Source: Myxococcales bacterium
Lineage (GTDB): Bacteria > Myxococcota_A > Polyangia > Polyangiales > DASUME01
Direction of reading: 5' to 3'
NCBI GenBank assembly: GCA_047601445.1
Contig: JASGJH010000001.1
Span: 7,328,001 to 7,392,000, forward strand
Length of the DNA stretch: 64,000 nucleotides
Shown here: in pieces, positions 1 through 64,000 of the stretch
Layout of the letters: each line of letters starts with the position of its first letter
Position numbering within the stretch: position 1 is the first letter of the stretch
Notes under the pieces: model-generated
What the model saw: the letters and a program-made list of their open reading frames with translations, nothing else
Told to the model about the DNA's origin: nothing
Databases searched by the model: none
Position numbers and translations under genes: made by a program

Positions 1-101
1 GCGCACGTCGTCAGATGACGGCCGAGGCTCTCGCGTTCCTCCTGCGTCAGTCGGCCGTCGCGTTCGGCCTCGACCTCCCAGACCCGCCGGCAGCGCGTCA
101 T
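1..101 (-). CDS. Zinc-finger (ZAS) anti-sigma factor, 5' part only (runs off window start)
   Basis: ATG at 101 overlaps the ECF stop (ATGA). Manual translation MTRCRRVWEVEAERDGRLTQEERESLGRHLTTC contains the start of an HxxxCxxC motif, mirroring 3334..4371. Confidence 0.7.
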   Translation of the reverse strand, partial: MTRCRRVWEVEAERDGRLTQEERESLGRHLTTC

Positions 102-679
102 AGGGGCCTCCGTTCCAGACGTTTTCGAAGCTCGCGCCGTGCGTGATGAAGACGCGTCCAGACCGTACCCACCGGGATCCCCAGCGAGCTAGCGATCTGT
201 TCGCAGCCGAAGCCCTCGACCTCGGCCAAGAGCAGCACCATCCGCTTTTCAGCGGTCAACTTGCCGAGCGCGTGCTCGAGCTCGTCGCGGAGTGGATGTC
301 CAAGGATGGTTTCGAGCGGGGACGCCGTGGGCTCGGGTGCGTGGTGGAGAAAGCGACCCAGAAAGCGCGACACACGGCCGAGCGCGCGCTCGCGATGCAT
401 GAGCAAGCGCGCAGTGATCCCGAATAGCCAGGAGCGACATGAGCTTCGAGCGTCGAACGTGCCGGCCACCCGGGCCGCGGTGAGGAAGGTCTCTTGAGCG
501 ATGTCTTCGGCGTCGGCTGCGTCACGCGTGACTCGTCGCGAGAAGGCGAGCACCTTGAGGTAGTGGCGGTCGTAGATGATCCCAAGGGCGCCGAGCTCCC
601 CGCGTGCGACGCGCGCGAGCGCCTCGGCGTCGGTTTCCTCGCTGGGTTGAGACGGGGCGCGCAGGAATGGTTCGGTCAT
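98..679 (-). CDS. ECF RNA polymerase sigma-70 factor
   Basis: DAEDIAQETF, SWLFGI (region 2); IASSLGIPVGTVWTRLHHARR (region 4). ATG 679 overlaps the upstream stop (ATGA). Confidence 0.92.
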   Translation of the reverse strand: MTEPFLRAPSQPSEETDAEALARVARGELGALGIIYDRHYLKVLAFSRRVTRDAADAEDIAQETFLTAARVAGTFDARSSCRSWLFGITARLLMHRERALGRVSRFLGRFLHHAPEPTASPLETILGHPLRDELEHALGKLTAEKRMVLLLAEVEGFGCEQIASSLGIPVGTVWTRLHHARRELRKRLERRPL

Positions 680-1641
680 CGGGCGCTCCAAGCGGCGCCC
701 AAGGCAAGTGTTCCGCCCCAGGCGGGGAGGGGAGGTAGCTCGGGATCGCGCTGGACGGTGTGGGTTACCCGACGCGGGTTGAGTTCTGCCGCGAGCAGCG
801 CGAAGAAGGTGGGATGAGGCCAGCGGTGACGCGGACCGAGTAGTCTCAGTGCGGCGGAGATCGTCATGTCGCTGAACGCCCCCCCAACCTCACCCACACC
901 GTGGGTACTCCGGGCTTCCTGATTCTCGATGACCAGATTGGGACCCGCGACCGCGTCGACGGCCCAGCCTCGAACGGAGAAACGGTAGCCTGCAAAGGCG
1001 CCGAGCAGGAACGATGACATATCGAAATCCGGCGGTATCGGGTCGTCGTCCACGAAGCGGTCCTGGAAATCCCAACGTGACCAGATTCCTAACACCCAGG
1101 AGTCCACGAGCACGTCGACATGGGCCGCTAGCCCGTAACCTAGATAGCGTGGGGTCCCTGCGAAATGAAGGCTCGGTGCGACCCCAAACTCCAGTACGAC
1201 CATGGGAGGGGGCAGCAGGCGCGGCTCGGGGGGCATCGCCGGGAGTGGCGGCGAGGGTGGCGGCGCAGCGGGAGCCACAGGCATCTGCGACGGCTGCTCC
1301 GGGAGTGGGGTGAGCAGCGCCTCCACGGTCGGAAGCAGAACCTCTGGTGTTTCTGCGGGACGGGTCACAGAACGCCCGTCGCCGAGCGTCACTTGCACGT
1401 GCATGTGGCCGGGAGCGCCTAGCAATTGCACAACGGTGCAGTCCGCGTCTGCGCCAAAGGTGTGGAGTCGGGTTTGGAGCTGAGCGGCGGCGTCGGCCCA
1501 GACCTGATCGAGCGTCGCGTCGACGACGAGCCGCACCCCTTCGCAGGCGCGTGAATCTGCGCGGAGCCGCTCCACCCCTCCCAACAGGGCGAGACAACAC
1601 GACAGCATCTGCGCCAGGGCCGACCTCCAACGAAACTGCAC
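676..1641 (-). CDS. Exported hypothetical protein (N-terminal domain, Pro-rich linker, C-terminal beta-rich/barrel-like domain)
   Basis: Signal-like N-terminus, PPPSPP linker, alternating hydrophobic strands ending LALGAAWSAR; paralog of 1788..2774. Start uncertain (1641 GTG or 1608 ATG). Confidence 0.7.
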   Translation of the reverse strand: MQFRWRSALAQMLSCCLALLGGVERLRADSRACEGVRLVVDATLDQVWADAAAQLQTRLHTFGADADCTVVQLLGAPGHMHVQVTLGDGRSVTRPAETPEVLLPTVEALLTPLPEQPSQMPVAPAAPPPSPPLPAMPPEPRLLPPPMVVLEFGVAPSLHFAGTPRYLGYGLAAHVDVLVDSWVLGIWSRWDFQDRFVDDDPIPPDFDMSSFLLGAFAGYRFSVRGWAVDAVAGPNLVIENQEARSTHGVGEVGGAFSDMTISAALRLLGPRHRWPHPTFFALLAAELNPRRVTHTVQRDPELPPLPAWGGTLALGAAWSAR

Positions 1642-1656
1642 GCTCTCCGGAGTTCC

Positions 1657-1745
1657 TTTCCCGGCTGCCCCTGTTTCCTTCACGCCGAATCCAAGATTCG
1701 ACCGCTGACATTTTGTCGTGAAGGGAAAGCACCGCTTCGGTCAAT
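1657..1745. promoter_or_regulatory. Back-to-back putative ECF promoters, TGAAGG(A/G)A-N12-GG(G/T)(A/C)AA
   Basis: Minus strand TGAAGGAA-acaggggcagcc-GGGAAA (1682-1657); plus strand TGAAGGGA-aagcaccgcttc-GGTCAA (1719-1744); a related copy at 5205-5230. Confidence 0.5.
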
Positions 1746-1787
1746 CCCCACAAGCGATGTTGATGACAGTGCCACGAAACGGCCGCA

Positions 1788-2774
1788 GTGGGATGCGGTG
1801 TGATAGGGCCTGAGGCTCGGTCATGGACCCCCTTGGGGGTGACCCTCATGGGTACCTGCGCGGGCGTGGCTGCAGCCGTGCCTGCGTACGGCCTTGCCCA
1901 GGCGAGTCCGTGGGGCTCGGCCTGCGCCAATGCGCGGCTCGAAGTGGTCAACTCGCTGCCTTCGCCATGGCTTGCACCCGTGGTCGAGGTCTGTGAGCGC
2001 CTCGAGACGATGAAGGACGTCGACCCGTCGGCGCACCTGCGGATCGTGCGCTCGGGCGAGCAGGTGGTGGTGGAGGTGTCGCTCCTCGATGGCCGCTCGG
2101 CGCTGCGGCGCGTCCGGCGGCCCGAGGACCTGCAGGCGACGGTCGAGGCCTTGGTGGTGGTGCCACCAGACCCTCCTCAAGCGGTGGTGCGGCCGGTGCC
2201 GGTCGCGGAAGAGGTCCTTCCGAAGGATCGCCCGGCTCGCGAGCCTCCTCGGGCCGCAGGCCATGCTGCCGCGACACCGATCGAGCTGGGTGTGTCGGCG
2301 ATGGGCCGCCTCGCCGGAACGCCGATCTACCTGTCTGCTGCGCTCGCTGGCTACGGAGGCGTGCGGGTCGATCGCTGGCTGCTGGCCATGTCTGCCCGAT
2401 GGGAGGGCTTCCAAACCCTGTTGCACGATGCGCCTCCGCTGTTGGAGATGAGCACTGTGGGCGGCGGCTTTCTGGTCTTGCGGAGACTGGTGGACCGAGC
2501 CCACAGCGCGTTGGAACTCGGCGGCACGAGCCACGTCCTGGGCACGTTTCAGAGCGCGCAAAATGGTTCAGAGCATAGCCGCTCCAACGTGGACGTTCGC
2601 GTCGGGACAGTGATGCGGCTGCGCGGTGTGGATGCGTCGAGCTGGTGGTTGGCGCTCGATGCGGAATGTTCACCGTGGCGCTCGACGCACCCCATGCACT
2701 CGTACGCCTCGCTTCCCGCTCTGCCGAGCTGGAGCCTCGGCCTGGCCGTCGGCGTGGTCTGGGAGGCGCGATGA
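1788..2774 (+). CDS. Exported hypothetical protein, paralog of 676..1641
   Basis: Shared motifs V.L.DGRS..R...P..L..TVEAL and LP.LP.W...L..G..W.AR; start may be ATG 1848. Confidence 0.7.
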   Translation: MGCGVIGPEARSWTPLGVTLMGTCAGVAAAVPAYGLAQASPWGSACANARLEVVNSLPSPWLAPVVEVCERLETMKDVDPSAHLRIVRSGEQVVVEVSLLDGRSALRRVRRPEDLQATVEALVVVPPDPPQAVVRPVPVAEEVLPKDRPAREPPRAAGHAAATPIELGVSAMGRLAGTPIYLSAALAGYGGVRVDRWLLAMSARWEGFQTLLHDAPPLLEMSTVGGGFLVLRRLVDRAHSALELGGTSHVLGTFQSAQNGSEHSRSNVDVRVGTVMRLRGVDASSWWLALDAECSPWRSTHPMHSYASLPALPSWSLGLAVGVVWEAR

Positions 2775-3337
2775 CGCAGCGCAAACTGCGACTCATCCCG
2801 AGCAGTCCACCGTGGGAGACCGACGATGTCGAGGTTCTCAAGCGGGTGGCCGCCAGCGACATGCACGCACTGGGTGTCCTCTACGATCGCTACGCACCGA
2901 TGCTGCTGCGCTTTGCCCGCCGGTTGGGCGGGCGTGAGGATGCCGAAGACATGGTGCAAAGCGTGTTCTTGCGCGTGGTCAAACGTGCCAAGAGCTTCAA
3001 CCCGGGTGCGATCTCGGCGCGTCCATGGCTGTTCGCGATCGCAGTGCACGTCGCGCAGGAGCGGCGGCGCTCGCTGCGACGTTTTGCGACCGCTCTGAGC
3101 GCAGTGACCTCCCATGCCAGCACCACCGAAGCCGAACGGATGGGCGAGCGCTCCGAACTCGAGCGCTGCCTCGCGGCGCTCTCCCTGCAGAAGCGGACCG
3201 TGCTCTTGCTGTTCGAGGTCGAGGGGTTCGACGGCGAGGAGATTGCTCGGATGCTCTCGATCCCTGTCGGGACCGTCTGGACACGCTTGCATCACGCGCG
3301 CCGCGACATGCGCGATCTATGGGGAGACCGATCATGA
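2771..3337 (+). CDS. ECF RNA polymerase sigma-70 factor
   Basis: DAEDMVQSVF, PWLFAIA, IARMLSIPVGTVWTRLHHARR; ATGA-coupled to both neighbours. Confidence 0.92.
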   Translation: MTQRKLRLIPSSPPWETDDVEVLKRVAASDMHALGVLYDRYAPMLLRFARRLGGREDAEDMVQSVFLRVVKRAKSFNPGAISARPWLFAIAVHVAQERRRSLRRFATALSAVTSHASTTEAERMGERSELERCLAALSLQKRTVLLLFEVEGFDGEEIARMLSIPVGTVWTRLHHARRDMRDLWGDRS

Positions 3338-4371
3338 GCGTGATACGTTGTCCGCACCCCGAACTAGTCGAGGCCCTTCACAACGGGTTGCTCTCGCCAC
3401 CGGCTCGCGAGCAACTCCTGCTCCACCTTCACGAATGTGAGGCGTGCATGCGTGAGCGGGATTGGTTTCGTTCCCTGGCGAGGCAACTGGCCGAGGTCGC
3501 ACCAGAGGCAAACGACACGGAGGTCTTGGCGCGGCTCAAACGCACCACCCTGCGTGCGGCGCGCTCGTCGCAAGCGGCGTCCAAGGCGACTTGGCTACCC
3601 GCCTGCGCGGCCGTCTTGGTCGCCGTCGCGGTCGTGTCCGCGTGGCTGGGTTGGCCCGACGCGTCGACACCCGCACGAACCTCTGCCCACGTCTTGGCCG
3701 GACCGGACGCGCGTTGGCACCGCAGCCTCAAAGATACGGAGGAGCGCATCCTTCTTCTGGAGGGCACCTTGCAGATTGACATCCAACGTCATGCCGCGGC
3801 GCCGCCTGTGTTGGTCGAGGTCCCCGACGGAGTGATCGAAGATCTCGGTACGCACTTCAGCGTCACCGTGCACCAAGGTCGCACGCGCCGGATCGCGCTG
3901 TTTGAGGGAACAGTGGTTTTTCATCGCTACGGCGAAGCGAGCGTGCGGCTCGAGCGAGGTGCGCTGTGGGACGCCCCCGAGCCCCCTCCCGCCCCGCGCC
4001 TACGATCGCCGCCGGCTCGTAGCCTCGAACCGACTGCTCCTCGGCTCGAACTACGCCGGGCTCCACGGTCTATCGAGCCGCCGACGAACGGGCGGGCCGG
4101 CGCAGAGGCCGATGATGAGGATGCCGCCTACCTGCGCTTCGTGACGCACCTGCAGGCCGGTCAACTCGGAGAGGCGAGACAGGCAGCGCGTGCGTACCTG
4201 GCCGCCTTTCCCCATGGCTTCCGCCGCGTCGAAGTCGATGCAGCAGTCCGCGAAATGTCCGCGTCCGAGAATCGCAGGCCTGAGAGCAGACCGCCTGAAG
4301 GTTTGGCTCCGATGCGGCCAAGACCTCGAGAACCGGGGCAAGCCCCCGCTCATCCAGAGGAGCATCCATGA
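3334..4371 (+). CDS. Anti-sigma factor: ZAS zinc finger, TM helix, FecR-like domain
   Basis: HLHECEAC motif; TM AAVLVAVAVVSAWLGW; FecR-like LLEGTL...VEVPDGVIEDLGTHFSV...LFEGTVVF; C-terminal YLAAFPHG TPR-like helix pair. Confidence 0.85.
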   Translation: MSVIRCPHPELVEALHNGLLSPPAREQLLLHLHECEACMRERDWFRSLARQLAEVAPEANDTEVLARLKRTTLRAARSSQAASKATWLPACAAVLVAVAVVSAWLGWPDASTPARTSAHVLAGPDARWHRSLKDTEERILLLEGTLQIDIQRHAAAPPVLVEVPDGVIEDLGTHFSVTVHQGRTRRIALFEGTVVFHRYGEASVRLERGALWDAPEPPPAPRLRSPPARSLEPTAPRLELRRAPRSIEPPTNGRAGAEADDEDAAYLRFVTHLQAGQLGEARQAARAYLAAFPHGFRRVEVDAAVREMSASENRRPESRPPEGLAPMRPRPREPGQAPAHPEEHP

Positions 4372-5144
4372 AGCGACTTATCGTCCTGACCGCCATCTCA
4401 ACGTGGCTCGGCTGCAGCAGCCAGAGCGAGTCCAAGGCGCCCATCACATCGTCGACCCTAGAGGGGCTCTTGGCGATGGACTCTTTCACGAGCGCCCCGC
4501 GCAGCGTGGATGCAGTCGATGAGAAGAACCAGCACCTGAGCAGCCCGGTGGCGAGCTCCGGCGCGTTCCGCTTGTCGCTGGTCAAGGGGCATCACTACCG
4601 TCTGACCGTGATCACTGCCAACGGCTCCGAACCCATGGTGTTCCCACGTGCAGGAAAGTTCGAAACCGGATTCGACGTCACGGGGGGAGCCGCCCTGGTG
4701 TCGCTCGGCACCGTCCGTCACTTCGACAGAGCCCCAGCGGGCGGATTCGGTAGCAGCAGCGTGACCAAGTCTGCCGAATCCTCCGAAGCTCCGGGGAAGG
4801 AGTGCGAGGACGGCGTACTGCAGGGGTCGGGCGAGGCGTGCGTCGACGAGGACGGACAGCTCAGCTGCGAAGAAAACCACGACGCCGCCGGCGATGGCGA
4901 GTGCCAGGACGGCAAGGATGTCACCACCGGCGCCGCTTGCACCGACGATGACCAGGTCGGAGAGACACCCGATGATCAGGCCGATGGCGAGTGTGAGAAC
5001 GGCAAGGACGTTACCACCGGTGCAACTTGCGTGGACGATGAACTCGCCGACCCGAACCAGCCGATGGCGGTCCCAGCCCACAATGTTCCCCTGCAGGTCG
5101 GAGGCTGCAGCGAAGAAGACCACGACGGCGAGGAGAAAGACTGA
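4368..5144 (+). CDS. Lipoprotein with acidic Cys-containing repeats
   Basis: Lipobox WLGC; repeat DGECxxGKDVTTGAxCxDD occurs twice; ATGA overlap with the anti-sigma gene. Confidence 0.75.
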   Translation: MKRLIVLTAISTWLGCSSQSESKAPITSSTLEGLLAMDSFTSAPRSVDAVDEKNQHLSSPVASSGAFRLSLVKGHHYRLTVITANGSEPMVFPRAGKFETGFDVTGGAALVSLGTVRHFDRAPAGGFGSSSVTKSAESSEAPGKECEDGVLQGSGEACVDEDGQLSCEENHDAAGDGECQDGKDVTTGAACTDDDQVGETPDDQADGECENGKDVTTGATCVDDELADPNQPMAVPAHNVPLQVGGCSEEDHDGEEKD

Positions 5145-5326
5145 CCACGCGCCCAGGGCCCTGCGGGCGATCGACTTGTGACACCGACTGAATGATCGAA
5201 TCGATGAAGGAACGACGCTCATTCGGGAGAATAGGCTCGTAGTCCTGGGCGAACGCACTCACCCGGGACCCACTTGGACCGACTGGTTCAGCTTTCATTC
5301 GGGTGCACGAGCTATCTGATAGGCCT

Positions 5327-6427
5327 ATGACGAGCCCTCAATCTGTCACCCCAAGCTTGCTTGAACGCGCTCTGCACAAACTGCAGCAGTCGCTGCTGTG
5401 GCTGTTGCTCAGCTCCTACGCGCTTGGGGCACTTTGGCCGGGGCCGGGTACGAGCCTCCGGAAGCTCGGCGTCGGTGAACTACGGGTAGGTTCCCAGACG
5501 CTCGGGCTCTCAGCCCCGATGCTCATGCTCGCTTTTCTGCTCTTCAACGCCGGGCTGGGCGCGCGCGTCGAGGAGCTCCGTCATCTGATCAAGAAGCCCG
5601 CGATGGCGATGGTCGGCTTGCTGGCCAACACGGCCCTTCCGGTCCTGTACGCCTTTGCCATCGTGTCCCTGATGCGGCCGTGGCCTGAGGTCGACGAGAC
5701 CCAAAACATTCTGGTCGGGCTGGCGCTAATCGGGGCCATGCCCATCGCAGGCGCTTCCACAGCCTGGGCGCAGAACGCACAAGGAAACCTGGCGCTGAGC
5801 CTGGGGCTCGTTCTGGCCTCAACAGTGCTGAGTCCGATTCTCACGCCGGTGGTACTCAATGCGCTCTCCAGCGTTGCCACGGGTGAGTATGCCGACGCCA
5901 TGCGCCTCCTGGCCGAATCAGGTACCCAGCTATTTTTGGCGGTGTCGGTGGCGGTGCCATCTTTCCTGGGGTTGGCGGTGCGCAGAGTATTGCCACCCGC
6001 CGTAGTGCAGCGGGTCATGCCGACCCTCAAGCTCCTCAATCTGCTGGTACTGCTCAGCCTGAACTACAGCAATGCGGCGCTCGCGTTGCCGGGGGTGTTG
6101 CGAGAGCCGGACTACGACTTCCTCGCCATTGTGGCGATCGTCGTGGCTCTACTGTGCGGACTGGCCTTCGCCACCGGGGCGCGCCTGGCGCGACTTTTCC
6201 ACGGCACGGAAGCGGACGTGACGTCGCTGATGTTCGGGCTGGGAATGAACAACAACGGCACGGGCCTGGTGCTGGCATCCACCGCCCTCTCCGCATACCC
6301 CGCGGTGACGATCCCGATCCTGATGTACAACCTGGTTCAGCAAGTGGCCGCGGGCCTGGTCGATGCCTACGCGCGCCGCCGGCGGACCTTTGCGGTCACC
6401 GAGGCATCGCCAGCTCGTACCGCGTAG
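5327..6427 (+). CDS. Bile acid:sodium symporter (SBF/BASS) family transporter
   Basis: Multi-TM protein with MPIAGASTAW...GNLALSLGL...STVLSPILTP and GMNNNG motifs. Confidence 0.85.
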   Translation: MTSPQSVTPSLLERALHKLQQSLLWLLLSSYALGALWPGPGTSLRKLGVGELRVGSQTLGLSAPMLMLAFLLFNAGLGARVEELRHLIKKPAMAMVGLLANTALPVLYAFAIVSLMRPWPEVDETQNILVGLALIGAMPIAGASTAWAQNAQGNLALSLGLVLASTVLSPILTPVVLNALSSVATGEYADAMRLLAESGTQLFLAVSVAVPSFLGLAVRRVLPPAVVQRVMPTLKLLNLLVLLSLNYSNAALALPGVLREPDYDFLAIVAIVVALLCGLAFATGARLARLFHGTEADVTSLMFGLGMNNNGTGLVLASTALSAYPAVTIPILMYNLVQQVAAGLVDAYARRRRTFAVTEASPARTA

Positions 6428-6505
6428 ATATCGACGAAAACAGGCCCTGAAGCACCGGAACGATTTGAAAGGGAGGCTCCGATGCGCGCCAGCAACGCGG
6501 CGCTC

Positions 6506-8197
6506 TCAAGGGCTCGTGAGCTCGGGGGCGGCCTCGCGCATGCGGGCGTCTTCCTGCTCCTGAAGGAGCCGCCACTGGATCTTGCCGGAGCCTGTTTTGG
6601 GCAAGCTCTCGACGAACTCCACGCTGCGCGGGACCTTGTAGGCGGCCATCTGTCCGCGGGCCCACTCGATGATGTCCTGTTCGGTGCGACTTCCGCGCTG
6701 CGCCGGTTTGAGGACGATCACGGCCTTCACGGTCTCGCCGCGGCGCGGATGGCGCTGCGCGATGACGGTGGCTTCTTGAATGTCGGGGTGCGCGTAGAGC
6801 TGCGCCTCCACCTCGGCGGGCCAGACTTTGAAGCCCGAGGCGTTGATCATGCGCTTGAGGCGATCGACCAGGAAGAAGAAGCCTTCGTCGTCGGTGCGGG
6901 CCAGATCGCCGGTGCGGAAGAAGCGCTTGCCGTCGAGCTCCACGAAGCACTCGGCATTGGCCTCGGGTCGATTCCAGTAGCCGAGGAACACCTGGGGGCC
7001 GTGCGTGATGATCTCGCCGATTTCGCCCGCTGGCAGCTCGCGCAGCGTCTGCGGATCGACGACCCGTGAGTCGACGCCGAAGATGGGGATGCCGAGGCAT
7101 TGCTTCTTGGGGTGCTGCACGGGATTGATGTGGGTCGCCGCGGCGGTCTCGGAGAGCCCGTAGCCTTCCAGGTAGTTCAGGCCGAACTGTTCCTGCAGCT
7201 TGCTGGCGATGGCCTCGGGCATGGCCGCACCGCCGCCGCCCACTTGGCGCAGGCTCGAGAGATCGAAGCGCGCCACGGCCGGGCTCGACAGCAGGTCCAC
7301 CACCATGGTGGGCACGGAGGTCCAGCCGGTCACCCGGTAGCGCTCGATCAAGGCGGCGGCCACCTCGCGATCCCAGCGCGGCAGGATCACCATGCTGGCA
7401 CCCGAGTAGATGGGCGAGTTCATGCTGTTCTGCATGCCGGTGACGTGGAAGAACGGCAGCACGCTCAGCGTGCACTCCTCGTGGAACGTGCGTTGCCAGT
7501 GCGGACCCGCCATCACCGTGTGCATCACCGTGCGGTGCGAGTGCATGCAGCCCTTGGGATGGCCCGTGGTGCCGGAGGTGTAGGGCAGCACGCAGAGGTC
7601 GTCGGGCCCGGCGCTGTGGGCTCCTGGTGAGACCTTCTGCGAGAGAGCCTCGCTCCAGGGCACCACTCCAGGGCCGCGCAGATCTGCTCGCGGAGCGGAT
7701 ACCAGCTCGGGCACGTTGAGCTCGGAGGGAGCACGCAGGTAGTCCGAGTACGTGACCACGACGGTGTGCTCGAGCGGATCGCCGAGCAAGGGACGCGCTT
7801 GCTCGAACAGCTCCTGGGCAGCGATGAGCACGCGTGCGCCGCTGTCGGCGAGCAGGTAGCGGAGCTCGGCGGTGAGGTTCATGGGGTTCATCGGGACCAC
7901 CACGGCGTCCGCGCGCAGGATGGCGTAGTAGGCCACCACGAACTGGGGGCTGTTTTGCAGCCACAGACCCACGCGGTCTCCGCGCTTTACGCCGCACGCC
8001 TGCTGCAAGTAGCCCGCGAGGTGCTCGGCGTCGCGCTTGAGCTCAGCGTAACTGAGCGTGCTGTCGTAGAAGATGATGGCGGGCTTGTTCGGGTAGCGCG
8101 TAGCGGAGACTTCGAGGTTGAACCAGACCGAGGTCTCGGGGAGCGTGAGCTTGGGCGAGACCTTCGGGGGCCACGACGTGAGATGGCGATCACTCAT
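6506..8197 (-). CDS. Long-chain fatty acid-CoA ligase (AMP-binding)
   Basis: YTSGTTGHPKG, GYGLSET, RTGD and PKTGSGKI adenylation motifs; GGAG RBS upstream of ATG 8197. Confidence 0.93.
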   Translation of the reverse strand: MSDRHLTSWPPKVSPKLTLPETSVWFNLEVSATRYPNKPAIIFYDSTLSYAELKRDAEHLAGYLQQACGVKRGDRVGLWLQNSPQFVVAYYAILRADAVVVPMNPMNLTAELRYLLADSGARVLIAAQELFEQARPLLGDPLEHTVVVTYSDYLRAPSELNVPELVSAPRADLRGPGVVPWSEALSQKVSPGAHSAGPDDLCVLPYTSGTTGHPKGCMHSHRTVMHTVMAGPHWQRTFHEECTLSVLPFFHVTGMQNSMNSPIYSGASMVILPRWDREVAAALIERYRVTGWTSVPTMVVDLLSSPAVARFDLSSLRQVGGGGAAMPEAIASKLQEQFGLNYLEGYGLSETAAATHINPVQHPKKQCLGIPIFGVDSRVVDPQTLRELPAGEIGEIITHGPQVFLGYWNRPEANAECFVELDGKRFFRTGDLARTDDEGFFFLVDRLKRMINASGFKVWPAEVEAQLYAHPDIQEATVIAQRHPRRGETVKAVIVLKPAQRGSRTEQDIIEWARGQMAAYKVPRSVEFVESLPKTGSGKIQWRLLQEQEDARMREAAPELTSP

Positions 8198-8290
8198 GAA
8201 AGCTCCTCCGGGGCGCCAGTAAATCACAGCTCGCCCGCGCGTGCTGGATTACTTCGAGGCGCTGCCCTGGGAGCTCACGGGCCCGGCGGT

Positions 8291-10018
8291 CTACTCCTCG
8301 TGGCGCTGTGTGAAGTGGGGGGCGTCGACCAGAGCGAGCATGAAGTCGAGGATGCTCTGCTCGCCTTTGCCCAGGCGCTCGCGCGCGTTTTCCACCAGGC
8401 AACTGGTGTCGTGCCGGTCGAGCCCGAAGGCGAAGCTGGCGAAGTAGGACCCCAGGCAGGCGCCGGCTACCTCGTTGTTCGCGACCTGGTCGGCCAGTTC
8501 GGTCGGCCCCTGGAACGCGACGTCCGAGACGCCCTTGGAGGTGGCGACCAGCATGCCCGTGTCGTCGATGGAGAAGCCGTTTTCGCTGGTCCGATAGCGA
8601 CCGGTGGCGTCGAGGTGCTCGAAGCCGAAGCCCACGGGATCCATCAGGCGATGACAGCTCGCGCAGCTGGCGTTGGCCGCGTGCAACGTCTCGTAGCGTT
8701 GGCGTGTGGTCTCGGCGCCCGTGCCATCGGGGATCTTGCCCACGGTGGGCGGGGGCGGCGGCACGTCGAAGCACAGGATGCGCTCGCGCACCATGTGTCC
8801 GCGTTGGGTGGGCGAGGTGTCGCGATTGGTGGCGCGCAGGGAGAGCAGCGCTCCTTGGGCCAGTAGGCCCACGCCCCAGTCGCTCGGGCGCTGCGTGAGC
8901 GTGAAGCCGGTCTGGTCGCTCGCGCCGTAGCCGTAGAAGCTGGCCAGGGTGGGATCGAGCATGGTGTAGGGTGCGGTCAGCAGCTCGTTCATGTCGCCGC
9001 GTGCGTCGAACACCACGTGCTCCACGAAGGCTTGCAGCTCCGCGGCCATGGAGCCGCGCACGGCATCGCTCCAGTCGGGAAACAGACTCGCGTCCTTCTG
9101 GCGATTGGCGAGCGCGCTGAGGCCGAGCCACTGACCCACGAAGCGCGCGAATTGCTCGCGAAAAGCAGGGTTGGGAGCACCGCTCGAGTCCAGCGCCAAC
9201 TGCTTGGCCGCGGCACGCAGGCCTTCGGCGTCAGCGAGCTCGCCGCGTTCGGCCTGGGCCAGCAGGGCCTCGCTGGGCGGCGCTCCGGTGAACGTGTATG
9301 CCAGCGCGGTGGCGCGCTCGTAGGCATTGAGTTGGAAGTCTCCGCTCGCGTCGGCCTCGCCGAGCTCGGAGCGATACACGGCGTGGGGCGACGCGACGAG
9401 CGAGGTGGTGGCCCACTTGACCCATTGCGTGAAGCTGCCCCCTGCGTCGCCCACCTGCGCGAGCAGGTCGAGGTAGCGAGCGCGTTCGTCCTGGGCGAGC
9501 GGGCGACGGTAGAGGCGCTTGCCCACGCGGTCGAGGAATTGATTCGCACAGGCGGCTCCACCGGTAGCGCCGCACGACACCAGCTTGTCGAGATGCTCTG
9601 CGGTGCTCACCAGGTCGCCCACCTGCTCGGCGCTCTCGAGCAGGCGCTCGGCAAAGCTGTCGCCGACGGCGAGCTGATCGACCTGGTTGGTGAAGCCGTT
9701 CTGAGCGGCGGCGTCGGGCGGCAACGTCGAGCCGGGCCAGGCCTGGAGGTCGAGCGAGAAAACCGCGCGCACGGTGCTCTCGAACTCCGGCTTGGTGAGC
9801 CGACGCAGCAGGCGCGGCCCAGGCTTGTCGGCGCTGTCTTCATCGCTGCAGAGGGCCGCCCGTGAGCCGTTGACCACCGCGTTGTCGCCACTGTTGGTGC
9901 CCCCGCTGCCGGGCAAGTTGCCGGTCGAGGGGCCAAGGGGGCTGTCGAGGCTGACGGTGCAGCCCGTGAGCACCAGCGCACCGATTCCACCGCCGATTAC
10001 GCCAAGAAGGGTCCTCAT
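8291..10018 (-). CDS. DUF1592/DUF1588/DUF1595-type lipoprotein
   Basis: LRRLT..EF, TSPTQRG...CFDVPPPP, CASCH..MDPVGFGFEHLDATGRYR; lipobox LTGC. Confidence 0.88.
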   Translation of the reverse strand: MRTLLGVIGGGIGALVLTGCTVSLDSPLGPSTGNLPGSGGTNSGDNAVVNGSRAALCSDEDSADKPGPRLLRRLTKPEFESTVRAVFSLDLQAWPGSTLPPDAAAQNGFTNQVDQLAVGDSFAERLLESAEQVGDLVSTAEHLDKLVSCGATGGAACANQFLDRVGKRLYRRPLAQDERARYLDLLAQVGDAGGSFTQWVKWATTSLVASPHAVYRSELGEADASGDFQLNAYERATALAYTFTGAPPSEALLAQAERGELADAEGLRAAAKQLALDSSGAPNPAFREQFARFVGQWLGLSALANRQKDASLFPDWSDAVRGSMAAELQAFVEHVVFDARGDMNELLTAPYTMLDPTLASFYGYGASDQTGFTLTQRPSDWGVGLLAQGALLSLRATNRDTSPTQRGHMVRERILCFDVPPPPPTVGKIPDGTGAETTRQRYETLHAANASCASCHRLMDPVGFGFEHLDATGRYRTSENGFSIDDTGMLVATSKGVSDVAFQGPTELADQVANNEVAGACLGSYFASFAFGLDRHDTSCLVENARERLGKGEQSILDFMLALVDAPHFTQRHEE

Positions 10019-11343
10019 GTCACCAGCTCCGAAAGGGTGTCGCTGCCGAAATGGGCCGAGTCCGTGTCAGCCACGCCGAAAATCCGCGCGAGCGTCTTGA
10101 GCAAGTGCTTGTTGGTGGCTCCCTGCACGTCCACCATCTGACCGCTCTTGAGGCGCCCACCAGCGTTGCCGATCAGCATGCACGGCACGCCGGCGCTCCC
10201 GTGACTCTGGGGCAGACATTCGCTGAGCCACACGATGCAAGTGTTGTAGAGGACAGTCTTGCCGCTCGGGTCGAGCGGATCGGGGACGTCGAGGGATTTG
10301 AGTAGGCGTGCGAGCTTGCCGGCGTACCACGCCTGGCAGCGCGCGAAGGTGGCCTGATCACCGTGCGAGGTGTTGTGGTGCGGATAGCCCGTGTCGATGG
10401 GGACGATGACGTTGCCGTCGGCCGAGCCCGCTTGCAGCGTCGCGACGCGCGTCAGTCCGCAGGCGAGGGCGCGCGCCATGATGTCGATCTGGGCGTCGAA
10501 GATGTCGGAGAACAGCGCATCCTGATAGGCGGCGGCGTCGTTGGTGGCGAGGCTCGCGCGCAGCTTCTCCACGCTCGGGAGCTTGCTCGCATCGCAGCTC
10601 ACCGGCATCAGCGGAGCCGCGCTGCTGCCGTCGCGCACGAGCTTCTGGAGGGCTGCCGCGTGAGTGTCCACGCGGGCCTTCTCCAGCGGGCTCTTGCCCA
10701 GCCGATCCGCGAGGGACTTGAGCTCCGCCGCGTGCAATCCGAGCACCGCGTTGCGCAGGTCGCTGTCCGAAGGGCCCTTGCTCTGCGGAGCGGTGGTGGG
10801 CGTGGTGGTGAGCTTGCCGAAGACGCGGTCGAAGGCCTTCACCGGGTTCGCTTCGTAGTCGACGGCGCCGGGCGAGAAGAACAACGTGGAGCGGCCGTAC
10901 AGCTTGTAGAACTCGATGGAGTCGGCAGGGCGAGCGCCGAGGTGAAGCGAAGCGACCGAACTGGGAGCGCTGCTCTGCAGGTGATCGCGCACGAGTTGGT
11001 CGAGGCTCTTCACGCCGGGATCGGGGGAGCTGTAGTCGGCGATGGGCGCGCCCGTGAAGATGCTGCGGATCGCCATGTGATTCTCGGAGCCCGCGATGTC
11101 GAGCCCCTTCACGAAGCTGATCTGCTGCTGGTAGGCCTTGAGCGGCTCGGTCACCACGCTCAGCGCCGACAGGTTGCCTGCGTTGGGCCAGAAGTACTCG
11201 GGCTGCGCGCCGTTCATGGAGGGCCAGAGCACGAGGCGCAGGGGCGCGCCCGTGCTCTCGGCGCGCACGCTGGGGAAGCCCCGGAGCTGTGAAGCCGCCA
11301 ACGCTGCGCCCAAGGAGAAGAGAAACTCTCTGCGACTGCCCAC
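10015..11343 (-). CDS. DUF1552 (HXXSHH-family) Tat-exported protein
   Basis: SRREFL twin-Arg signal; SLDQ, NPVKAFDRVF, ALACGLTRVATLQ, HHNTSHG, WLSE; coupled to the DUF1592 gene. Confidence 0.88.
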   Translation of the reverse strand: MGSRREFLFSLGAALAASQLRGFPSVRAESTGAPLRLVLWPSMNGAQPEYFWPNAGNLSALSVVTEPLKAYQQQISFVKGLDIAGSENHMAIRSIFTGAPIADYSSPDPGVKSLDQLVRDHLQSSAPSSVASLHLGARPADSIEFYKLYGRSTLFFSPGAVDYEANPVKAFDRVFGKLTTTPTTAPQSKGPSDSDLRNAVLGLHAAELKSLADRLGKSPLEKARVDTHAAALQKLVRDGSSAAPLMPVSCDASKLPSVEKLRASLATNDAAAYQDALFSDIFDAQIDIMARALACGLTRVATLQAGSADGNVIVPIDTGYPHHNTSHGDQATFARCQAWYAGKLARLLKSLDVPDPLDPSGKTVLYNTCIVWLSECLPQSHGSAGVPCMLIGNAGGRLKSGQMVDVQGATNKHLLKTLARIFGVADTDSAHFGSDTLSELVT

Positions 11344-11525
11344 GTCTCACCTCCGCAGCGCGTCATGCGCCGAACGCTGAGATGGAGGGGGCCGGCCGTG
11401 GTGGCGGGTCAAAGAAAGTTCAGGGGATGGTTTTCGCTTTTTGCTTTTCGCCGCTTGGGTCAGGGGCACACCGTCGGCGGTTAGCCTGGCGGTGAGCGCC
11501 CTCACCGAGCGCGCCGGGCGCTGTA

Positions 11526-12536
11526 CTAGCCCGGCGTGGGGACGGTGCCCTGGGTGCGTTGCTCCAGCGCACGCACCAGGAAGCGATCGAGCAGCTCGAG
11601 GTCGCGGGCGAGGGCGTTGAGGCGGGTCTCGAGCGCATCGTACATGCGCTCACGCAGGTCGATGGTGGTCTGGTCGTAGAGGCCCCCAGAGCCGAACAGC
11701 ATGGCCTCCGCGGCTTGCCGATCTGCGGCGGGAAGCGTGGACTCGATGAGGTGCTGCCACTCCTTCACGAGCAGTTGGCGCGGCGAGGGGCGGCCATCGG
11801 CGCCGTCGAGCGTGAGGAGTCGGAACACGAAGGCCGGGTAGAGCTGATCGTCGTCCACACCGCGCACGATGGGAGAGAGCAAGTTGTGGTCGTGCCGATA
11901 AGACGTGAGCTGGGGGCGCGGAACGAAGGCCGCGACGCCGATTCCGGCCGCCGCGATGCCGCCTGTCAGTCCGGTGATGGCCGGTCCGTTCGAGTTCCCA
12001 TTGACCAGATCCCAGGCCCCCGCGGCCGTGGCAGACGCTGCGCCCAACACCAGTGAGACCAGGGCCAGCCGCACCTCGCGGTTCTCCTCGCGTTGCGTCA
12101 GCTCGAGGGAGATGGTCTCGATCATCTCGCCCGTGCACTCGGCTTCGAAGATCATGGCGCTGAGCTGGGTCTCCAGGGAGACCACGCGCATGTTGAGATC
12201 CTGACGGACTTCGAGGCGCTCGAGCCGCGCAGCGTCGCCTGCCTGAGCGAGGCGCAACGCGTCCGCCACCAGCCCCTCGATCCCGGCCGCCTTGGCGGTG
12301 CGACGTGCCTCGGGCGGCACCGCGCTCAGGATGGGATCCGGCGGGCCATTCTCGCTCGGCGGCTGGTAGGGGCTCTCCTTGCCCAAGAAGGCGCGCACGC
12401 ACTCCGCGCCGCGACCTTGCCAACGCTCTTCGTCGGCCTTGCGCTTGGCGGCGTTCAGGCCGGCGCAGCTGCTCGTGAGCGAGGCGCAGAAGCCGAGGCC
12501 GAGAATCCAGGACAAGCGCTGGGTGCTGGCACGCAT
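11526..12536 (-). CDS. Hypothetical lipoprotein
   Basis: Lipobox-like LTSSC; helical body with a glycine-zipper-like hydrophobic hairpin. Confidence 0.65.
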   Translation of the reverse strand: MRASTQRLSWILGLGFCASLTSSCAGLNAAKRKADEERWQGRGAECVRAFLGKESPYQPPSENGPPDPILSAVPPEARRTAKAAGIEGLVADALRLAQAGDAARLERLEVRQDLNMRVVSLETQLSAMIFEAECTGEMIETISLELTQREENREVRLALVSLVLGAASATAAGAWDLVNGNSNGPAITGLTGGIAAAGIGVAAFVPRPQLTSYRHDHNLLSPIVRGVDDDQLYPAFVFRLLTLDGADGRPSPRQLLVKEWQHLIESTLPAADRQAAEAMLFGSGGLYDQTTIDLRERMYDALETRLNALARDLELLDRFLVRALEQRTQGTVPTPG

Positions 12537-12594
12537 CGCGGGGAACTTACTCTGGACGGTGGAGTCGTGCTCGTGTGCGTGGCCGGCCAAGGGG

Positions 12595-14869
12595 TCACGC
12601 CCCGCTCCCCGGCAACCCCGCAATCTCCCGCAAAAGGAGCTCCATATCTGCCGGCTTCACCAGATGGCGGGCGAAGCCGGCTTCCAGGCTGCGTCGCATG
12701 TCGCGCTCTTGCGCGTAACCCGAGAGCGCCAGCAGGTGCGTCCTCGGCCCCAGTTTGACGCGCAATTCTCGCGCAAGTTGGTAACCGTCCATCACGGGCA
12801 AGCCGATGTCGAGGATGGCGATCTCGGGCCAGAATCCCTCTACCAGCGAGAGCGCCTCGGCCGGGTCATGGGCCACCTCTACCTGATGTCCCAGACGCTT
12901 CAGGGCCCGCGAGAGGAGCCCGGCGGCGTCGTGGTTGTCGTCCACGATCAAGAATCTTGCGTCCTGCGCCGTGCGAGATGCGCGCGGACTCTTCCTGAAC
13001 CGTCGGTGCCGCAGCTTGCACTGTCACCTGTGTGACCCGAGGGAGTCGCAGCACGAACTCGCTGCCTTGGTCGAGCCCCGCGCTCCGCGCTTGCACGCTG
13101 CCGCCATGCAGCGCTGTCAGGCTCGCCACCAGGCCGAGGCCGAGGCCGAGCCCTCCCTCGGCGCGGTCCGGTCCACGTGGTCCCTGCACGAAGACATCGA
13201 AGATGCGCGGCAAGAGCTCCGCCGCGATGCCCACGCCGTTGTCCCGCACGCACAGCACCACGTCGTCCTCTTCGCAGCCCGCGCCGATGAACACCCGGCC
13301 GCCCAGCGGCGTGTAGCGCGCGGCGTTGGTGAGCAGATTGGTGACCACCTGGATCAACCGGATCTCGTCGGCCTCCACCACCAGGTCCTGCGTCGGCACC
13401 TCCACCGTGAGCACATGTCGCTTCTGTTCGATCAGCGAGCTCGTGATCTCGATGGCCTTGGCCACCACGCCCGCGATGGAGAGCGGTCGCTTGCGCAGCT
13501 CGATTTTGCCCTGGGCGACCCGGGACACGTCGAGCAGATCGTCCACCAGGCGTACCAGGTGTCCGGCCTGGCGCTCGATGGCTTCGCGCTCACGCGTGGA
13601 CGGCACGTCCCCGTGCAGCTTCATCAGCTGGACCGCGGTGAGGATCGGGGCGAGCGGATTGCGCAGCTCGTGCGAGAGCACCGCCAAGAACTCGTCCTTG
13701 CGCCGCGCGGCCTCGCGCATGCTCTCTTCGGCCCGCTTGCGGTCGTCGATGTCGGTGGCCGCGGCCACCCAGCACTTGAGCTCGTCGGCCTCTTCGACGA
13801 TGGGCATCACGCGCCCAAGATGCCAGCGATACTGGCCGTCGTGTCGACGCAGGCGGTATTCGATCTCGATCACCCGGCGGCTCTCGATGCCTGCGCGCCA
13901 ACGCTCGAACACTTGCGCGCGGTCCTCAGGGTGCACGATCTCGAGCAGCGCCTCCGGAGCGAGCAGACCCACGCCGGTGTACTCGCTCCAGCGCTCGTTC
14001 ATCCAGTCGGCCGTGCCGTTCGGCGCGCACGTCCAGACGATCTGCGGCATGGCATTGGCGAGTTCGCGGTAGCGCGCTTCGCTCGCTGACACCGCGCGGG
14101 CCAGCTCGCGTTCGGCCGTGATGTCGCGCACCGTGCCCACGAGATAGGCCGCCCGTCCTTGTGGGCGACTCATCACGCCGCAGTCCTTGATCCAGCGCAG
14201 CTGACCGTCCGGGCGAATGATGCGAAACTCCACGTCCATCGGGACCTCGGTCTCGATGGTGCGTCGGACTTGGCTCCACAGCCGCTCGCGGTCCTCCGGA
14301 TGCACCAGGCGGGCGAAGTCTTCCACCACCACCGGGCGCTCGAAGGGTTCCACGCCGAGCACGGCGTAGGTCTCGGGGGACCAGTACACGGCATCGGTCT
14401 CGAGGTCGTGCTCCCAGATTCCGGTGTGCCCGGCTCGCAGCGCCAGGCTCAGGCGCTCCTGGGCTGCGCGCACCATGTCCTCGTGCCTTCGCTGCTGCGT
14501 GATGTCGCAGCCCGTCTCGAGCACCAGCTGACCGCCATCCGGCGCGCTGATCCGGGTCATGCGCGTGTCCACGAGCAGGGTCTGCTCCGCGCGACCTCGC
14601 AGCGAGAGCTCTCCACGCCAGCGTCCCTCGGTCGCGAGCGCCGTCGCGATGGCCTCTTCGCAGTCCGCTCGCAGTGTGCCCAACAAGCGGCGTGGATCGC
14701 AGCCGAGCGCTTCGGCCCGCGGAATGCCGTACAACTGCGCGGCAGCGTCGCTCCACAACACGATCTCGCGCCGAGCGCCGTCGCGCCACACGAACTTGGG
14801 TTCGATTCCATGATCGAACATGAGCTCGGCCAGCATGGCCCGTGTGTTCGCCGGCGCCTCCTGTGTCAC
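12595..14869 (-). pseudogene. PAS-PAS-PAS hybrid histidine kinase/response regulator, frameshifted near 12950
   Basis: HELRNPL H-box, NLLTNA, DNGVG and GLGLGL boxes. The receiver (IVDDN...LDIGLP.MDG...KP) is in another frame; deleting one T in att ctt gat cgt gga restores ILIVDDN. Could be a sequencing error. Confidence 0.85.
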
Positions 14870-15003
14870 CCAAGTCCCCCGGTGTCGCTTCGATGGCGTA
14901 AGAGGGGCAATTGCAGCACGTGTTGAGAGTCAGGCAACTCCGTGTTTTGCACGACAAGGATCTCGGCTTGACGAAGCCCGGTTCATGCATCTGGCTTGGG
15001 CCC

Positions 15004-16041
15004 ATGGGGCGTCGAGTCATCTACACGAAGTACGGGGATCCCGAGGTGTTGCGGGTCGAAGCGCAGGGGCGCCCGCGTCCGGGGCCAGGAGAGGTGCTGA
15101 TCGACGTGGCCTTTGCCGGGGTGAACTACGCGGACGTGATCGCTCGGCGCGGCTTCTACAAGTGGGCGCCGCCCTTTCCCACCTGTGTGGGCTTCGAGCT
15201 GTCCGGGGTCGTCGCCGCGTTGGGCGAGGGCGTCACCTCCCATCGCCTGGGCGATCGCGTGGTCGCGGTCACGCGCTTCGGGGGCTACGCGGATGCCGTA
15301 GTGGTGGAGGCACAGCGCGCCTGGCCGTTGCCCGAGGAGCTCACGCTCGCCGAGGGCGCCGCGATCCCAGCGGTGACCATCACGGCGTGGCACGCGCTGG
15401 TCAACGTGTTGCGTGTGAGGTCGGGGGAGTCGCTGTTGATCCAGGCCGTGGCGGGCGGCGTCGGGCTCGCGGCCCTGCAGATCGCCAAGCACTTCGGGGT
15501 ATTCACGTACGGCACCGCCAGCTCGCCCGAGAAGCTCGCCTTCGCGCGAGCGCGTGGGCTCGACCATGGCATCGACTACACCCGTGTAGATTTCGAGCAC
15601 GAAATCGGCCGCCTCACGCAGGGGCAGGGCATCGATCACGTGCTCGACTCGCTGGGCGGGGAAGCGCTGCGCAAGGGTTATCGCGCGCTCAAGCCGGGCG
15701 GTCACGCCGTGACCATCGGTGCCGCGCAGGTCGCGCCCGCGGAGCGCACACCATGGCAGGTGCTCAAGGCAGGGGCCGAGCTCGTGCGTGGCGGCGTGTT
15801 CCATCCCTTCCAGCTGATCGAGGACAACAAGAGCATCGCCGGGGTGCAGGTGCTCCTGTTGTGGAACGACGTTCCGCTGATGCAGGCGGCGATGCGCGAG
15901 ATCCTGCAGCTGGCGCGGGCCTCCGTGATCAAGCCTCACGTGGACCGCATCGTGCCCCTGGAGCGCGCGGCCGAGGCCCATGTGTTGCTCGAGTCGCGCA
16001 AGACACGCGGCAAGCTGCTTTTGGCCTGCGCGGGCGCCTAG
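15004..16041 (+). CDS. NADPH:quinone oxidoreductase / MDR family (VAT-1-like)
   Basis: GVNYAD, GFELSG, AVAGGVG nucleotide-binding motif, C-terminal RKTRGKLLL. Confidence 0.9.
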   Translation: MGRRVIYTKYGDPEVLRVEAQGRPRPGPGEVLIDVAFAGVNYADVIARRGFYKWAPPFPTCVGFELSGVVAALGEGVTSHRLGDRVVAVTRFGGYADAVVVEAQRAWPLPEELTLAEGAAIPAVTITAWHALVNVLRVRSGESLLIQAVAGGVGLAALQIAKHFGVFTYGTASSPEKLAFARARGLDHGIDYTRVDFEHEIGRLTQGQGIDHVLDSLGGEALRKGYRALKPGGHAVTIGAAQVAPAERTPWQVLKAGAELVRGGVFHPFQLIEDNKSIAGVQVLLLWNDVPLMQAAMREILQLARASVIKPHVDRIVPLERAAEAHVLLESRKTRGKLLLACAGA

Positions 16042-16090
16042 ACTCGTGGGGGCTAGGCAGGGCCGCGTCGGCGCGGGTACCCTTGGGGTA

Positions 16091-16660
16091 ATGCTCGCTC
16101 GCTCCGTTTCTGGATGGTCTCGCTCGGGTGCCCTCACCCACTTCTTTGCGCTATTTCTCTCGCTGGCGAACTCGCACTGCCAGGACGATCACAGTCCGGA
16201 TCGCTGCGCCAACGGCACCTGCATCTGCGATGCGCGCGAAGATTGCCAGTTCGCCTGCGAGGCCCCGCCCTGCCACGTCGCGTGCGGAGCCGACTCGACT
16301 TGCTCCGGTGCATGCGCCAACGGGGAGTGCACCTGTGGTGAGCGCGCGAGCTGCGGCTTCGTCTGCGACGCGCCGCCCTGTCACGTGACGTGCGACGGGA
16401 GCAACCCAGCCTGCAGCGGTGAATGCGCGAACGGGACCTGCGACTGCCGGCCCGGTTCGAGCTGCGAGTTCACCTGTCTCAGCGGTCCCTGTCACACCTT
16501 GTGTGGCGCGGGCTCGAGCTGCGTCGTGCACTGTCCGAACGCACCTGCGGGGAGCCAGGACTGCGACATCGCGCGCTGTGAGTCCGGTTCCATCACGCTA
16601 TGTCCCGATGGCAAGTCCACCACCTGCAATGCCAGCTGCCCAGTCGGAGACGCGGGGTGA
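16091..16660 (+). CDS. Exported cysteine-rich repeat protein
   Basis: Signal/lipobox-like LANSHC followed by three ~36-aa repeats CANGxCxC-x5-CxFxC-x4-CHxxC-x5/6-C. Confidence 0.75.
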   Translation: MLARSVSGWSRSGALTHFFALFLSLANSHCQDDHSPDRCANGTCICDAREDCQFACEAPPCHVACGADSTCSGACANGECTCGERASCGFVCDAPPCHVTCDGSNPACSGECANGTCDCRPGSSCEFTCLSGPCHTLCGAGSSCVVHCPNAPAGSQDCDIARCESGSITLCPDGKSTTCNASCPVGDAG

Positions 16661-16731
16661 AATCACGCGTGGGTTCGCTGCATCACCCGCGAGTGCGCGT
16701 CACAAGCCACGCCCTCCACGCTCTTCCGCCC

Positions 16732-17043
16732 ATGGCTCACGAACCGCGCTGGCTGCGCTGGACGCACAAGGACCCGAACACCCCGCCGCGAGACCTCACC
16801 GAGGATCAGTTCATCTGGGAGGTGCTGCAGCTCGCCGAACAAGCCTTCGCTTCGCTGCCGCCCGAGCCGATGCTCGTGGAGGGGCTCGATGCACCCGGGG
16901 CCGGCGTGCAGTGGCGAGCCTACGTCGACGGGCCGCGCGAGCTCCTGGGGGTTGCGCGCCAGCTCGCGGTAGAGCGTTGCTTGCGGCGCGAGAGCACCTG
17001 GGGTGGCTCGGAGGCGAGCGTCGCCGAGAAGCAGCGCCCATGA
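16732..17043 (+). CDS. Small hypothetical protein coupled to an ECF
   Basis: Natural-looking 103-aa ORF (MAHEPRWLRW...); its TGA overlaps the ECF ATG. Confidence 0.55.
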   Translation: MAHEPRWLRWTHKDPNTPPRDLTEDQFIWEVLQLAEQAFASLPPEPMLVEGLDAPGAGVQWRAYVDGPRELLGVARQLAVERCLRRESTWGGSEASVAEKQRP

Positions 17044-17660
17044 CCGAACCCAAGCTCGCCGTGGAGGAGGCCATCCGAGCAGCCTGGGACGCGCGGGAAT
17101 ATCAGCAGGCGGCCACCTTGGCGCTCGAAGCATATGGAGCGGAAATTTATTCGTTCGTGCATGCCCGGCTGCGCTCCGGGGCGGATGCCGACGATGCGTT
17201 CTCCATCTTCGCCGAAGACCTCTGGAAGGGATTGCCGGGCTTCGAGTACCGTTCCAGCATGCGTGGCTGGCTCTACGCACTGGCCCGCAACGCCGCCAAT
17301 CGCCATGCGACCTCGCCCCAGCGTCGCGCCGAGCGCAACATTCCACTCTCCTTCGACAGTGCCGTGTCGGCCCTGGCTGTGCGTTCGCGTACGGAGACCC
17401 AGCTGCACCACCAGGGGGACGCCAAGGACAAGATCCGCGCACTGCGGAAGCGCCTGCCCATCGACGACCAGACCCTGCTGATCCTGTTCGTGGATCGCAG
17501 CCTGCCCTGGCGTGAGATCGCTCAAGTCATGCACGATCAGGACACGCCGCTTGACCCGGCCGAGCTCACGCGCGAGGCGGCTCGCCTGCGAAAGCGCTTC
17601 GAACGGGTCAAAGCGGAGCTCAAGGCCATGGCGCTCGCTGAAGGACTACTCAAGCGTTAG
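17040..17660 (+). CDS. ECF sigma factor (myxobacterial kinase-associated type)
   Basis: DADDAFSIF..DLWKGLPGFEYRSSMRGWLYALARN; LPWREIAQVM...RLRKRFERVK. Confidence 0.85.
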   Translation: MTEPKLAVEEAIRAAWDAREYQQAATLALEAYGAEIYSFVHARLRSGADADDAFSIFAEDLWKGLPGFEYRSSMRGWLYALARNAANRHATSPQRRAERNIPLSFDSAVSALAVRSRTETQLHHQGDAKDKIRALRKRLPIDDQTLLILFVDRSLPWREIAQVMHDQDTPLDPAELTREAARLRKRFERVKAELKAMALAEGLLKR

Positions 17661-17757
17661 GGGCTGTCCTTGGGTGGCGACTCGGAGGATTCGCGGGACC
17701 TGACGATTTTGCTGTCACAACCCCGCAGCCTTCCACTCCTTCAGGAGGGAGGCTTCG

Positions 17758-18201
17758 ATGTCGAACCCTGACAGTATGTCCATGGTGTCCTTGCAGACCC
17801 TGACGCATCGGGAGAAGCGCATCCTGACTCACGTGCTCGACGGCTCCCCCAGCAAGCGAATCGCCCTCGAGGTCGGAGTCTCCGAGACCCAGGTTTCCAA
17901 GTCGCTGGCTGCATCGGCCCTGAAATTGGGATTTCACAACCGTGCCGAGTTGGTGCGTTTCGCGGCCGCCCACGGTCGACAGCTCAGGTCTGCCTTGCCG
18001 GGCGCCCTGACCACGGCGGAGCGGGGGGTGCTGGAGCTGTTGGTGGCAGGCCACTCGAACGAGGAGATCGCGGCACGGCGGGGGCGCTCGCGTAAGACCA
18101 TCGAAAATCAAGTCTCAGCCCTGTTGCGCAAGACTGGGCTCGCCAGCCGTCGCAGCTTGATGGTGGCTTTCTGCGATGTCGGACACGAAAGCATGGCCTG
18201 A
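17758..18201 (+). CDS. Regulator made of two tandem LuxR-type HTH domains
   Basis: LTHREKRIL...GSPSKRIA and LTTAERGVLELLVAGHSNEEIA...TIENQVSALLRK; GGAGG RBS. Confidence 0.85.
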   Translation: MSNPDSMSMVSLQTLTHREKRILTHVLDGSPSKRIALEVGVSETQVSKSLAASALKLGFHNRAELVRFAAAHGRQLRSALPGALTTAERGVLELLVAGHSNEEIAARRGRSRKTIENQVSALLRKTGLASRRSLMVAFCDVGHESMA

Positions 18202-18302
18202 CCGTCGTCGCAGCGTGTTGCGTCGTGCCGTTGCATGACGACGCCGGGATGGCCAGCGAAGTCAGCCTGTGATATTCGCCCCACACGATCCGAGGTTGAT
18301 TC

Positions 18303-21300
18303 GTGGGGACGAGTGGGTCACACGATACTGACTTATCTGTAGACACGGACTCGGCCTTCGACGCGCTGCTGCGCGAGGCCGCCCAGGTCTCGGAGCCCCC
18401 GTGCGCTCGGCCTCACGCGATCTGGGCCGTCGGCACCACGCTGGCGGCGGCGCGCTTCACCATCACCCGACGCATCGGCGCGGGCGGCATGGGCATTGTT
18501 TACGAGGCCTATGACGCCGAACGGCGGGCGCCCGTGGCCCTCAAGACCCTGGTGGTCCTGGACGCAGCGGGTGTCTATCGCTTGAAGAGCGAGTTTCGGG
18601 CGCTGTCGCACGTGCACCATCCGAACCTGGTGCGACTGCACGAGTTGTTCTGCGATCGAGGCCGCTGGTTCTTCACCATGGACTTCATCGAGGGGAAGCG
18701 CTTCGATCACTGGGTGCGACCCGATGGCCTCGACGAAGTGCGCCTTCGCGACGCATTTGGGCAGCTCACCGGCGCCATTGGCGCCATCCATGCGGGCGGC
18801 AAGCTGCACCGCGACCTGAAGCCAAGCAATGTGCTGGTCACCAGCGCGGGCAAGGTGGTGGTGCTCGACTTCGGCTTGGTGGCCACCACGTCGTACGCCA
18901 CCGACGGGTCGGCACCGGTCGACGAACGCTTCGGCGGTACGCCAGCCTACATGGCGCCCGAGCAAGCTGCGGGCGGCGCTGTCACGGGTGCCAGCGACTT
19001 CTACGCGCTTGGGGTCATGCTCTTCGAGGCGCTGACCGGCGGAAGGCCGTTCGAGGGTCGACCTGCGGAGGTCTTGCTTGCCAAGCAACGTGTTGCGGCG
19101 CCGCAAGTCAGTGAGGCCGCGGCCGATGCGGGCGGGGCGCCAGGCGATCTCTGCGCGCTCTGCGATCGACTGCTCGACCGAGATCCGGCACGGCGACCCG
19201 ACGAGGCCAGCTTGCTTCGTGCCTGCGGTCCCGTGGGCGCTCTGGACGGACTCGATCGCGGGCACGCCTCACTCGTGCCTCCCAATAGCGTCAGGCCGGT
19301 GTTCCTCGGCCGGCATGCGGAGCTCTCCGCCTTGCGCGCGGCCTTTCAGGAAGCGCGCGCTGGTCGACCCACGGTGTTGTTCGTGTCGGGCGAGAGCGGC
19401 ATGGGAAAGAGCGCGCTGGTGGAGGCCTTCCTGGCCGAGCTGCGAGCCCACGCGGGCGCCGTGGTCCTGGCTGGTCGCTGCAACGAGCGCGAGAACGTCC
19501 CCTACAAAGCCCTCGATGCGTTGGTCGACGAGCTCAGTCGTCATCTGCGCCAGCTTTCACCAGCAGACGCAGCGAGGTTCGTGCCGCCGGAGGCCTTCAC
19601 GTTGCCGCGCCTGTTCCCGGTGCTCGAGCGCGTTCCTGCCCTCGCCGAGGCTCCCCAGCGCGCCGTGCTCGATCTGCACGACCTGCAGGCGCGTGCCTTC
19701 GGAGCGTTCAGCGAGCTCATGCGGCGCCTGTGCGAGCATGGCCCGCTCGTGCTGTTCATCGACGATCTGCAGTGGACGGACGACGACTCCGTGCGCCTCC
19801 TGCGCCACTTGCTCATGCCCGCCGATCCGCTGCCCGCGCTGCTCGTGTTCGCGCACCGCAGCGAGCAGGCCGAGCACGACGCGAGGCTCAAGGCCGTCAT
19901 GACAGCGGCCACGCAAAACCGCTCCATCGACATGCGCCGGCTCGTCATCGGCGGGCTCGATGCGGACGCACTGGTCGCGTTCGTGCGAGGCGAACTGGCC
20001 GCACACGCGCAGACGGATCGCGTGCAGGCCATCGCGCGAGAATCGGGCGGGAGTCCGTTCTTGGTGGCGGAATTGGCCCGCGCCTCGAACTTCGTAGACA
20101 GCGAGCGGCCGGTGCCCACGCTCACGGAAGCGCTCTCGCTGCATGTGGGCCGGCTCCCAGAGATGGCACGTCGGTTGTTGAGCTTGTTGGCGCTGGCCGG
20201 GCAACCCTTGGCGCCGAGCTTGGTGGTCGAGGCCGCCGGCGCGGCGCACGGCCACGAGCTCCTCGATCTATTGCGCAGCGAGCGCCTGGTTCGCGTGGGC
20301 AACGCGGGGCGCATCGGAGAAGACAGCGCGCGGGCCGTGGAGTGCTACCACGATCGGATTCGCGAGCTGGTGGCGAGCGAGCTGTCGCCCGAGCTGACCC
20401 GCGAGCTGTTCGCCGGGCTAGCGCGGGCGCTGTCCGAGCGGCAGCACGTGGACCCGGAGTTGTCGGCGCGCTGTCTCGAGGGGGCAGGGCAAACGCAGGA
20501 GGCCGCTGCGCAGGCACTCTTGGCGGCCGAGCGCGCGATGCAAGCACTGGCCTTCGAGCGCGCCGCCGCGCTCTACCAGAAGGCCCTTTCACTGGGCCAT
20601 TTCGAGCCCGAAGCGACCCGCAAGCTCCAGCGAGCACGCGGCGACGCGTTGGCGCGCGCAGGCCACGGACTGCTCGCCAGCGAGGTCTATTTGGCGGCCC
20701 GGGAAGGCGCTTCGCCGGAGCAGGCCGCGGAGCTGAGTCAACAAGCAGGCGTGTTGCTCCTGATGCTGGGGCGCAGCGTGCGCGGACGTGAGGTGCTGGC
20801 CGAGGGCCTGCGCCCGTTGGGCATCCACATTCCCGAGCACGCCGGCACGGTCTTTCTCGCGCTGCTCTGGGCACGCTTTCGCTTGCGCTTGCACGGCCTG
20901 CGCTTCGATTCGCGTCCTCGCTCGGATGCCGCTACGCTCGCCCGGCTCTCGGCCCTGCGCAGCGCAGCCACCAGCTTCGGCCCGAGTGACACCCTGCGCT
21001 TTGCCCTTTTCAACGCGCGCTGGCTGCTGCTCGGGCTGCGCAGCGGCAACGCAGTCGACGTCGCGCGCGCCGTCGGTGGCGAACTCGTGCTCGCGTCCTA
21101 CGCCCCCGGCACACGCCGCCGCATCCCCGAACTCAGCGCCCTTGGCGACGAGCTGGTCGAAGCCGTGAGCGACGTCGACGCGCACTTCTCCATGCGCTGG
21201 GGCCACGCCTGGGCCTGTCTGCACGATCCCCCATGGCGAGCGGATTGGAGCCGCAGCCTCGCCCATACCGAAGCCTGCATCGCCCTGGCCCGCGAGCATC

Positions 21301-22088
21301 CGGTCTCCATCGGCGCTTATGTCGAGCCGTGGTGTCAGTACATGCGCGGTGCGCTGCTCGCGTCCTTGGGTCGCTTCCAGGAGGTGCGGACCATCGTGCG
21401 CGCGCAGTTCGGTCACGAGCTCTTGAACCGCAACCTCACCGTGCTCCCCGCACTCGCCACGCTGGCGGCGCTGGTCTTGCCGGCCCTCGGTGAGCACGAC
21501 GAAGCCGAACGAATCGTGCGCGAGAGCCGCGCCAGCTGGAGCTCCGACGAGGTCGCCGTGCAGGACCTCAACTTATTGCTCGGGCTGAGCTTCCTGGCGC
21601 GGCATCGCGGAGAGGCCGTGGCGGGCTGGCTGGAGTTCTGCGCGCTCTGGGAGCGCATGCGGTCCTCCTTATTACCGCGCGTCATCATGGCCCCCATGTT
21701 GAGCGGCATGGGCGGCACGCTGGCCGCGGCCGCTGCGCGGGAGGTGGATCAACCCTCCGAACGTGCGGCACTCGAGCGACAGGCGCGGCGTCTACTCGGA
21801 CGCGCCGCGAACTCGGGCTCGCGCGCGGCCCGGCTCAGCGTCCGCACCCAGCTCGCGTGCCTATCCGGTGACCGACGCCGCGCGGCGCAACATTTGCGCG
21901 GGCTGCTGGAACTCGAGGGTCTCAGCCCCTTGGTGGAGCATGCCAGCAAGCGTCAGCTCGGACGTGTGCTGGGGGACTCTCAGGGCAGGGCGCTCATCAC
22001 CGCAGCGGACCGCTGGTTCGAGGAGCGTGGAGTTCTTGACCCCGAGCGTCTGAGCGGCCTGGTCATGCCCGGAGCAGACTTCCTCTGA
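18303..22088 (+). CDS. Ser/Thr protein kinase with AAA ATPase and TPR-like regions
   Basis: GAGGMG, VALK, HRDLKPSN, DFG, APE; Walker A GESGMGKS; Walker B LFIDDLQW. Confidence 0.93.
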   Translation: MGTSGSHDTDLSVDTDSAFDALLREAAQVSEPPCARPHAIWAVGTTLAAARFTITRRIGAGGMGIVYEAYDAERRAPVALKTLVVLDAAGVYRLKSEFRALSHVHHPNLVRLHELFCDRGRWFFTMDFIEGKRFDHWVRPDGLDEVRLRDAFGQLTGAIGAIHAGGKLHRDLKPSNVLVTSAGKVVVLDFGLVATTSYATDGSAPVDERFGGTPAYMAPEQAAGGAVTGASDFYALGVMLFEALTGGRPFEGRPAEVLLAKQRVAAPQVSEAAADAGGAPGDLCALCDRLLDRDPARRPDEASLLRACGPVGALDGLDRGHASLVPPNSVRPVFLGRHAELSALRAAFQEARAGRPTVLFVSGESGMGKSALVEAFLAELRAHAGAVVLAGRCNERENVPYKALDALVDELSRHLRQLSPADAARFVPPEAFTLPRLFPVLERVPALAEAPQRAVLDLHDLQARAFGAFSELMRRLCEHGPLVLFIDDLQWTDDDSVRLLRHLLMPADPLPALLVFAHRSEQAEHDARLKAVMTAATQNRSIDMRRLVIGGLDADALVAFVRGELAAHAQTDRVQAIARESGGSPFLVAELARASNFVDSERPVPTLTEALSLHVGRLPEMARRLLSLLALAGQPLAPSLVVEAAGAAHGHELLDLLRSERLVRVGNAGRIGEDSARAVECYHDRIRELVASELSPELTRELFAGLARALSERQHVDPELSARCLEGAGQTQEAAAQALLAAERAMQALAFERAAALYQKALSLGHFEPEATRKLQRARGDALARAGHGLLASEVYLAAREGASPEQAAELSQQAGVLLLMLGRSVRGREVLAEGLRPLGIHIPEHAGTVFLALLWARFRLRLHGLRFDSRPRSDAATLARLSALRSAATSFGPSDTLRFALFNARWLLLGLRSGNAVDVARAVGGELVLASYAPGTRRRIPELSALGDELVEAVSDVDAHFSMRWGHAWACLHDPPWRADWSRSLAHTEACIALAREHPVSIGAYVEPWCQYMRGALLASLGRFQEVRTIVRAQFGHELLNRNLTVLPALATLAALVLPALGEHDEAERIVRESRASWSSDEVAVQDLNLLLGLSFLARHRGEAVAGWLEFCALWERMRSSLLPRVIMAPMLSGMGGTLAAAAAREVDQPSERAALERQARRLLGRAANSGSRAARLSVRTQLACLSGDRRRAAQHLRGLLELEGLSPLVEHASKRQLGRVLGDSQGRALITAADRWFEERGVLDPERLSGLVMPGADFL

Positions 22089-22463
22089 AGCCTTTGCGTC
22101 GATCTGTTCGCACTCCGGCGCATTCGAACTCCACGCGGGAAACCCTGACGAAACGCTACAAGAGGCGCGCTGGAGGCGCGACGCCGAGTGCGGATTGTCA
22201 CGCGCGATCAACCGAGCTGGGGTGAGCATCTGGAAGATTGAGTCGCCTGACCTTTTCTTTCTGACGGTTCGCACTAAATGGCCGTCTCTGAGAAGGGATT
22301 GCGCACGACGAGAATCCTTGGTCTAAGTCCAGGATTCCCTCGAAGGTTGTTCACGGACTCGGTCGCTGGTGTGAGGGAAGTCTTACGGACGTGTCGCCCA
22401 TCACCCCAGCGTGACGCCCGCCATTCTTGGCGGATGCCTCAGTAAGGAAAGGGTGAGTCTGCT

Positions 22464-23609
22464 TTGTCACCTGATTATGTCGCCGTCGTCGAGGCCTGCT
22501 ACGGGCCTGCCCCTAGCCACGAAGCATGGGCCAGGCGTCTGTTGAACGCTTTCGGCGAAGAACTCGGAATCGAACGCAGTTGTCTCATTCTTACTGGTGG
22601 ACTCGCATCGGACTCCAGAATCGAGGTCATTGAAAAATTGGACCCGGCTGCGGGACCTTCTTCTCCGGCGAGAGCGTTGCTCACCAGGCACGTGAGCTTC
22701 TTCCGTAGGCCGCCTGGTCTGTTGCACGTGGCGCAGCCGGGCGCGGCCTCTCCGCTCGAGTATGCGGATTGGGTCAAGAGCATCTCCGGTCCCACGGCTG
22801 CGCCCGTGGTCTCGCTGTTCGGCAAGCCGAACGCGGACTCGTCCTTTGCTATCGGCCTGTGCACGGCCGACCTGCAGCGTTGGGGGCGGCCGCACCGCGA
22901 GGCCCTGCTCCGCCTGCGCATCCACATCGAGGCCGCCCTGCGCCTCCGGTCGGCCCCGAGCGAGTGTGCCGTCGCGCGCATCTTCGTGGACGGGCGGGTC
23001 GAATCCCTCGAGGGCAGCGCCCTGTGGCTCCCCAAGCCAGCCAACCTGGTGCGTCGCATGCGCGCCATCGAGCGTGCTCGCATGGAGCTGCGTCGACTTT
23101 CGGGTCTGCAAGCCTGGCCCGTGCTCGTGGATGGCTGTTGGAGCCTGGTAGAGCGAACCCACTTGGACGAGCGAGCCTACTTGGCGCTGCTCAATCCCCC
23201 CGCCAAGAGCGCGGCGGTCACGCTCAACGATCGCGAGGCGGGCATCGTGGCCTTTGCCTCCCAGGGACTCTCCAATCGCCACGTGGCCTATGCTTTGGGG
23301 CTCACGGGGAGCCAGGTTTCTCACTCGTTGTCGTTGGTCGCGCGCCGCATGAAGTTTCGCAGTCGCGCCGAACTCGCGCGCCACGTGGCGAGTCAGGCGA
23401 AGAGCCGCCAGTCCGGGCACCGCCAACCGCTCACCGACGCAGAGTCGAGCGTGCTCGAACTCGTGCAGCTGGGGCTGTCGAACGAAGCCATCGCCAAGGC
23501 TCGCAAGAGCTCGCCGCGCACCGTGGCCAACCAGGTCGCATCCCTGCTGCGCAAGTTGGGCGCGAGCAATCGGCGGGCGTTGGTGGTGATGGATTGCGCA
23601 GTGCACTAG
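22464..23609 (+). CDS. Regulator with N-terminal sensory region and two LuxR HTH domains
   Basis: LNDREAGIV...GLSNRHVAYALG and LTDAESSVLELVQLGLSNEAIA...TVANQVASLLRK; paralog of 35234..36448. Confidence 0.82.
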   Translation: MSPDYVAVVEACYGPAPSHEAWARRLLNAFGEELGIERSCLILTGGLASDSRIEVIEKLDPAAGPSSPARALLTRHVSFFRRPPGLLHVAQPGAASPLEYADWVKSISGPTAAPVVSLFGKPNADSSFAIGLCTADLQRWGRPHREALLRLRIHIEAALRLRSAPSECAVARIFVDGRVESLEGSALWLPKPANLVRRMRAIERARMELRRLSGLQAWPVLVDGCWSLVERTHLDERAYLALLNPPAKSAAVTLNDREAGIVAFASQGLSNRHVAYALGLTGSQVSHSLSLVARRMKFRSRAELARHVASQAKSRQSGHRQPLTDAESSVLELVQLGLSNEAIAKARKSSPRTVANQVASLLRKLGASNRRALVVMDCAVH

Positions 23610-23766
23610 CGGTGCGCTGACAAAGTCAGCACACCGTTCCCGTGCCAGCCTTGCGGCAGCGAGGCGTGCCCGCGCCCGTGCCCGTCCCGGCCCGCGCCCC
23701 GCCTCCCACCCCGGACAAGGCCGTTTCGTGCACTTGCGGGGTGGCGTGCTAGTTGCTTGGGCTCCC

Positions 23767-25287
23767 ATGCCGCATGAGTTCTTGTCGCTGGCCCACGACT
23801 ACGGAACGGGCTTCATTTTGGCCCTCGCGCTGGTGGCACGACTGGTGGTCCTGGCGAGCCCCAAGGGCTCCGAACCTCGGCAACGCTTTCGGTTCGCCTT
23901 CTCCGTCGTCCTCATCCACCTGATCTTCCTGATCGCTGCCACCTTGCTCAGCGCTTACGACCCGGTGGTCATGGGGGGCGCGAAGGTGGGCGTGGCGCTC
24001 ACGTCGTCGCTCGCGGCAGTCACGTTGGGCAGCATCCTCCTGTTCGAGGGGCTCGTGCGGCGTCTGCGTCCGGGGCTGCCTCGCATCGTCCCCGATGTGG
24101 TCACCACGCTGGCCGCCATGGTGAGCTTGGTACGCGCCTCGCACCAGCTCGGCTTCGAGGTCACTGGCGTGATCGCCACCAGCGCCGTGCTTACCGCGGT
24201 GGTCGGCTTGTCGCTGCAGGACACCCTCGGCAACGTGCTCGGCGGGCTCGCGCTGCAGCTCGACTCTTCCGTGCAGGTCGGCGACTGGGTGCGTCTGCCC
24301 GATGTGGCCGGGCGCGTGACGCAGATTCGCTGGCGCTATACCGCCATCGAGACCAACAACTGGGAGACCGTGATCGTCCCCAACTCCACCTTGATGCGAG
24401 GCCAGGTGGTGATTATGGGGCGCCGCGAAGGCAAGCCCGTGCAGTGGCGGCGCTGGGTGCACTTCCAGGTGGACTTCCGCACGGCCCCGGGTGACGTCAT
24501 CGACGTGGTGGAGCGGGCACTGCGCGCGCAGCCCATCCCGAACGTGGCCAGCGACCCGCGCCCCAACTGCATCGCCACGGATTTCGCCGAGAGTCAGACC
24601 AAGTATGCGGTGCGCTATTGGCTCACCGAGCTGAGCGCCGACGACCCCACCGACAGCGTGGTGCGGAACTACATCTTCCACGCCCTCGCGCGCGCCAGGA
24701 TTCCGCTCTCCATCCCGGCCCAGACCGTGTTCGTCACGGAGGACGATCAAGCGCGCCACGAATACAAGCGTGCCACCGAGCACGAACGGCGCATGGAGGC
24801 CCTGGCGACCATCGACCTGTTCGCCAGTCTGAATGCCGACGAGCGCACCGAGCTCGCCCTCAGTCTCGAGCGCGCTCCGTTCCCGCGCGGTGCCACCATC
24901 ACGCAGGAGGGGGCCGTGGCGCACCACCTGTATATGATCCTCTCGGGCGACATCTCCGTGCGCGCCGGGGGCCTCGAGGAAAACCGTGAAGTCGGGCGGC
25001 TCAAGGCGGGCGACATCTTCGGTGAGATGGCGCTGCTCACGGGCGAACGTCGCAGCGCCAGCTTGATCGCGCTGACCGACGTCAATTGCTACCGACTCGA
25101 TGCCAAGGTCTTCCGCGCGCTGCTGGAGAAGCGCCCGGATCTTGCCGAGCGTGTCGCGCAAGTGCTCGCCGACCGGCAGACGGGCCTCACGAGCGCGAGG
25201 GAGCGCAGCAAGCAGCAAGCCGCGCTGCGCGCCGAGAACGAGCGCGCAATTCTCTCGAAAATCAAGGCTTTCTTCGATCTCGATTGA
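23767..25287 (+). CDS. MscS-family mechanosensitive channel with C-terminal cNMP-binding domain
   Basis: GLSLQDTLGNVLGG, VGDWV, GRVTQIRWRYT, IVPNS; FGEMALLTGERRSAS cNMP motif. Confidence 0.92.
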   Translation: MPHEFLSLAHDYGTGFILALALVARLVVLASPKGSEPRQRFRFAFSVVLIHLIFLIAATLLSAYDPVVMGGAKVGVALTSSLAAVTLGSILLFEGLVRRLRPGLPRIVPDVVTTLAAMVSLVRASHQLGFEVTGVIATSAVLTAVVGLSLQDTLGNVLGGLALQLDSSVQVGDWVRLPDVAGRVTQIRWRYTAIETNNWETVIVPNSTLMRGQVVIMGRREGKPVQWRRWVHFQVDFRTAPGDVIDVVERALRAQPIPNVASDPRPNCIATDFAESQTKYAVRYWLTELSADDPTDSVVRNYIFHALARARIPLSIPAQTVFVTEDDQARHEYKRATEHERRMEALATIDLFASLNADERTELALSLERAPFPRGATITQEGAVAHHLYMILSGDISVRAGGLEENREVGRLKAGDIFGEMALLTGERRSASLIALTDVNCYRLDAKVFRALLEKRPDLAERVAQVLADRQTGLTSARERSKQQAALRAENERAILSKIKAFFDLD

Positions 25288-25361
25288 GGGGCGCGCGGTC
25301 CCGTGCTCAGGCCCCGCACTCCCCTTCTGGCATTGGCGTAGAGTTTGCTCGTTTCGTGGGG

Positions 25362-27278
25362 GTGGAACGAACGCATCCGCCCACGCACGAGTCCTCTCGC
25401 CCTGTGCCTCGACGTTCGCATCTACCGGGCCTGTGCCTCGGCGCGCTCGGTGTGGTGTTCGGGGACATCGGCACGAGTCCCATCTATGCGTTCAAGGAGT
25501 GCTTGCGCGGCCCCCACGGCGCGGAGCCCACGCCCGAGAACGTGCTCGGAGTGCTGTCCCTGATTTTCTGGGCGCTCACGCTGGTGGTGACGGTGAAGTA
25601 CTTGATCTTCATCATGCGTGCGAGCAATCAGGGGGCGGGTGGTATCTTTGCGCTGCTCGCGCTGTTGCCCGAGCGCGAAGGTGTGCACGCCAAGCGGCTC
25701 ACCTGGATGACGGCGCTCGGCGTGGTGGGTGCGGCGCTCTTGTACGGCGACGGCATCATCACGCCTGCGGTCTCCGTGCTGTCGGCGGTGGAAGGTCTCG
25801 AGTTGGTGGCGCCGTCGCTGAAGAGCTTCGTGGTGCCCGTCACCTGCGCCATCCTGCTCCTCCTGTTCGCGCTGCAGCATCGCGGGACCGGGACCATCGG
25901 CAAATTGTTCGGGCCCGTCATGCTGCTCTGGTTCGTCGTGATCGGTGCGCTCGGGGTCACCCACATTGCAGCCGAGCCGCGCGTGTTGGGGGCTTTGTCG
26001 CCGCACCATGCGGTTCTCTTCTTCGTGCAGCACGGGCTGACGGGAGGCTTGATCCTCGGCGCGGTGGTGCTGGCCGTGACGGGCGGCGAAGCGCTCTACG
26101 CGGACATGGGGCACTTCGGTGCCAAGCCGATTCGCATGGCTTGGTTCTTCGTAGCCATGCCCGCCCTCGTGTGCGCTTACTTCGGGCAGGGCGCGCTCGT
26201 GCTCGCGCACCCGCAGCTGGCCAACAATCCTTTCTTCGGCATGGTGGGTCCTGGGATCCAGAGCCTGGCGCTCGTGGTGCTCTCCGCGATGGCCACCGTG
26301 ATCGCGTCCCAGGCCCTGATTTCGGGGGTGTTTTCCTTGACCCGTCAGGCCGTGCAGCTCGGCCTCTTGCCGCGCGTCAACATCCGCCATACGGCGCGTG
26401 AGGCCGAAGGTCAGGTCTACGTACCGGTCGTCAACCATGGCTTGGCCGTGGCATGCGTGGCGCTGGTCATCGGCTTCCAGCAATCGGGTCGTCTGGCCTC
26501 TGCCTACGGCATCGCCGTGAGCGGCACCATGGCCATCACGTCGCTGGTGTACTTCGAGGTGGTGCGCACGCGCTGGGGGTGGCCGCTGTCCAAGGCGCTC
26601 GCGGTGCTCTTGCTCTTCTTGTCGTTCGACCTGGCGTTCCTGGCGGCGAACGCCGTGAAGATCCTCGACGGCGGCTATATCCCGATCAGCGTGGCGGCGG
26701 TCTTCGGAGGCGTCATGCTGATCTGGAAATCGGGGGAGCTCGTGCACGCGCGGCGCCTGCAGCGACACACGGAGTCGCTGGCTTCGTTCGTGCATCGTGC
26801 CGCGGGCGGTCTATCCATGCGCGTGCCCGGGACCGCGGTGTTCGTCACCGAGCAAGTTGGCAATGTGCCGCGTGCCATGCGCTGTCAGGTGCGCGCGATC
26901 CCCGCCCTGCAGGAGCAGGTGGTGGTGGTGGGCGTCAAGACGGCCCGCGCGCCCAGCGTGAGCGAAGAGGCTCGGGCCGAGGTGAGCGGTCTGGGACATG
27001 GGTTCTTCCAGGTGCGCCTGCGCTTCGGCTTCATGGAGACGCCCAACCTGCCGAGCGTGCTCGCGCGCGTGCTCTACAAGCATGGTGTGAAGCTCCCCGC
27101 GAACTCCACCACGTACTACCTCGAGCGCGAGACGTTCGTGCCGGGACATCGCGCTCGGATGGCTCCCTGGCGCGAGAAGCTGTTCAGTCGTCTCGCCCTC
27201 AACGCGCGCCGCGCCGACGCCTATTACGGTCTGCCGGCAGCCCACGTGACGGAGATAGGCGAAGAGCTCGAACTGTGA
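25362..27278 (+). CDS. kup: KUP/HAK/KT potassium transporter
   Basis: LGVVFGDIGTSPIY, YGDGIITPAVSVLSAVEGL, TGGEALYADMGHFG, AYGIAV, FGFME. Start estimated. Confidence 0.93.
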   Translation: MERTHPPTHESSRPVPRRSHLPGLCLGALGVVFGDIGTSPIYAFKECLRGPHGAEPTPENVLGVLSLIFWALTLVVTVKYLIFIMRASNQGAGGIFALLALLPEREGVHAKRLTWMTALGVVGAALLYGDGIITPAVSVLSAVEGLELVAPSLKSFVVPVTCAILLLLFALQHRGTGTIGKLFGPVMLLWFVVIGALGVTHIAAEPRVLGALSPHHAVLFFVQHGLTGGLILGAVVLAVTGGEALYADMGHFGAKPIRMAWFFVAMPALVCAYFGQGALVLAHPQLANNPFFGMVGPGIQSLALVVLSAMATVIASQALISGVFSLTRQAVQLGLLPRVNIRHTAREAEGQVYVPVVNHGLAVACVALVIGFQQSGRLASAYGIAVSGTMAITSLVYFEVVRTRWGWPLSKALAVLLLFLSFDLAFLAANAVKILDGGYIPISVAAVFGGVMLIWKSGELVHARRLQRHTESLASFVHRAAGGLSMRVPGTAVFVTEQVGNVPRAMRCQVRAIPALQEQVVVVGVKTARAPSVSEEARAEVSGLGHGFFQVRLRFGFMETPNLPSVLARVLYKHGVKLPANSTTYYLERETFVPGHRARMAPWREKLFSRLALNARRADAYYGLPAAHVTEIGEELEL

Positions 27279-27339
27279 GCCTGTTCGGTGCCCCGCGAAG
27301 TCCTCGGCGGCGCGCGGCTGTTTGTGGCAGGATCGCGCC

Positions 27340-28482
27340 ATGCGCCCGCCCACCACGTTGTCATGGTTCCGTCTGGGAGCCCTGATCCCACTCGCATTCG
27401 GTGCCCATTGCGGCGGCTCGAGCTTGCCTCGCCCCGAGTCCGAGCACGATGCGGCGACCGCCGAAGGCGGCTCCGAAGGCGATGTGGACGCGGGCCTCGT
27501 CGAAGCCGGGATGGACCGTGATCGCGACGCAGCAGGCCAGGACGCCGCGGAGCCCGATGCCCAGGCGCCTTCGGGGCGTGACACCATCTGCGGTCAGGCG
27601 ACCAGCTGGCCCGCGCCGCTCCCTGCGCAGCCGGCGGCACGCAAGGCCATGCCGGTGGGCACGCAGACCTTCGGCTTCATCGAAGGGCCCGTCTGGATCC
27701 ACGATCGCGGCGAGCTGCTCTTCTCCGACATGGACTTCAACGCGAGCGACGCAGCGGGCCCGCCCGCGCGCATCCGCCGTCTGCGACCGCCGACCAAGTT
27801 CGACGACTTCGTGCTCGCCTCCAATGGCAACGGACTCGCGCTCTACGACGACGACACGCTGATCGCCGCCACCCACGACAACCAGGGCCTGTCGCTCTTC
27901 GACCTGACCAGTGCGGTGCGCACCAAGCTCGAGGTATCGGCCGCGGGCAAGCACCTGAACTCTCCCAATGACCTGACCGTGCGCAGCGACGGAACCGTGT
28001 ATTTCACCGATCCGGATTGGCAGCTCGGGCCGCGCAGCTCCGAGACCAAGATCACGGGCGTGTACCGTGTGTCCCCGCCACTCGAGCCCGGTCGCGCGCT
28101 CGAGGCCCAGGTCGTCGAGAAGACCTTGAGCAAGCCCAACGGCATCGCGCTCTCACCCGACGAGCGCACGCTCTACGTGGGCTCCCAGGACAGCGAGATT
28201 CGGAAATACCCGCTTGCTGCCGACGGCTCGCTCGGTCAGCGCAGCAAGTTCGCGGACACTGGTAGCAGCGATGGCTTCGCCGTGGATTGCGCCGGCAACT
28301 TGTATGTGACCTCGGGCACGGTCGAGGTGTTCTCCCCGCAAGGCGAGAAGCTCGGTGACGTCACGCTCGACGACACCCCTTCGAACGCGGCCTTCGGCGG
28401 TGCCGACCGGCAGACCCTCTACATCACCGCGGGCTCGCGCCTGTACTCGATTCACTTGAACGTGCCCGGCTTCCCGTACTAG
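27340..28482 (+). CDS. SMP-30/gluconolactonase family lipoprotein
   Basis: EGPVW, LNSPND, YFTDP, PNGIALSPDERTLYV, DGFAVDCAGNLYV. Confidence 0.92.
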   Translation: MRPPTTLSWFRLGALIPLAFGAHCGGSSLPRPESEHDAATAEGGSEGDVDAGLVEAGMDRDRDAAGQDAAEPDAQAPSGRDTICGQATSWPAPLPAQPAARKAMPVGTQTFGFIEGPVWIHDRGELLFSDMDFNASDAAGPPARIRRLRPPTKFDDFVLASNGNGLALYDDDTLIAATHDNQGLSLFDLTSAVRTKLEVSAAGKHLNSPNDLTVRSDGTVYFTDPDWQLGPRSSETKITGVYRVSPPLEPGRALEAQVVEKTLSKPNGIALSPDERTLYVGSQDSEIRKYPLAADGSLGQRSKFADTGSSDGFAVDCAGNLYVTSGTVEVFSPQGEKLGDVTLDDTPSNAAFGGADRQTLYITAGSRLYSIHLNVPGFPY

Positions 28483-28491
28483 TCCAGGGGC

Positions 28492-29544
28492 ATGGAACCC
28501 ATGCAGAGCGTCGCGCCTTCGGTTCGTGATCCACGCTGGACGTCGAGCGAACTCACCGCGCAAGCCTACCGTGTCGAGGTCGACGCCGAAGAGCAGAGCG
28601 CCCTCGCTGTCGCCATCGCGGGCGAGCGACCTTGGCAGGCACTCAAGCGATCCGACGTGCCTGTGAGCTGCCGCGGGCTGTTTCGGCGCATCGAGGGCTG
28701 CCTGGATCAGAGTGCCGGCTTTTGCGTGGTCTCGGGCCTGCCCTTCGACGGCGCAGAGGAGAGCTCTCGCCGTGTCGCGTTCCTGGCGGGCTACGGGGTC
28801 GGCACCCCCGTGTATCAAGATGCTCAGGCGGGCCGCATGGTCGACATCCGCAGCACCGAAGCGCAGCTGATGGACGCCGGCATGTACAAGCCGCGCAGCG
28901 ACGGGACGCACACGCGGCCCTACGAGACGCGCGCCGCGTTCCGCTTGCACACGGACGCGTGCGACGTGGCGGGTCTGTTCTGTGTGCAGGCGGCGGCCAC
29001 CGGCGGCACCTCCTCGCTGGTCAACGCCCTCACCGTGTACGATCGCGTGGCGCAGAGCCGACCGGATTTGCTCGCGGTGCTGGAAGAGCCCTTCTACTAC
29101 GCCAAGCCGCGCAAGCCCGGTGAGCCCGCGAGCTACCACGGCATCCCGGTGTTCAGTTGGCACCAGGGCTACTTCAAGAGCCACATCGTGCCCGACCTCA
29201 TCTACTTCGCTCAGTTCGTGCCCGAGGTGCCGCGGCTGACGAACGCGCAGCACGAGGCGCTCGACCTGCTCCAGAAAGTCGCCAGCTCACCCGAGCTAAA
29301 GTTCGAGCTGCGACTCGAGCCGGGCCAACTGTTGTTGCTCAACAACCACGTGGTCTGGCACGGGCGCGATGCCTACGAGGACGCGCCCGACACCGTGCGT
29401 CATTTGCTGCGCATCTGGATGGCCACCCCCACGAGCCGTCCACTGCACCCCCTCCACGAAGCCTGGTTCGGCGACCCCCGACCGGGCGCGCTGAGAGGCG
29501 GATACCTCAGGGAACGCCTGCACGAGCTCGCAGAAAAGGACTGA
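28492..29544 (+). CDS. TauD/TfdA (clavaminate-synthase-like) Fe(II)/2-oxoglutarate dioxygenase
   Basis: HTD facial-triad motif, GGTS, NNHVVWHGRDAY, RHLLRIW. Confidence 0.88.
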   Translation: MEPMQSVAPSVRDPRWTSSELTAQAYRVEVDAEEQSALAVAIAGERPWQALKRSDVPVSCRGLFRRIEGCLDQSAGFCVVSGLPFDGAEESSRRVAFLAGYGVGTPVYQDAQAGRMVDIRSTEAQLMDAGMYKPRSDGTHTRPYETRAAFRLHTDACDVAGLFCVQAAATGGTSSLVNALTVYDRVAQSRPDLLAVLEEPFYYAKPRKPGEPASYHGIPVFSWHQGYFKSHIVPDLIYFAQFVPEVPRLTNAQHEALDLLQKVASSPELKFELRLEPGQLLLLNNHVVWHGRDAYEDAPDTVRHLLRIWMATPTSRPLHPLHEAWFGDPRPGALRGGYLRERLHELAEKD

Positions 29545-29780
29545 CGAGGAAACGGTGGCGTGGCCGCATACTTGTGACTGGGTGGCGACGCCCAATGTAC
29601 GGGGCCTGCCCCGGTGGCCTCACGTGCAAAATATCAGTCCTGACGGTTTCTCGGGTTTGGGCCGGTAATACCAGGCGATCGCGCTTGATCTAGAGGGTCC
29701 GGGCCGTCGAAGGTGGGAACTCAACACACGCAGGGGCGTGCTGCAGAGGGGGCCGATTGGACCAAGCCTTCACACACCAT

Positions 29781-31298
29781 ATGGCTTCCGACTCGCGCTG
29801 GGGCGCGGAGCGCACGCGCAGGCCGTTCTTCAACATGTTCACGGTTTCGTTGCTGCTTTTGGGCACGAGCTACTTGCTCCTATTGGCCGCGCCGCTGGTC
29901 TCGGCGCGCCTGAGTGGGCTTGGTCGCGACGGCCAGTGGGCGCGCATCGCGCACTGGATCCCCGCCGCTTCGGGCGCCGGCCTCGCGCTGGGTGGTGGCG
30001 CGGCGTTGCTCTTGGTGCTCGCCCGTCTGAGCAAGGACATTCGCCGGCATCCCTACGCCTGCGTGGCGCCCGCGCTGGCGGCTTTCTCGGCCTGCCTGTT
30101 GATCGGGCTCGGCGCCAAGCTTCCGCTCGGTGCGAGCGAGCCGCTGTGCGTGTTCGCGCTCGCGTTGGCGGTCATGGGTGGATCGCTGGTTCAAGAGGCG
30201 GGCGCGGCCGGTCAGCTCTTCGGTTGGGCGCTGACGGTGGCACCGGCAGCGAGCATGGTCGCTGCCGTCTGGGCCGCGTCGGGAGAGGCGCAGCTGAGTC
30301 AAGCCATCTGGGCGCTGTCGCCCGCGAGTCGATTGTTCCTCGCGATGCTCGCGCTGAGCTCCGTCGCCATGGCCTTGCTGGGCATGGTCGCGCGCACCTT
30401 GGGCGAGGCGCGCGGGCTCGGCGCAGCGCAGGCTGCCATTCCGGTCCAGCACGGTACGTGGGACCCGAATCCGTTCTCCGCCCGTGAGGACACGCTCGAG
30501 CTCGCGCTGCGCTCTGCCGAACGCGAGCTCACCAAGCGCACCATCGGGCGACCAGCCTTGCTGGTACTCGCATGTCTGCTTGTGGGTGGTGCGGTGGCCG
30601 TCTGGCAGAACACGACGTCCGACTCGAGAGTTGCCTCGCGCGTCGCCCGTGAGTTGGTCACGGCGCAACCCGTGCAGGAAGCCCAGGTGGCGCAAGCGGC
30701 CAGCGCGCCTCCCGTGCCCCAAGTCGAGCCCTACGTCGCGAGCCCTGCGGCCGAGCCCAGCGTGGCCAACGCTGCGTTGGAGCCGAGCGGTCCTCAGGCG
30801 GCCTTGCCGGTGCGCGAACCCGAGCCTGCGGCCCAGGAGCCCGCTCTGGCATTGGCGTTGCCGGCAGAGGCGGAAGCCACGGCCCCGAGTTCGGTGGTGG
30901 TCACGTCCCGCGTGCCTCCCGCGCGCAAGGCGCGTGCAGCGCGCGCCAAGCTCAAGCCGGCTCCCGTGCGTCACGTGGCCAAAGCCGCGCCCGAGACCAA
31001 GACCGCCAAGGTCATGCCCGAGGCGGAGCCAGAGCAGGCGCAGGTCTCGGACAAGCCCGCGGCGCTGGAGAAGCCCCGTGCCGAGGCTGCCAGGGAGGCC
31101 AAGGCTGCTGCAGTGGAGAAGGCCCGCGCCGAGCCCGCCAAGGAGGCCAAGCCCGCGGTCGCCAAGGCCCCGCCGCCTCCCACACGCGGCGATGAGAGCC
31201 TCGATGAGCTGATGGACCGCGTGGTCGAGCCTAAGCAGGGTGGCAAGTCCAGCAAGTCCGCGGTCGTCAGCGCAGACGATCCCATCTTCGGACTTTGA
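29781..31298 (+). CDS. Hypothetical membrane protein with Pro/Ala/Lys-rich C-terminal extension
   Basis: Several TM segments, a low-complexity tail, terminal LDELM...DDPIFGL. Confidence 0.7.
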   Translation: MASDSRWGAERTRRPFFNMFTVSLLLLGTSYLLLLAAPLVSARLSGLGRDGQWARIAHWIPAASGAGLALGGGAALLLVLARLSKDIRRHPYACVAPALAAFSACLLIGLGAKLPLGASEPLCVFALALAVMGGSLVQEAGAAGQLFGWALTVAPAASMVAAVWAASGEAQLSQAIWALSPASRLFLAMLALSSVAMALLGMVARTLGEARGLGAAQAAIPVQHGTWDPNPFSAREDTLELALRSAERELTKRTIGRPALLVLACLLVGGAVAVWQNTTSDSRVASRVARELVTAQPVQEAQVAQAASAPPVPQVEPYVASPAAEPSVANAALEPSGPQAALPVREPEPAAQEPALALALPAEAEATAPSSVVVTSRVPPARKARAARAKLKPAPVRHVAKAAPETKTAKVMPEAEPEQAQVSDKPAALEKPRAEAAREAKAAAVEKARAEPAKEAKPAVAKAPPPPTRGDESLDELMDRVVEPKQGGKSSKSAVVSADDPIFGL

Positions 31299-31499
31299 TC
31301 CGGCGTCGCCACCGGGCGCTCACGCCGCGCTCGCGCTAACGAGCGACGCGCGTGGGCGACAATCCCCGCAGCGGGACGAGTTGCCCCAGCGTGGCAGCCG
31401 CGCACGTGCGGTACCCCGCTTCGAGCACGCTCTCGCGCGCCAACGCGCGGTCCGCGCCTGGGCACGCGCGATGCACGCTTCGAGCTCGGAGGAAGCCAC

Positions 31500-32093
31500 A
31501 TGGGACGCCGCAAGGAAGAGCGGGAGCCGCGTGCTCACGCGCGTGCGCGCGGAAAGCGCGGAGCAAGCAAGCACGAATCAGGGATCCAGCTGCGACCCCA
31601 GGGCTACTACGGCTCGGGTGGTAGCTACGGCTACGGCGGCGGCTTCGAGCACCCGGACTACCCCGAGCCCGAGCAAGCCAAAGATGACGAGGCCCGGCAC
31701 GCTCGGCGCGGCGGCGACCCCGGCTGGTTCCACGGCGTGGGCCCCATGGAGCCCTTCGACGCCTACGGCAGCTTCGGGAGCACCCTCGGCGACTACCAGC
31801 ACGCGCCTCAGCACGCCTTCCGCGCACGCTCCACGCGCGGGCCCTTCTTCGGGCGTGCGCCCCTCGGCTACACGCGCTCGGACGAGCGCATCCGCGACGA
31901 CGTTTGTGATCAGCTGATGCTGGGTCACGTGGATCCGAGCGCCGTCTCGGTGAGCGTCTCCGCGGGGGAAGTCACCCTCGAGGGAAGCGTCGAGACCCGA
32001 CGGGCGAAATACATGGTGGAGGAGGTGGCGGCCTCGGTGCTCGGGGTTCGCGAGGTGAACAACCGGTTGCGCGTAGGGCAGGGCGGCCGGTGA
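31500..32093 (+). CDS. BON domain protein
   Basis: GRAPLGYTRSDERIRDDVCD...GEVTLEGSV...GVREVNNRL; GGAGG RBS. Confidence 0.9.
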   Translation: MGRRKEEREPRAHARARGKRGASKHESGIQLRPQGYYGSGGSYGYGGGFEHPDYPEPEQAKDDEARHARRGGDPGWFHGVGPMEPFDAYGSFGSTLGDYQHAPQHAFRARSTRGPFFGRAPLGYTRSDERIRDDVCDQLMLGHVDPSAVSVSVSAGEVTLEGSVETRRAKYMVEEVAASVLGVREVNNRLRVGQGGR

Positions 32094-32295
32094 CCCAAGG
32101 CACTCGGTGAGCGAAGCGAACCTTGTGGGATGGGGGGAGGGGGCTGATCCCTTGGCGCTGGCCTCCAAGACAAAAAGGGGAGCCGCGCACGCGCACGGCT
32201 ACGTTTCACGAGGACGTAGGCGGTTACGAGGGTAAAAAGAGCGGGAGTGGGGGGCGCCACGTATCTTTTCGGGCGTCCTCTACGTTGGTCCGAGT

Positions 32296-33289
32296 ATGAG
32301 CCCTCCGAACACGCTGCAATCGTCGCTGAGAATCCTCCTGGCGCGGCTTTCTCGAGACCTACGAGCCGCTGCGCCCCGAGCTCTACCGCTACTGTCGACA
32401 CCTCACCCGAAGCCCCTGGGATGCCGAGGACTTGGCACAGGACACCCTGTCCCGCGCCTTCGTCACGCTCGGCCAAATGAACGAGACGCCGCCGAATCCG
32501 CGCGCTTGGCTGTTTCGGGTCGCGTCTAACCTCTGGATCGATCAAGTTCGCCGGCGCCGTCGTGAGCAACCTTGGCCTGAGCTGGCGGAGCCCGCTCAGG
32601 ATCCGCTCGATCCGCGTGGCGCACGCGAAGCGGCGGGTACCCTGCTGGGTCAGCTCTCGCCCCAGGAGCGTGCGGCAGTCGTGCTCAAGGACGTGTTCGA
32701 GCTCTCCCTCGAAGACGTGGCCGATACCCTCACGACCTCGGTGGGCGGCATCAAGGCCGCGCTGCATCGCGCACGCGGCAAGCTGGCGGAGTCGCCGCCT
32801 CGTGAGCCAGGCTCGCCACGCCCGCCTGCGCTCGACGCTTTTTGCGCAGCCTTCAACGCGGGTGACCTCGACCGTGTGGCAGCGCTCTGCCTCGACAACG
32901 TCGGTGTGCAAGTGGTGGGTGCGACCACGCTCCACGGACGCGACGAAGCCAAGCGCACGGTGCTGTTCGGCATGTTGTTCGGCATGGCGCACGTGCTGTC
33001 CACGGACCCCGATGGGTGGTTCGCCCCGTTCTTTCAAGGTGTCACTGCGCAGCCACCGCGCGTCGAGGCGCGCTTGCACCGCGGTGAGTGGGTGATCCTG
33101 CACTGGCACGAGCATCACGACGGAGAGGCCGTGCGCGCGCTGACCCGCCTCGAGTTCGAAGGCGACCACGTGGCCCGACTGCGCAACTACTTCTACAACC
33201 CGGAGCTCGTGACCGAGGTGTGCGCCGAACTCGGTCTGCCCTCGCGTTCCAACGGCTATCGCTGGTGCGGGGAGTCGTCATGTCCTTGA
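32296..33289 (+). pseudogene. ECF sigma factor with C-terminal SnoaL-like domain, frameshifted near 32330
   Basis: Frame of 32432 extends upstream as SSWRGFLETYEPLRPELYRYCRHLTRSPWDAEDLAQ but hits TGA; ATG 32296 (MSPPNTLQSSLR) joins it if one A of agaatcc is removed. SnoaL-like FCAAFNAGDLD. Possibly a sequencing error. Confidence 0.8.
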
Positions 33290-33927
33290 CCTTGCTCTTC
33301 CACCCGCTCTCCTCGTTCTGTCAGAAGGTCCTGATGGGCCTCTACGAGCTCGACACCCCTTTCACCAAGCAGGTGGTCGACCTGTTCGACGACGAGCAGC
33401 GACGCGCGCTCGAGAAGCTCTGGCCCATCGGCAAGTTCCCGGTGCTGCGTGACGAGGCGCGTGACGTGACCGTCGCCGAGTCGAACATCATCCTGGAGTA
33501 CCTCGATCAAAGCGTGGCCGTGCGTGAGTCGTTGATCCCGCAGGACCGCGACGCGGCCCGCGAGTGTCGCATGCGCGATCGCTTCTTCGATCTCTACATG
33601 AACACGCCCGTGGGCAAGATCGTCACCGACAAGCTGCGTCCCGAGCCTGCCCGGGACCTCTACGGCGTGGAACAGGCCAAGGCGCAGCTGGAGACGGCCT
33701 ACGTGATCGCCGACGACTGGTTGCGCACCGGCCCCTGGGCGCTCGGGGAAAGCTTCTCCATGGCGGACTGCGCCGCGGCCCCGGCCCTGCTGTACGCGAA
33801 CTACGTGGTGCCCTTTCGCGAGCGCTTCACGCACCTCGCGGCCTACTACGACCGGCTCGCGGCGCGCCCTTCGTTCGCCCGTGTCTTGAGCGAAGCCCGG
33901 CCCTATTGGTCGATGTTTCCGGGCTAG
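33280..33927 (+). CDS. Glutathione S-transferase family protein
   Basis: HPLSSFCQKV, PIGKFPVL, ESNIILEYL, FSMADCAAAPAL. Confidence 0.92.
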   Translation: MSLTLLFHPLSSFCQKVLMGLYELDTPFTKQVVDLFDDEQRRALEKLWPIGKFPVLRDEARDVTVAESNIILEYLDQSVAVRESLIPQDRDAARECRMRDRFFDLYMNTPVGKIVTDKLRPEPARDLYGVEQAKAQLETAYVIADDWLRTGPWALGESFSMADCAAAPALLYANYVVPFRERFTHLAAYYDRLAARPSFARVLSEARPYWSMFPG

Positions 33928-34144
33928 CCAGACACCCACCCAAGCCGGCCATCCGCGATGCTTCTGGGGACTGGCGGAGGGGCAGCGCTGCGGACGAGAC
34001 CACCCTTGCGTCACTCGTCCGAGCGGCCCAAGGTACGCCACTTTCTAACCGCGCAGCCCCCCGCTGCTCGCTGTGCGTCCGAGCTAGTGGCCCCCGGAAT
34101 TCGCCGTTTTACCCGCGAAAATTCGCTCGTCTTGCTGGGGAGGC

Positions 34145-35218
34145 ATGGTGTGCCTCGCGCTGTGGCTGGCCACTGGCGCCGCCGCGGCCGACGACCGCTA
34201 TTACTACTATGACCCCGACGGCGTCGGAGCTCACGCCTTCTACAACCCATGGAACTTCATCGTGCAAGGGGGCTTGGGGGCTCTCTACGACACGCCGATG
34301 GACTCGTTCGACTGGTCGGGTGGCTTTGCGACCTTGAACAAGTCGCTAGGCAGTCCCCTCGACGCCATCCACGAGTACGGCTGGGGCCGCTTCATCTACC
34401 GCGAGTTCACCCCCCATCCCGGCGCCGGCCAGAACTACGTGCCCAACTGGGTCTGGCACTTCACGGGCGGTGGCATGCGCACCAAGCTCATGGAGGAGTA
34501 CTACCGGCACCTGGGCTTGGACGAATGGCCGGCGCGCATCGCGGGCTGGGCCTCGCTCTATTCGATGCACTATTTGAATGAGGCAGTGCAGGCGGCGCGC
34601 TTCGAGGGCCATCGTCGCACCACCATCGATCCCCTGTCGGACATGTACTTCTTCGACTGGACGGGCGCCCTGATGTTCCAGTTCGATGCAGTGAACCGCT
34701 TCATGAGCCGGCGTCTCCACCAGCGCGAATGGTCCTATCAAGCGCAGTACGACCCGCTCGCGCGCAGGCTGCTCAACAACGGCCAGCTCTACTGGATGCG
34801 CGTCGGGCTCTACGGCCCCGTCAGCTTGAGCTTCTTGACCGGCGAGCAGATCACCAGCCTCAACCTCACCTATAGCTGGGACGACGTGCACCAGATCTCG
34901 GTGGGGGCAGGCCCCAAGTCCAAGGCCTTCATCGCGCGCAACAACGGCGACACGGATGCAAGCGGCATCGTGTGGAGCGCGGGCGTGTACTACTCGGTGA
35001 ACGACAACCCCTTCGTGGTGTTCACCTACGAGCCCAGCGAGCGGCATGGCGGCGAGCGCCATCCGGGGCAAGCCAAGTACATGGTCAACTGCTACCCGGG
35101 CCTTTTGCGGGTGTTCGACCAACCTGCGGGGATGTCGCTTTCGTATCAGCTGGAAGCTTTTTTCGTGGGCTTTGCGATGGGGCCGTTGCCGATGGGGATG
35201 GTGCTCGGAACGAGGTGA
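34145..35218 (+). CDS. Exported/outer-membrane hypothetical protein
   Basis: Signal-like ATGAAAA-DD, aromatic-rich helical N-half, beta-strand-like C-half; start may lie upstream. Confidence 0.7.
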   Translation: MVCLALWLATGAAAADDRYYYYDPDGVGAHAFYNPWNFIVQGGLGALYDTPMDSFDWSGGFATLNKSLGSPLDAIHEYGWGRFIYREFTPHPGAGQNYVPNWVWHFTGGGMRTKLMEEYYRHLGLDEWPARIAGWASLYSMHYLNEAVQAARFEGHRRTTIDPLSDMYFFDWTGALMFQFDAVNRFMSRRLHQREWSYQAQYDPLARRLLNNGQLYWMRVGLYGPVSLSFLTGEQITSLNLTYSWDDVHQISVGAGPKSKAFIARNNGDTDASGIVWSAGVYYSVNDNPFVVFTYEPSERHGGERHPGQAKYMVNCYPGLLRVFDQPAGMSLSYQLEAFFVGFAMGPLPMGMVLGTR

Positions 35219-35233
35219 GAAACTCAGCTGCGC

Positions 35234-36448
35234 CTACTCCGACTCTTCTTCTTCCCCCGCCACCGCATTCCCCGTCGCGCCCACCAGCAAGGCCCGCCGA
35301 TTCACTGCTCCCGTCTTGCGCAGAATCGACGAGACCTGATTGGCCACCGTCGCCACGGAGCGCCCGCGAAGCGCGGCGATGTCGCGATTGGAATGACCGA
35401 GCTGCACCAACTCCAGTACATCCACCTCGGCGGCGCTCAAGCTGTCCATGGCCGCGAGCTGATGCGTGGATCCGCCCAGGGCCGAGGCGCAGCGCAAGAG
35501 ATCGGCGCGCTCTCGGAAGCCGAGCTTGAGCTGCGCCGAGGCCAGCGCGCGCGACACCAACGTGGGCGCGATGCCCAGCGCGTACGCCACCTGCTTGCCG
35601 CTCAAGCCCTGTGAGGACAGGCTCAACACCGAGGCCTCACGCACGTCGAGGCTGCGATAGCGGCGCGCAGCGGGGGAGTTCTCGAAGGCCAGGTAGCTGC
35701 GTTTGCCACCGCGTTCTTCCTGCTCCACCAAGCTCCATTGCCCCTCGACGAGCGCCTTCCACACCCCCAGCGCGGAGTCCTGGTCCGAGCGTCCGCGTGC
35801 GGTGCGCGCCGCTTCGATGTCGCGCACGCGCTTGCCCACTGCCGCGTGCTGCTCGGTCCCGATGCCCTGCGCGTCTTCGATGCGGCCCGAGGGCGAGATG
35901 ACGGCCGTGGGTGCCGTGCCACCCACCATGCGCAGCCGCAGCACGGACTCGACGTGAATGCGCAAGCGCTCCAGCGTGAGCCGCTCCGACGGCTCGAGCT
36001 TTTGGTGATGCCAGCTGCTGAACAACACGAACGACCAGCCGGGCGCGGGATGTCCAATCAGCCCCACGAACTCTTCTACCTTGGTCTGCGCGAGGTAGTA
36101 CTCGTAGAGCGCGCGTGGGCCAGGCGGGGCCGAGCGCGCCACGCTGGACCCGAGCAGCACGTGCCGAGTTGGGTACCAGAATTCCCGGTAGGCCCCCTCC
36201 TCCATGTTCTCGACCACGTGACCCGCCATCTCGAGCACGCTGCGACCGTGTCCTCGCCCATCGGCGAGCTCGAGGCTGCGTCCCTGGGGCTGCTCGCGGA
36301 TCACGCTCAGGCCGCACGCCGCGTGGGGACCCACCGTCTGCTCGATGGTGTCGAGCAGATGGTTGAGCCACGCATCGTTGTCCGAGGCCGCCGTATACAA
36401 CGCCTCGGCCACCGACACGAAATCGCCTTTACTTCCTTCTCGCACCAC
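35234..36448 (-). CDS. Regulator with N-terminal sensory region and two LuxR HTH domains
   Basis: LDVREASVL...GLSGKQVAYALG; LSAAEVDVLELVQLGHSNRDIA...TVANQVSSILRK. Confidence 0.85.
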   Translation of the reverse strand: MVREGSKGDFVSVAEALYTAASDNDAWLNHLLDTIEQTVGPHAACGLSVIREQPQGRSLELADGRGHGRSVLEMAGHVVENMEEGAYREFWYPTRHVLLGSSVARSAPPGPRALYEYYLAQTKVEEFVGLIGHPAPGWSFVLFSSWHHQKLEPSERLTLERLRIHVESVLRLRMVGGTAPTAVISPSGRIEDAQGIGTEQHAAVGKRVRDIEAARTARGRSDQDSALGVWKALVEGQWSLVEQEERGGKRSYLAFENSPAARRYRSLDVREASVLSLSSQGLSGKQVAYALGIAPTLVSRALASAQLKLGFRERADLLRCASALGGSTHQLAAMDSLSAAEVDVLELVQLGHSNRDIAALRGRSVATVANQVSSILRKTGAVNRRALLVGATGNAVAGEEEESE

Positions 36449-36520
36449 GTCCTGCGCTACCGTGGCAGAAAATCTCGAGCAACGGCTTTTTCTTGACCTC
36501 GGGGGCCACTGCGATGCGCC

Positions 36521-37894
36521 TCAGATGCCAAGACAGTAGTAGCCGCCCATGGGCCAGTAGATCGAGAAGTTGGCGCACATCTCGTCGTCCGAGCTCTGCC
36601 CGAAGCCAACCAGATGGTCGGTGGTGTTTTCCCAGGTACAACGACTGGTGACCACGTCGCCGCTCCGGATCACCTCGTCGTGCAGCGGATAGATCAGCTG
36701 GTCCGAGAAACTGTACGGCATGTCATGCAGCACACGTTCTTCGGAGTCGTGGGTCACCGAGAGGAAGGCGTGCACGCCGAGCTTGTGCATGTGCGGCGCC
36801 ACCCCCACCAGGTGCATGTCCTCGTCGGTGGTGGTGACCACGCGGCAGATGTCCTGGAAGGATTGACGCATCCCCGGCGTGAGCAGCGGGAACGCGTTGA
36901 AGTCGTTGGTCACGGTGGCGATGTGCTTGCGCGGCGTACGGGTGGCACACACTTCGAAGCCGCTACGGTCGAACTCCACCTCGCTGCCCCCGACGTTGTA
37001 GTAGTGAAGCTCCAGGTGCAGCGGGCCCTGGGGGAGATACAACCCCACGTCGTCCGGCAGCTTGAATCCACCTTCGTTGCCCGGCGCCCAGGCCCAGATG
37101 AACGCACCGCGGTGGTCGATGTCGATGCCTTCATAGAGCACCCAGTGATGCAGCACCTTGGTGTTGTCGTTGATGGGCAAGAAGGTGATGCCCTGCACGT
37201 CGTCGTCGTGCCACGGCGGCGTCTCGATGGGCAGCTGGTAGCGAATCTCCTCGCCCGCGCCGATGCGGAACGGTTGGCTCGGGTCGTTCGGATCGTGGGC
37301 CAGCACCGTGTAGCGCTCGTCGCACTCCCATTCCTCTTCGGGCGCAGGCGTGGGCGGCGCCACTTCCGGCAGCCCCTGACACGTCACGTCCGGGCCTGGC
37401 AGGGCTCCTCCGGTGATCCAGCGATCGAGGGTGGCGCGCTCGTCCGCGCTCAGCGGCGTGAAGGGAGGCATGGGCTTGCGCTCATCGTGGATGCGCAACG
37501 CCACTTGCTCGAACACCTTGTGCTCGGGGGCCGTCACCGCAGGCTGCTGCAAATCGGCGTAGTTCACCAGCGACATGGGCGCGCCCGTGCGGCGCTCGCT
37601 GCCGTGACAGCTCTGGCAATGCGCTCGGAAGACCGCCAACGCATCGCACCAGTCGCTCGCCACGAGCCCGGGTTCGGAGGTCGGATCTTGGGTGTCGTCA
37701 ACGCCGTCGCCGTCGCCATCGCCGTTCACGTGTTCTTCGTTCGTGCCGGGACGCCCTGCGTCGCCGAGCTCGTTGGTACACGCGATCAACAGGCAGGTCC
37801 CCAGCCATGCCCATCGCCATCGAGATGCGCTTTGCACGCGTGCTGGTCGAAGCGCGCGGTTCCGCGCGTGAGCCACTAGACGACCGAGATCCAC
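36521..37894 (-). CDS. Lipoprotein: c-type cytochrome domain plus PHM/DBH-like copper type II monooxygenase
   Basis: Lipobox LIAC; CQSCH...MPP; LHHWVLY, LELHYYN, PHMHKLG, DEMC. Start estimated. Confidence 0.85.
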   Translation of the reverse strand: MDLGRLVAHARNRALRPARVQSASRWRWAWLGTCLLIACTNELGDAGRPGTNEEHVNGDGDGDGVDDTQDPTSEPGLVASDWCDALAVFRAHCQSCHGSERRTGAPMSLVNYADLQQPAVTAPEHKVFEQVALRIHDERKPMPPFTPLSADERATLDRWITGGALPGPDVTCQGLPEVAPPTPAPEEEWECDERYTVLAHDPNDPSQPFRIGAGEEIRYQLPIETPPWHDDDVQGITFLPINDNTKVLHHWVLYEGIDIDHRGAFIWAWAPGNEGGFKLPDDVGLYLPQGPLHLELHYYNVGGSEVEFDRSGFEVCATRTPRKHIATVTNDFNAFPLLTPGMRQSFQDICRVVTTTDEDMHLVGVAPHMHKLGVHAFLSVTHDSEERVLHDMPYSFSDQLIYPLHDEVIRSGDVVTSRCTWENTTDHLVGFGQSSDDEMCANFSIYWPMGGYYCLGI

Positions 37895-38055
37895 GCCGAG
37901 TCCTTTCTCTCGCCGCGCGAACGCTGCGGCCCCGGACTCTATAGTTGAGGCATGCGCACGGTGTTTTGCGCGTCTTTGCTCGCGTGCACAAATCACTATT
38001 ACGCGGGCTTCCCGCCCTCCCTATGCTGCCCTCCAAGTCGACCGGGGGACGTTCA

Positions 38056-38787
38056 ATGTCACTGTGCCTAATCCGCTATTATCGTCAGGAAGATCGCGCG
38101 GCGGTGCGTGCAATTGCCTTCGAAACTGGGTTGGCAGGCGGATCGATCGAACCCCAGTACAAAGATCGCGAGAGCTTCGCGGACTTCACGACGGCCTACT
38201 ACACGGACCATGAGCCCGAGAACGGCATCGTGGTGGAGCTCGAAGGCAAGGTGGTGGGCTACTGCCTCTCCACGCGCGACACCCGGCGCGCCATCGGTCC
38301 TTTCCGCTATCTGCTGTGGCACACGTTCTGTCGTGGGGTGTGTTTTCGCCCGGGCACAGCGGGTTATTACGGCCGCGCCTGGCTCGATGGTTTGCGCGAT
38401 CTCGGCGAGCCCGGGCGCACGGACATCGATCTCGATCGCTTCCCGTCCCACGCGCACATCAATCTCCTGCCCGAGGCCCGTCGCGGCGGCATTGCCACCG
38501 AGGTGATCTGTCGACTCTTCGATCATCACCAACGCCTGGGCTCGCCTGGCCTCTACGCGGAGTCGGTGTCCACCAATCTAGGCATGGCCGCGATCACCAA
38601 GCGCCTCGGCTGCGTGAACCTGGGCGAGCCCTATCTGGTTCCGGGTTGGCGCGGCCCCGAGGGCGAGCGCGTGCGCGTGCAGGTCTACGCACGGGATCTC
38701 ACGAGTTGGGTCCCCGAGGCGTGGCAGCAGCTCTTGCGCAAGGACGCGGGGACTCCTCCGCGCGCCGTCGAGCACGCGGCTCACTGA
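38056..38787 (+). CDS. GNAT family N-acetyltransferase
   Basis: GKVVGY, HINLLPEARRGGIA acetyl-CoA motif. Confidence 0.85.
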   Translation: MSLCLIRYYRQEDRAAVRAIAFETGLAGGSIEPQYKDRESFADFTTAYYTDHEPENGIVVELEGKVVGYCLSTRDTRRAIGPFRYLLWHTFCRGVCFRPGTAGYYGRAWLDGLRDLGEPGRTDIDLDRFPSHAHINLLPEARRGGIATEVICRLFDHHQRLGSPGLYAESVSTNLGMAAITKRLGCVNLGEPYLVPGWRGPEGERVRVQVYARDLTSWVPEAWQQLLRKDAGTPPRAVEHAAH

Positions 38788-38795
38788 GGGCGTCC

Positions 38796-40199
38796 ATGAT
38801 CCGAAGTGGCTCCCTGCGCGTGCTCGGGGGATTGGCGAGCGTGGTCGGTCTCACCGCCTGCGACACGGCTCCTCACGAGACGAGCGATGCAGGCCCCCAC
38901 GACGCCGCAGGGCTCGAGCTGGATGCCACGCTGGCGGACGCCACGTCCAGCGACGAGAACGCCGACGCGAGCCCCCACGAAGGCTTGCCCGATGCGGCGG
39001 AGCTGGACGCCGCACGCGATGCAGCCACCGACGTGGGCGAAGACCCTGGACGCGAACCCTGGCGGCCGGTGCCCGCCAACGAAGTGCGGGAGACCTGTCG
39101 CCTCGATCCCGAGCAGCTCGTCGCGGCCGACCAGGCGTTGGGTGTGCCATGGGCGGTGGTTCGCTATGGCAAGCTCTGCCACCAGTTCGGCTCCCAGGAC
39201 GAGCAACCGGGGCACGTCTTCTCGGTCACCAAGACCCTCGGTGCGCTGGTGACGGGCATGGTGGCTCACGAAACCCGCTCGCTCGCGCGCACCACCCGTA
39301 AGACCGGCCCATTGAGCGACGAGGATCGCATCGACCACTGGCTCGACGACTTCGCATACAACCCGAGTGCCCGCGTCGGACATGTGCTCGCGATGGTGGC
39401 CCACAGCGAGGGACTCGGCTCCGCGCCCGACGACATGGTCTACGACTCGTTCGGCACCACGCAGATCAACTCCCTGAGCGACGTCCTCAACGCGGCGATT
39501 CGCCAAGACTCCGTGCGGCTCGCTGGCGACCTCGATGGCTTCACGCAGCGCTTCCTGTTCGACACGTTGGGACTCGAGGACTCCGAGTGGGCCGCTGGGC
39601 AGCCCGACAAGACTTTCGGTTGGAGTTGGGTCACCAGCGTGCGCGACATGGCGCGTGTCGGGCTCCTCTTGCTGCGCCAGGGGAGCTGGCAGGGAGAACG
39701 CTTGCTCTCGCCGGACTGGATCGCGCGCATGACGCATCCTGCCTTCGAGATCGCGAACACCGGCTACGGATACTTGACCTGGGTCAACAGTGCCTCGAAC
39801 TTCGACTTCGGAGGAGCGGACGGGCCGGTGCTGCAGGACGCTTCCGGCCCGATGTTGACGTGCGCTCCCGTTTCACTGCACGGCCGCTATCCGCACGGGC
39901 TCTCCACGGCGCAGGACTGCCACTACGCCGCGCCGTATCCGTGCACGCAGACCTACGACGTGGGCGTGTGGCAAGCCGTCGGGCTCGGCGGTCAGGTGAT
40001 TCAGGGGCATCCGGGCCTCGACCTGCTGTTGGTGGCCCGCGACCTCACGCCGCTGGGTGGCGGTCAGGATGCGCCGATCCTGTTGTGGGAAGCGGTGCGT
40101 GACGCCGTGGTCGCAGCCGATCCGACGTACCAGGGAGATCTGGAAGCGTTCTGCGCCGCCTATGGCGCCAACGACTACGCACCCGATCTCGCACGCTGA
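38796..40199 (+). CDS. Serine hydrolase (beta-lactamase/AmpC-like fold) lipoprotein
   Basis: Lipobox LTAC; FSVTK SxxK motif; RDMARVGLLLLRQGSWQGERLLS; YGYLTW; GLGGQ. Confidence 0.85.
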   Translation: MIRSGSLRVLGGLASVVGLTACDTAPHETSDAGPHDAAGLELDATLADATSSDENADASPHEGLPDAAELDAARDAATDVGEDPGREPWRPVPANEVRETCRLDPEQLVAADQALGVPWAVVRYGKLCHQFGSQDEQPGHVFSVTKTLGALVTGMVAHETRSLARTTRKTGPLSDEDRIDHWLDDFAYNPSARVGHVLAMVAHSEGLGSAPDDMVYDSFGTTQINSLSDVLNAAIRQDSVRLAGDLDGFTQRFLFDTLGLEDSEWAAGQPDKTFGWSWVTSVRDMARVGLLLLRQGSWQGERLLSPDWIARMTHPAFEIANTGYGYLTWVNSASNFDFGGADGPVLQDASGPMLTCAPVSLHGRYPHGLSTAQDCHYAAPYPCTQTYDVGVWQAVGLGGQVIQGHPGLDLLLVARDLTPLGGGQDAPILLWEAVRDAVVAADPTYQGDLEAFCAAYGANDYAPDLAR

Positions 40200-40718
40200 T
40201 CAGCCCAGGCGCCACATGCAGGACCAGGCAAGCTCGCCCTTGTCGTTCTTGACGCAGTTGCATTCAGGACCGCTCAGCGCATCGGGCCAGATGCAGCTCT
40301 GATTCTCGACCTGACAAGCCTCGCCTTGCTTGCCCTCGCGGAAGTCGTGGCCGCACACCTTGCTGTGATCGCAGGCGCACCGTCCGGTCTTGTTCGTCCC
40401 AGTGCACGGCTGGTAGCACGAGCGGATATCGCTGGGATCGGAGCCGGCGTCGCCATCGCCGTGGGCGCCGCCATCGCCGTGGGTGCCGCCGTCGGCGTGG
40501 CTAGGGCGGTCACCATCACCATCACCATCACCATCACCATCACCATCACCATCACCATCACCATCACCGTCACCATCACCGTCACCTTGCCATTTGTCGG
40601 GCAGCGTCGGTGGAGAGTCCTCGCCACAGCCCACGCCGAACGCTGTGGCGCACGCGACCGAAGCCAAGGTCAACAGCAGTGCGTGTGCACGTCGATGTGC
40701 AGGAGAGGAGAGCTGCAT
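40200..40718 (-). CDS. Small lipoprotein with (Gly-Asp)n linker and Cys-rich domain
   Basis: Lipobox GVGC; about 13 GD units; Cys-rich C-terminus. Confidence 0.75.
   Translation of the reverse strand: MQLSSPAHRRAHALLLTLASVACATAFGVGCGEDSPPTLPDKWQGDGDGDGDGDGDGDGDGDGDGDGDGDRPSHADGGTHGDGGAHGDGDAGSDPSDIRSCYQPCTGTNKTGRCACDHSKVCGHDFREGKQGEACQVENQSCIWPDALSGPECNCVKNDKGELAWSCMWRLG
40510..40586. repeat. Hexanucleotide tandem repeat (TCACCA/TCACCG)n encoding Gly-Asp on the minus strand
   Basis: About 13 near-perfect units directly visible. Confidence 0.9.
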
Positions 40719-40809
40719 GATGGAGGCACGCTAACACGAGTCCGCCACGCCGCAGCTGCTCGAGTTGACCGCTCTCTTGGCCAAAAGCGCCAAGCGCGTC
40801 CAGCGCGGC

Positions 40810-42378
40810 TCAGGGGTGAGCGACCGCGCCGGTCATCCGCTCGTAGAAGTCGAACACGTCGATCTTCGCCAGCGGCCGGTAGTTGCGGAACTCGCGGGCG
40901 AAGCGCACATCGCGGCTAAAATAGCGCAGATAATCGAAGTTCTTCTTCTCGCAGTCCAACACGGCGTCGTTGCGGTCCACGGCGACGATCTGGGGTTTCT
41001 GCTCGAGGAAGCCCTCGATCACCTTCTGGTAAACGAAGCGCTCGGACTCCGGCTGGGCCTCCACGGGGCGGAAGCCACCCTCGTGGGTCTCGCACTGCTC
41101 GTACACCCCGCGCAGCGCCCACAGCGACATGAACGGCATGGTCATGCGGAAGTCCGCGTAGTTCATGGAGGGGAACTGCGGGTACATGCCGGCCGAGAGC
41201 ACCAGGGCGCGCTGGTTGCCAGGCGTCTTCGTCATTACGTCGAGCCACTTGCGGACGGGGCTCTCCGAGAACGTGATTTGGTCGCGGAAGGGCGACAAGC
41301 GCAGGCCGTCGAGGAAGAGGAAGGGAATCAAGAGGCACGCCGCGAGCAGCGTGGTGGCCTCGCGCGTGAGCGTGTTGGACGCCAGGGCGTGTCGCTCCAC
41401 CAGGTCCGTGAGTGTCACGATGACAAGTAACAGCGTGGCGATGAGCGCGGGCACCGAGTGGTAGTCCCAGCCCTTACCCTGGAGCGCCGAGACCAGCGCC
41501 GCCGCCGCCGCGAACAAGCAGAGCAGGCGCGCTAGCGTCATGCGTCCGATGAAAGCAATGCCCCCCAGGATGGGTAACAGGAAGGTCACCGGAGCGAGCT
41601 CCAGACCCACCAGGATCTTGCCGGTGTTGGAGAGCATCTGCGCCGGGGTCGTGTAGGCCTCGGTGGCGAAAGGAATTACGACCGCGATGTATTCGGGGGT
41701 GCCGATCAGGGCCAGCAGCAGGTGCACTACGAGCACCCCGGCGATCAACCACGGCACCGGATCGCGCAGCGTCACGCGCAGACCGCGCGCCCGCAATGCG
41801 TAGACCTCCACGGTCACGAGCGGCAGCACGAAGTGAGGCTTGATGGCGAAGCCGAGGCCCGCGATCAAAGCGATGCTGACGGTCTGCCAGCGCGGCACGC
41901 TTACGCCCTCGACGCGCAAGGTGCTGAGGACGAGGTACGGCACCGCGGCCACCATCAAGAGGTGCTCGCGCTGGCCGAAGCAGCGGCCCGGATCGACGCC
42001 GAGCGCGAACAGCACGGCGAGCGGAAGGATGCGCGCGGTGAGTCTGCCGAGCTGAGCCTCGTGCCGGCGCGCGAGTTGCCAGACCAGACCGACCGAGATG
42101 GCGATGGCTGCGACCACGTAAATCGAGAACCAGGTAGGTCCATCCAGGCCCAAAGTCGCCGCGGTGAACTCTGCCGGCACATGGAGCGCGATGGCCCATG
42201 GGGTGTTCGGATCGATCACATCGACATAAAGGCGATCTCCCGCGAGCCAGCGCTTGGCCACGTACAGGAGGCAGCCCACGTCGAGGTTGATCGGCGGGTA
42301 GAGATGGCTCCCGACCCAGCAACACACGACGAGCAAAAGGGCGCCGTAGACGAAATCCGACAGCTTTCGCGACTGCAT
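40810..42378 (-). CDS. Polytopic membrane protein, probable GT-C glycosyltransferase
   Basis: Many TM helices; first loop INLDVG...LYVDVIDPNTP; GQREH, IKPHF and QGKGWDYH motifs; divergent from the GT2 operon. Confidence 0.65.
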   Translation of the reverse strand: MQSRKLSDFVYGALLLVVCCWVGSHLYPPINLDVGCLLYVAKRWLAGDRLYVDVIDPNTPWAIALHVPAEFTAATLGLDGPTWFSIYVVAAIAISVGLVWQLARRHEAQLGRLTARILPLAVLFALGVDPGRCFGQREHLLMVAAVPYLVLSTLRVEGVSVPRWQTVSIALIAGLGFAIKPHFVLPLVTVEVYALRARGLRVTLRDPVPWLIAGVLVVHLLLALIGTPEYIAVVIPFATEAYTTPAQMLSNTGKILVGLELAPVTFLLPILGGIAFIGRMTLARLLCLFAAAAALVSALQGKGWDYHSVPALIATLLLVIVTLTDLVERHALASNTLTREATTLLAACLLIPFLFLDGLRLSPFRDQITFSESPVRKWLDVMTKTPGNQRALVLSAGMYPQFPSMNYADFRMTMPFMSLWALRGVYEQCETHEGGFRPVEAQPESERFVYQKVIEGFLEQKPQIVAVDRNDAVLDCEKKNFDYLRYFSRDVRFAREFRNYRPLAKIDVFDFYERMTGAVAHP

Positions 42379-42521
42379 GTCCCCCACTTGCCTCGACTCA
42401 GGTCGCTAGTTGTTGCAGATGGGGCGAAAATCCACAAGTGGTCCCAAAAAGGGGCCAGTATTCTTGACTTTGGCGCTCGCGCGCACCTAATTGCGCGGCT
42501 GGTCCGGCGCAAGAGGTGCGG

Positions 42522-43508
42522 ATGAGCGGCGTTTCACAGGGCTCGGCAGGCAAGCGTTACGGCTTGAGCATCGTCGTGCCGGTCTACAACGGTGCGAGCA
42601 CCATCGAGGCGCTGGTGGATGCGCTGGCTGGGCTCACCATCGAAGGCGGCCAGGAGATCATCCTGGTCAACGACGGCAGCCCCGACAACAGCGCGGAGAT
42701 CTGCCGCAAGCTCACCGGGCGCAAGGACGTACCCGTCACGTTCTGCGATCTCTCCCGCAACTTCGGCGAACACAACGCGGTGATGGCCGGGCTCTCGCAA
42801 GCGCGCGGGGACTACGTCATCAACATGGACGACGATCTGCAGAACCCGCCCGAGGAAGTGGCGCGGCTCTACGACTACACGCGCCAAAACGGACTCGACG
42901 TCGTCTACACCTACTACGACAAGAAGGAGCACGCCGGCTGGCGCAACCTGGGCAGTTGGCTCGCCAATCGCTCGGCCGACCTCCTGCTCGACAAGCCGCG
43001 CGGACTCTACCTCTCGAGCTTCCGCTGCATGTCGGCGTTTCTGGTGAAAGAGGTGGTGCGCCACACCGGGCCCTATCCCTACGTGGACGGTCTCATCATG
43101 CAGACCACTCAGCGCATCGGCAGCTTGAACGTCAAGCACCTGCCGCGCGCCGTGGGTCGCAGCAATTACACGATGCGCAAGCTGGTGCGCCTGTGGCTAT
43201 CGATCTTCCTGAACTTCTCGGTGGCGCCTTTGCGGGTCGCCTCGGTGTTCGGGCTGGGACTCGCCGTGCTCGGTGTGCTCGCTTTCGCGGCCGTGGCCTA
43301 CGAGGCGGTGGTGCAAGGTGGCACGCCGCGCGGTTGGGCTTCGGTGATGGGGGCGGTGCTGCTGCTCTCGGGAGCCCAGATGCTCATGCTCGGGATCATC
43401 GGCGAATACCTGGGGCGGTTGTTCATGACCACCAATGCGCGTCCGCAGTACATCATTCGCGAGACGGTGCAGCCGGACGCGGAGCTCAAGAGCAGGAGCG
43501 CCGGCTGA
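42522..43508 (+). CDS. Polyprenyl-phosphate glycosyltransferase, GT2 (ArnC/GtrB-like)
   Basis: IVVPVYN, VNDGSPD, SRNFGEHNA, MDDDLQNPPEE, two C-terminal TMs, GIIGEYLGR. Confidence 0.92.
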   Translation: MSGVSQGSAGKRYGLSIVVPVYNGASTIEALVDALAGLTIEGGQEIILVNDGSPDNSAEICRKLTGRKDVPVTFCDLSRNFGEHNAVMAGLSQARGDYVINMDDDLQNPPEEVARLYDYTRQNGLDVVYTYYDKKEHAGWRNLGSWLANRSADLLLDKPRGLYLSSFRCMSAFLVKEVVRHTGPYPYVDGLIMQTTQRIGSLNVKHLPRAVGRSNYTMRKLVRLWLSIFLNFSVAPLRVASVFGLGLAVLGVLAFAAVAYEAVVQGGTPRGWASVMGAVLLLSGAQMLMLGIIGEYLGRLFMTTNARPQYIIRETVQPDAELKSRSAG

Positions 43509-43587
43509 GCGCGGGCTCGATAGCAGGAGCGCGCGCTCCACGCGGCGTGCGTCAGCTTCGTCGTGGCCCTGGCAGGGAGATCTCAAC

Positions 43588-44715
43588 ATGATCTTGATGA
43601 ACGACTTCAAACGCCACGTCGACCTACTGCACGATGAGCTGCAGGCGGCCATGGAGCGCGTGCTGCGCAGCGGCTGGTTCGTGCTCGGCAAGGAGGTCGA
43701 GGCCTTCGAGCGTGAATTCGCCGACTACGTGGGCGCGCCCTTCGCGGTGGGCGTGGCCAACGGTATGGATGCGCTGCAGCTCGGCTTGATGGCCTGGGAC
43801 ATCGGGCCCGGCGACGAAGTGATCACCACGCCCAACTCGGCCTTCGCCAGCACACTCGCCATCCTGCGCGTGGGCGCCACGCCGGTGTTCGTGGATATCG
43901 ACGAGCGCAGCTATGCTCTCGACGCCAGGCTCGTGCGCGGGGCCATCACCGAGCGCACGCGCGCCATCTTGCCGGTACACATCTACGGGCGCGCCGCCGA
44001 GCTGGAGTCGCTCGCGGAGCTCGCTTCCCAACACGGGTTGATGCTGTTGAACGATGCCTGTCAGGCCCATGGCGCCACCTATCGCGGGCGCTCCATTCCG
44101 AGCTTCGGCGATGCGGCGGCCTACAGCTTCTATCCCACCAAGAACCTCGGCTGCTTCGGGGATGGCGGCATGATCGTGTGCTCCGACGCCGCTCGCCACG
44201 CGCGCCTGCGCTCGCTGCGCGACTACGGACAGGCCAAGCGCTACCACCACCTCGAGGCAGGGCTGAATAGTCGGCTCGACGAGCTGCAGGCGGCGGTGCT
44301 GCGCGTGAAGCTCGCCCACTTGCGCGCCCACACCGAGCGCCGACGTGCCATCGCTTCCAAGTACATCGAGGGGCTCAGCGGGTTGCCACTGGTGTTGCCC
44401 CAGTACGATGCCGAGGCCGTTTGGCACCTGTTCGTGGTGCGCACCCCGCAGCGCGACGCGCTGTCCAAGTTCCTCGCGAGCCAGGACGTGCAGAGCCTGG
44501 TGCATTATCCGGTGCTGATCCCGGCCCAGCCGGCCATTCACAGCTCGCCCGCCCAAGGGCGTGCTTCGACGCCCATTCCTTACACGCGCGGCAGCTTGCC
44601 AGTGGCCGAGCGCTGCGCCGACGAGTTCCTGTCGCTCCCCATCCACGCCGAACTCAGCGACGTCGAAGTCGAGCGCGTGTGTCAGGCCGTGCGCGCCTAC
44701 TTCGAGCGCGCGTGA
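43588..44715 (+). CDS. DegT/DnrJ/EryC1/StrS sugar aminotransferase
   Basis: GPGDEVIT, DACQAHGA, SFYPTKNLG (PLP Lys), NSRLDELQAA. Confidence 0.94.
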   Translation: MILMNDFKRHVDLLHDELQAAMERVLRSGWFVLGKEVEAFEREFADYVGAPFAVGVANGMDALQLGLMAWDIGPGDEVITTPNSAFASTLAILRVGATPVFVDIDERSYALDARLVRGAITERTRAILPVHIYGRAAELESLAELASQHGLMLLNDACQAHGATYRGRSIPSFGDAAAYSFYPTKNLGCFGDGGMIVCSDAARHARLRSLRDYGQAKRYHHLEAGLNSRLDELQAAVLRVKLAHLRAHTERRRAIASKYIEGLSGLPLVLPQYDAEAVWHLFVVRTPQRDALSKFLASQDVQSLVHYPVLIPAQPAIHSSPAQGRASTPIPYTRGSLPVAERCADEFLSLPIHAELSDVEVERVCQAVRAYFERA

Positions 44716-45677
44716 GCGAAGCGGCTCCGCAGGGCAAGCCGCGTTCGGCGCTGTTCGGCCGCCTGATGCTGGGCACCATCCTGGTGTTCTTCGGGCTCTC
44801 GGCCGCCGAGCTCGTGCGGCGCTGGCGCGCCGAGCCCTTCGAGCTCTCGCTGTCCTGGGCGCTGCTCTCGATGCTGCCGTTGTTCGTGGGGTACGCGGGT
44901 GTGGCCTTCGCCTTCCAGCGCATCCTCACGACCCAGGCTCCGGGCCAGGCGCCGTTTCCCGCGGTCTTCGAGCTCTATTGCCGCGGCCTCATCGCTCGCT
45001 ATTTGCCGGCCAAGGTGGGCATCCCAGCGGTGCGCATGGCGGCCGCCAAGGAGTTCGGGGTCACGCCGGCATTCATGGCGGCCTCCGCAGTGCTCGAAGC
45101 GCTCTCGTCTCTCGCCACGGCGGGGTTGTTGGTGGCAGGCGTGGCGCTCGGTCCCTGGCCCATCGTCGGGTTGAGTGCGCTGTCAACGCAGCCATGGGCT
45201 CCCTGGGCCATCGCGGCCATCGTGCTCGGCGTGGCGATGCTCGCGGCCATCGACGTGCGCTTCTATCCGCGCCAGTTGATGACCTTTCTGCGCCTCGAAC
45301 AGCGCAAGGGGCCGCTGCTGCCGCTGTGGTGGATCGCGGGCGAGGCCTGGCTTTGGATCGCGAATGCGGCTTCGTGTGTGTTGGTGGTGCGTGCGCTGAC
45401 CGGCTCGTCGGAGGCCATGTTGCTCGGCGGAGCCTCGGGCATCATCGCGCCTGCGCTCGGGTTCTTCGTGGTGATCGCGCCGGGAGGACTCGGCGTGCGC
45501 GAGGCCATCGCGGTGGCCCTGATGGCGCCGGAAATCGGTGCCACCAAGGCGCTCGCGTTCGGCCTGGTCTCGCGCGCGGTACTGCTGGTCAGCGAGCTCG
45601 TGCTGTGGCTCGGGGCACGGGCGTGGCTCGGCGTCGCGCGGCGTGCGCAGGTCGAAGAGGGAACCCGGCAAGAGTAG
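44712..45677 (+). CDS. Lysylphosphatidylglycerol-synthase-like TM / flippase-like protein
   Basis: RYLPAKVG and APGGLGVRE motifs, multi-TM; GTGA overlap with the aminotransferase. Confidence 0.8.
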   Translation: MSEAAPQGKPRSALFGRLMLGTILVFFGLSAAELVRRWRAEPFELSLSWALLSMLPLFVGYAGVAFAFQRILTTQAPGQAPFPAVFELYCRGLIARYLPAKVGIPAVRMAAAKEFGVTPAFMAASAVLEALSSLATAGLLVAGVALGPWPIVGLSALSTQPWAPWAIAAIVLGVAMLAAIDVRFYPRQLMTFLRLEQRKGPLLPLWWIAGEAWLWIANAASCVLVVRALTGSSEAMLLGGASGIIAPALGFFVVIAPGGLGVREAIAVALMAPEIGATKALAFGLVSRAVLLVSELVLWLGARAWLGVARRAQVEEGTRQE

Positions 45678-45868
45678 GGCGCTCGTCATGCCGTGCAGTC
45701 GGTGCAGGAGACCGCGCACGACTACGTCTCGCGAAAACGAAAGCGAATACGAGCGCCGAGTCCCTGAACGAACACGCGGTGGAGCTAGAATACGCCGCTA
45801 ACGAAGCCCATGGTAGGTAGGCCCGGTGCCGCACCATTTTGCATCGGGACAGAAAGAGGACGGCGTCT

Positions 45869-46372
45869 ATGACCAAACGCAACGGCGAGCTCGCAGCGCT
45901 GACGGAACGCTTTCGCGCCCTGGGCGCCAAGAATCCGGTCGACTGGGCCAGCTCCCAGATCGGAGAAGGCATCCCGCAGCTCCATCGCTATCTGTTCTTG
46001 CGTCAGGCCTGGCGCGCCATCGTGTCGGACGACGATCACGCGTGGATCGACGCCAACATCGCAGCGACCAAGCGTGACCCAAACGCACCCTACGCTGGTG
46101 TCGGGCACGCGCTCGCGGCGATGCGTGAGAAGGGCGTGGACGACGAGGACATCGCGCAACTGGTGCGCGGCATGCAGGCCGAGCTCCTATTCAGCTTCTG
46201 CTACCTGCTCGAGGACCCGAACTTCGAAGATGCCGACGCCATGGGCGTGAGCTGGTCTCTGGTGGCACTCGACGAACAGGGCGAGCCCACGGGACCCATT
46301 CCCGGTTTGCACGAGTCGGTGCTGGAGTTGGATCCCACCGGGCGGGACATGCGTCCCAAGCGGCGCCCGTAG
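45869..46372 (+). CDS. Hypothetical acidic protein
   Basis: GAGGA RBS, typical codon usage; C-terminal GLHESVLELDPTGRDMRP. Confidence 0.7.
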   Translation: MTKRNGELAALTERFRALGAKNPVDWASSQIGEGIPQLHRYLFLRQAWRAIVSDDDHAWIDANIAATKRDPNAPYAGVGHALAAMREKGVDDEDIAQLVRGMQAELLFSFCYLLEDPNFEDADAMGVSWSLVALDEQGEPTGPIPGLHESVLELDPTGRDMRPKRRP

Positions 46373-46652
46373 CGCCCGCCCTACCGACCACTGCGTCCGC
46401 AAGCTTGCTTGCAGCGCGAGGGCTGCCTGCGATTGGCTCTACGGTCCTGTCTCGTCGTCCCGATGCAGGGAGGGGTGATCTGCGGAGACATGACGGTACG
46501 AACTTCATTTAACTCCACGAGTCGCGCAACCTCAGCGTGGAGGGCGCGTCCGCCGTGGCCTTCGGTGCTGCGCGAGCTGCGAAGATGCGAGCGCCGCTTC
46601 CGCAATTTCCTCTGACACAAAATACCTATGTTATCGTTCCCGACATCAGGAC

Positions 46653-47456
46653 ATGAAGCTTCGTTGTCACGGGTTGCAGGTGCTCATCGTCGAAGACGAC
46701 CGGCGCCTCGCGGATAGTCTGGGCTACCTCCTTGCGTCGGAAGGCGCCGAAGTGACCATCGCCTCGACGGTCGACTCAGCGCGTAGCCATCTGACGAGCG
46801 ACGTTCTTTGGGATCTCGTGTTGCTCGACATCAAGCTGCCCGACGGAGACGGCTTCGACGTGCTCGACGTGATCTCGCAAAAAGGCCTGAAAAGGACGGC
46901 CATCGTCGCAGTTTCGGGGAACCTGCAAGAGCCCAAGCGGGCCCTGCGACTTCAAGCCAGTCGAGCTGTCTTGCTGCCCAAGCCGTTCGAGGCGGGAGAT
47001 CTGCTCGCGGCTATCGAAGGGGCCATGCTGCTCACCGCCTCCGAGCCCAGCACTTCGCCGTTGGGAGGACGATCGGGAACCTATCCGGTGCGACTCTCGT
47101 TCGGCCCGATCTCGCTTCAGCTCATCCGGCAGTCCGTGGCCGTCCAGGGCGAGCCCATCGATCTGCGGCCAACCCAGTTTCGCATTCTCGCGCAGCTGCT
47201 CTCGAACCCGGGTAAAGCGCTGACGGTCGCCGAGTTGGTGGACACGGCACTGCGAGGGTTTCACGGCGACGGCAGTGCGAACATTCGGTTTCAGATCCAC
47301 GGATTGAGACGCAAGCTCGGCGCCGCAGGGCGTCTGATCGAGACTGCCTCGGGCGGATACGGAGTCGGCCTCGAGCGCGTGCGGAATTCGCCAGAAGACG
47401 AACCGCCTCTGACGAACGCGAACGACGAGCTCTACGAGGCCGACGGTACGGATTAG
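46653..47456 (+). CDS. OmpR-family response regulator (orphan)
   Basis: VLIVEDD, LLDIKLPDGDG, PKPF; winged helix LRPTQFRIL...IHGLRRKLG...GGY. Confidence 0.88.
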   Translation: MKLRCHGLQVLIVEDDRRLADSLGYLLASEGAEVTIASTVDSARSHLTSDVLWDLVLLDIKLPDGDGFDVLDVISQKGLKRTAIVAVSGNLQEPKRALRLQASRAVLLPKPFEAGDLLAAIEGAMLLTASEPSTSPLGGRSGTYPVRLSFGPISLQLIRQSVAVQGEPIDLRPTQFRILAQLLSNPGKALTVAELVDTALRGFHGDGSANIRFQIHGLRRKLGAAGRLIETASGGYGVGLERVRNSPEDEPPLTNANDELYEADGTD

Positions 47457-47583
47457 CAAACGCTAACGGTGCGAGTGCGCAAGAGAGCCACTTGTGGCGC
47501 CGTGCATTAGCAAACGCTAACGCGCTCGTAGTGCGATCGATGGACAGCGCGGTGCCGATGGCACGAATTAGCAAAAGCTAACG
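47452..47583. repeat. Three spaced 17-bp repeats ATTAGCAAA(C/A)GCTAACG with palindromic core TTAGC-N4-GCTAA
   Basis: Copies start at 47452, 47506 and 47567; unique spacers of 37 and 44 nt. Confidence 0.85.
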
Positions 47584-47632
47584 CGCGGACTCCGATCTCT
47601 CGTGATAATCCCGTGCAAGCTTTCTTACGGTG

Positions 47633-47666
47633 GAAGAGGAGTAGCGCGTGGCGCTCTCCTATCTTC
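47633..47666. terminator. Imperfect stem-loop between convergent genes
   Basis: GAAGAGGAG-t-AGCGC gtg GCGCT-CTCCT-a-TCTTC; no clear U-tract. Confidence 0.35.
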
Positions 47667-47768
47667 GAGCTCGTAGTCGATGGTGACGAGGGGGGAGGTC
47701 CGGGGGGACGCCATGCAGCGTCGGGGCCGCGTATTTAAGGTTCAGGCCCGCGACGTGCGCTGTGGCGT

Positions 47769-48056
47769 CTAACACTCGTAGTCGACGATGGCGACGGCTC
47801 GAGAGAGCTCGCGCATCACGCCTAGAACTACCCGGTGGGCCGGGTGCTTTTCGTATGCCTCGAGTGCGCTGCGATCATCGAAGCACACCGTCGCAACGAT
47901 GTCGTACGAGAACGACGTAGCAGCGAAGTCTGCTCCGATCTCGAGAGCGCGAATGCTCTCGATGTCCTTCCGCAAGGATCCGATCGCTGCCACGGCACGC
48001 TCGAGATTCTCGGGAGATCTGGCGTGAAGTTTGAACATGACCACGTGCTTGATCAT
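47769..48056 (-). CDS. Dabb (stress-responsive alpha/beta barrel) protein
   Basis: MIKHVVMFKL...FDDRSALEAYEKHPAH...VDY. Confidence 0.88.
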   Translation of the reverse strand: MIKHVVMFKLHARSPENLERAVAAIGSLRKDIESIRALEIGADFAATSFSYDIVATVCFDDRSALEAYEKHPAHRVVLGVMRELSRAVAIVDYEC

Positions 48057-48229
48057 CTCTGCCTCTCTTGGCGGGGAGCGCGACGACTTAGTGAGCGCGA
48101 TGTTGTGTGGAGAATCTAGTTAGCACACTCGCGCGCGACGGATGCTTTACGGGTTTGCGTCTTTCGGGACAGGAGAGCGCTCCGTGGCCAACGGCTCCTG
48201 TCTACGTTCGACATGGGGGAGGAACGAGA

Positions 48230-48817
48230 ATGAAGAGCGTGGGCGTGTACTGTGGATCGGCCGAAGGAACTCGGCCGCGATATCTCGAAATCTCGAAGCA
48301 GGTCGGCCGAGCGCTCGCGACGCGTGACCTCGAGCTCGTGTACGGAGGCGCGAAGATCGGACTCATGGGGGCCATGGCGGACGCCGCGCTGGAGGCGGGG
48401 GGACGCGTTTTCGGGGTGCTCCCTGCTGCCTTGAGCAAGGTCGAGATCGCACATCCCGGGCTCACGGAATTTCGCGTCGCAGGCTCGATGCACGAGCGAA
48501 AAGCGATGATGGCCATGCGATCGGACGCTTTCGTCGCGTTGCCCGGCGGGTACGGCACGCTGGACGAGATCTTCGAAGCGCTCACCTGGGCCCAGGTCGG
48601 CATTCATCAGAAGCCGTGCGCGTTGCTCAATGTCGATGGGTTCTTCGACTCGCTGATCGAGTACCTCGATCACGCGACCAGCGAAGGCTTCATTCGGCCG
48701 ATGCATCGACCCATGCTGCTCGTCGAGACCGACTTCGAGCGTTTGCTCGACCGACTGCAGCTTCATTTTCCAGCTTCGAATGCGCCGATCATGTCCGCGC
48801 ATTCTGTCGAGGCATGA
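48230..48817 (+). CDS. log: LOG-family cytokinin riboside 5'-monophosphate phosphoribohydrolase
   Basis: VYCGS, LVYGG..GLMG, MHERK and PGGYGTLDE (PGGxGTxxE signature); GGAGG RBS before ATG 48230. Confidence 0.93.
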   Translation: MKSVGVYCGSAEGTRPRYLEISKQVGRALATRDLELVYGGAKIGLMGAMADAALEAGGRVFGVLPAALSKVEIAHPGLTEFRVAGSMHERKAMMAMRSDAFVALPGGYGTLDEIFEALTWAQVGIHQKPCALLNVDGFFDSLIEYLDHATSEGFIRPMHRPMLLVETDFERLLDRLQLHFPASNAPIMSAHSVEA

Positions 48818-48892
48818 AGGCCAGGGAATTCAGCGCTCAAGCGCAGCGTGCGGTGCTTTTCGATGGGGGCTTTCGAGGGGGGATATCACGCC

Positions 48893-51013
48893 ATGAAGAT
48901 TCACATGATTCTTGGTCCTACAGGGGTGGGGAAAACGAACCGGTCCATCTCTTTGGCGCGGCAGAAGAGCGTGCCAGTCATCTCTCTGGATCGATTCCAG
49001 ATCTTCGATGAGCTCGCGACGGGAACCGGGCGACCGACTCCCGAGGAACTCGCAGGAACCGAGCGCATTTTCCTCGCCAGGCGTCGTGTCGCTGAGGGCG
49101 AGTTTCCCGCCGATGAGGCCTATCAGGCTCTCCTCGGATGGGTCGACGCGCTCTCGCATCATCACGAACTCATCCTCGAAGGTGGTTCCATCTTGCTGTG
49201 CTCGACTCTGTTCGAGCAGGGATTCCTGAGCGCGCACCAAGTCGAAATTCAGAATCTGACGATCCGCGATGTCGACTTCCACCGAAACACCGTCAAGAGC
49301 CGCATCCGTGAAATGCTGGTCTCCACCGATGGTCGCCCCTCGATGGTCGAAGAGCTGGCCAGGGTGTGGAACGAGCCAGCGCAGCTCTCCTTCCTGGAGA
49401 CTATCACCGGCTACGACATCATCATCGAGCATTGCCGGCGGCTTCGCATGACGCCGGGCGATGTCGCGGCGCAGCCGGTGGCCGCCGACCTAGTGGATGC
49501 GATCGCCGAGTCACACGTCGACTACTCGCTGCGACAGATCGCGGCCTTCGCGCGACTCTTGAGCGACCATACGTCACGCTGGAAAGTCCAGTACATCTCC
49601 GAATACACCAGGCCCAATGCGAGCGTGGCGCACGAGTCCTCACGCGGGACGGCATCCGTGGAGGAGAGCTCCAAAACGCCCAGTGACAGCCAGTTCGACC
49701 TCTCGTCGCCGGCCAGGCTCGATGACCCCTATTCGCTGTACGCTCGCCTGCGGCGAGAAGCCCCGGTGTTCCACGACGCCGCGCTCGATGCCTGGATCAT
49801 CAGCCGCTATGACGACGTGTGCTCGATCCTGAAGGACCCGGTGCGGTTTTCTTCGATAGGTGTCCTGAAGGTCAAGGCCGAGCCGCCGCCGGAGGTCGCC
49901 GCGGTGCTCGCGCAGGGAATCCCGTACGTGCGTACCCTCATCGACAACGACCCCCCGGGCCACACGCGCTTTCGCAACCTGGTCAACCGAGCTTTCGTTC
50001 CTCAGCGGGTCAACCAGCTCGAACCAAAGATTTACGCGAGCGCCAACGCCCTGATCGACGAGATCGTCGACAGCGGGGAGTGCGATCTCATGGAGCGCTT
50101 TGCGTTCCCGCTGCCCATCTTCGTCATCGCGGAGATCTTGGGCTTGCCGCGCACGGACGTCGGTGATCTCAAACGCTGGTGTGACGACTGGATGGCACTC
50201 CAGTCTGGAACGGCCCCCGTCGAACACCTCGTGCAATGTGCTCACAGCTATCTCGCGATGCAGCAGTACTTCCTCCAGAAGGTCGCGGAGCGTACGCATG
50301 AGCCGCAGGACGATATGTTGAGCGCGCTCATCCAGGCGCGCGTCGACGACGACGCACCCTTGGCTACGGGCGAGCTGGTTCGCTTGCTGATGAGTCTCTT
50401 GGTCGCGGGCCACGAGACCACCACGCATTCCATCGGCAACGTGCTGACGCTCCTGCTGAGGAACCCGACTCAACTCGCTCTGCTTCGCTCGAACCCGAGC
50501 CTCACGGCGCAAGCGGTCGAGGAAGGATTGCGGATGGACGCCCCCGTCCAGAGCCTGTTCCGCCGGGTCACAGAGGACACCACGGTCGGCGGGACCAGCC
50601 TGCCCAAGGGGGCACGGGTCATGATCCTGTACGGATCGGCCAACCGCGACGAGGCTCAGTTCAAGGATCCCGACCGTTTCGATGTTGCGCGCGGCTCAGG
50701 CGGAAAGCATCTCGCGTTCAGCCGCGGCATTCACTTCTGCCTTGGTGCCACGTTGGCCCGCATGGAGATCCGCATTGCGCTCGATCTCTTGATCCAGCGC
50801 TTGCCCGAGCTGCAGTTGGATGAGAGCCTGCCCCTGGAGCGAGTGCCCCACTTCTTTTTGCGCGGCTACAAGCGCCTGCCACTCAAGTGGAATCCGAACC
50901 CGCAGTCCGCAGGCTACCCGAGTGGAGTGTTCGGTAAGTTCGTGAATACGAGCGAGAGTGCTCTCGCTGACTCGTCCACGCTCGAGCCGAAGAAGACGGC
51001 ATCGCATGACTAG
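48893..51013 (+). CDS. ipt: Adenylate isopentenyltransferase (Ipt/Tzs-type) fused to cytochrome P450
   Basis: N-terminal GPTGVGKT, SLDRFQ, TGTGRP..EL..T.RIFL, LILEGGS, PSMVEEL...W; C-terminal DPPGHTRFR, AGHETT, EEGLR, SANRD, HLAFSRGIHFCLGA; no stop codon between the domains. Confidence 0.9.
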   Translation: MKIHMILGPTGVGKTNRSISLARQKSVPVISLDRFQIFDELATGTGRPTPEELAGTERIFLARRRVAEGEFPADEAYQALLGWVDALSHHHELILEGGSILLCSTLFEQGFLSAHQVEIQNLTIRDVDFHRNTVKSRIREMLVSTDGRPSMVEELARVWNEPAQLSFLETITGYDIIIEHCRRLRMTPGDVAAQPVAADLVDAIAESHVDYSLRQIAAFARLLSDHTSRWKVQYISEYTRPNASVAHESSRGTASVEESSKTPSDSQFDLSSPARLDDPYSLYARLRREAPVFHDAALDAWIISRYDDVCSILKDPVRFSSIGVLKVKAEPPPEVAAVLAQGIPYVRTLIDNDPPGHTRFRNLVNRAFVPQRVNQLEPKIYASANALIDEIVDSGECDLMERFAFPLPIFVIAEILGLPRTDVGDLKRWCDDWMALQSGTAPVEHLVQCAHSYLAMQQYFLQKVAERTHEPQDDMLSALIQARVDDDAPLATGELVRLLMSLLVAGHETTTHSIGNVLTLLLRNPTQLALLRSNPSLTAQAVEEGLRMDAPVQSLFRRVTEDTTVGGTSLPKGARVMILYGSANRDEAQFKDPDRFDVARGSGGKHLAFSRGIHFCLGATLARMEIRIALDLLIQRLPELQLDESLPLERVPHFFLRGYKRLPLKWNPNPQSAGYPSGVFGKFVNTSESALADSSTLEPKKTASHD

Positions 51014-51036
51014 TCGGGCGCGTGGGCTGAATCGAC

Positions 51037-51468
51037 TTAGCGATATCTCGCGTCGACGGAGCTCGGCAGGCTCTTCAACCAGCCGATGGCCTCGTCTTCT
51101 CTCGCGAAGAGCTTGGTAGGCGTCTCTCGCGTGCCGTACACGGCGAGGAAGAAGTTGCCGAGGATGTTGCCGACGAGCGAGCCTCCCAGCAGCGCCAGCG
51201 CCTGGAAGTCTTTGAGCCCTCCGAAGTACGCCCGCGCCTCGTGATCGATCTCCTTACACTTGCGGATATCGACCAAGATGGCCAGACGTTCACCCTTGGC
51301 GAGCTTCAGCTGCGCCTCGACGTTCTCTTTGGCTCCGGCCAGCGTGCACACGGATCCCTGATTGAATTCGAAGCGCAGGATACCGAGGTCTCTGTCGATC
51401 CAAGTGGACCCGGTGCTCGTCTGCACCTTTTCTATCTCCGGACGGAGCTTTCCCCCCTGCGCCCTCAT
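51037..51468 (-). CDS. Small STAS/SpoIIAA-like alpha/beta protein
   Basis: ILVDIR...IDHEARAYF...LGNFF...PTKLF..EDEAIGWL pattern; GGAGG upstream. Confidence 0.7.
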   Translation of the reverse strand: MRAQGGKLRPEIEKVQTSTGSTWIDRDLGILRFEFNQGSVCTLAGAKENVEAQLKLAKGERLAILVDIRKCKEIDHEARAYFGGLKDFQALALLGGSLVGNILGNFFLAVYGTRETPTKLFAREDEAIGWLKSLPSSVDARYR

Positions 51469-51688
51469 TCGATCACTCCTTTGCTACCTCCGCGGCCGAG
51501 TCCATGACGCGATGCGTCTGCTGGCCGCATGCCCGAGAAGGCAGCATGTGAGCAATGATGCCTGCCCCCCGATTGCCCCAGCAAGCGGATACTGAGGGGG
51601 AGGGGTGAAAAGCAGGTTAGTGAAAATACACAGGTTATTGGCCAGCCGTGGGTGCGTCATGGGATAGCCCAAACTTGGCAACGATTGA

Positions 51689-52591
51689 CTACGTCCCGGG
51701 CAAGCCGGGCTCCCCCAAGTGACGCAGGCGTGACAGGTCCGCGTGGAAATAGACGCGCTGGATCTTGCCACCGTCGACCTCGAGCAGCAGCGCCGCGAAG
51801 GGCTGGCCGGCCTGCTTGAACACCACCCCTGGCTGCCCGTTGAGCTCGTGATCCTCGATCTGAAGTGAGGCGGCGGTCTTGGCGGTCGTGTGCGCCACGA
51901 AGGCGGCGATGCGCTCGGCTCCCTCCAGTGGGCGCGGCAAGTTGCGCACGCCGTTGGTGGTGCGTCCCTGCTCGCCGCCGTCGGTGATCATCACGGCGTT
52001 GTCGGCCAGCATTTCCACGAGCGCGCGCGTGTCGCCCAGGGTCGCCGCGTCCATGAAGGAGCGCAACAGGCGCAGGTGCTCGGCACGGTCGGTGGGGAGC
52101 GAACGCTTGGTGCTCGCCACCTGCGTGCGGGCGCGCTCGAGGAGCTTGCGGCAGGCGGCCGTGCTCTTGTGGATGAGGTCCGCGATCTCGCTGTGCTCGA
52201 AGTCGAAGACGTCGTGCAAGAGCAGCACGGCTCGCTCGGCTGGGCTCAGGCGCTGCAACATCACCAGGAATGCCATCGAGATCTGCTCGAGGTGTTCGAG
52301 TTCGGAGAGGCTGCTGCGTGCGACATCGACCGGCTCGGGCAGGCGGTCCGAGCGGCTGTGCTCGCGCTGAACCTTGGCGGACTGCAGTTCATTGAGGCAA
52401 AGGCGCGTGACCATGGTGACCAGGTAGGCCTTGGGAGACTCCACCCCCTCGCTGTGCCGCTCCCAACGCAGCCACGCCTCCTGGACGAGGTCTTCGGCGC
52501 GGCCGAGGTCGCCGAGCATGCGATAGGCGAGGGCGATGAGTTCAGGGCGGGCTGCTGCGAACGCAGTGAGGGCCGTAGGGGCCGACGTCAT
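51689..52591 (-). CDS. ECF41/SigJ-type sigma factor with SnoaL-like extension
   Basis: LAYRMLG...AEDLVQEAWLRW, LPEP linker, LSPAERAVLLLHDVF, TDGG and NGQPG motifs. Confidence 0.9.
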   Translation of the reverse strand: MTSAPTALTAFAAARPELIALAYRMLGDLGRAEDLVQEAWLRWERHSEGVESPKAYLVTMVTRLCLNELQSAKVQREHSRSDRLPEPVDVARSSLSELEHLEQISMAFLVMLQRLSPAERAVLLLHDVFDFEHSEIADLIHKSTAACRKLLERARTQVASTKRSLPTDRAEHLRLLRSFMDAATLGDTRALVEMLADNAVMITDGGEQGRTTNGVRNLPRPLEGAERIAAFVAHTTAKTAASLQIEDHELNGQPGVVFKQAGQPFAALLLEVDGGKIQRVYFHADLSRLRHLGEPGLPGT

Positions 52592-52599
52592 GCCCATGA

Positions 52600-52672
52600 G
52601 ACCGGCCAGCACCGGCGAGCGTGACAGGGGCCGACGAAAAAAAGTGGTCACGCAGGTCGGGGTTGTCCGGTC
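52600..52672. promoter_or_regulatory. Divergent pair of ECF41-type promoters (T/G)GTCACG-N16-GGTC
   Basis: Minus TGTCACG-N16-GGTC (52626-52600); plus GGTCACG-N16-GGTC (52646-52672); resembles the ECF41 consensus TGTCACA-N16-CGTC as recalled. Confidence 0.7.
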
Positions 52673-52706
52673 TTAAGCGCAGGCGGACCCAAGCGCCTGG
52701 AGCTCA

Positions 52707-53678
52707 ATGATGTTCAAAGCCTCGAGATTGTGCGGCTTGTCGCTCGTGATCACGCTGGTCACTGGCGCCTGCTACCGATTGCCACCTGCCTCACCCTATC
52801 AGGACCAGCTGCCCCAACGATTGTCTGACACGGGGCTGTACGCGCCTGGCCGGGTGAGCGTCGCTTCGGGCGTGCGCCCCTACGAGCCGAACTACGCGCT
52901 GTGGAGCGACGGCTCCGCCAAGCGACGCTGGATCAAGTTGCCCGATGGCTCGCGCATCGACGTGCGCGACATGGACGACTGGCAGTTTCCGGTGGGTACG
53001 AAGCTGTGGAAGGAGTTCTCGCAGGGCGGCGTCCGGGTGGAGACGCGGCTCTTGCAACGGGTGAGCGAGGCCGAAGGCGGCTGGGCTGCTGCGGCCTATG
53101 TGTGGTCGCTCGATCAGCGGGACGCAGTACGCATGGATCAGGGCATGGTCGACGCGCTCGGCACGCCCCACGACGTGCCCTCGGCGCGGGCCTGTGCCGC
53201 CTGCCACGCGGGCCGCGCTTCGTTCGTGCTCGGCTTCTCGGCGGTGCAGCTCTCGCGGGGGGCGCGCGATGCGCAAGACCTCACGCTGGACGTGCTGGTC
53301 GCCGAAGGGGCGCTCTCCGAATCCACGACCTCCCGTGTCGTCCCCGGAGACGCGCAGACCCAACAGGCGCTCGGCTATCTACACGCCAACTGTGGTCACT
53401 GTCATAGCGCGTCGCGTCCACGCACCGCGCGCTCCATGCGTCCGCCGCGCGGACTCGACCTGTTCCTCACCGCGTCGTCCCTGGCACACGTGGAGGACAC
53501 ACCGAGCCATCGCACGCTGCGGGACTACGTCGACGTCGAGCATCCCCACGAGAGTACGCTGCTCTCGCGGATGGCCAAGTCAGGGCTCGTGAAGCGACGC
53601 ATGCCGCCACTCGCCAGCGAGCTGCCCGATCAAGCGGGCATGGAGCTCGTCGCGCGCTTCATCGCCAGCCTGCGCTGA
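52707..53678 (+). CDS. Diheme c-type cytochrome lipoprotein
   Basis: Lipobox TGAC; LWSDGSAKRRW...FPVGT..KEF...ETRL; CAACH and CGHCH; RMPP. Confidence 0.85.
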   Translation: MMFKASRLCGLSLVITLVTGACYRLPPASPYQDQLPQRLSDTGLYAPGRVSVASGVRPYEPNYALWSDGSAKRRWIKLPDGSRIDVRDMDDWQFPVGTKLWKEFSQGGVRVETRLLQRVSEAEGGWAAAAYVWSLDQRDAVRMDQGMVDALGTPHDVPSARACAACHAGRASFVLGFSAVQLSRGARDAQDLTLDVLVAEGALSESTTSRVVPGDAQTQQALGYLHANCGHCHSASRPRTARSMRPPRGLDLFLTASSLAHVEDTPSHRTLRDYVDVEHPHESTLLSRMAKSGLVKRRMPPLASELPDQAGMELVARFIASLR

Positions 53679-53706
53679 ACGCCTTTCCACTCACACGGAG
53701 GAACCC

Positions 53707-54129
53707 ATGGACCGAAAGACCAAGCTCATCTATTGGATCAGTACATCGATCATCTTCGTGCTCATGTTCGGCAGCGGCCTGACCTTCGCGTTCGCCACCG
53801 AGGCCTTCCAGCGCTTCGGTCTGCCCGATTGGTTTCGCGTCGAGCTCACGGCGGCCAAGTTGATCGGGGCCATGGTGCTGGTGCTGCCGCGCGTGCCCGC
53901 CAAGATCCGCGAGTTTGCCTACTTTGGTTTCGGGCTGACCATCGTGTCGGCCGACATCGCGCATCTCTCGAGCGGAGACACGGCTTGGTACCTGCTGCCG
54001 CACGCGACCTTCTTGGGCCTGCTCTTCACTTCGTACCGCTTGTTTCCGCGGGTGCACGGGGGCGAGTCTCCGGATGCAGCCGCCACCAAGCTTGCGGACG
54101 CTCAGACCATGACTGCGCGGACGGCATGA
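53707..54129 (+). CDS. DoxX-like membrane protein
   Basis: YWIST, G.P.WFRVEL..AK..G, EFAYFGF, AHLSSGD. Confidence 0.85.
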   Translation: MDRKTKLIYWISTSIIFVLMFGSGLTFAFATEAFQRFGLPDWFRVELTAAKLIGAMVLVLPRVPAKIREFAYFGFGLTIVSADIAHLSSGDTAWYLLPHATFLGLLFTSYRLFPRVHGGESPDAAATKLADAQTMTARTA

Positions 54130-54133
54130 GGGG

Positions 54134-56077
54134 TCAGAGCAAGATCACGTCGCCGCAGTAGCGGTTGATGCACTGGGTGGCCTCGCCGCAGCAGTCGCTC
54201 ACGTCGCTGCAGCGCTCGCCGTCCTTGGCGCACTCTTGCTTGGTGGAGCTGCACATGCCGAGCTGGTCCACCGTGAACTCGCCGGCGGGCGGGAAGTTGC
54301 AGTAGCCGCCGCAGCAGTCCGCACCGCTGCGGCATCCGTCGCCGTCTTTCTTGCACGGATCGAGCGCGGTGAAAGCGCGGTGGTTCGAGGTGTCGAAGTC
54401 CTGGCCGGACACGTAGAAGGCGGGGCTGCTCGGGTCGCCGGTGTACTTGCCGTCGGCGGATACCTTGAGTGCGCTGCCCCAGAGCTGACGCTTGAAGCCC
54501 TGGTTGCCGTAGTGGCGCATGGAGTCGAAGAAGATCCAGAAGTAGCCACCCGACGCGACTGGGGACACGGTGGGGTAGTAGGCCTGATGGAGCTCCTCGG
54601 AGCCGAACGGTAGGTAGGTCTTGTTCGAGCTCGCGTCGGCCACCTTATCGAAGCCCATGGCCTTGGCGAGCAGCGTGGCCTGCTTGCTCTTCACGTCGAC
54701 CACGTAGATGTCGCTCTCGGGGCCGCGCGCGATGGCGGCCGAGATGCCCACACCGTTGCCGTCGAAGGCCGAGTCGGAGCCGAGCGCGAACACGGCGCCG
54801 CCGTTGTCGGGCAAGAGGAAGGGCCAACCGGGGTAAAGCGTTGCGTGGCTGTAGATGCTGCGCGCGTTCGCGACCTTGCGGTTCTTGGCGTCGTAGTCCA
54901 TCAACGAGAGGGCGTGGCCGGAGCTTTGTGCATTGTCGTTGAACACCAGCAGGTTTCCGTCGGGGGAGAAGGTGGGCATCATGGCGGTGGTGGGGATGCC
55001 AGAGTTGTTCACTGCGTTGCCGCTGTCCGTCTCGTAGAGTCCAGAGCTGGCCGCCGCTGGCGGGAGCACGCCGCCGTTGAGGAGCGGGCCCACTGTGAGG
55101 CTCGATGCCGAGCTGACGTAGACCGATCCATCGGGTGAGATGCCGACGAAGGAGCCCGACGCGATGCCATGGGAGGGAGCCGGATTGGCCGGCGTCATGG
55201 GCGCGATCTGATACACGGAGCCGGTGCCCGTGATGCCCGTGGCCTCGCTCGCCACCAAACGCGAGCCATTGGCGGAGACCGAGTGACACCCGGTGCACGT
55301 GCCCTGACGTGCGAACTGCGCGGCGTCCTTGCCGGGCTGGATACGCTGGATGGCGCCCCCGCCGCCGAAGCCCCCGCCGGAGGTCTCGTAGCTGTTGTAG
55401 AAGATGGAGCCGCTCAAGGTGGCATTGGCGATCACCAGCTTGCGCGTGAGGGGCCCGCGCGCCGTGTCACCGCTCAGGAAGGAGAGCTCGATGCTGAAAG
55501 GCTCCGCGGGACCCTGGGTGCGCGCGCCCGCTTGCGTCCACACGTTGGCAGGGATTTGGATGCGTCCGTTGGCCGTGGGCTTGAGGCAGCCCTTGTAGTC
55601 GAAGCCCTTGGCGCTGATGTGCAGGTAGATGGCGTCGGCGTTGCTGCCGTCCCACATCATGAGCGGCGCCTTGAGGCCGCGCGGAAAGACGGTGCCTTCG
55701 TACGGATAGAGCACGCGCATGCCCGTGCTGCTGCCACCCGCCATCAACTTGCCGAGCTTGTCGGCCGAGAGGCCGGCGGGATTGTCGGCGCCGCACTGAT
55801 CGACCGCGTAGGGCGCGTCGAGCGGTTGATCGCCGGGCACGTCGGGCTCTGCGTCGCCGTCGCCATCGCCATCGCCGTCGCCCGCTGGATCACCGTCGCC
55901 ATCGCCATCGCCCTTGGCGTCGCCATCGCCGGGGTTGCCTTGGCCGTTGCCTGGCGCGACGGTGCCTTTGGGGTCTCCGCAAGCCGCGCTCGCTAGCGCA
56001 GCCAGCAGTGCAACGAGGAGGCGTGCTCGTGGTGAGCGGAAGCAAGAAGCCGATGTCGAACGAAGCCCTGCGCGCAT
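54134..56077 (-). CDS. Lipoprotein with TolB-like beta-propeller and Cys-rich C-terminus
   Basis: Lipobox SAAC, GD linker, CTGCH, PTFSPDG repeats, terminal CK.DG..C....DCC modules. Confidence 0.8.
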   Translation of the reverse strand: MRAGLRSTSASCFRSPRARLLVALLAALASAACGDPKGTVAPGNGQGNPGDGDAKGDGDGDGDPAGDGDGDGDGDAEPDVPGDQPLDAPYAVDQCGADNPAGLSADKLGKLMAGGSSTGMRVLYPYEGTVFPRGLKAPLMMWDGSNADAIYLHISAKGFDYKGCLKPTANGRIQIPANVWTQAGARTQGPAEPFSIELSFLSGDTARGPLTRKLVIANATLSGSIFYNSYETSGGGFGGGGAIQRIQPGKDAAQFARQGTCTGCHSVSANGSRLVASEATGITGTGSVYQIAPMTPANPAPSHGIASGSFVGISPDGSVYVSSASSLTVGPLLNGGVLPPAAASSGLYETDSGNAVNNSGIPTTAMMPTFSPDGNLLVFNDNAQSSGHALSLMDYDAKNRKVANARSIYSHATLYPGWPFLLPDNGGAVFALGSDSAFDGNGVGISAAIARGPESDIYVVDVKSKQATLLAKAMGFDKVADASSNKTYLPFGSEELHQAYYPTVSPVASGGYFWIFFDSMRHYGNQGFKRQLWGSALKVSADGKYTGDPSSPAFYVSGQDFDTSNHRAFTALDPCKKDGDGCRSGADCCGGYCNFPPAGEFTVDQLGMCSSTKQECAKDGERCSDVSDCCGEATQCINRYCGDVILL

Positions 56078-56226
56078 GGCGACTCTCCAAGCGAAGACGT
56101 GCAAACCGGCGCGAGCTGCAGGCTCGCCCGCGCAGGACCTTACCCGCAAACCGAGGCCGTCCCTGAAGCTGACGCGTTAGGCCAACTGGTTTGTCGCAGC
56201 CAGCCAAGCACGAAGCCGCCGGCTTT

Positions 56227-57234
56227 TCAGCGGTTCAGCTCGATCATGAGGCCGAGGGTAGTGCGCAGGAAAGGAGACCTGGCTTGAAATAGCAGGCCCG
56301 CATCTTCCACCTCGAAGCGCGGCCGGCGCAGCGGCACGCCGAGGGCGAGCGAGCCCGTGGGCACGACTCTGCCGTAGGGACCAAGGGACAAAGAGAGTCC
56401 GAACAACGAGGCGGCCCATAGGCCCGTATGCGTGGCGGCTTCAGGCAGTCCGGTGCCCCCTCCGTGCTGCGCACCGAGCTCGAGACTCACGCAAGGGGCG
56501 ACCGCGTAGCGTCTGGAGCGCGGCTGCGCGTCGAAGGCAGCCCCGAGCACCGCGTAGCAAGCCTCGAGCTTGGCGGCGACCAATCGGAAGTCGGCTCGAG
56601 CGCCCGGCGCTCCGCCCACCACGTTCACGCGCTCAGGCGTGAAGTAGCTCGCCGACAGCGCTGCCTGGAAGCGACGCGCGCCGATCGCGAGGGCCGCGCC
56701 CCCGGCGAGGCTGGTGCTGGGCAACGAGCCCACATCGAGGCCGAGCAGGGCGCCCAGGCGCACGCTGGTGGCAAGCGGGCGCGAGGCGCGCGCGGGCGCC
56801 TGCGAATCGTCTTGGAGCTCGACAGGGCGCGCGGGCGTCTCGGGCGGAGGGGGAGGCGTAGGCGAGGCCGGTGGGGGTGGACGGGGAGGCTTGGGTTCAG
56901 GCGCATTCTGATCGGACGCCATGCTGATCACGAGCAACACGGCCTCGGTCAGCTCTTCGCAGTCGTGCCCGTAGAGCAGGCGCTGCTCGCGGCCCTCGGC
57001 ATGGTGCAACCGGATGCGTGCACGCAGCTCGCCGTTCGGCGTGTGGTCGATCCAGACCTCGGCGCGCCCTTCGCTCAGAAGGGAAGCTCCCTGGCTGCGC
57101 GCGCGCAGGCGCTCGTCCGCTTCCTGCGCGGACGGACACGTGGAAGGCCCATGCCAGGCAATCGAGAGGTCGGCCCGCGCGCCCGCTACCCAGCCCAGGA
57201 CCCCGATGAAGGCGCACAGCCACTCCCGCGACAT
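56227..57234 (-). CDS. Exported hypothetical protein (same architecture as 676..1641)
   Basis: Signal ARA-D, W.GP..CP...R.L...DC.EL.EA..L.I, Pro-rich linker, beta-rich C-terminus. Confidence 0.75.
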   Translation of the reverse strand: MSREWLCAFIGVLGWVAGARADLSIAWHGPSTCPSAQEADERLRARSQGASLLSEGRAEVWIDHTPNGELRARIRLHHAEGREQRLLYGHDCEELTEAVLLVISMASDQNAPEPKPPRPPPPASPTPPPPPETPARPVELQDDSQAPARASRPLATSVRLGALLGLDVGSLPSTSLAGGAALAIGARRFQAALSASYFTPERVNVVGGAPGARADFRLVAAKLEACYAVLGAAFDAQPRSRRYAVAPCVSLELGAQHGGGTGLPEAATHTGLWAASLFGLSLSLGPYGRVVPTGSLALGVPLRRPRFEVEDAGLLFQARSPFLRTTLGLMIELNR

Positions 57235-57277
57235 GGAGCGCCGAGCATACTCGAGTCACGCTCCGCACAAAGCACTT

Positions 57278-59125
57278 TCACGGCGTTCCTCGCAGCTTGC
57301 TGACCACCATGTCGCGCTCCTTGCCGCCGCCGCTGGTGCTCGCCACTTGTCCTTGACCGTGCAGCCACACGTCGCCTCGTGTGTCGACGCCGAGGCCCCC
57401 GATGAAGGGCCTCTGGCCCCACTCGGGCGTGCGTGCCCAGATGAGCTTTTGATTGGCATCGAGCTTGAGCGCGAAGGGCATGCCGTAGCGGCTATTTCCC
57501 TCGGTCTGCGTGGCGGCGTCGTACGCGAGGGTGACGTCCAGAGCGTCGATCCTCCAGGGGGCGAAATAGCTTCCGCCGAGCGCGAGCGTGCCCTCGGCGT
57601 TGTGATGGAGCAGCTGGATGTAGGGTGAGGCTTCGAAGCCGAGGAAACCCGCATCCACCTCCTTGGGTGTCTGCACCTTGTTCTCCATGAACACGACCTT
57701 CGCGCCACGCGTGCCGTCGATCCCGAATGGTTGGATGCTCCAGCGGTCCGTCGTGGTGTACGTGGTGTCGTCTTCGTCGTAGATTTGCTCGTTGGCGAAG
57801 GCGCCGCTGTGACCGTCCGAGTAGCCGGCCATGGCTTGAATCCAGGCGTCGTCGTTGCTGATGGGGTTGCTCCACATCGGCGTCAGGTCGCTCATCGAGA
57901 CGGCCGTCAGCTTGGCCTCGGTGTTTGCAGGCGGCGCGAACAAACTGCCGAGCAAGTCGAAGCCACCCGAGCCGCCGTCCAGGAACACCAGCCGGTCGTT
58001 GGCACGCGCCAGCTGGTACACGGAGCTGGCCCGCTGACTCACGGAGTTGCCCTGCGCGTCCAGCTTGAGCAAGAAAGGCCGGTACGCCGTGACCGAGAGG
58101 TCGAGGGCACCGCGACCGAAGTCGGTCCAGGCGTGGGCCATGCCCGCCACGTAGAGCTGGCCCACATCGTCCACGACCGCGTCGCTGATCATGCCTCCCG
58201 CCGCCAGGCCTCCACCGATCGCGAAAGCCTTGCGATAGACCTGTTGACCCGCACTCGAGAACTTGTGAATCACTAGCTCGGTGGCGAACGTGGTCGATAG
58301 GGGCACCAGCGGGTTGAAGTTGATGAGAGGGCCCGCCATGGCGGCAACGTACGAATTCCCGGCCTTGTCGACGCTGAGCGCGAGGGGGATCAAGACGTCG
58401 CTCTTGAGGCTCGGGGCCATGACCTTGGTCCAAACCGGCTTGCAATCCTTGTCGTACTTGTGAATGAGCCCGTTGGCTGCGGAGCCCGAACTGACGACAC
58501 CGGCGCCCAAGTCCACGCGTTGACCGAAGGCTGCCATGATCACCACGCCATCGTCCGGGGTTGGCTGCAACGTGGAATGAAAGGCCTGCGACGCAAGCCA
58601 GGGTTGGTTGCTGAGCAGCACGTTGTCGTCGCTCGGGAAGTCGTAGCGATAGCGCACCTCGCACAGCACGGGACTCGCTGGATCACAGGACTTGATGCTC
58701 ACAGTGAGTTGGTCCGTGGCGGTACGTGCACTCGTGAGCTCGGCGCCGGCCTGGGGGACCTCGCTGAGCGTGAGGTCGTAGGTGGTGGTCTCGCCGGGAC
58801 AGACCTGGACCTCCTTGGTGCCGCTCAAGCCAGCGCTCCACGCGAAATGCAGCTCGGAGTCGCTCTCGGGCAGGGCCGCGCGCAGGGTGGTGCATTCACC
58901 CGGGCAGAGCTCGACCTTGTCTGCGCTCAAGGTGACCGCCCAGCCTTGCGACGCGGAGCTCCCATCGCCATCCCCGTCTCCGTCGCCCGGGCCAGGATCG
59001 GGCGTGCCGCTGTCGCCCTCCGTGGTTCGCCTGGTTTGACGGGAGGGGGCCGGATCGCCCGAGCAGGCGCCCAGGAGGAGTCCCAGGATCCACGCGCGAT
59101 GGGGCTTGGCTTTGGCCAAAATCAT
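57278..59125 (-). CDS. Lipoprotein with beta-propeller repeats
   Basis: Lipobox LGAC, GD linker, repeats VDKAGNSYV / VDDVGQLYV / KLDAQGN / VDTRGDVW. Confidence 0.78.
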   Translation of the reverse strand: MILAKAKPHRAWILGLLLGACSGDPAPSRQTRRTTEGDSGTPDPGPGDGDGDGDGSSASQGWAVTLSADKVELCPGECTTLRAALPESDSELHFAWSAGLSGTKEVQVCPGETTTYDLTLSEVPQAGAELTSARTATDQLTVSIKSCDPASPVLCEVRYRYDFPSDDNVLLSNQPWLASQAFHSTLQPTPDDGVVIMAAFGQRVDLGAGVVSSGSAANGLIHKYDKDCKPVWTKVMAPSLKSDVLIPLALSVDKAGNSYVAAMAGPLINFNPLVPLSTTFATELVIHKFSSAGQQVYRKAFAIGGGLAAGGMISDAVVDDVGQLYVAGMAHAWTDFGRGALDLSVTAYRPFLLKLDAQGNSVSQRASSVYQLARANDRLVFLDGGSGGFDLLGSLFAPPANTEAKLTAVSMSDLTPMWSNPISNDDAWIQAMAGYSDGHSGAFANEQIYDEDDTTYTTTDRWSIQPFGIDGTRGAKVVFMENKVQTPKEVDAGFLGFEASPYIQLLHHNAEGTLALGGSYFAPWRIDALDVTLAYDAATQTEGNSRYGMPFALKLDANQKLIWARTPEWGQRPFIGGLGVDTRGDVWLHGQGQVASTSGGGKERDMVVSKLRGTP

Positions 59126-59191
59126 GATGCTTTTCTCCCGATCACCCCAGCACCGAGGACCGTCCGTGCGGTCTGGGCGTGTGTTCTCGGT

Positions 59192-59260
59192 GGATGTCGG
59201 CTAGGCCTGGGATCCGTTCAGACACGAGGGTGAACGGATCGGGCCGCGTCGCGACATTCA
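59192..59260. promoter_or_regulatory. Divergent pair of putative ECF promoters TGAACGGATC-N11-CGACAT
   Basis: Perfect inverted 10-mers at 59211-59220 and 59231-59240, each followed after 11 nt by CGACAT(C/T)CA on its own strand. Confidence 0.72.
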
Positions 59261-59273
59261 TGAGCATCCCTGC

Positions 59274-59882
59274 ATGAACCTCACTCGAGCGCTCGAACAT
59301 GGTCACGACGACCCGCGCCAGCCGGTTTCCCAAAGCTCGGCCGCGGCGGCCTGCGAACGCGAGCCTGCCTCCGGGCGGGCTTTCGACGCGCTCTACACGG
59401 CGCACGCAGGCTTCGTGTTCCGGGTGCTGCGCGGCATGGGCGTGCCGGACTCGCTGGCCGACGACGCGATGCAAGACGTCTTTCTGGTGGTGCACCGCCG
59501 GCTACCGGAGTTCGACGGGCGCGCCAAGGTGACCACGTGGTTGTTTCCGATCGCCGTCAACGTGGCCCTCAACTATCGGCGTCGCGCGCGCCGCAGCCAC
59601 GATCAGACGCCCATCAAGGAGAACTTGGAGGCCGACGCGCTGTCGCCCCACGAGGAAGCCGAGGCGGCTCAGAGCTTGAGTCGCCTGCAGGCGGTGCTCG
59701 ACGACCTCGATGACGAGAAGCGCGTCACGTTGTTGCTGGCCGATCTGGAGGGCTGCTCTGCGCCCGAGATCGCCGAGCTCACGCGGACCCCGCTCAACAC
59801 GGTCTACACACGTTTGCGCCGCGCCCGCGCGGCCTTCGTCGCGCGCTGGCTCGCGCGCAAGGGAGATGCCGACCATGGCTGA
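59274..59882 (+). CDS. ECF sigma factor
   Basis: DDAMQDVFLVVHRRLPEFDGRAKVTTWLF; PEIAELTRTPLNTVYTRLRRAR. Confidence 0.92.
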   Translation: MNLTRALEHGHDDPRQPVSQSSAAAACEREPASGRAFDALYTAHAGFVFRVLRGMGVPDSLADDAMQDVFLVVHRRLPEFDGRAKVTTWLFPIAVNVALNYRRRARRSHDQTPIKENLEADALSPHEEAEAAQSLSRLQAVLDDLDDEKRVTLLLADLEGCSAPEIAELTRTPLNTVYTRLRRARAAFVARWLARKGDADHG

Positions 59883-60825
59883 ACTTCCGCACGACGCGCG
59901 CCGCGCCCTGGTGGCCGCCCGCGTTCGCTACACACCGAGTCCGCAGCGCGTTTCGCGCCTGCAGCAACGCATCCAGGCGGCCGTGCTCGCAGGGGCGGCG
60001 CCGAGTGTACCGAGTGAGTTGGCCCACGCGCAGCGCATCGTGGGGCTCGAGGGCCCCTCGCTGTGGCACGCGCGCTTGCTCAACGCAGGCATCGGTATCG
60101 CGACCCTGGGCATGTTGGCGCTGTGCCTGGTGCTCTTTGCGCGGCCTCCTGCGGGCGTGCTCGAGCGTGGAGGATCGAAGTCTCCGAGCGCAGACCCCAC
60201 GGCGCCCGTTGCGGCCACCGTGCACGAGGAGCAGACTGACCCTGGCGTTGTCCCCGCGCACTCTCACGTGGAGGCCGCGCGCGCAGCCGTCCCCCAAGTC
60301 GTGCCGAGCCCGATCGAAGAAAACCCGAAGGTTGTCGAACTGGCGCTGCCCAGGCGCCGTGACGAACGACCGAGGCCGTCGGCGCCTGCTCCAGCACGCT
60401 CGACTTCCAGCGTCCATGGCCAATTCGTTCATCCCACGGTGGAGCTCGACAGCGCGCCGTCCACGGCGACCGACTCGTCGAGTCGAACGGCAGTCATGGC
60501 ATCGACTCCAGCGCAGGCTGGCGATGAGGTCCGGGCCAAACCCGACAGCGGCCTATCGCAAGAAGTGGCCCTGATCGCGGCGGCACGTGGCGCGCTCGAT
60601 CGCGGAGAGGTGGCGCGCGCTGCCAGCCTGTTGCGAGATCACGTGCAGCGCTTCCCCGCGGGCCAACTGGTGAGCGAACGACTCGCGCTCGAGGTACGCG
60701 TTCATTGTGCACTGGGCGAGGGTGCCGCGGCGCGCAAGGCGCTGGAGGAGCTCTCTCTGTGGGCACCCAACTCGGCGCTCAGACGTACGCTGGAGCGCGC
60801 TTGCGGTGACATGCTCTCGCCATGA
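59875..60825 (+). CDS. Putative membrane anti-sigma factor with C-terminal TPR-like domain
   Basis: Overlaps the ECF stop; one TM, low-complexity linker, LSQEVALI..AR.AL...H..RFP.GQL..ER. Confidence 0.75.
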   Translation: MAELPHDARRALVAARVRYTPSPQRVSRLQQRIQAAVLAGAAPSVPSELAHAQRIVGLEGPSLWHARLLNAGIGIATLGMLALCLVLFARPPAGVLERGGSKSPSADPTAPVAATVHEEQTDPGVVPAHSHVEAARAAVPQVVPSPIEENPKVVELALPRRRDERPRPSAPAPARSTSSVHGQFVHPTVELDSAPSTATDSSSRTAVMASTPAQAGDEVRAKPDSGLSQEVALIAAARGALDRGEVARAASLLRDHVQRFPAGQLVSERLALEVRVHCALGEGAAARKALEELSLWAPNSALRRTLERACGDMLSP

Positions 60826-60838
60826 CGAGGCGATACGC

Positions 60839-61765
60839 ATGACACGCTGCCGCACGACACGGGACTGCATCCGCGGGCTCTCGGCATGCCTGAGCATCCT
60901 GCTCGGTGCTTGCGTGCAAGAGACCTTCCTGCTCGGGAAAGCCGACCACGAGCGCGATGCATCAGAGGTGCCCGACGCGCGGGTGGACCCGGATGAGGAG
61001 CCCGACGCGGGTTCGGGCTCCGAATCGGACGCGGGCGAAGAGCCCCAGGCCACCAAGCCGCTGGTGGTGAGCATCGAGGTGCGCGGACGCGATCATGTGA
61101 TCGCGCTCGGTCTCGGCTGCGGGGCCGAGTGCGTGGACGTTCGTGTGCACGTGGCTGGCGGGATTCCTCCGTACCGCGTCGTATGGGACGACGGAGAACA
61201 GGGCGCCCATCGCGATTTGTGCGCTGATCCGACGCGCCAGCGGGGCGGGCTCGTGCAAGACGCGAACACCAAGGCGCGGGCATCGGCGAGCTTCTCGCTG
61301 GGCGTGGTGGACTACGACGCGTGCAGCTCGGAGGGGCCGTTCTATCGCACTTGCTTCGCCATCGCGCCGGCATCGGATCGATGTGCGAACTTGGAGGGGA
61401 CGCCCGCGACGTTCGACGTCGGCGAGCCCCTGCCAGAGGGAGGTCGCATCACCGCAGAGTTCGTGGTGAGCGACGCGAGCAGCTCAGCGCCCTACGTGAG
61501 CCTCTATCCAACGTCGGAGACCTGCGTCGGCTCGAGCGTTCTGAGCGGGACCTTCGAGAACCTGAGCGCCGCAGGTGACCCTGCGCGCCTGCTGTTCGAC
61601 GGTTACCTAGACGAGGACACCCGCTACCTGAGCCTGGGAGATCGTGCGCTCTTGCCGAGCAACCCGCCCGACGTGGCGGCTGCCGCCGGAGGTTTCTCCG
61701 GGGAGGTACTCTCGGCCGTGGTCTGCGAGTACACGCAGTACGAACCCAGCGACAGCGCTCCCTGA
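60839..61765 (+). CDS. Hypothetical lipoprotein
   Basis: Lipobox LGAC, acidic linker, GGIPPY..W Ig/SprB-like motif. Confidence 0.7.
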   Translation: MTRCRTTRDCIRGLSACLSILLGACVQETFLLGKADHERDASEVPDARVDPDEEPDAGSGSESDAGEEPQATKPLVVSIEVRGRDHVIALGLGCGAECVDVRVHVAGGIPPYRVVWDDGEQGAHRDLCADPTRQRGGLVQDANTKARASASFSLGVVDYDACSSEGPFYRTCFAIAPASDRCANLEGTPATFDVGEPLPEGGRITAEFVVSDASSSAPYVSLYPTSETCVGSSVLSGTFENLSAAGDPARLLFDGYLDEDTRYLSLGDRALLPSNPPDVAAAAGGFSGEVLSAVVCEYTQYEPSDSAP

Positions 61766-61796
61766 CGAGCGAGGTTTTGGAGATTTTGCAGATCGT

Positions 61797-61927
61797 TGAT
61801 CGTGGTGGTGGAGATGGACTTTGACGGCGACGGCGTGCGTAGCCGCCCTCCCGGTTGACGATGAACGTCAGCCGCTTACGCACGCTGTCGCCGTAGGTGT
61901 CAAAGTCCACGTCGCCGTCGCCGATCA
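61797..61927 (+). other. Long imperfect hairpin (candidate structured RNA or palindromic element)
   Basis: Nested stems TGGACTTTGAC/GTCAAAGTCCA, GGCGACGGCGTGCGTA/TACGCACGCTGTCGCC and CGGTTGACG/CGTCAGCCG, plus outer TGATCG/CGATCA. Confidence 0.6.
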
Positions 61928-61982
61928 GGGTTCACATTGACGACCAAATCGAGGTCAACGTGCAGGAGCTGCCCCGACCGCG

Positions 61983-62984
61983 TCAGGGGAGGGCGATGCG
62001 CCCCGGCGCACTCTGGGTACCGCTCGCGGTATGGCAGCTGTTGCAGTCGCCGGATGGCACCTTACCGACCATGTGGCGCTCCTTGCCTCCTGAGAGAACC
62101 TTCGCGCTGATCGGAAAGGTCCTGCTCTTGGTGGAGTAGAAGTTGCCGCTGCTGTTGGGCGTCAAGCGCTCGACTGTGCCCTTGGCGTCGGTGATTTCGA
62201 CCTGGATGCCACTGCCGTTCGCGCCGTTGCAGTCGTCCGGCTCGTGTCCCGTCGGATAGATGGTGCCCGCGACCGTGAAGCGCGGAGCGCCGCCGTGCTT
62301 GGAGTGGCAGTCGATGCAGGCGCGTCCGGGATGCATCAACGCGTTGCCGATGTCGCCGAAGAACCAGGTCGAACCGCTCGTGCACTTGGTGGCGCCCGCG
62401 AAGGCGGGGTCACTCGTCGGAGCCGTGTCGCCGTCGCCATCACCGCTGACATCGCCATCGCCGTCGCCCGCAGGCGTCACCGTGTCGTCGCAGGTCTCGG
62501 AGGGCATGCCATCGTTGACCCAGGCTGCGAAGGCCGAGATCTCCGCGCTCGTCGGGCGCGGCGTGACGGGCGGCATGCGGTCGGTGCCCTTCGAGCGCAG
62601 ACGCGTGAGCGCGTCGTGGGCGAGGTCGATCTTCTTGTTCGTCGGAGACGGTTGCCAAAGCGCACCCGCGGTCAGCAAACTCACGTGGGCGCCGCCCGAA
62701 GGACGCTTTCCATGGCAGGTCACGCAGTAGGTCTGAAGCAGGTCCGACACCTCGCATGGGAGCGACTTTTTGCTCGTTGGAACGTCTCCATCCCCGTCGC
62801 CATCGCCATCGCCATCGCCATCGCCGTCGCCATCGCCATCGCCCGACACGTTGTCCTCGTCGGAATTGGTATCGGTTCCTCCGAGGGTTCCACTGGGTCC
62901 CGCGGCCGAGCCCGGGTTGCAGGCACTGAGGCTCAGCGCGAGCGCGGAGCCACCAAGCAGAGCTGTAATTTTGCGAAGAGACAT
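61983..62984 (-). CDS. Triheme c-type cytochrome lipoprotein
   Basis: Lipobox LSAC; CVTCH, CIDCH, CNSCH; GD linkers; GGAGG RBS. Confidence 0.85.
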   Translation of the reverse strand: MSLRKITALLGGSALALSLSACNPGSAAGPSGTLGGTDTNSDEDNVSGDGDGDGDGDGDGDGDGDGDVPTSKKSLPCEVSDLLQTYCVTCHGKRPSGGAHVSLLTAGALWQPSPTNKKIDLAHDALTRLRSKGTDRMPPVTPRPTSAEISAFAAWVNDGMPSETCDDTVTPAGDGDGDVSGDGDGDTAPTSDPAFAGATKCTSGSTWFFGDIGNALMHPGRACIDCHSKHGGAPRFTVAGTIYPTGHEPDDCNGANGSGIQVEITDAKGTVERLTPNSSGNFYSTKSRTFPISAKVLSGGKERHMVGKVPSGDCNSCHTASGTQSAPGRIALP

Positions 62985-63085
62985 GCTTCCTCCCTCGACA
63001 CCGGGGCGCGAACGAGGGACTAATGGCCAGCGTACGTTGGATCCGTTTGAGGGTTAGAAGAGTCTTGGTGCGAAGCGCGCGTCTG

Positions 63086-64000
63086 ATGGGCGAGAGAGTA
63101 TCCGAGCGGCTCACGCGGCAGGGCTTCGGGCTCGCGCTTCATGCCTTCTTGGCCGCATTTGTTCTGCTGCCCACCACGTCGCATGCGCAGCACGACGCGG
63201 GGACCCTCGAGTTCACGGCGGTTCAGGGATGCCCCAGCGCGCCGTGGATCAAGCAGCGAGTGTCAGCGCTGCTCGCCCCCCAGTCGTGGCCGGCCGACGT
63301 GCGTGCCCGCGCCAACATCCGCAAGGTCGGGACCCGCCTGCGCCTGTCCTTGAGTGTCGGTCGCGCCGAGGTCCAAAGTCAGCGCACCCTCGAGGCCCAC
63401 GACTGCACGGAGCTGGCCGAGGCTACGGCTTGGTTGATCGCGCTCGCCATCGATCCCGAGATCCGACGCGGGCCGGTCCAGGAAGCCGCAGACGCGGGTG
63501 ACGTGGATGACAGCGAACATGCCGTCGAGGGCAGCAGCACCTCGGCTGCTGGCCATGGGCCCGACGACGGCGCCGAGCCGCGAAATTCGGCGAACTCCAC
63601 CGCTTCCGCAGCTGGAAGCAGCGCGTCCTCAGACGCTCCCCACTCCAAGCAGCAGCCGCCAGCGAGCACGCCTACGCGCGATCGAACGAAGGCCGCGCAA
63701 AATGTGCGCGAGGACGTCCGAGCACCCGGGCCGCCGCGCGAGCGCTGGGGTCGCGTCGGAGCTTTCGGCGGCGTCTGGGGCGCCCATCTGCCAGCGCCTC
63801 AGGCCTCCCTCGGCGCGCGCGCAGGTTTCGGTTTGGAGCGCCTCTACGTGGAAGCTCGCTATGCCTACATGTTCGAGCGTTCACAGTCGGTGGAGCTCCC
63901 AGCCCGTGCCGCCGTGGTGGGATTTTCGACGCAGGAGCTGGCGCTGGCCCTCTGCGGACAATGGGTGTTGGGCAGCTTGCGCGCAGGGCCCTGCGCGGTG
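63086..64000 (+). CDS. Exported hypothetical protein of the 56227..57234 family, partial (runs off window end)
   Basis: Manual translation is open from ATG 63086 to the end: signal SHA-Q, GCPS...QRTLEAHDCTELAEATAWLIALAIDP, linker, beta strands. Absent from the ORF track because it has no stop. Confidence 0.75.
   Translation, partial: MGERVSERLTRQGFGLALHAFLAAFVLLPTTSHAQHDAGTLEFTAVQGCPSAPWIKQRVSALLAPQSWPADVRARANIRKVGTRLRLSLSVGRAEVQSQRTLEAHDCTELAEATAWLIALAIDPEIRRGPVQEAADAGDVDDSEHAVEGSSTSAAGHGPDDGAEPRNSANSTASAAGSSASSDAPHSKQQPPASTPTRDRTKAAQNVREDVRAPGPPRERWGRVGAFGGVWGAHLPAPQASLGARAGFGLERLYVEARYAYMFERSQSVELPARAAVVGFSTQELALALCGQWVLGSLRAGPCAV

Follow-up and report, generated by a model that had tools for sequence, protein, structure and literature searches.

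The question raised by this locus is what is made by a LOG gene and, directly behind it, a single open reading frame that joins an adenylate isopentenyltransferase (IPT) to a cytochrome P450. Within the window (the whole stretch of DNA that was analysed, 64,000 nucleotides of a Myxococcales bacterium), a preliminary description had placed a LOG gene ahead of one 706-aa frame, and both were confirmed; a Dabb gene, overlooked in that description, was found next to LOG on the opposite strand; the two are transcribed divergently, and their start codons are 173 bp apart. The features are as follows, in window positions.

47769..48056, minus strand: Dabb gene, encoding a stress-responsive A/B barrel protein of 95 aa; PF07876, E 2.2e-17
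48230..48817, plus strand: LOG-family nucleoside 5'-monophosphate phosphoribohydrolase, 195 aa; PF03641, TIGR00730
48893..51013, plus strand: whole IPT-P450 fusion ORF, 706 aa; six homologous fusions
48893..49558, plus strand: N-terminal adenylate isopentenyltransferase domain, residues 1-222 of the fusion protein; PF01745, E 3.5e-57
49559..49681, plus strand: interdomain linker of the fusion, variable and probably disordered; poor conservation among fusions, low pLDDT
49682..50890, plus strand: cytochrome P450 domain of the fusion, about residues 264-666; PF00067, E 8e-32

The fusion ORF runs free of stops from an ATG at 48893 to a TAG at 51013; its start codon lies 75 bp past the LOG stop and is preceded by a purine-rich run. 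An in-frame GTG at 48848 offers an alternative start (721 aa), and the database gene call begins at residue 5 (702 aa). A promoter and terminator scan of the region gave results at chance level. When databases were searched for the fused architecture, six further IPT plus P450 proteins were recovered (five among 5,971 candidates, and a sixth, P0028), 49-62% identical to the window fusion. Measured between two anchor motifs, the linker spans 33-53 aa across six fusions; the seventh, P0028, lies outside this measure. An assembly or frameshift artefact was ruled out by these six other fused proteins with their differing linkers; the IPT-P450 fusion is genuine. Gene context was covered for two of the seven fusions (the window and locus L023), in both of which LOG precedes the fusion, and for one of the seven stand-alone P450s of the same clade.

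The family's neglect was helped by its naming at source, which is 'cytochrome P450' only for four of the six other fusions and absent for two. No report of an IPT-P450 fusion, or of this P450 clade, was found in the mainly open-access full texts searched, in agreement with the initial statement that no such fusion was known. Stand-alone IPTs from two species of Chondromyces had already been listed (PMC10018469), so that an adenylate IPT from a myxobacterium is no novelty by itself.

The N-terminal domain had been read as an adenylate IPT, which profile search bore out (PF01745, 193.9 bits for the protein against a cut-off of 20, profile positions 1-225 of 233). The domain is collinear over residues 1-221 with the Agrobacterium Tzs/Tmr type (PDB 2ZE5), to which it is about 37% identical; this match has E 7.6e-38, and that to tRNA IPTs 1e-5. 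T10, D33 and R137 occupy the positions of the catalytic Thr10, Asp33 and Arg138, and R34 that of the AMP-binding Arg34 (roles from PMC8234997); T10, K14, D33 and R34 are common to all seven fusions, and the Arg138 equivalent is present in six, the exception being P0008, which has Trp in that catalytic column. In a quick IQ-TREE phylogeny of 68 rows, the adenylate IPTs, including the window domain, were split at SH-aLRT 100 from five MiaA-like rows, whose label rests on length and a weak N-terminal match; of the two families between which the preliminary description had wished to decide, the domain thus groups with the adenylate IPTs and apart from MiaA. Close to the fusions in this tree are the IPTs of Chondromyces apiculatus and C. 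crocatus, also myxobacterial, 47% identical and with an equal residue signature. These differ in being stand-alone; in C. apiculatus, neither a P450 nor a LOG was matched in the 8 kb on each flank, and the best match to the fusion P450 in its genome is 39-40%.

The residues that discriminate between prenyl donors were then compared. T170, T172, Y211 and A218 correspond to Tzs positions 171, 173, 214 and 221. The Agrobacterium enzymes make zeatin directly from HMBPP by way of D173 and H214, with no need of a P450; neither residue occurs in any of the seven fusions, and the window IPT, with T172 and Y211, is not of this HMBPP-using subtype. For IPT1 of Nostoc sp. PCC 7120, PMC4574047 reports assays in which AMP was the only acceptor, the rate with HMBPP was about 0.5% of that with DMAPP and tRNA activity was absent, and it gives the signature as R34, T171, V173, Y216 and A223. 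The window fusion (P0001) reads R34, T170, T172, Y211 and A218, so that four of the five positions agree and the remaining one has T where IPT1 has V; its acceptor is probably AMP only and its donor DMAPP. Cyanobacterial homologues are 40-43% identical to the window IPT, and the Nostoc host is non-pathogenic; the difference is that IPT1 stands alone, and none of the fetched cyanobacterial loci has a P450 match nearby.

The host genome (G000, one contig, 98.7% complete) carries HMG-CoA reductase, diphosphomevalonate decarboxylase and type 2 IDI (IDI-2) clustered at C1:6.188-6.195 Mb. IspG and IspH were not found in it, and were matched in 9 and 10 of 14 control genomes, respectively; this gene content suggests that HMBPP is not made by the host. 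Because the IPT is without the HMBPP-binding residues and the host apparently without HMBPP, the Agrobacterium shortcut would be closed, and a P450 would be needed for zeatin.

The LOG protein is of the short form, without a long N-terminal extension, and bears PGGYGTLDE at residues 105-113, its catalytic E113 aligning with the Glu that is replaced by Ala in PDB 5ZBK (PF03641, E 1.3e-42; TIGR00730, 189.9 bits, above the cut-off of 96.35). Its score against the cytokinin-LOG equivalog NF058542 was 138 bits, below the cut-off of 300, and the PGGxGTxxE motif alone confers no cytokinin specificity, as stated in PMC8989509. The window LOG is an extra copy, a separate LOG being encoded elsewhere in the genome; it is 73% identical to the LOG of L023 versus 56% to that other copy.

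An intact P450 had been proposed for the C-terminal part, and its hallmarks are all in place: AGHETT (505-510), containing the I-helix acid-alcohol pair E508-T509, E544-x-x-R547, and FSRGIHFCLG with the haem ligand C616. The modelled domain (pLDDT 93.7) has the P450 fold, with Z 47-54 to 50 solved P450 entries among the matches listed. The top structural match is CreJ (PDB 5GWE/5XJN), a P450 whose solved structure includes an aryl phosphate (Z 54.0 versus 51.4 for the next family, rmsd 1.8 A over 402 residues, TM 0.92); at only 31% identity to the P450 domain, this likeness is a weak hint only. There is no fused reductase, and a scan of adjacent ORFs showed no ferredoxin gene; the closest Fer2 match is about 167 kb away.

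In the P450 tree, all seven fused P450s fell into one 14-row clade with 99% support, and a contrast of 13 clade rows with 25 sister P450s identified clade-specific polar residues (K326, N352, Q437, R497, S501, H512, S554, H653 and Y659). P450s of the same family share, as a naming rule, over 40% identity. The fused P450 is 32% identical to FasA and 36% to Fas1, which fall in another clade, and so lies outside the FasA family. Because of this low identity and separate clade, the fused P450 is, by phylogeny, not a FasA orthologue and was recruited into the putative pathway independently; for the same reason, its reaction is not given by homology. A second link to IPT comes from a stand-alone clade member (P0172, WP_255382699.1, 63% identical), which is divergent from idi and IPT genes on plasmid pD of the alphaproteobacterium Ensifer adhaerens NER9; no LOG is annotated within 10 kb either side. 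The IPT of this plasmid is distant from the window IPT in the tree, and is also without D173 and H214.

As judged from its genes, the cluster very probably makes a cytokinin. The initial reading, that the products are of the iP and zeatin type, is supported, as an inference, by the IPT grouping, by the presence elsewhere in the genome of a separate miaA-like gene and a separate LOG, and by the clade P450 beside the Ensifer IPT. We think it fairly likely that DMAPP and AMP are joined to iPRMP, that the P450 hydroxylates iPRMP and that LOG releases iP and zeatin. The host mevalonate pathway and IDI-2, whose genes were found, would be expected to supply DMAPP. The IPT would move the dimethylallyl group to N6 of AMP, a chemistry established for the family, with a specificity predicted from the residues above. 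With electrons from a ferredoxin whose gene lies elsewhere, the fused P450 would then hydroxylate a terminal side-chain methyl, yielding a zeatin nucleotide; if CYP735A and FasA are a guide, a trans product would be likelier than cis, and because the P450 is fused to a nucleotide-making enzyme, its substrate would more likely be the nucleotide than the free base. LOG would remove ribose-5'-phosphate, again established family chemistry, with a specificity suggested by synteny. The product would most likely leave the cell and target a plant or an alga, the least certain step. The CKX domain PF09265, found in FasE, was not detected in the host genome (one of 14 controls matched), nor were CHASE domains, so that self-signalling is neither supported nor excluded.

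The same activities are combined differently in known systems. The fas operon of Rhodococcus fascians (FasA P450, FasD IPT, FasE CKX, FasF LOG) and the fas locus of Streptomyces turgidiscabies likewise cluster IPT, P450 and LOG (L088, L092), but as separate genes accompanied by a CKX and in plant pathogens; FasA and FasD are 32% and 26% identical to their counterparts here and belong to other clades. FasB and FasC are the electron-supply genes of the fas operon. A fasA mutant ties the R. fascians P450 to trans-zeatin-type cytokinins (PMC8234997), and IPT, P450 and LOG together lead to trans-zeatin in R. fascians (PMC8234997) and in Fusarium and Claviceps (PMC6337686). In the IPTLOG plus P450 clusters of Claviceps and Fusarium, and with the IPT-LOG fusion of R. 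fascians A21d2, the same three activities are likewise encoded by one fusion gene and one single gene (PMC6337686, PMC8234997); there, IPT is joined to LOG and the P450 is separate, whereas in the window the P450 is the fusion partner of IPT and LOG has its own ORF. For the fungal P450, the reported substrate is the free base iP, which it hydroxylates. Further IPT-LOG fusions were found in other proteins (P0043, P0067, P0078, P0080 and P0097). Plant CYP735A, compared by reaction only, hydroxylates the side chain of iP nucleotides, best on iPRMP according to PMC12066119, which is the reaction proposed here; it is an ER-membrane enzyme, whereas the P450 domain of the fusion resembles soluble bacterial P450s.

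Known cytokinin pathways include no Dabb gene, yet the one in the window travels with the fusion cluster: it is 66% identical to the Dabb of L023 versus 29% to the other Dabb-like copy of its own genome, and L023 was the sole match in a search over 74 IPT-bearing loci. In L023 it lies directly upstream of LOG, in an orientation different from that in the window. Some Dabb-fold proteins, such as olivetolic acid cyclase, are cyclases. A possible, though unlikely, alternative is that the P450 yields a product different from zeatin (an epoxide, an aldehyde or acid by repeated oxidation, or a ring-oxidised adenine), that the Dabb protein may cyclise or dehydrate it, and that a new prenyl-adenine natural product results, with the IPT and LOG chemistry unchanged. 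It would fit a P450 clade unrelated to FasA and a Dabb gene kept in both fusion loci seen while matching none of the 73 other IPT loci; it fits less well with the Ensifer split cluster, in which no Dabb match was found, with the change of Dabb orientation between fusion loci, and with the trans-zeatin made where IPT-linked P450s have functional data (PMC8234997, PMC6337686). A related and rather doubtful proposal is that the clade is an independently evolved cytokinin-oxidising family with a product that is not ordinary trans-zeatin: it would be either a cis-hydroxylase of free iP nucleotides or, with a Dabb cyclase, the source of an undescribed cytokinin-like adenine, signalling to plants, algae, amoebae or the myxobacteria themselves. 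The enzyme behind cis-zeatin is called an open question in PMC12066119.

That the cluster makes iP only, the P450 being a passenger or acting on an unrelated host substrate, is improbable. Most adenylate IPT loci fetched have no nearby P450 match, and myxobacteria are rich in P450s, this genome having eight other P450-like matches; against this, the fusion is kept in seven proteins, identity among them is higher in the P450 domain (55-70%) than in the IPT domain (44-56%), and a clade P450 adjoins a distantly related IPT in Ensifer. The idi gene of the Ensifer cluster points to DMAPP and away from a longer terpenyl group on adenosine, tailored by the P450 as in (2-hydroxy)sorangiadenosine. Myxobacteria do make N6-sesquiterpenyl adenosines from clusters with a P450, but the transferases there are of 509-518 aa and stand beside a terpene cyclase (PMC7321100); with a 222-aa Tzs-type (PF01745) transferase here, and the nearer of two terpene-synthase-domain matches in the genome (PF19086) about 0.5 Mb away, this product is very improbable. 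It is just as hard to believe that the cluster is a decaying, recently acquired relic without current function, since all three ORFs are intact and the catalytic residues and haem ligand are kept; in its favour, adenylate IPT was absent from nine of nine other genomes of the genus (72-99% complete, fragmented), and the region is somewhat low in GC (0.59-0.64 versus 0.66). Cluster GC3 is 0.73-0.79 (0.81-0.88 in most flanking genes), and because this is the 23rd-44th percentile of a noisy genome-wide background, base composition is weak evidence of gene transfer. Finally, a MiaA-type tRNA prenyltransferase, hinted at by a TIGR00174 match of 38.1 bits over residues 5-117, is scarcely credible for a domain that scores far under the cut-off of 148.65, lacks the tRNA-binding insertion when aligned with 2ZE5, separates from MiaA-like proteins in the tree and is accompanied by a separate miaA-like gene at C1:1365015.

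The cytokinin pathway itself is already known, and what appears to be new is the IPT-P450 fusion and a P450 group not yet tied to it. The step from iP-type to zeatin-type cytokinins is poorly characterised (PMC8234997); in that 2021 review, the FasA protein was uncharacterised and CYP735A unpurified. A bacterial P450 linked to IPT by fusion and, in an unrelated cultured host (E. adhaerens NER9), by synteny is a directly testable candidate; it is probably soluble and crystallisable, and might offer a one-protein route to zeatin nucleotides. If the zeatin route is correct, cytokinin synthesis would have recruited a P450 independently once more, and a lineage that is not known for plant pathogens would possess a hormone pathway in full.

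More distant P450s (40-46%) were present in 8 of 400 other genomes of the same order, none of them among the two same-order genomes with an adenylate IPT; the Acuticoccus sediminis P450 (P0170) had no match in a sample of 401 genomes from the order to which G061 belongs. A full-length model built on seven sequences had pLDDT 66, its low-confidence linker stretch extending into the start of the P450, and all Foldseek matches listed for it were P450s. ESM Atlas matches were likewise to generic P450 clusters (scores up to 0.80), and four loci on viral contigs matched the P450 part only, all at 37%.

The preliminary description placed a LOG gene directly 5' of a single 706-aa ORF joining an adenylate isopentenyltransferase (IPT) to a cytochrome P450, and both ORFs were borne out as described; a Dabb gene lies just beyond the stretch it covered.

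47769-48056, minus strand: Dabb gene, 95 aa, divergent from LOG
48230-48817, plus strand: LOG-family gene, 195 aa, PGGYGTLDE, above the TIGR00730 cut-off
48893-51013, plus strand: IPT-P450 fusion ORF, 706 aa, beginning 75 bases after LOG
51037-51468, minus strand: DUF7793/SpoIIAA-like gene, converging on the 3' end of the fusion

At its N-terminus the fusion carries a complete PF01745 domain over residues 1-222 (E 3.5e-57); after a linker comes an intact P450 with AGHETT, E544xxR547 and FSRGIHFCLG all present. In profile searches, the LOG fell below the cut-off for the cytokinin-LOG equivalog, and the LOG motif by itself is no proof of cytokinin specificity, according to the part of PMC8989509 drawn on here. 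The same profile searches gave the flanking genes as the convergent DUF7793 gene downstream and a response regulator upstream, neither with a demonstrable link to the cluster; because short DNA matches over the DUF7793 gene recur elsewhere in the host genome and in two same-genus genomes, this gene is probably not a cluster part.

The IPT-P450 fusion is real and rare. When the IPT part was used as query against proteins of 388-1236 aa, 6 of 5,971 candidates matched, namely the window protein and five other IPT+P450 proteins, and P0028 came from a search of 1.84 billion representatives; the database check proposed for the fused architecture thus yielded six further fusions, at 49-62% identity to the window protein. 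Of the loci retrieved by means of an IPT alignment, 22 from metagenomes and 51 from genomes, one (L023) held a fusion, whose translation matches the fusion P0005; there Dabb, LOG and fusion follow one another on the same strand until the contig end cuts the locus. Its LOG and Dabb are 73% and 66% identical to those of the window, whereas the host's own paralogues reach only 56% and 29%.

The host genome (9.5 Mb, 66% GC) contains MYXO-CTERM matches, which were found in 0 of 14 controls. No adenylate IPT was found in the nine other members of the genus (fragmented genomes, 72-99% complete) or in 400 others of the phylum sample, and one was found in 2 of 400 other genomes in the order; one of these two loci is identical to that of Chondromyces apiculatus (Polyangiaceae, Myxococcota; L108 and L045). 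The host is thus placed among the myxobacteria, in the order of C. apiculatus but outside its family. Such patchiness across genus, order and phylum samples suggests horizontal acquisition or wide loss, a reading that base composition backs weakly.

A quick tree with 68 rows placed the N-terminal domain among adenylate IPTs, apart from five MiaA-like rows at 100%; a separate miaA-like gene exists in the host genome. By Tzs numbering (residue roles from the consulted part of PMC8234997), the catalytic and AMP residues T10, D33, R34 and R138 are kept, and Thr and Tyr replace D173 and H214, on which the use of HMBPP by Tzs depends; the residue map placed D173 or H214 in none of the seven fusions. 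At the R138 column, the fusion P0008 has Trp for the catalytic Arg, with Arg residues just before, and may be impaired or shifted in alignment register. The active-site signature of the window domain resembles that of Nostoc IPT1, described in the excerpted text of PMC4574047 as using AMP only, with a rate on HMBPP near 0.5% of that on DMAPP and without tRNA activity. The host encodes two HMG-CoA reductases, a diphosphomevalonate decarboxylase and a type 2 IDI; IspG and IspH were not found in its genome. Because the IPT lacks D173 and H214 and IspG and IspH were not found, both direct routes to zeatin appear closed in the host, and the P450 would therefore have a clear job.

In a quick P450 tree of 44 rows, built with the first 32 stand-alone matches and with three long outgroup branches, the seven fused P450s and seven stand-alone proteins (56-66% identity) formed a 14-row clade (SH-aLRT 99), outside which FasA (32%) and Fas1 (36%) fell. 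Eight of 400 other same-order genomes (apparently the sample used for the IPT count, with 4-6 candidates scored per genome) carry sister P450s at 40-46%, and none of the eight has an adenylate IPT. A 65%-identical clade P450, P0170, comes from a named alphaproteobacterium, Acuticoccus sediminis. Another stand-alone clade member, P0172, the one of the seven whose gene surroundings were read, is encoded on Ensifer adhaerens NER9 plasmid pD, where it is divergent from idi and IPT and adjoins IS66 genes; no LOG is annotated in the 21 kb shown around it. This locus is a mobile, split version of the cluster in a cultured host.

L096:8269-11281 (NZ_CP101521.1): IPT-idi pair and, transcribed away from it, the clade P450, flanked by repC and IS66 genes

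Two further split clusters are probable from shared source and longest-contig size: P0168 with the stand-alone IPT P0009 (4,019 bases in both), and P0171 with the stand-alone IPT P0010 (5,125 bases in both). P0009 is sister to the fusion P0007 in the IPT tree, as is P0168 in the P450 tree. Fused and unfused forms interleave in both trees, so the two domains were joined, or split, on more than one occasion.

Comparison of 13 clade with 25 sister rows (fragment P0188 dropped) gave the clade-specific polar residues K326, N352, Q437, R497, S501, H512, S554, H653 and Y659, several of which, by P450 topology, we take to sit in substrate-recognition regions. Such positions would fit a polar, possibly phosphorylated substrate. 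The P450 domain model (pLDDT 93.7 on a 60-row alignment) found its best structural match in CreJ, whose structure was determined with an aryl phosphate (Z 54.0 vs 51.4 for the next), a likeness that may offer a hint to the substrate.

The IPT domain would convert DMAPP and AMP to iPRMP, the P450 would hydroxylate the side chain to give a zeatin nucleotide, and LOG would free iP and zeatin. The analysis shows the genes with their motifs, their co-occurrence and the pathway genes of the host, and the IPT and LOG chemistry is established at family level; we infer the P450 substrate and product, the P450/LOG order, the redox partner (eight Fer2 matches, all elsewhere in the host genome, are candidates), export and target. 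Formation of an N6-prenyl adenine by the cluster, and its oxidation by the P450, are highly probable; zeatin is the product we favour, with less assurance. Dabb is an unexplained partner of the cluster, and the main rival, which we consider unlikely, is that another oxidised or cyclised product is made with its involvement. We lean towards a plant target, since the plasmid form of the cluster is of rhizosphere soil origin. Neither a CKX nor a CHASE domain was found in the host genome; self-signalling is possible even so, because CHASE-independent cytokinin perception exists in Sinorhizobium (PMC13001267, in the part consulted).

The cluster works like the fas operon but is not a member, as no FasA orthologue and no CKX were found; it also works like the fungal IPTLOG + P450 clusters but joins another pair of enzymes (PMC8234997 and PMC6337686, in the parts consulted). 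Sorangiadenosine, a myxobacterial terpenyl-adenosine, is made by enzymes unlike those of the window (PMC7321100, likewise). In a survey covering 98 bacterial IPT proteins (PMC10018469), two Chondromyces IPTs are listed and PF00067 is counted 17 times among neighbours, so both a myxobacterial IPT and a P450 next to an IPT have precedents; the word 'fusion' is absent from its main text. No mention of the IPT-P450 fusion or of this P450 clade was found in the open full-text literature searched, which took in few supplements. The cluster has a real and conserved architecture, apparently undescribed, within a known pathway, and the clade is a new candidate group of cytokinin hydroxylases; the pathway logic and myxobacterial IPTs were already known.

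Other IPT loci had different layouts. In Ensifer sp. IC3342, three consecutive genes encode an adenylate IPT (PF01745 E 8.5e-99), a NUDIX/idi-like protein and LOG (L066:8001-10063), a layout shared by L062 (IC4062) and L033. IC3342 is a cytokinin-overproducing pigeonpea leaf-curl strain whose IPT gene had not been found, according to the part of a 2021 review consulted (PMC8234997); the L066 gene, with A173/Y214 at the HMBPP positions, looks like the missing one, and no report of it was found in the portion of the literature searched. L029, L031 and L061, one of them from a Noviherbaspirillum MAG, are compact clusters of idi, IPT and LOG in which no P450 matched. A divergent P450 (33%) precedes methyltransferase, IPT, LOG and xanthine-dehydrogenase-like subunits at L089:5316-12636 and L038 (Streptosporangiaceae MAG), possibly a methylated, ring-oxidised cytokinin pathway using yet another P450. 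In Lentzea flava (L058:3508-8702), a GNAT acetyltransferase and two P450s, both unrelated to the clade, lie directly 5' of an adenylate IPT. P0067, P0078, P0080 and P0097 are IPT-LOG fusions, and P0043 (543 aa) is a LOG-IPT fusion in reversed order.

Elsewhere in the window, two further kinds of feature were recorded.

40810-45677: probable glycan-modification group, with a 525-aa hydrophobic protein without Pfam match, a DegT aminotransferase and, judged by eye, a glycosyltransferase and a membrane protein
~40200-40718, 54134-56149 and 57278-59125: several lipoprotein-like ORFs in which GD dipeptide repeats lie close to the N-terminus
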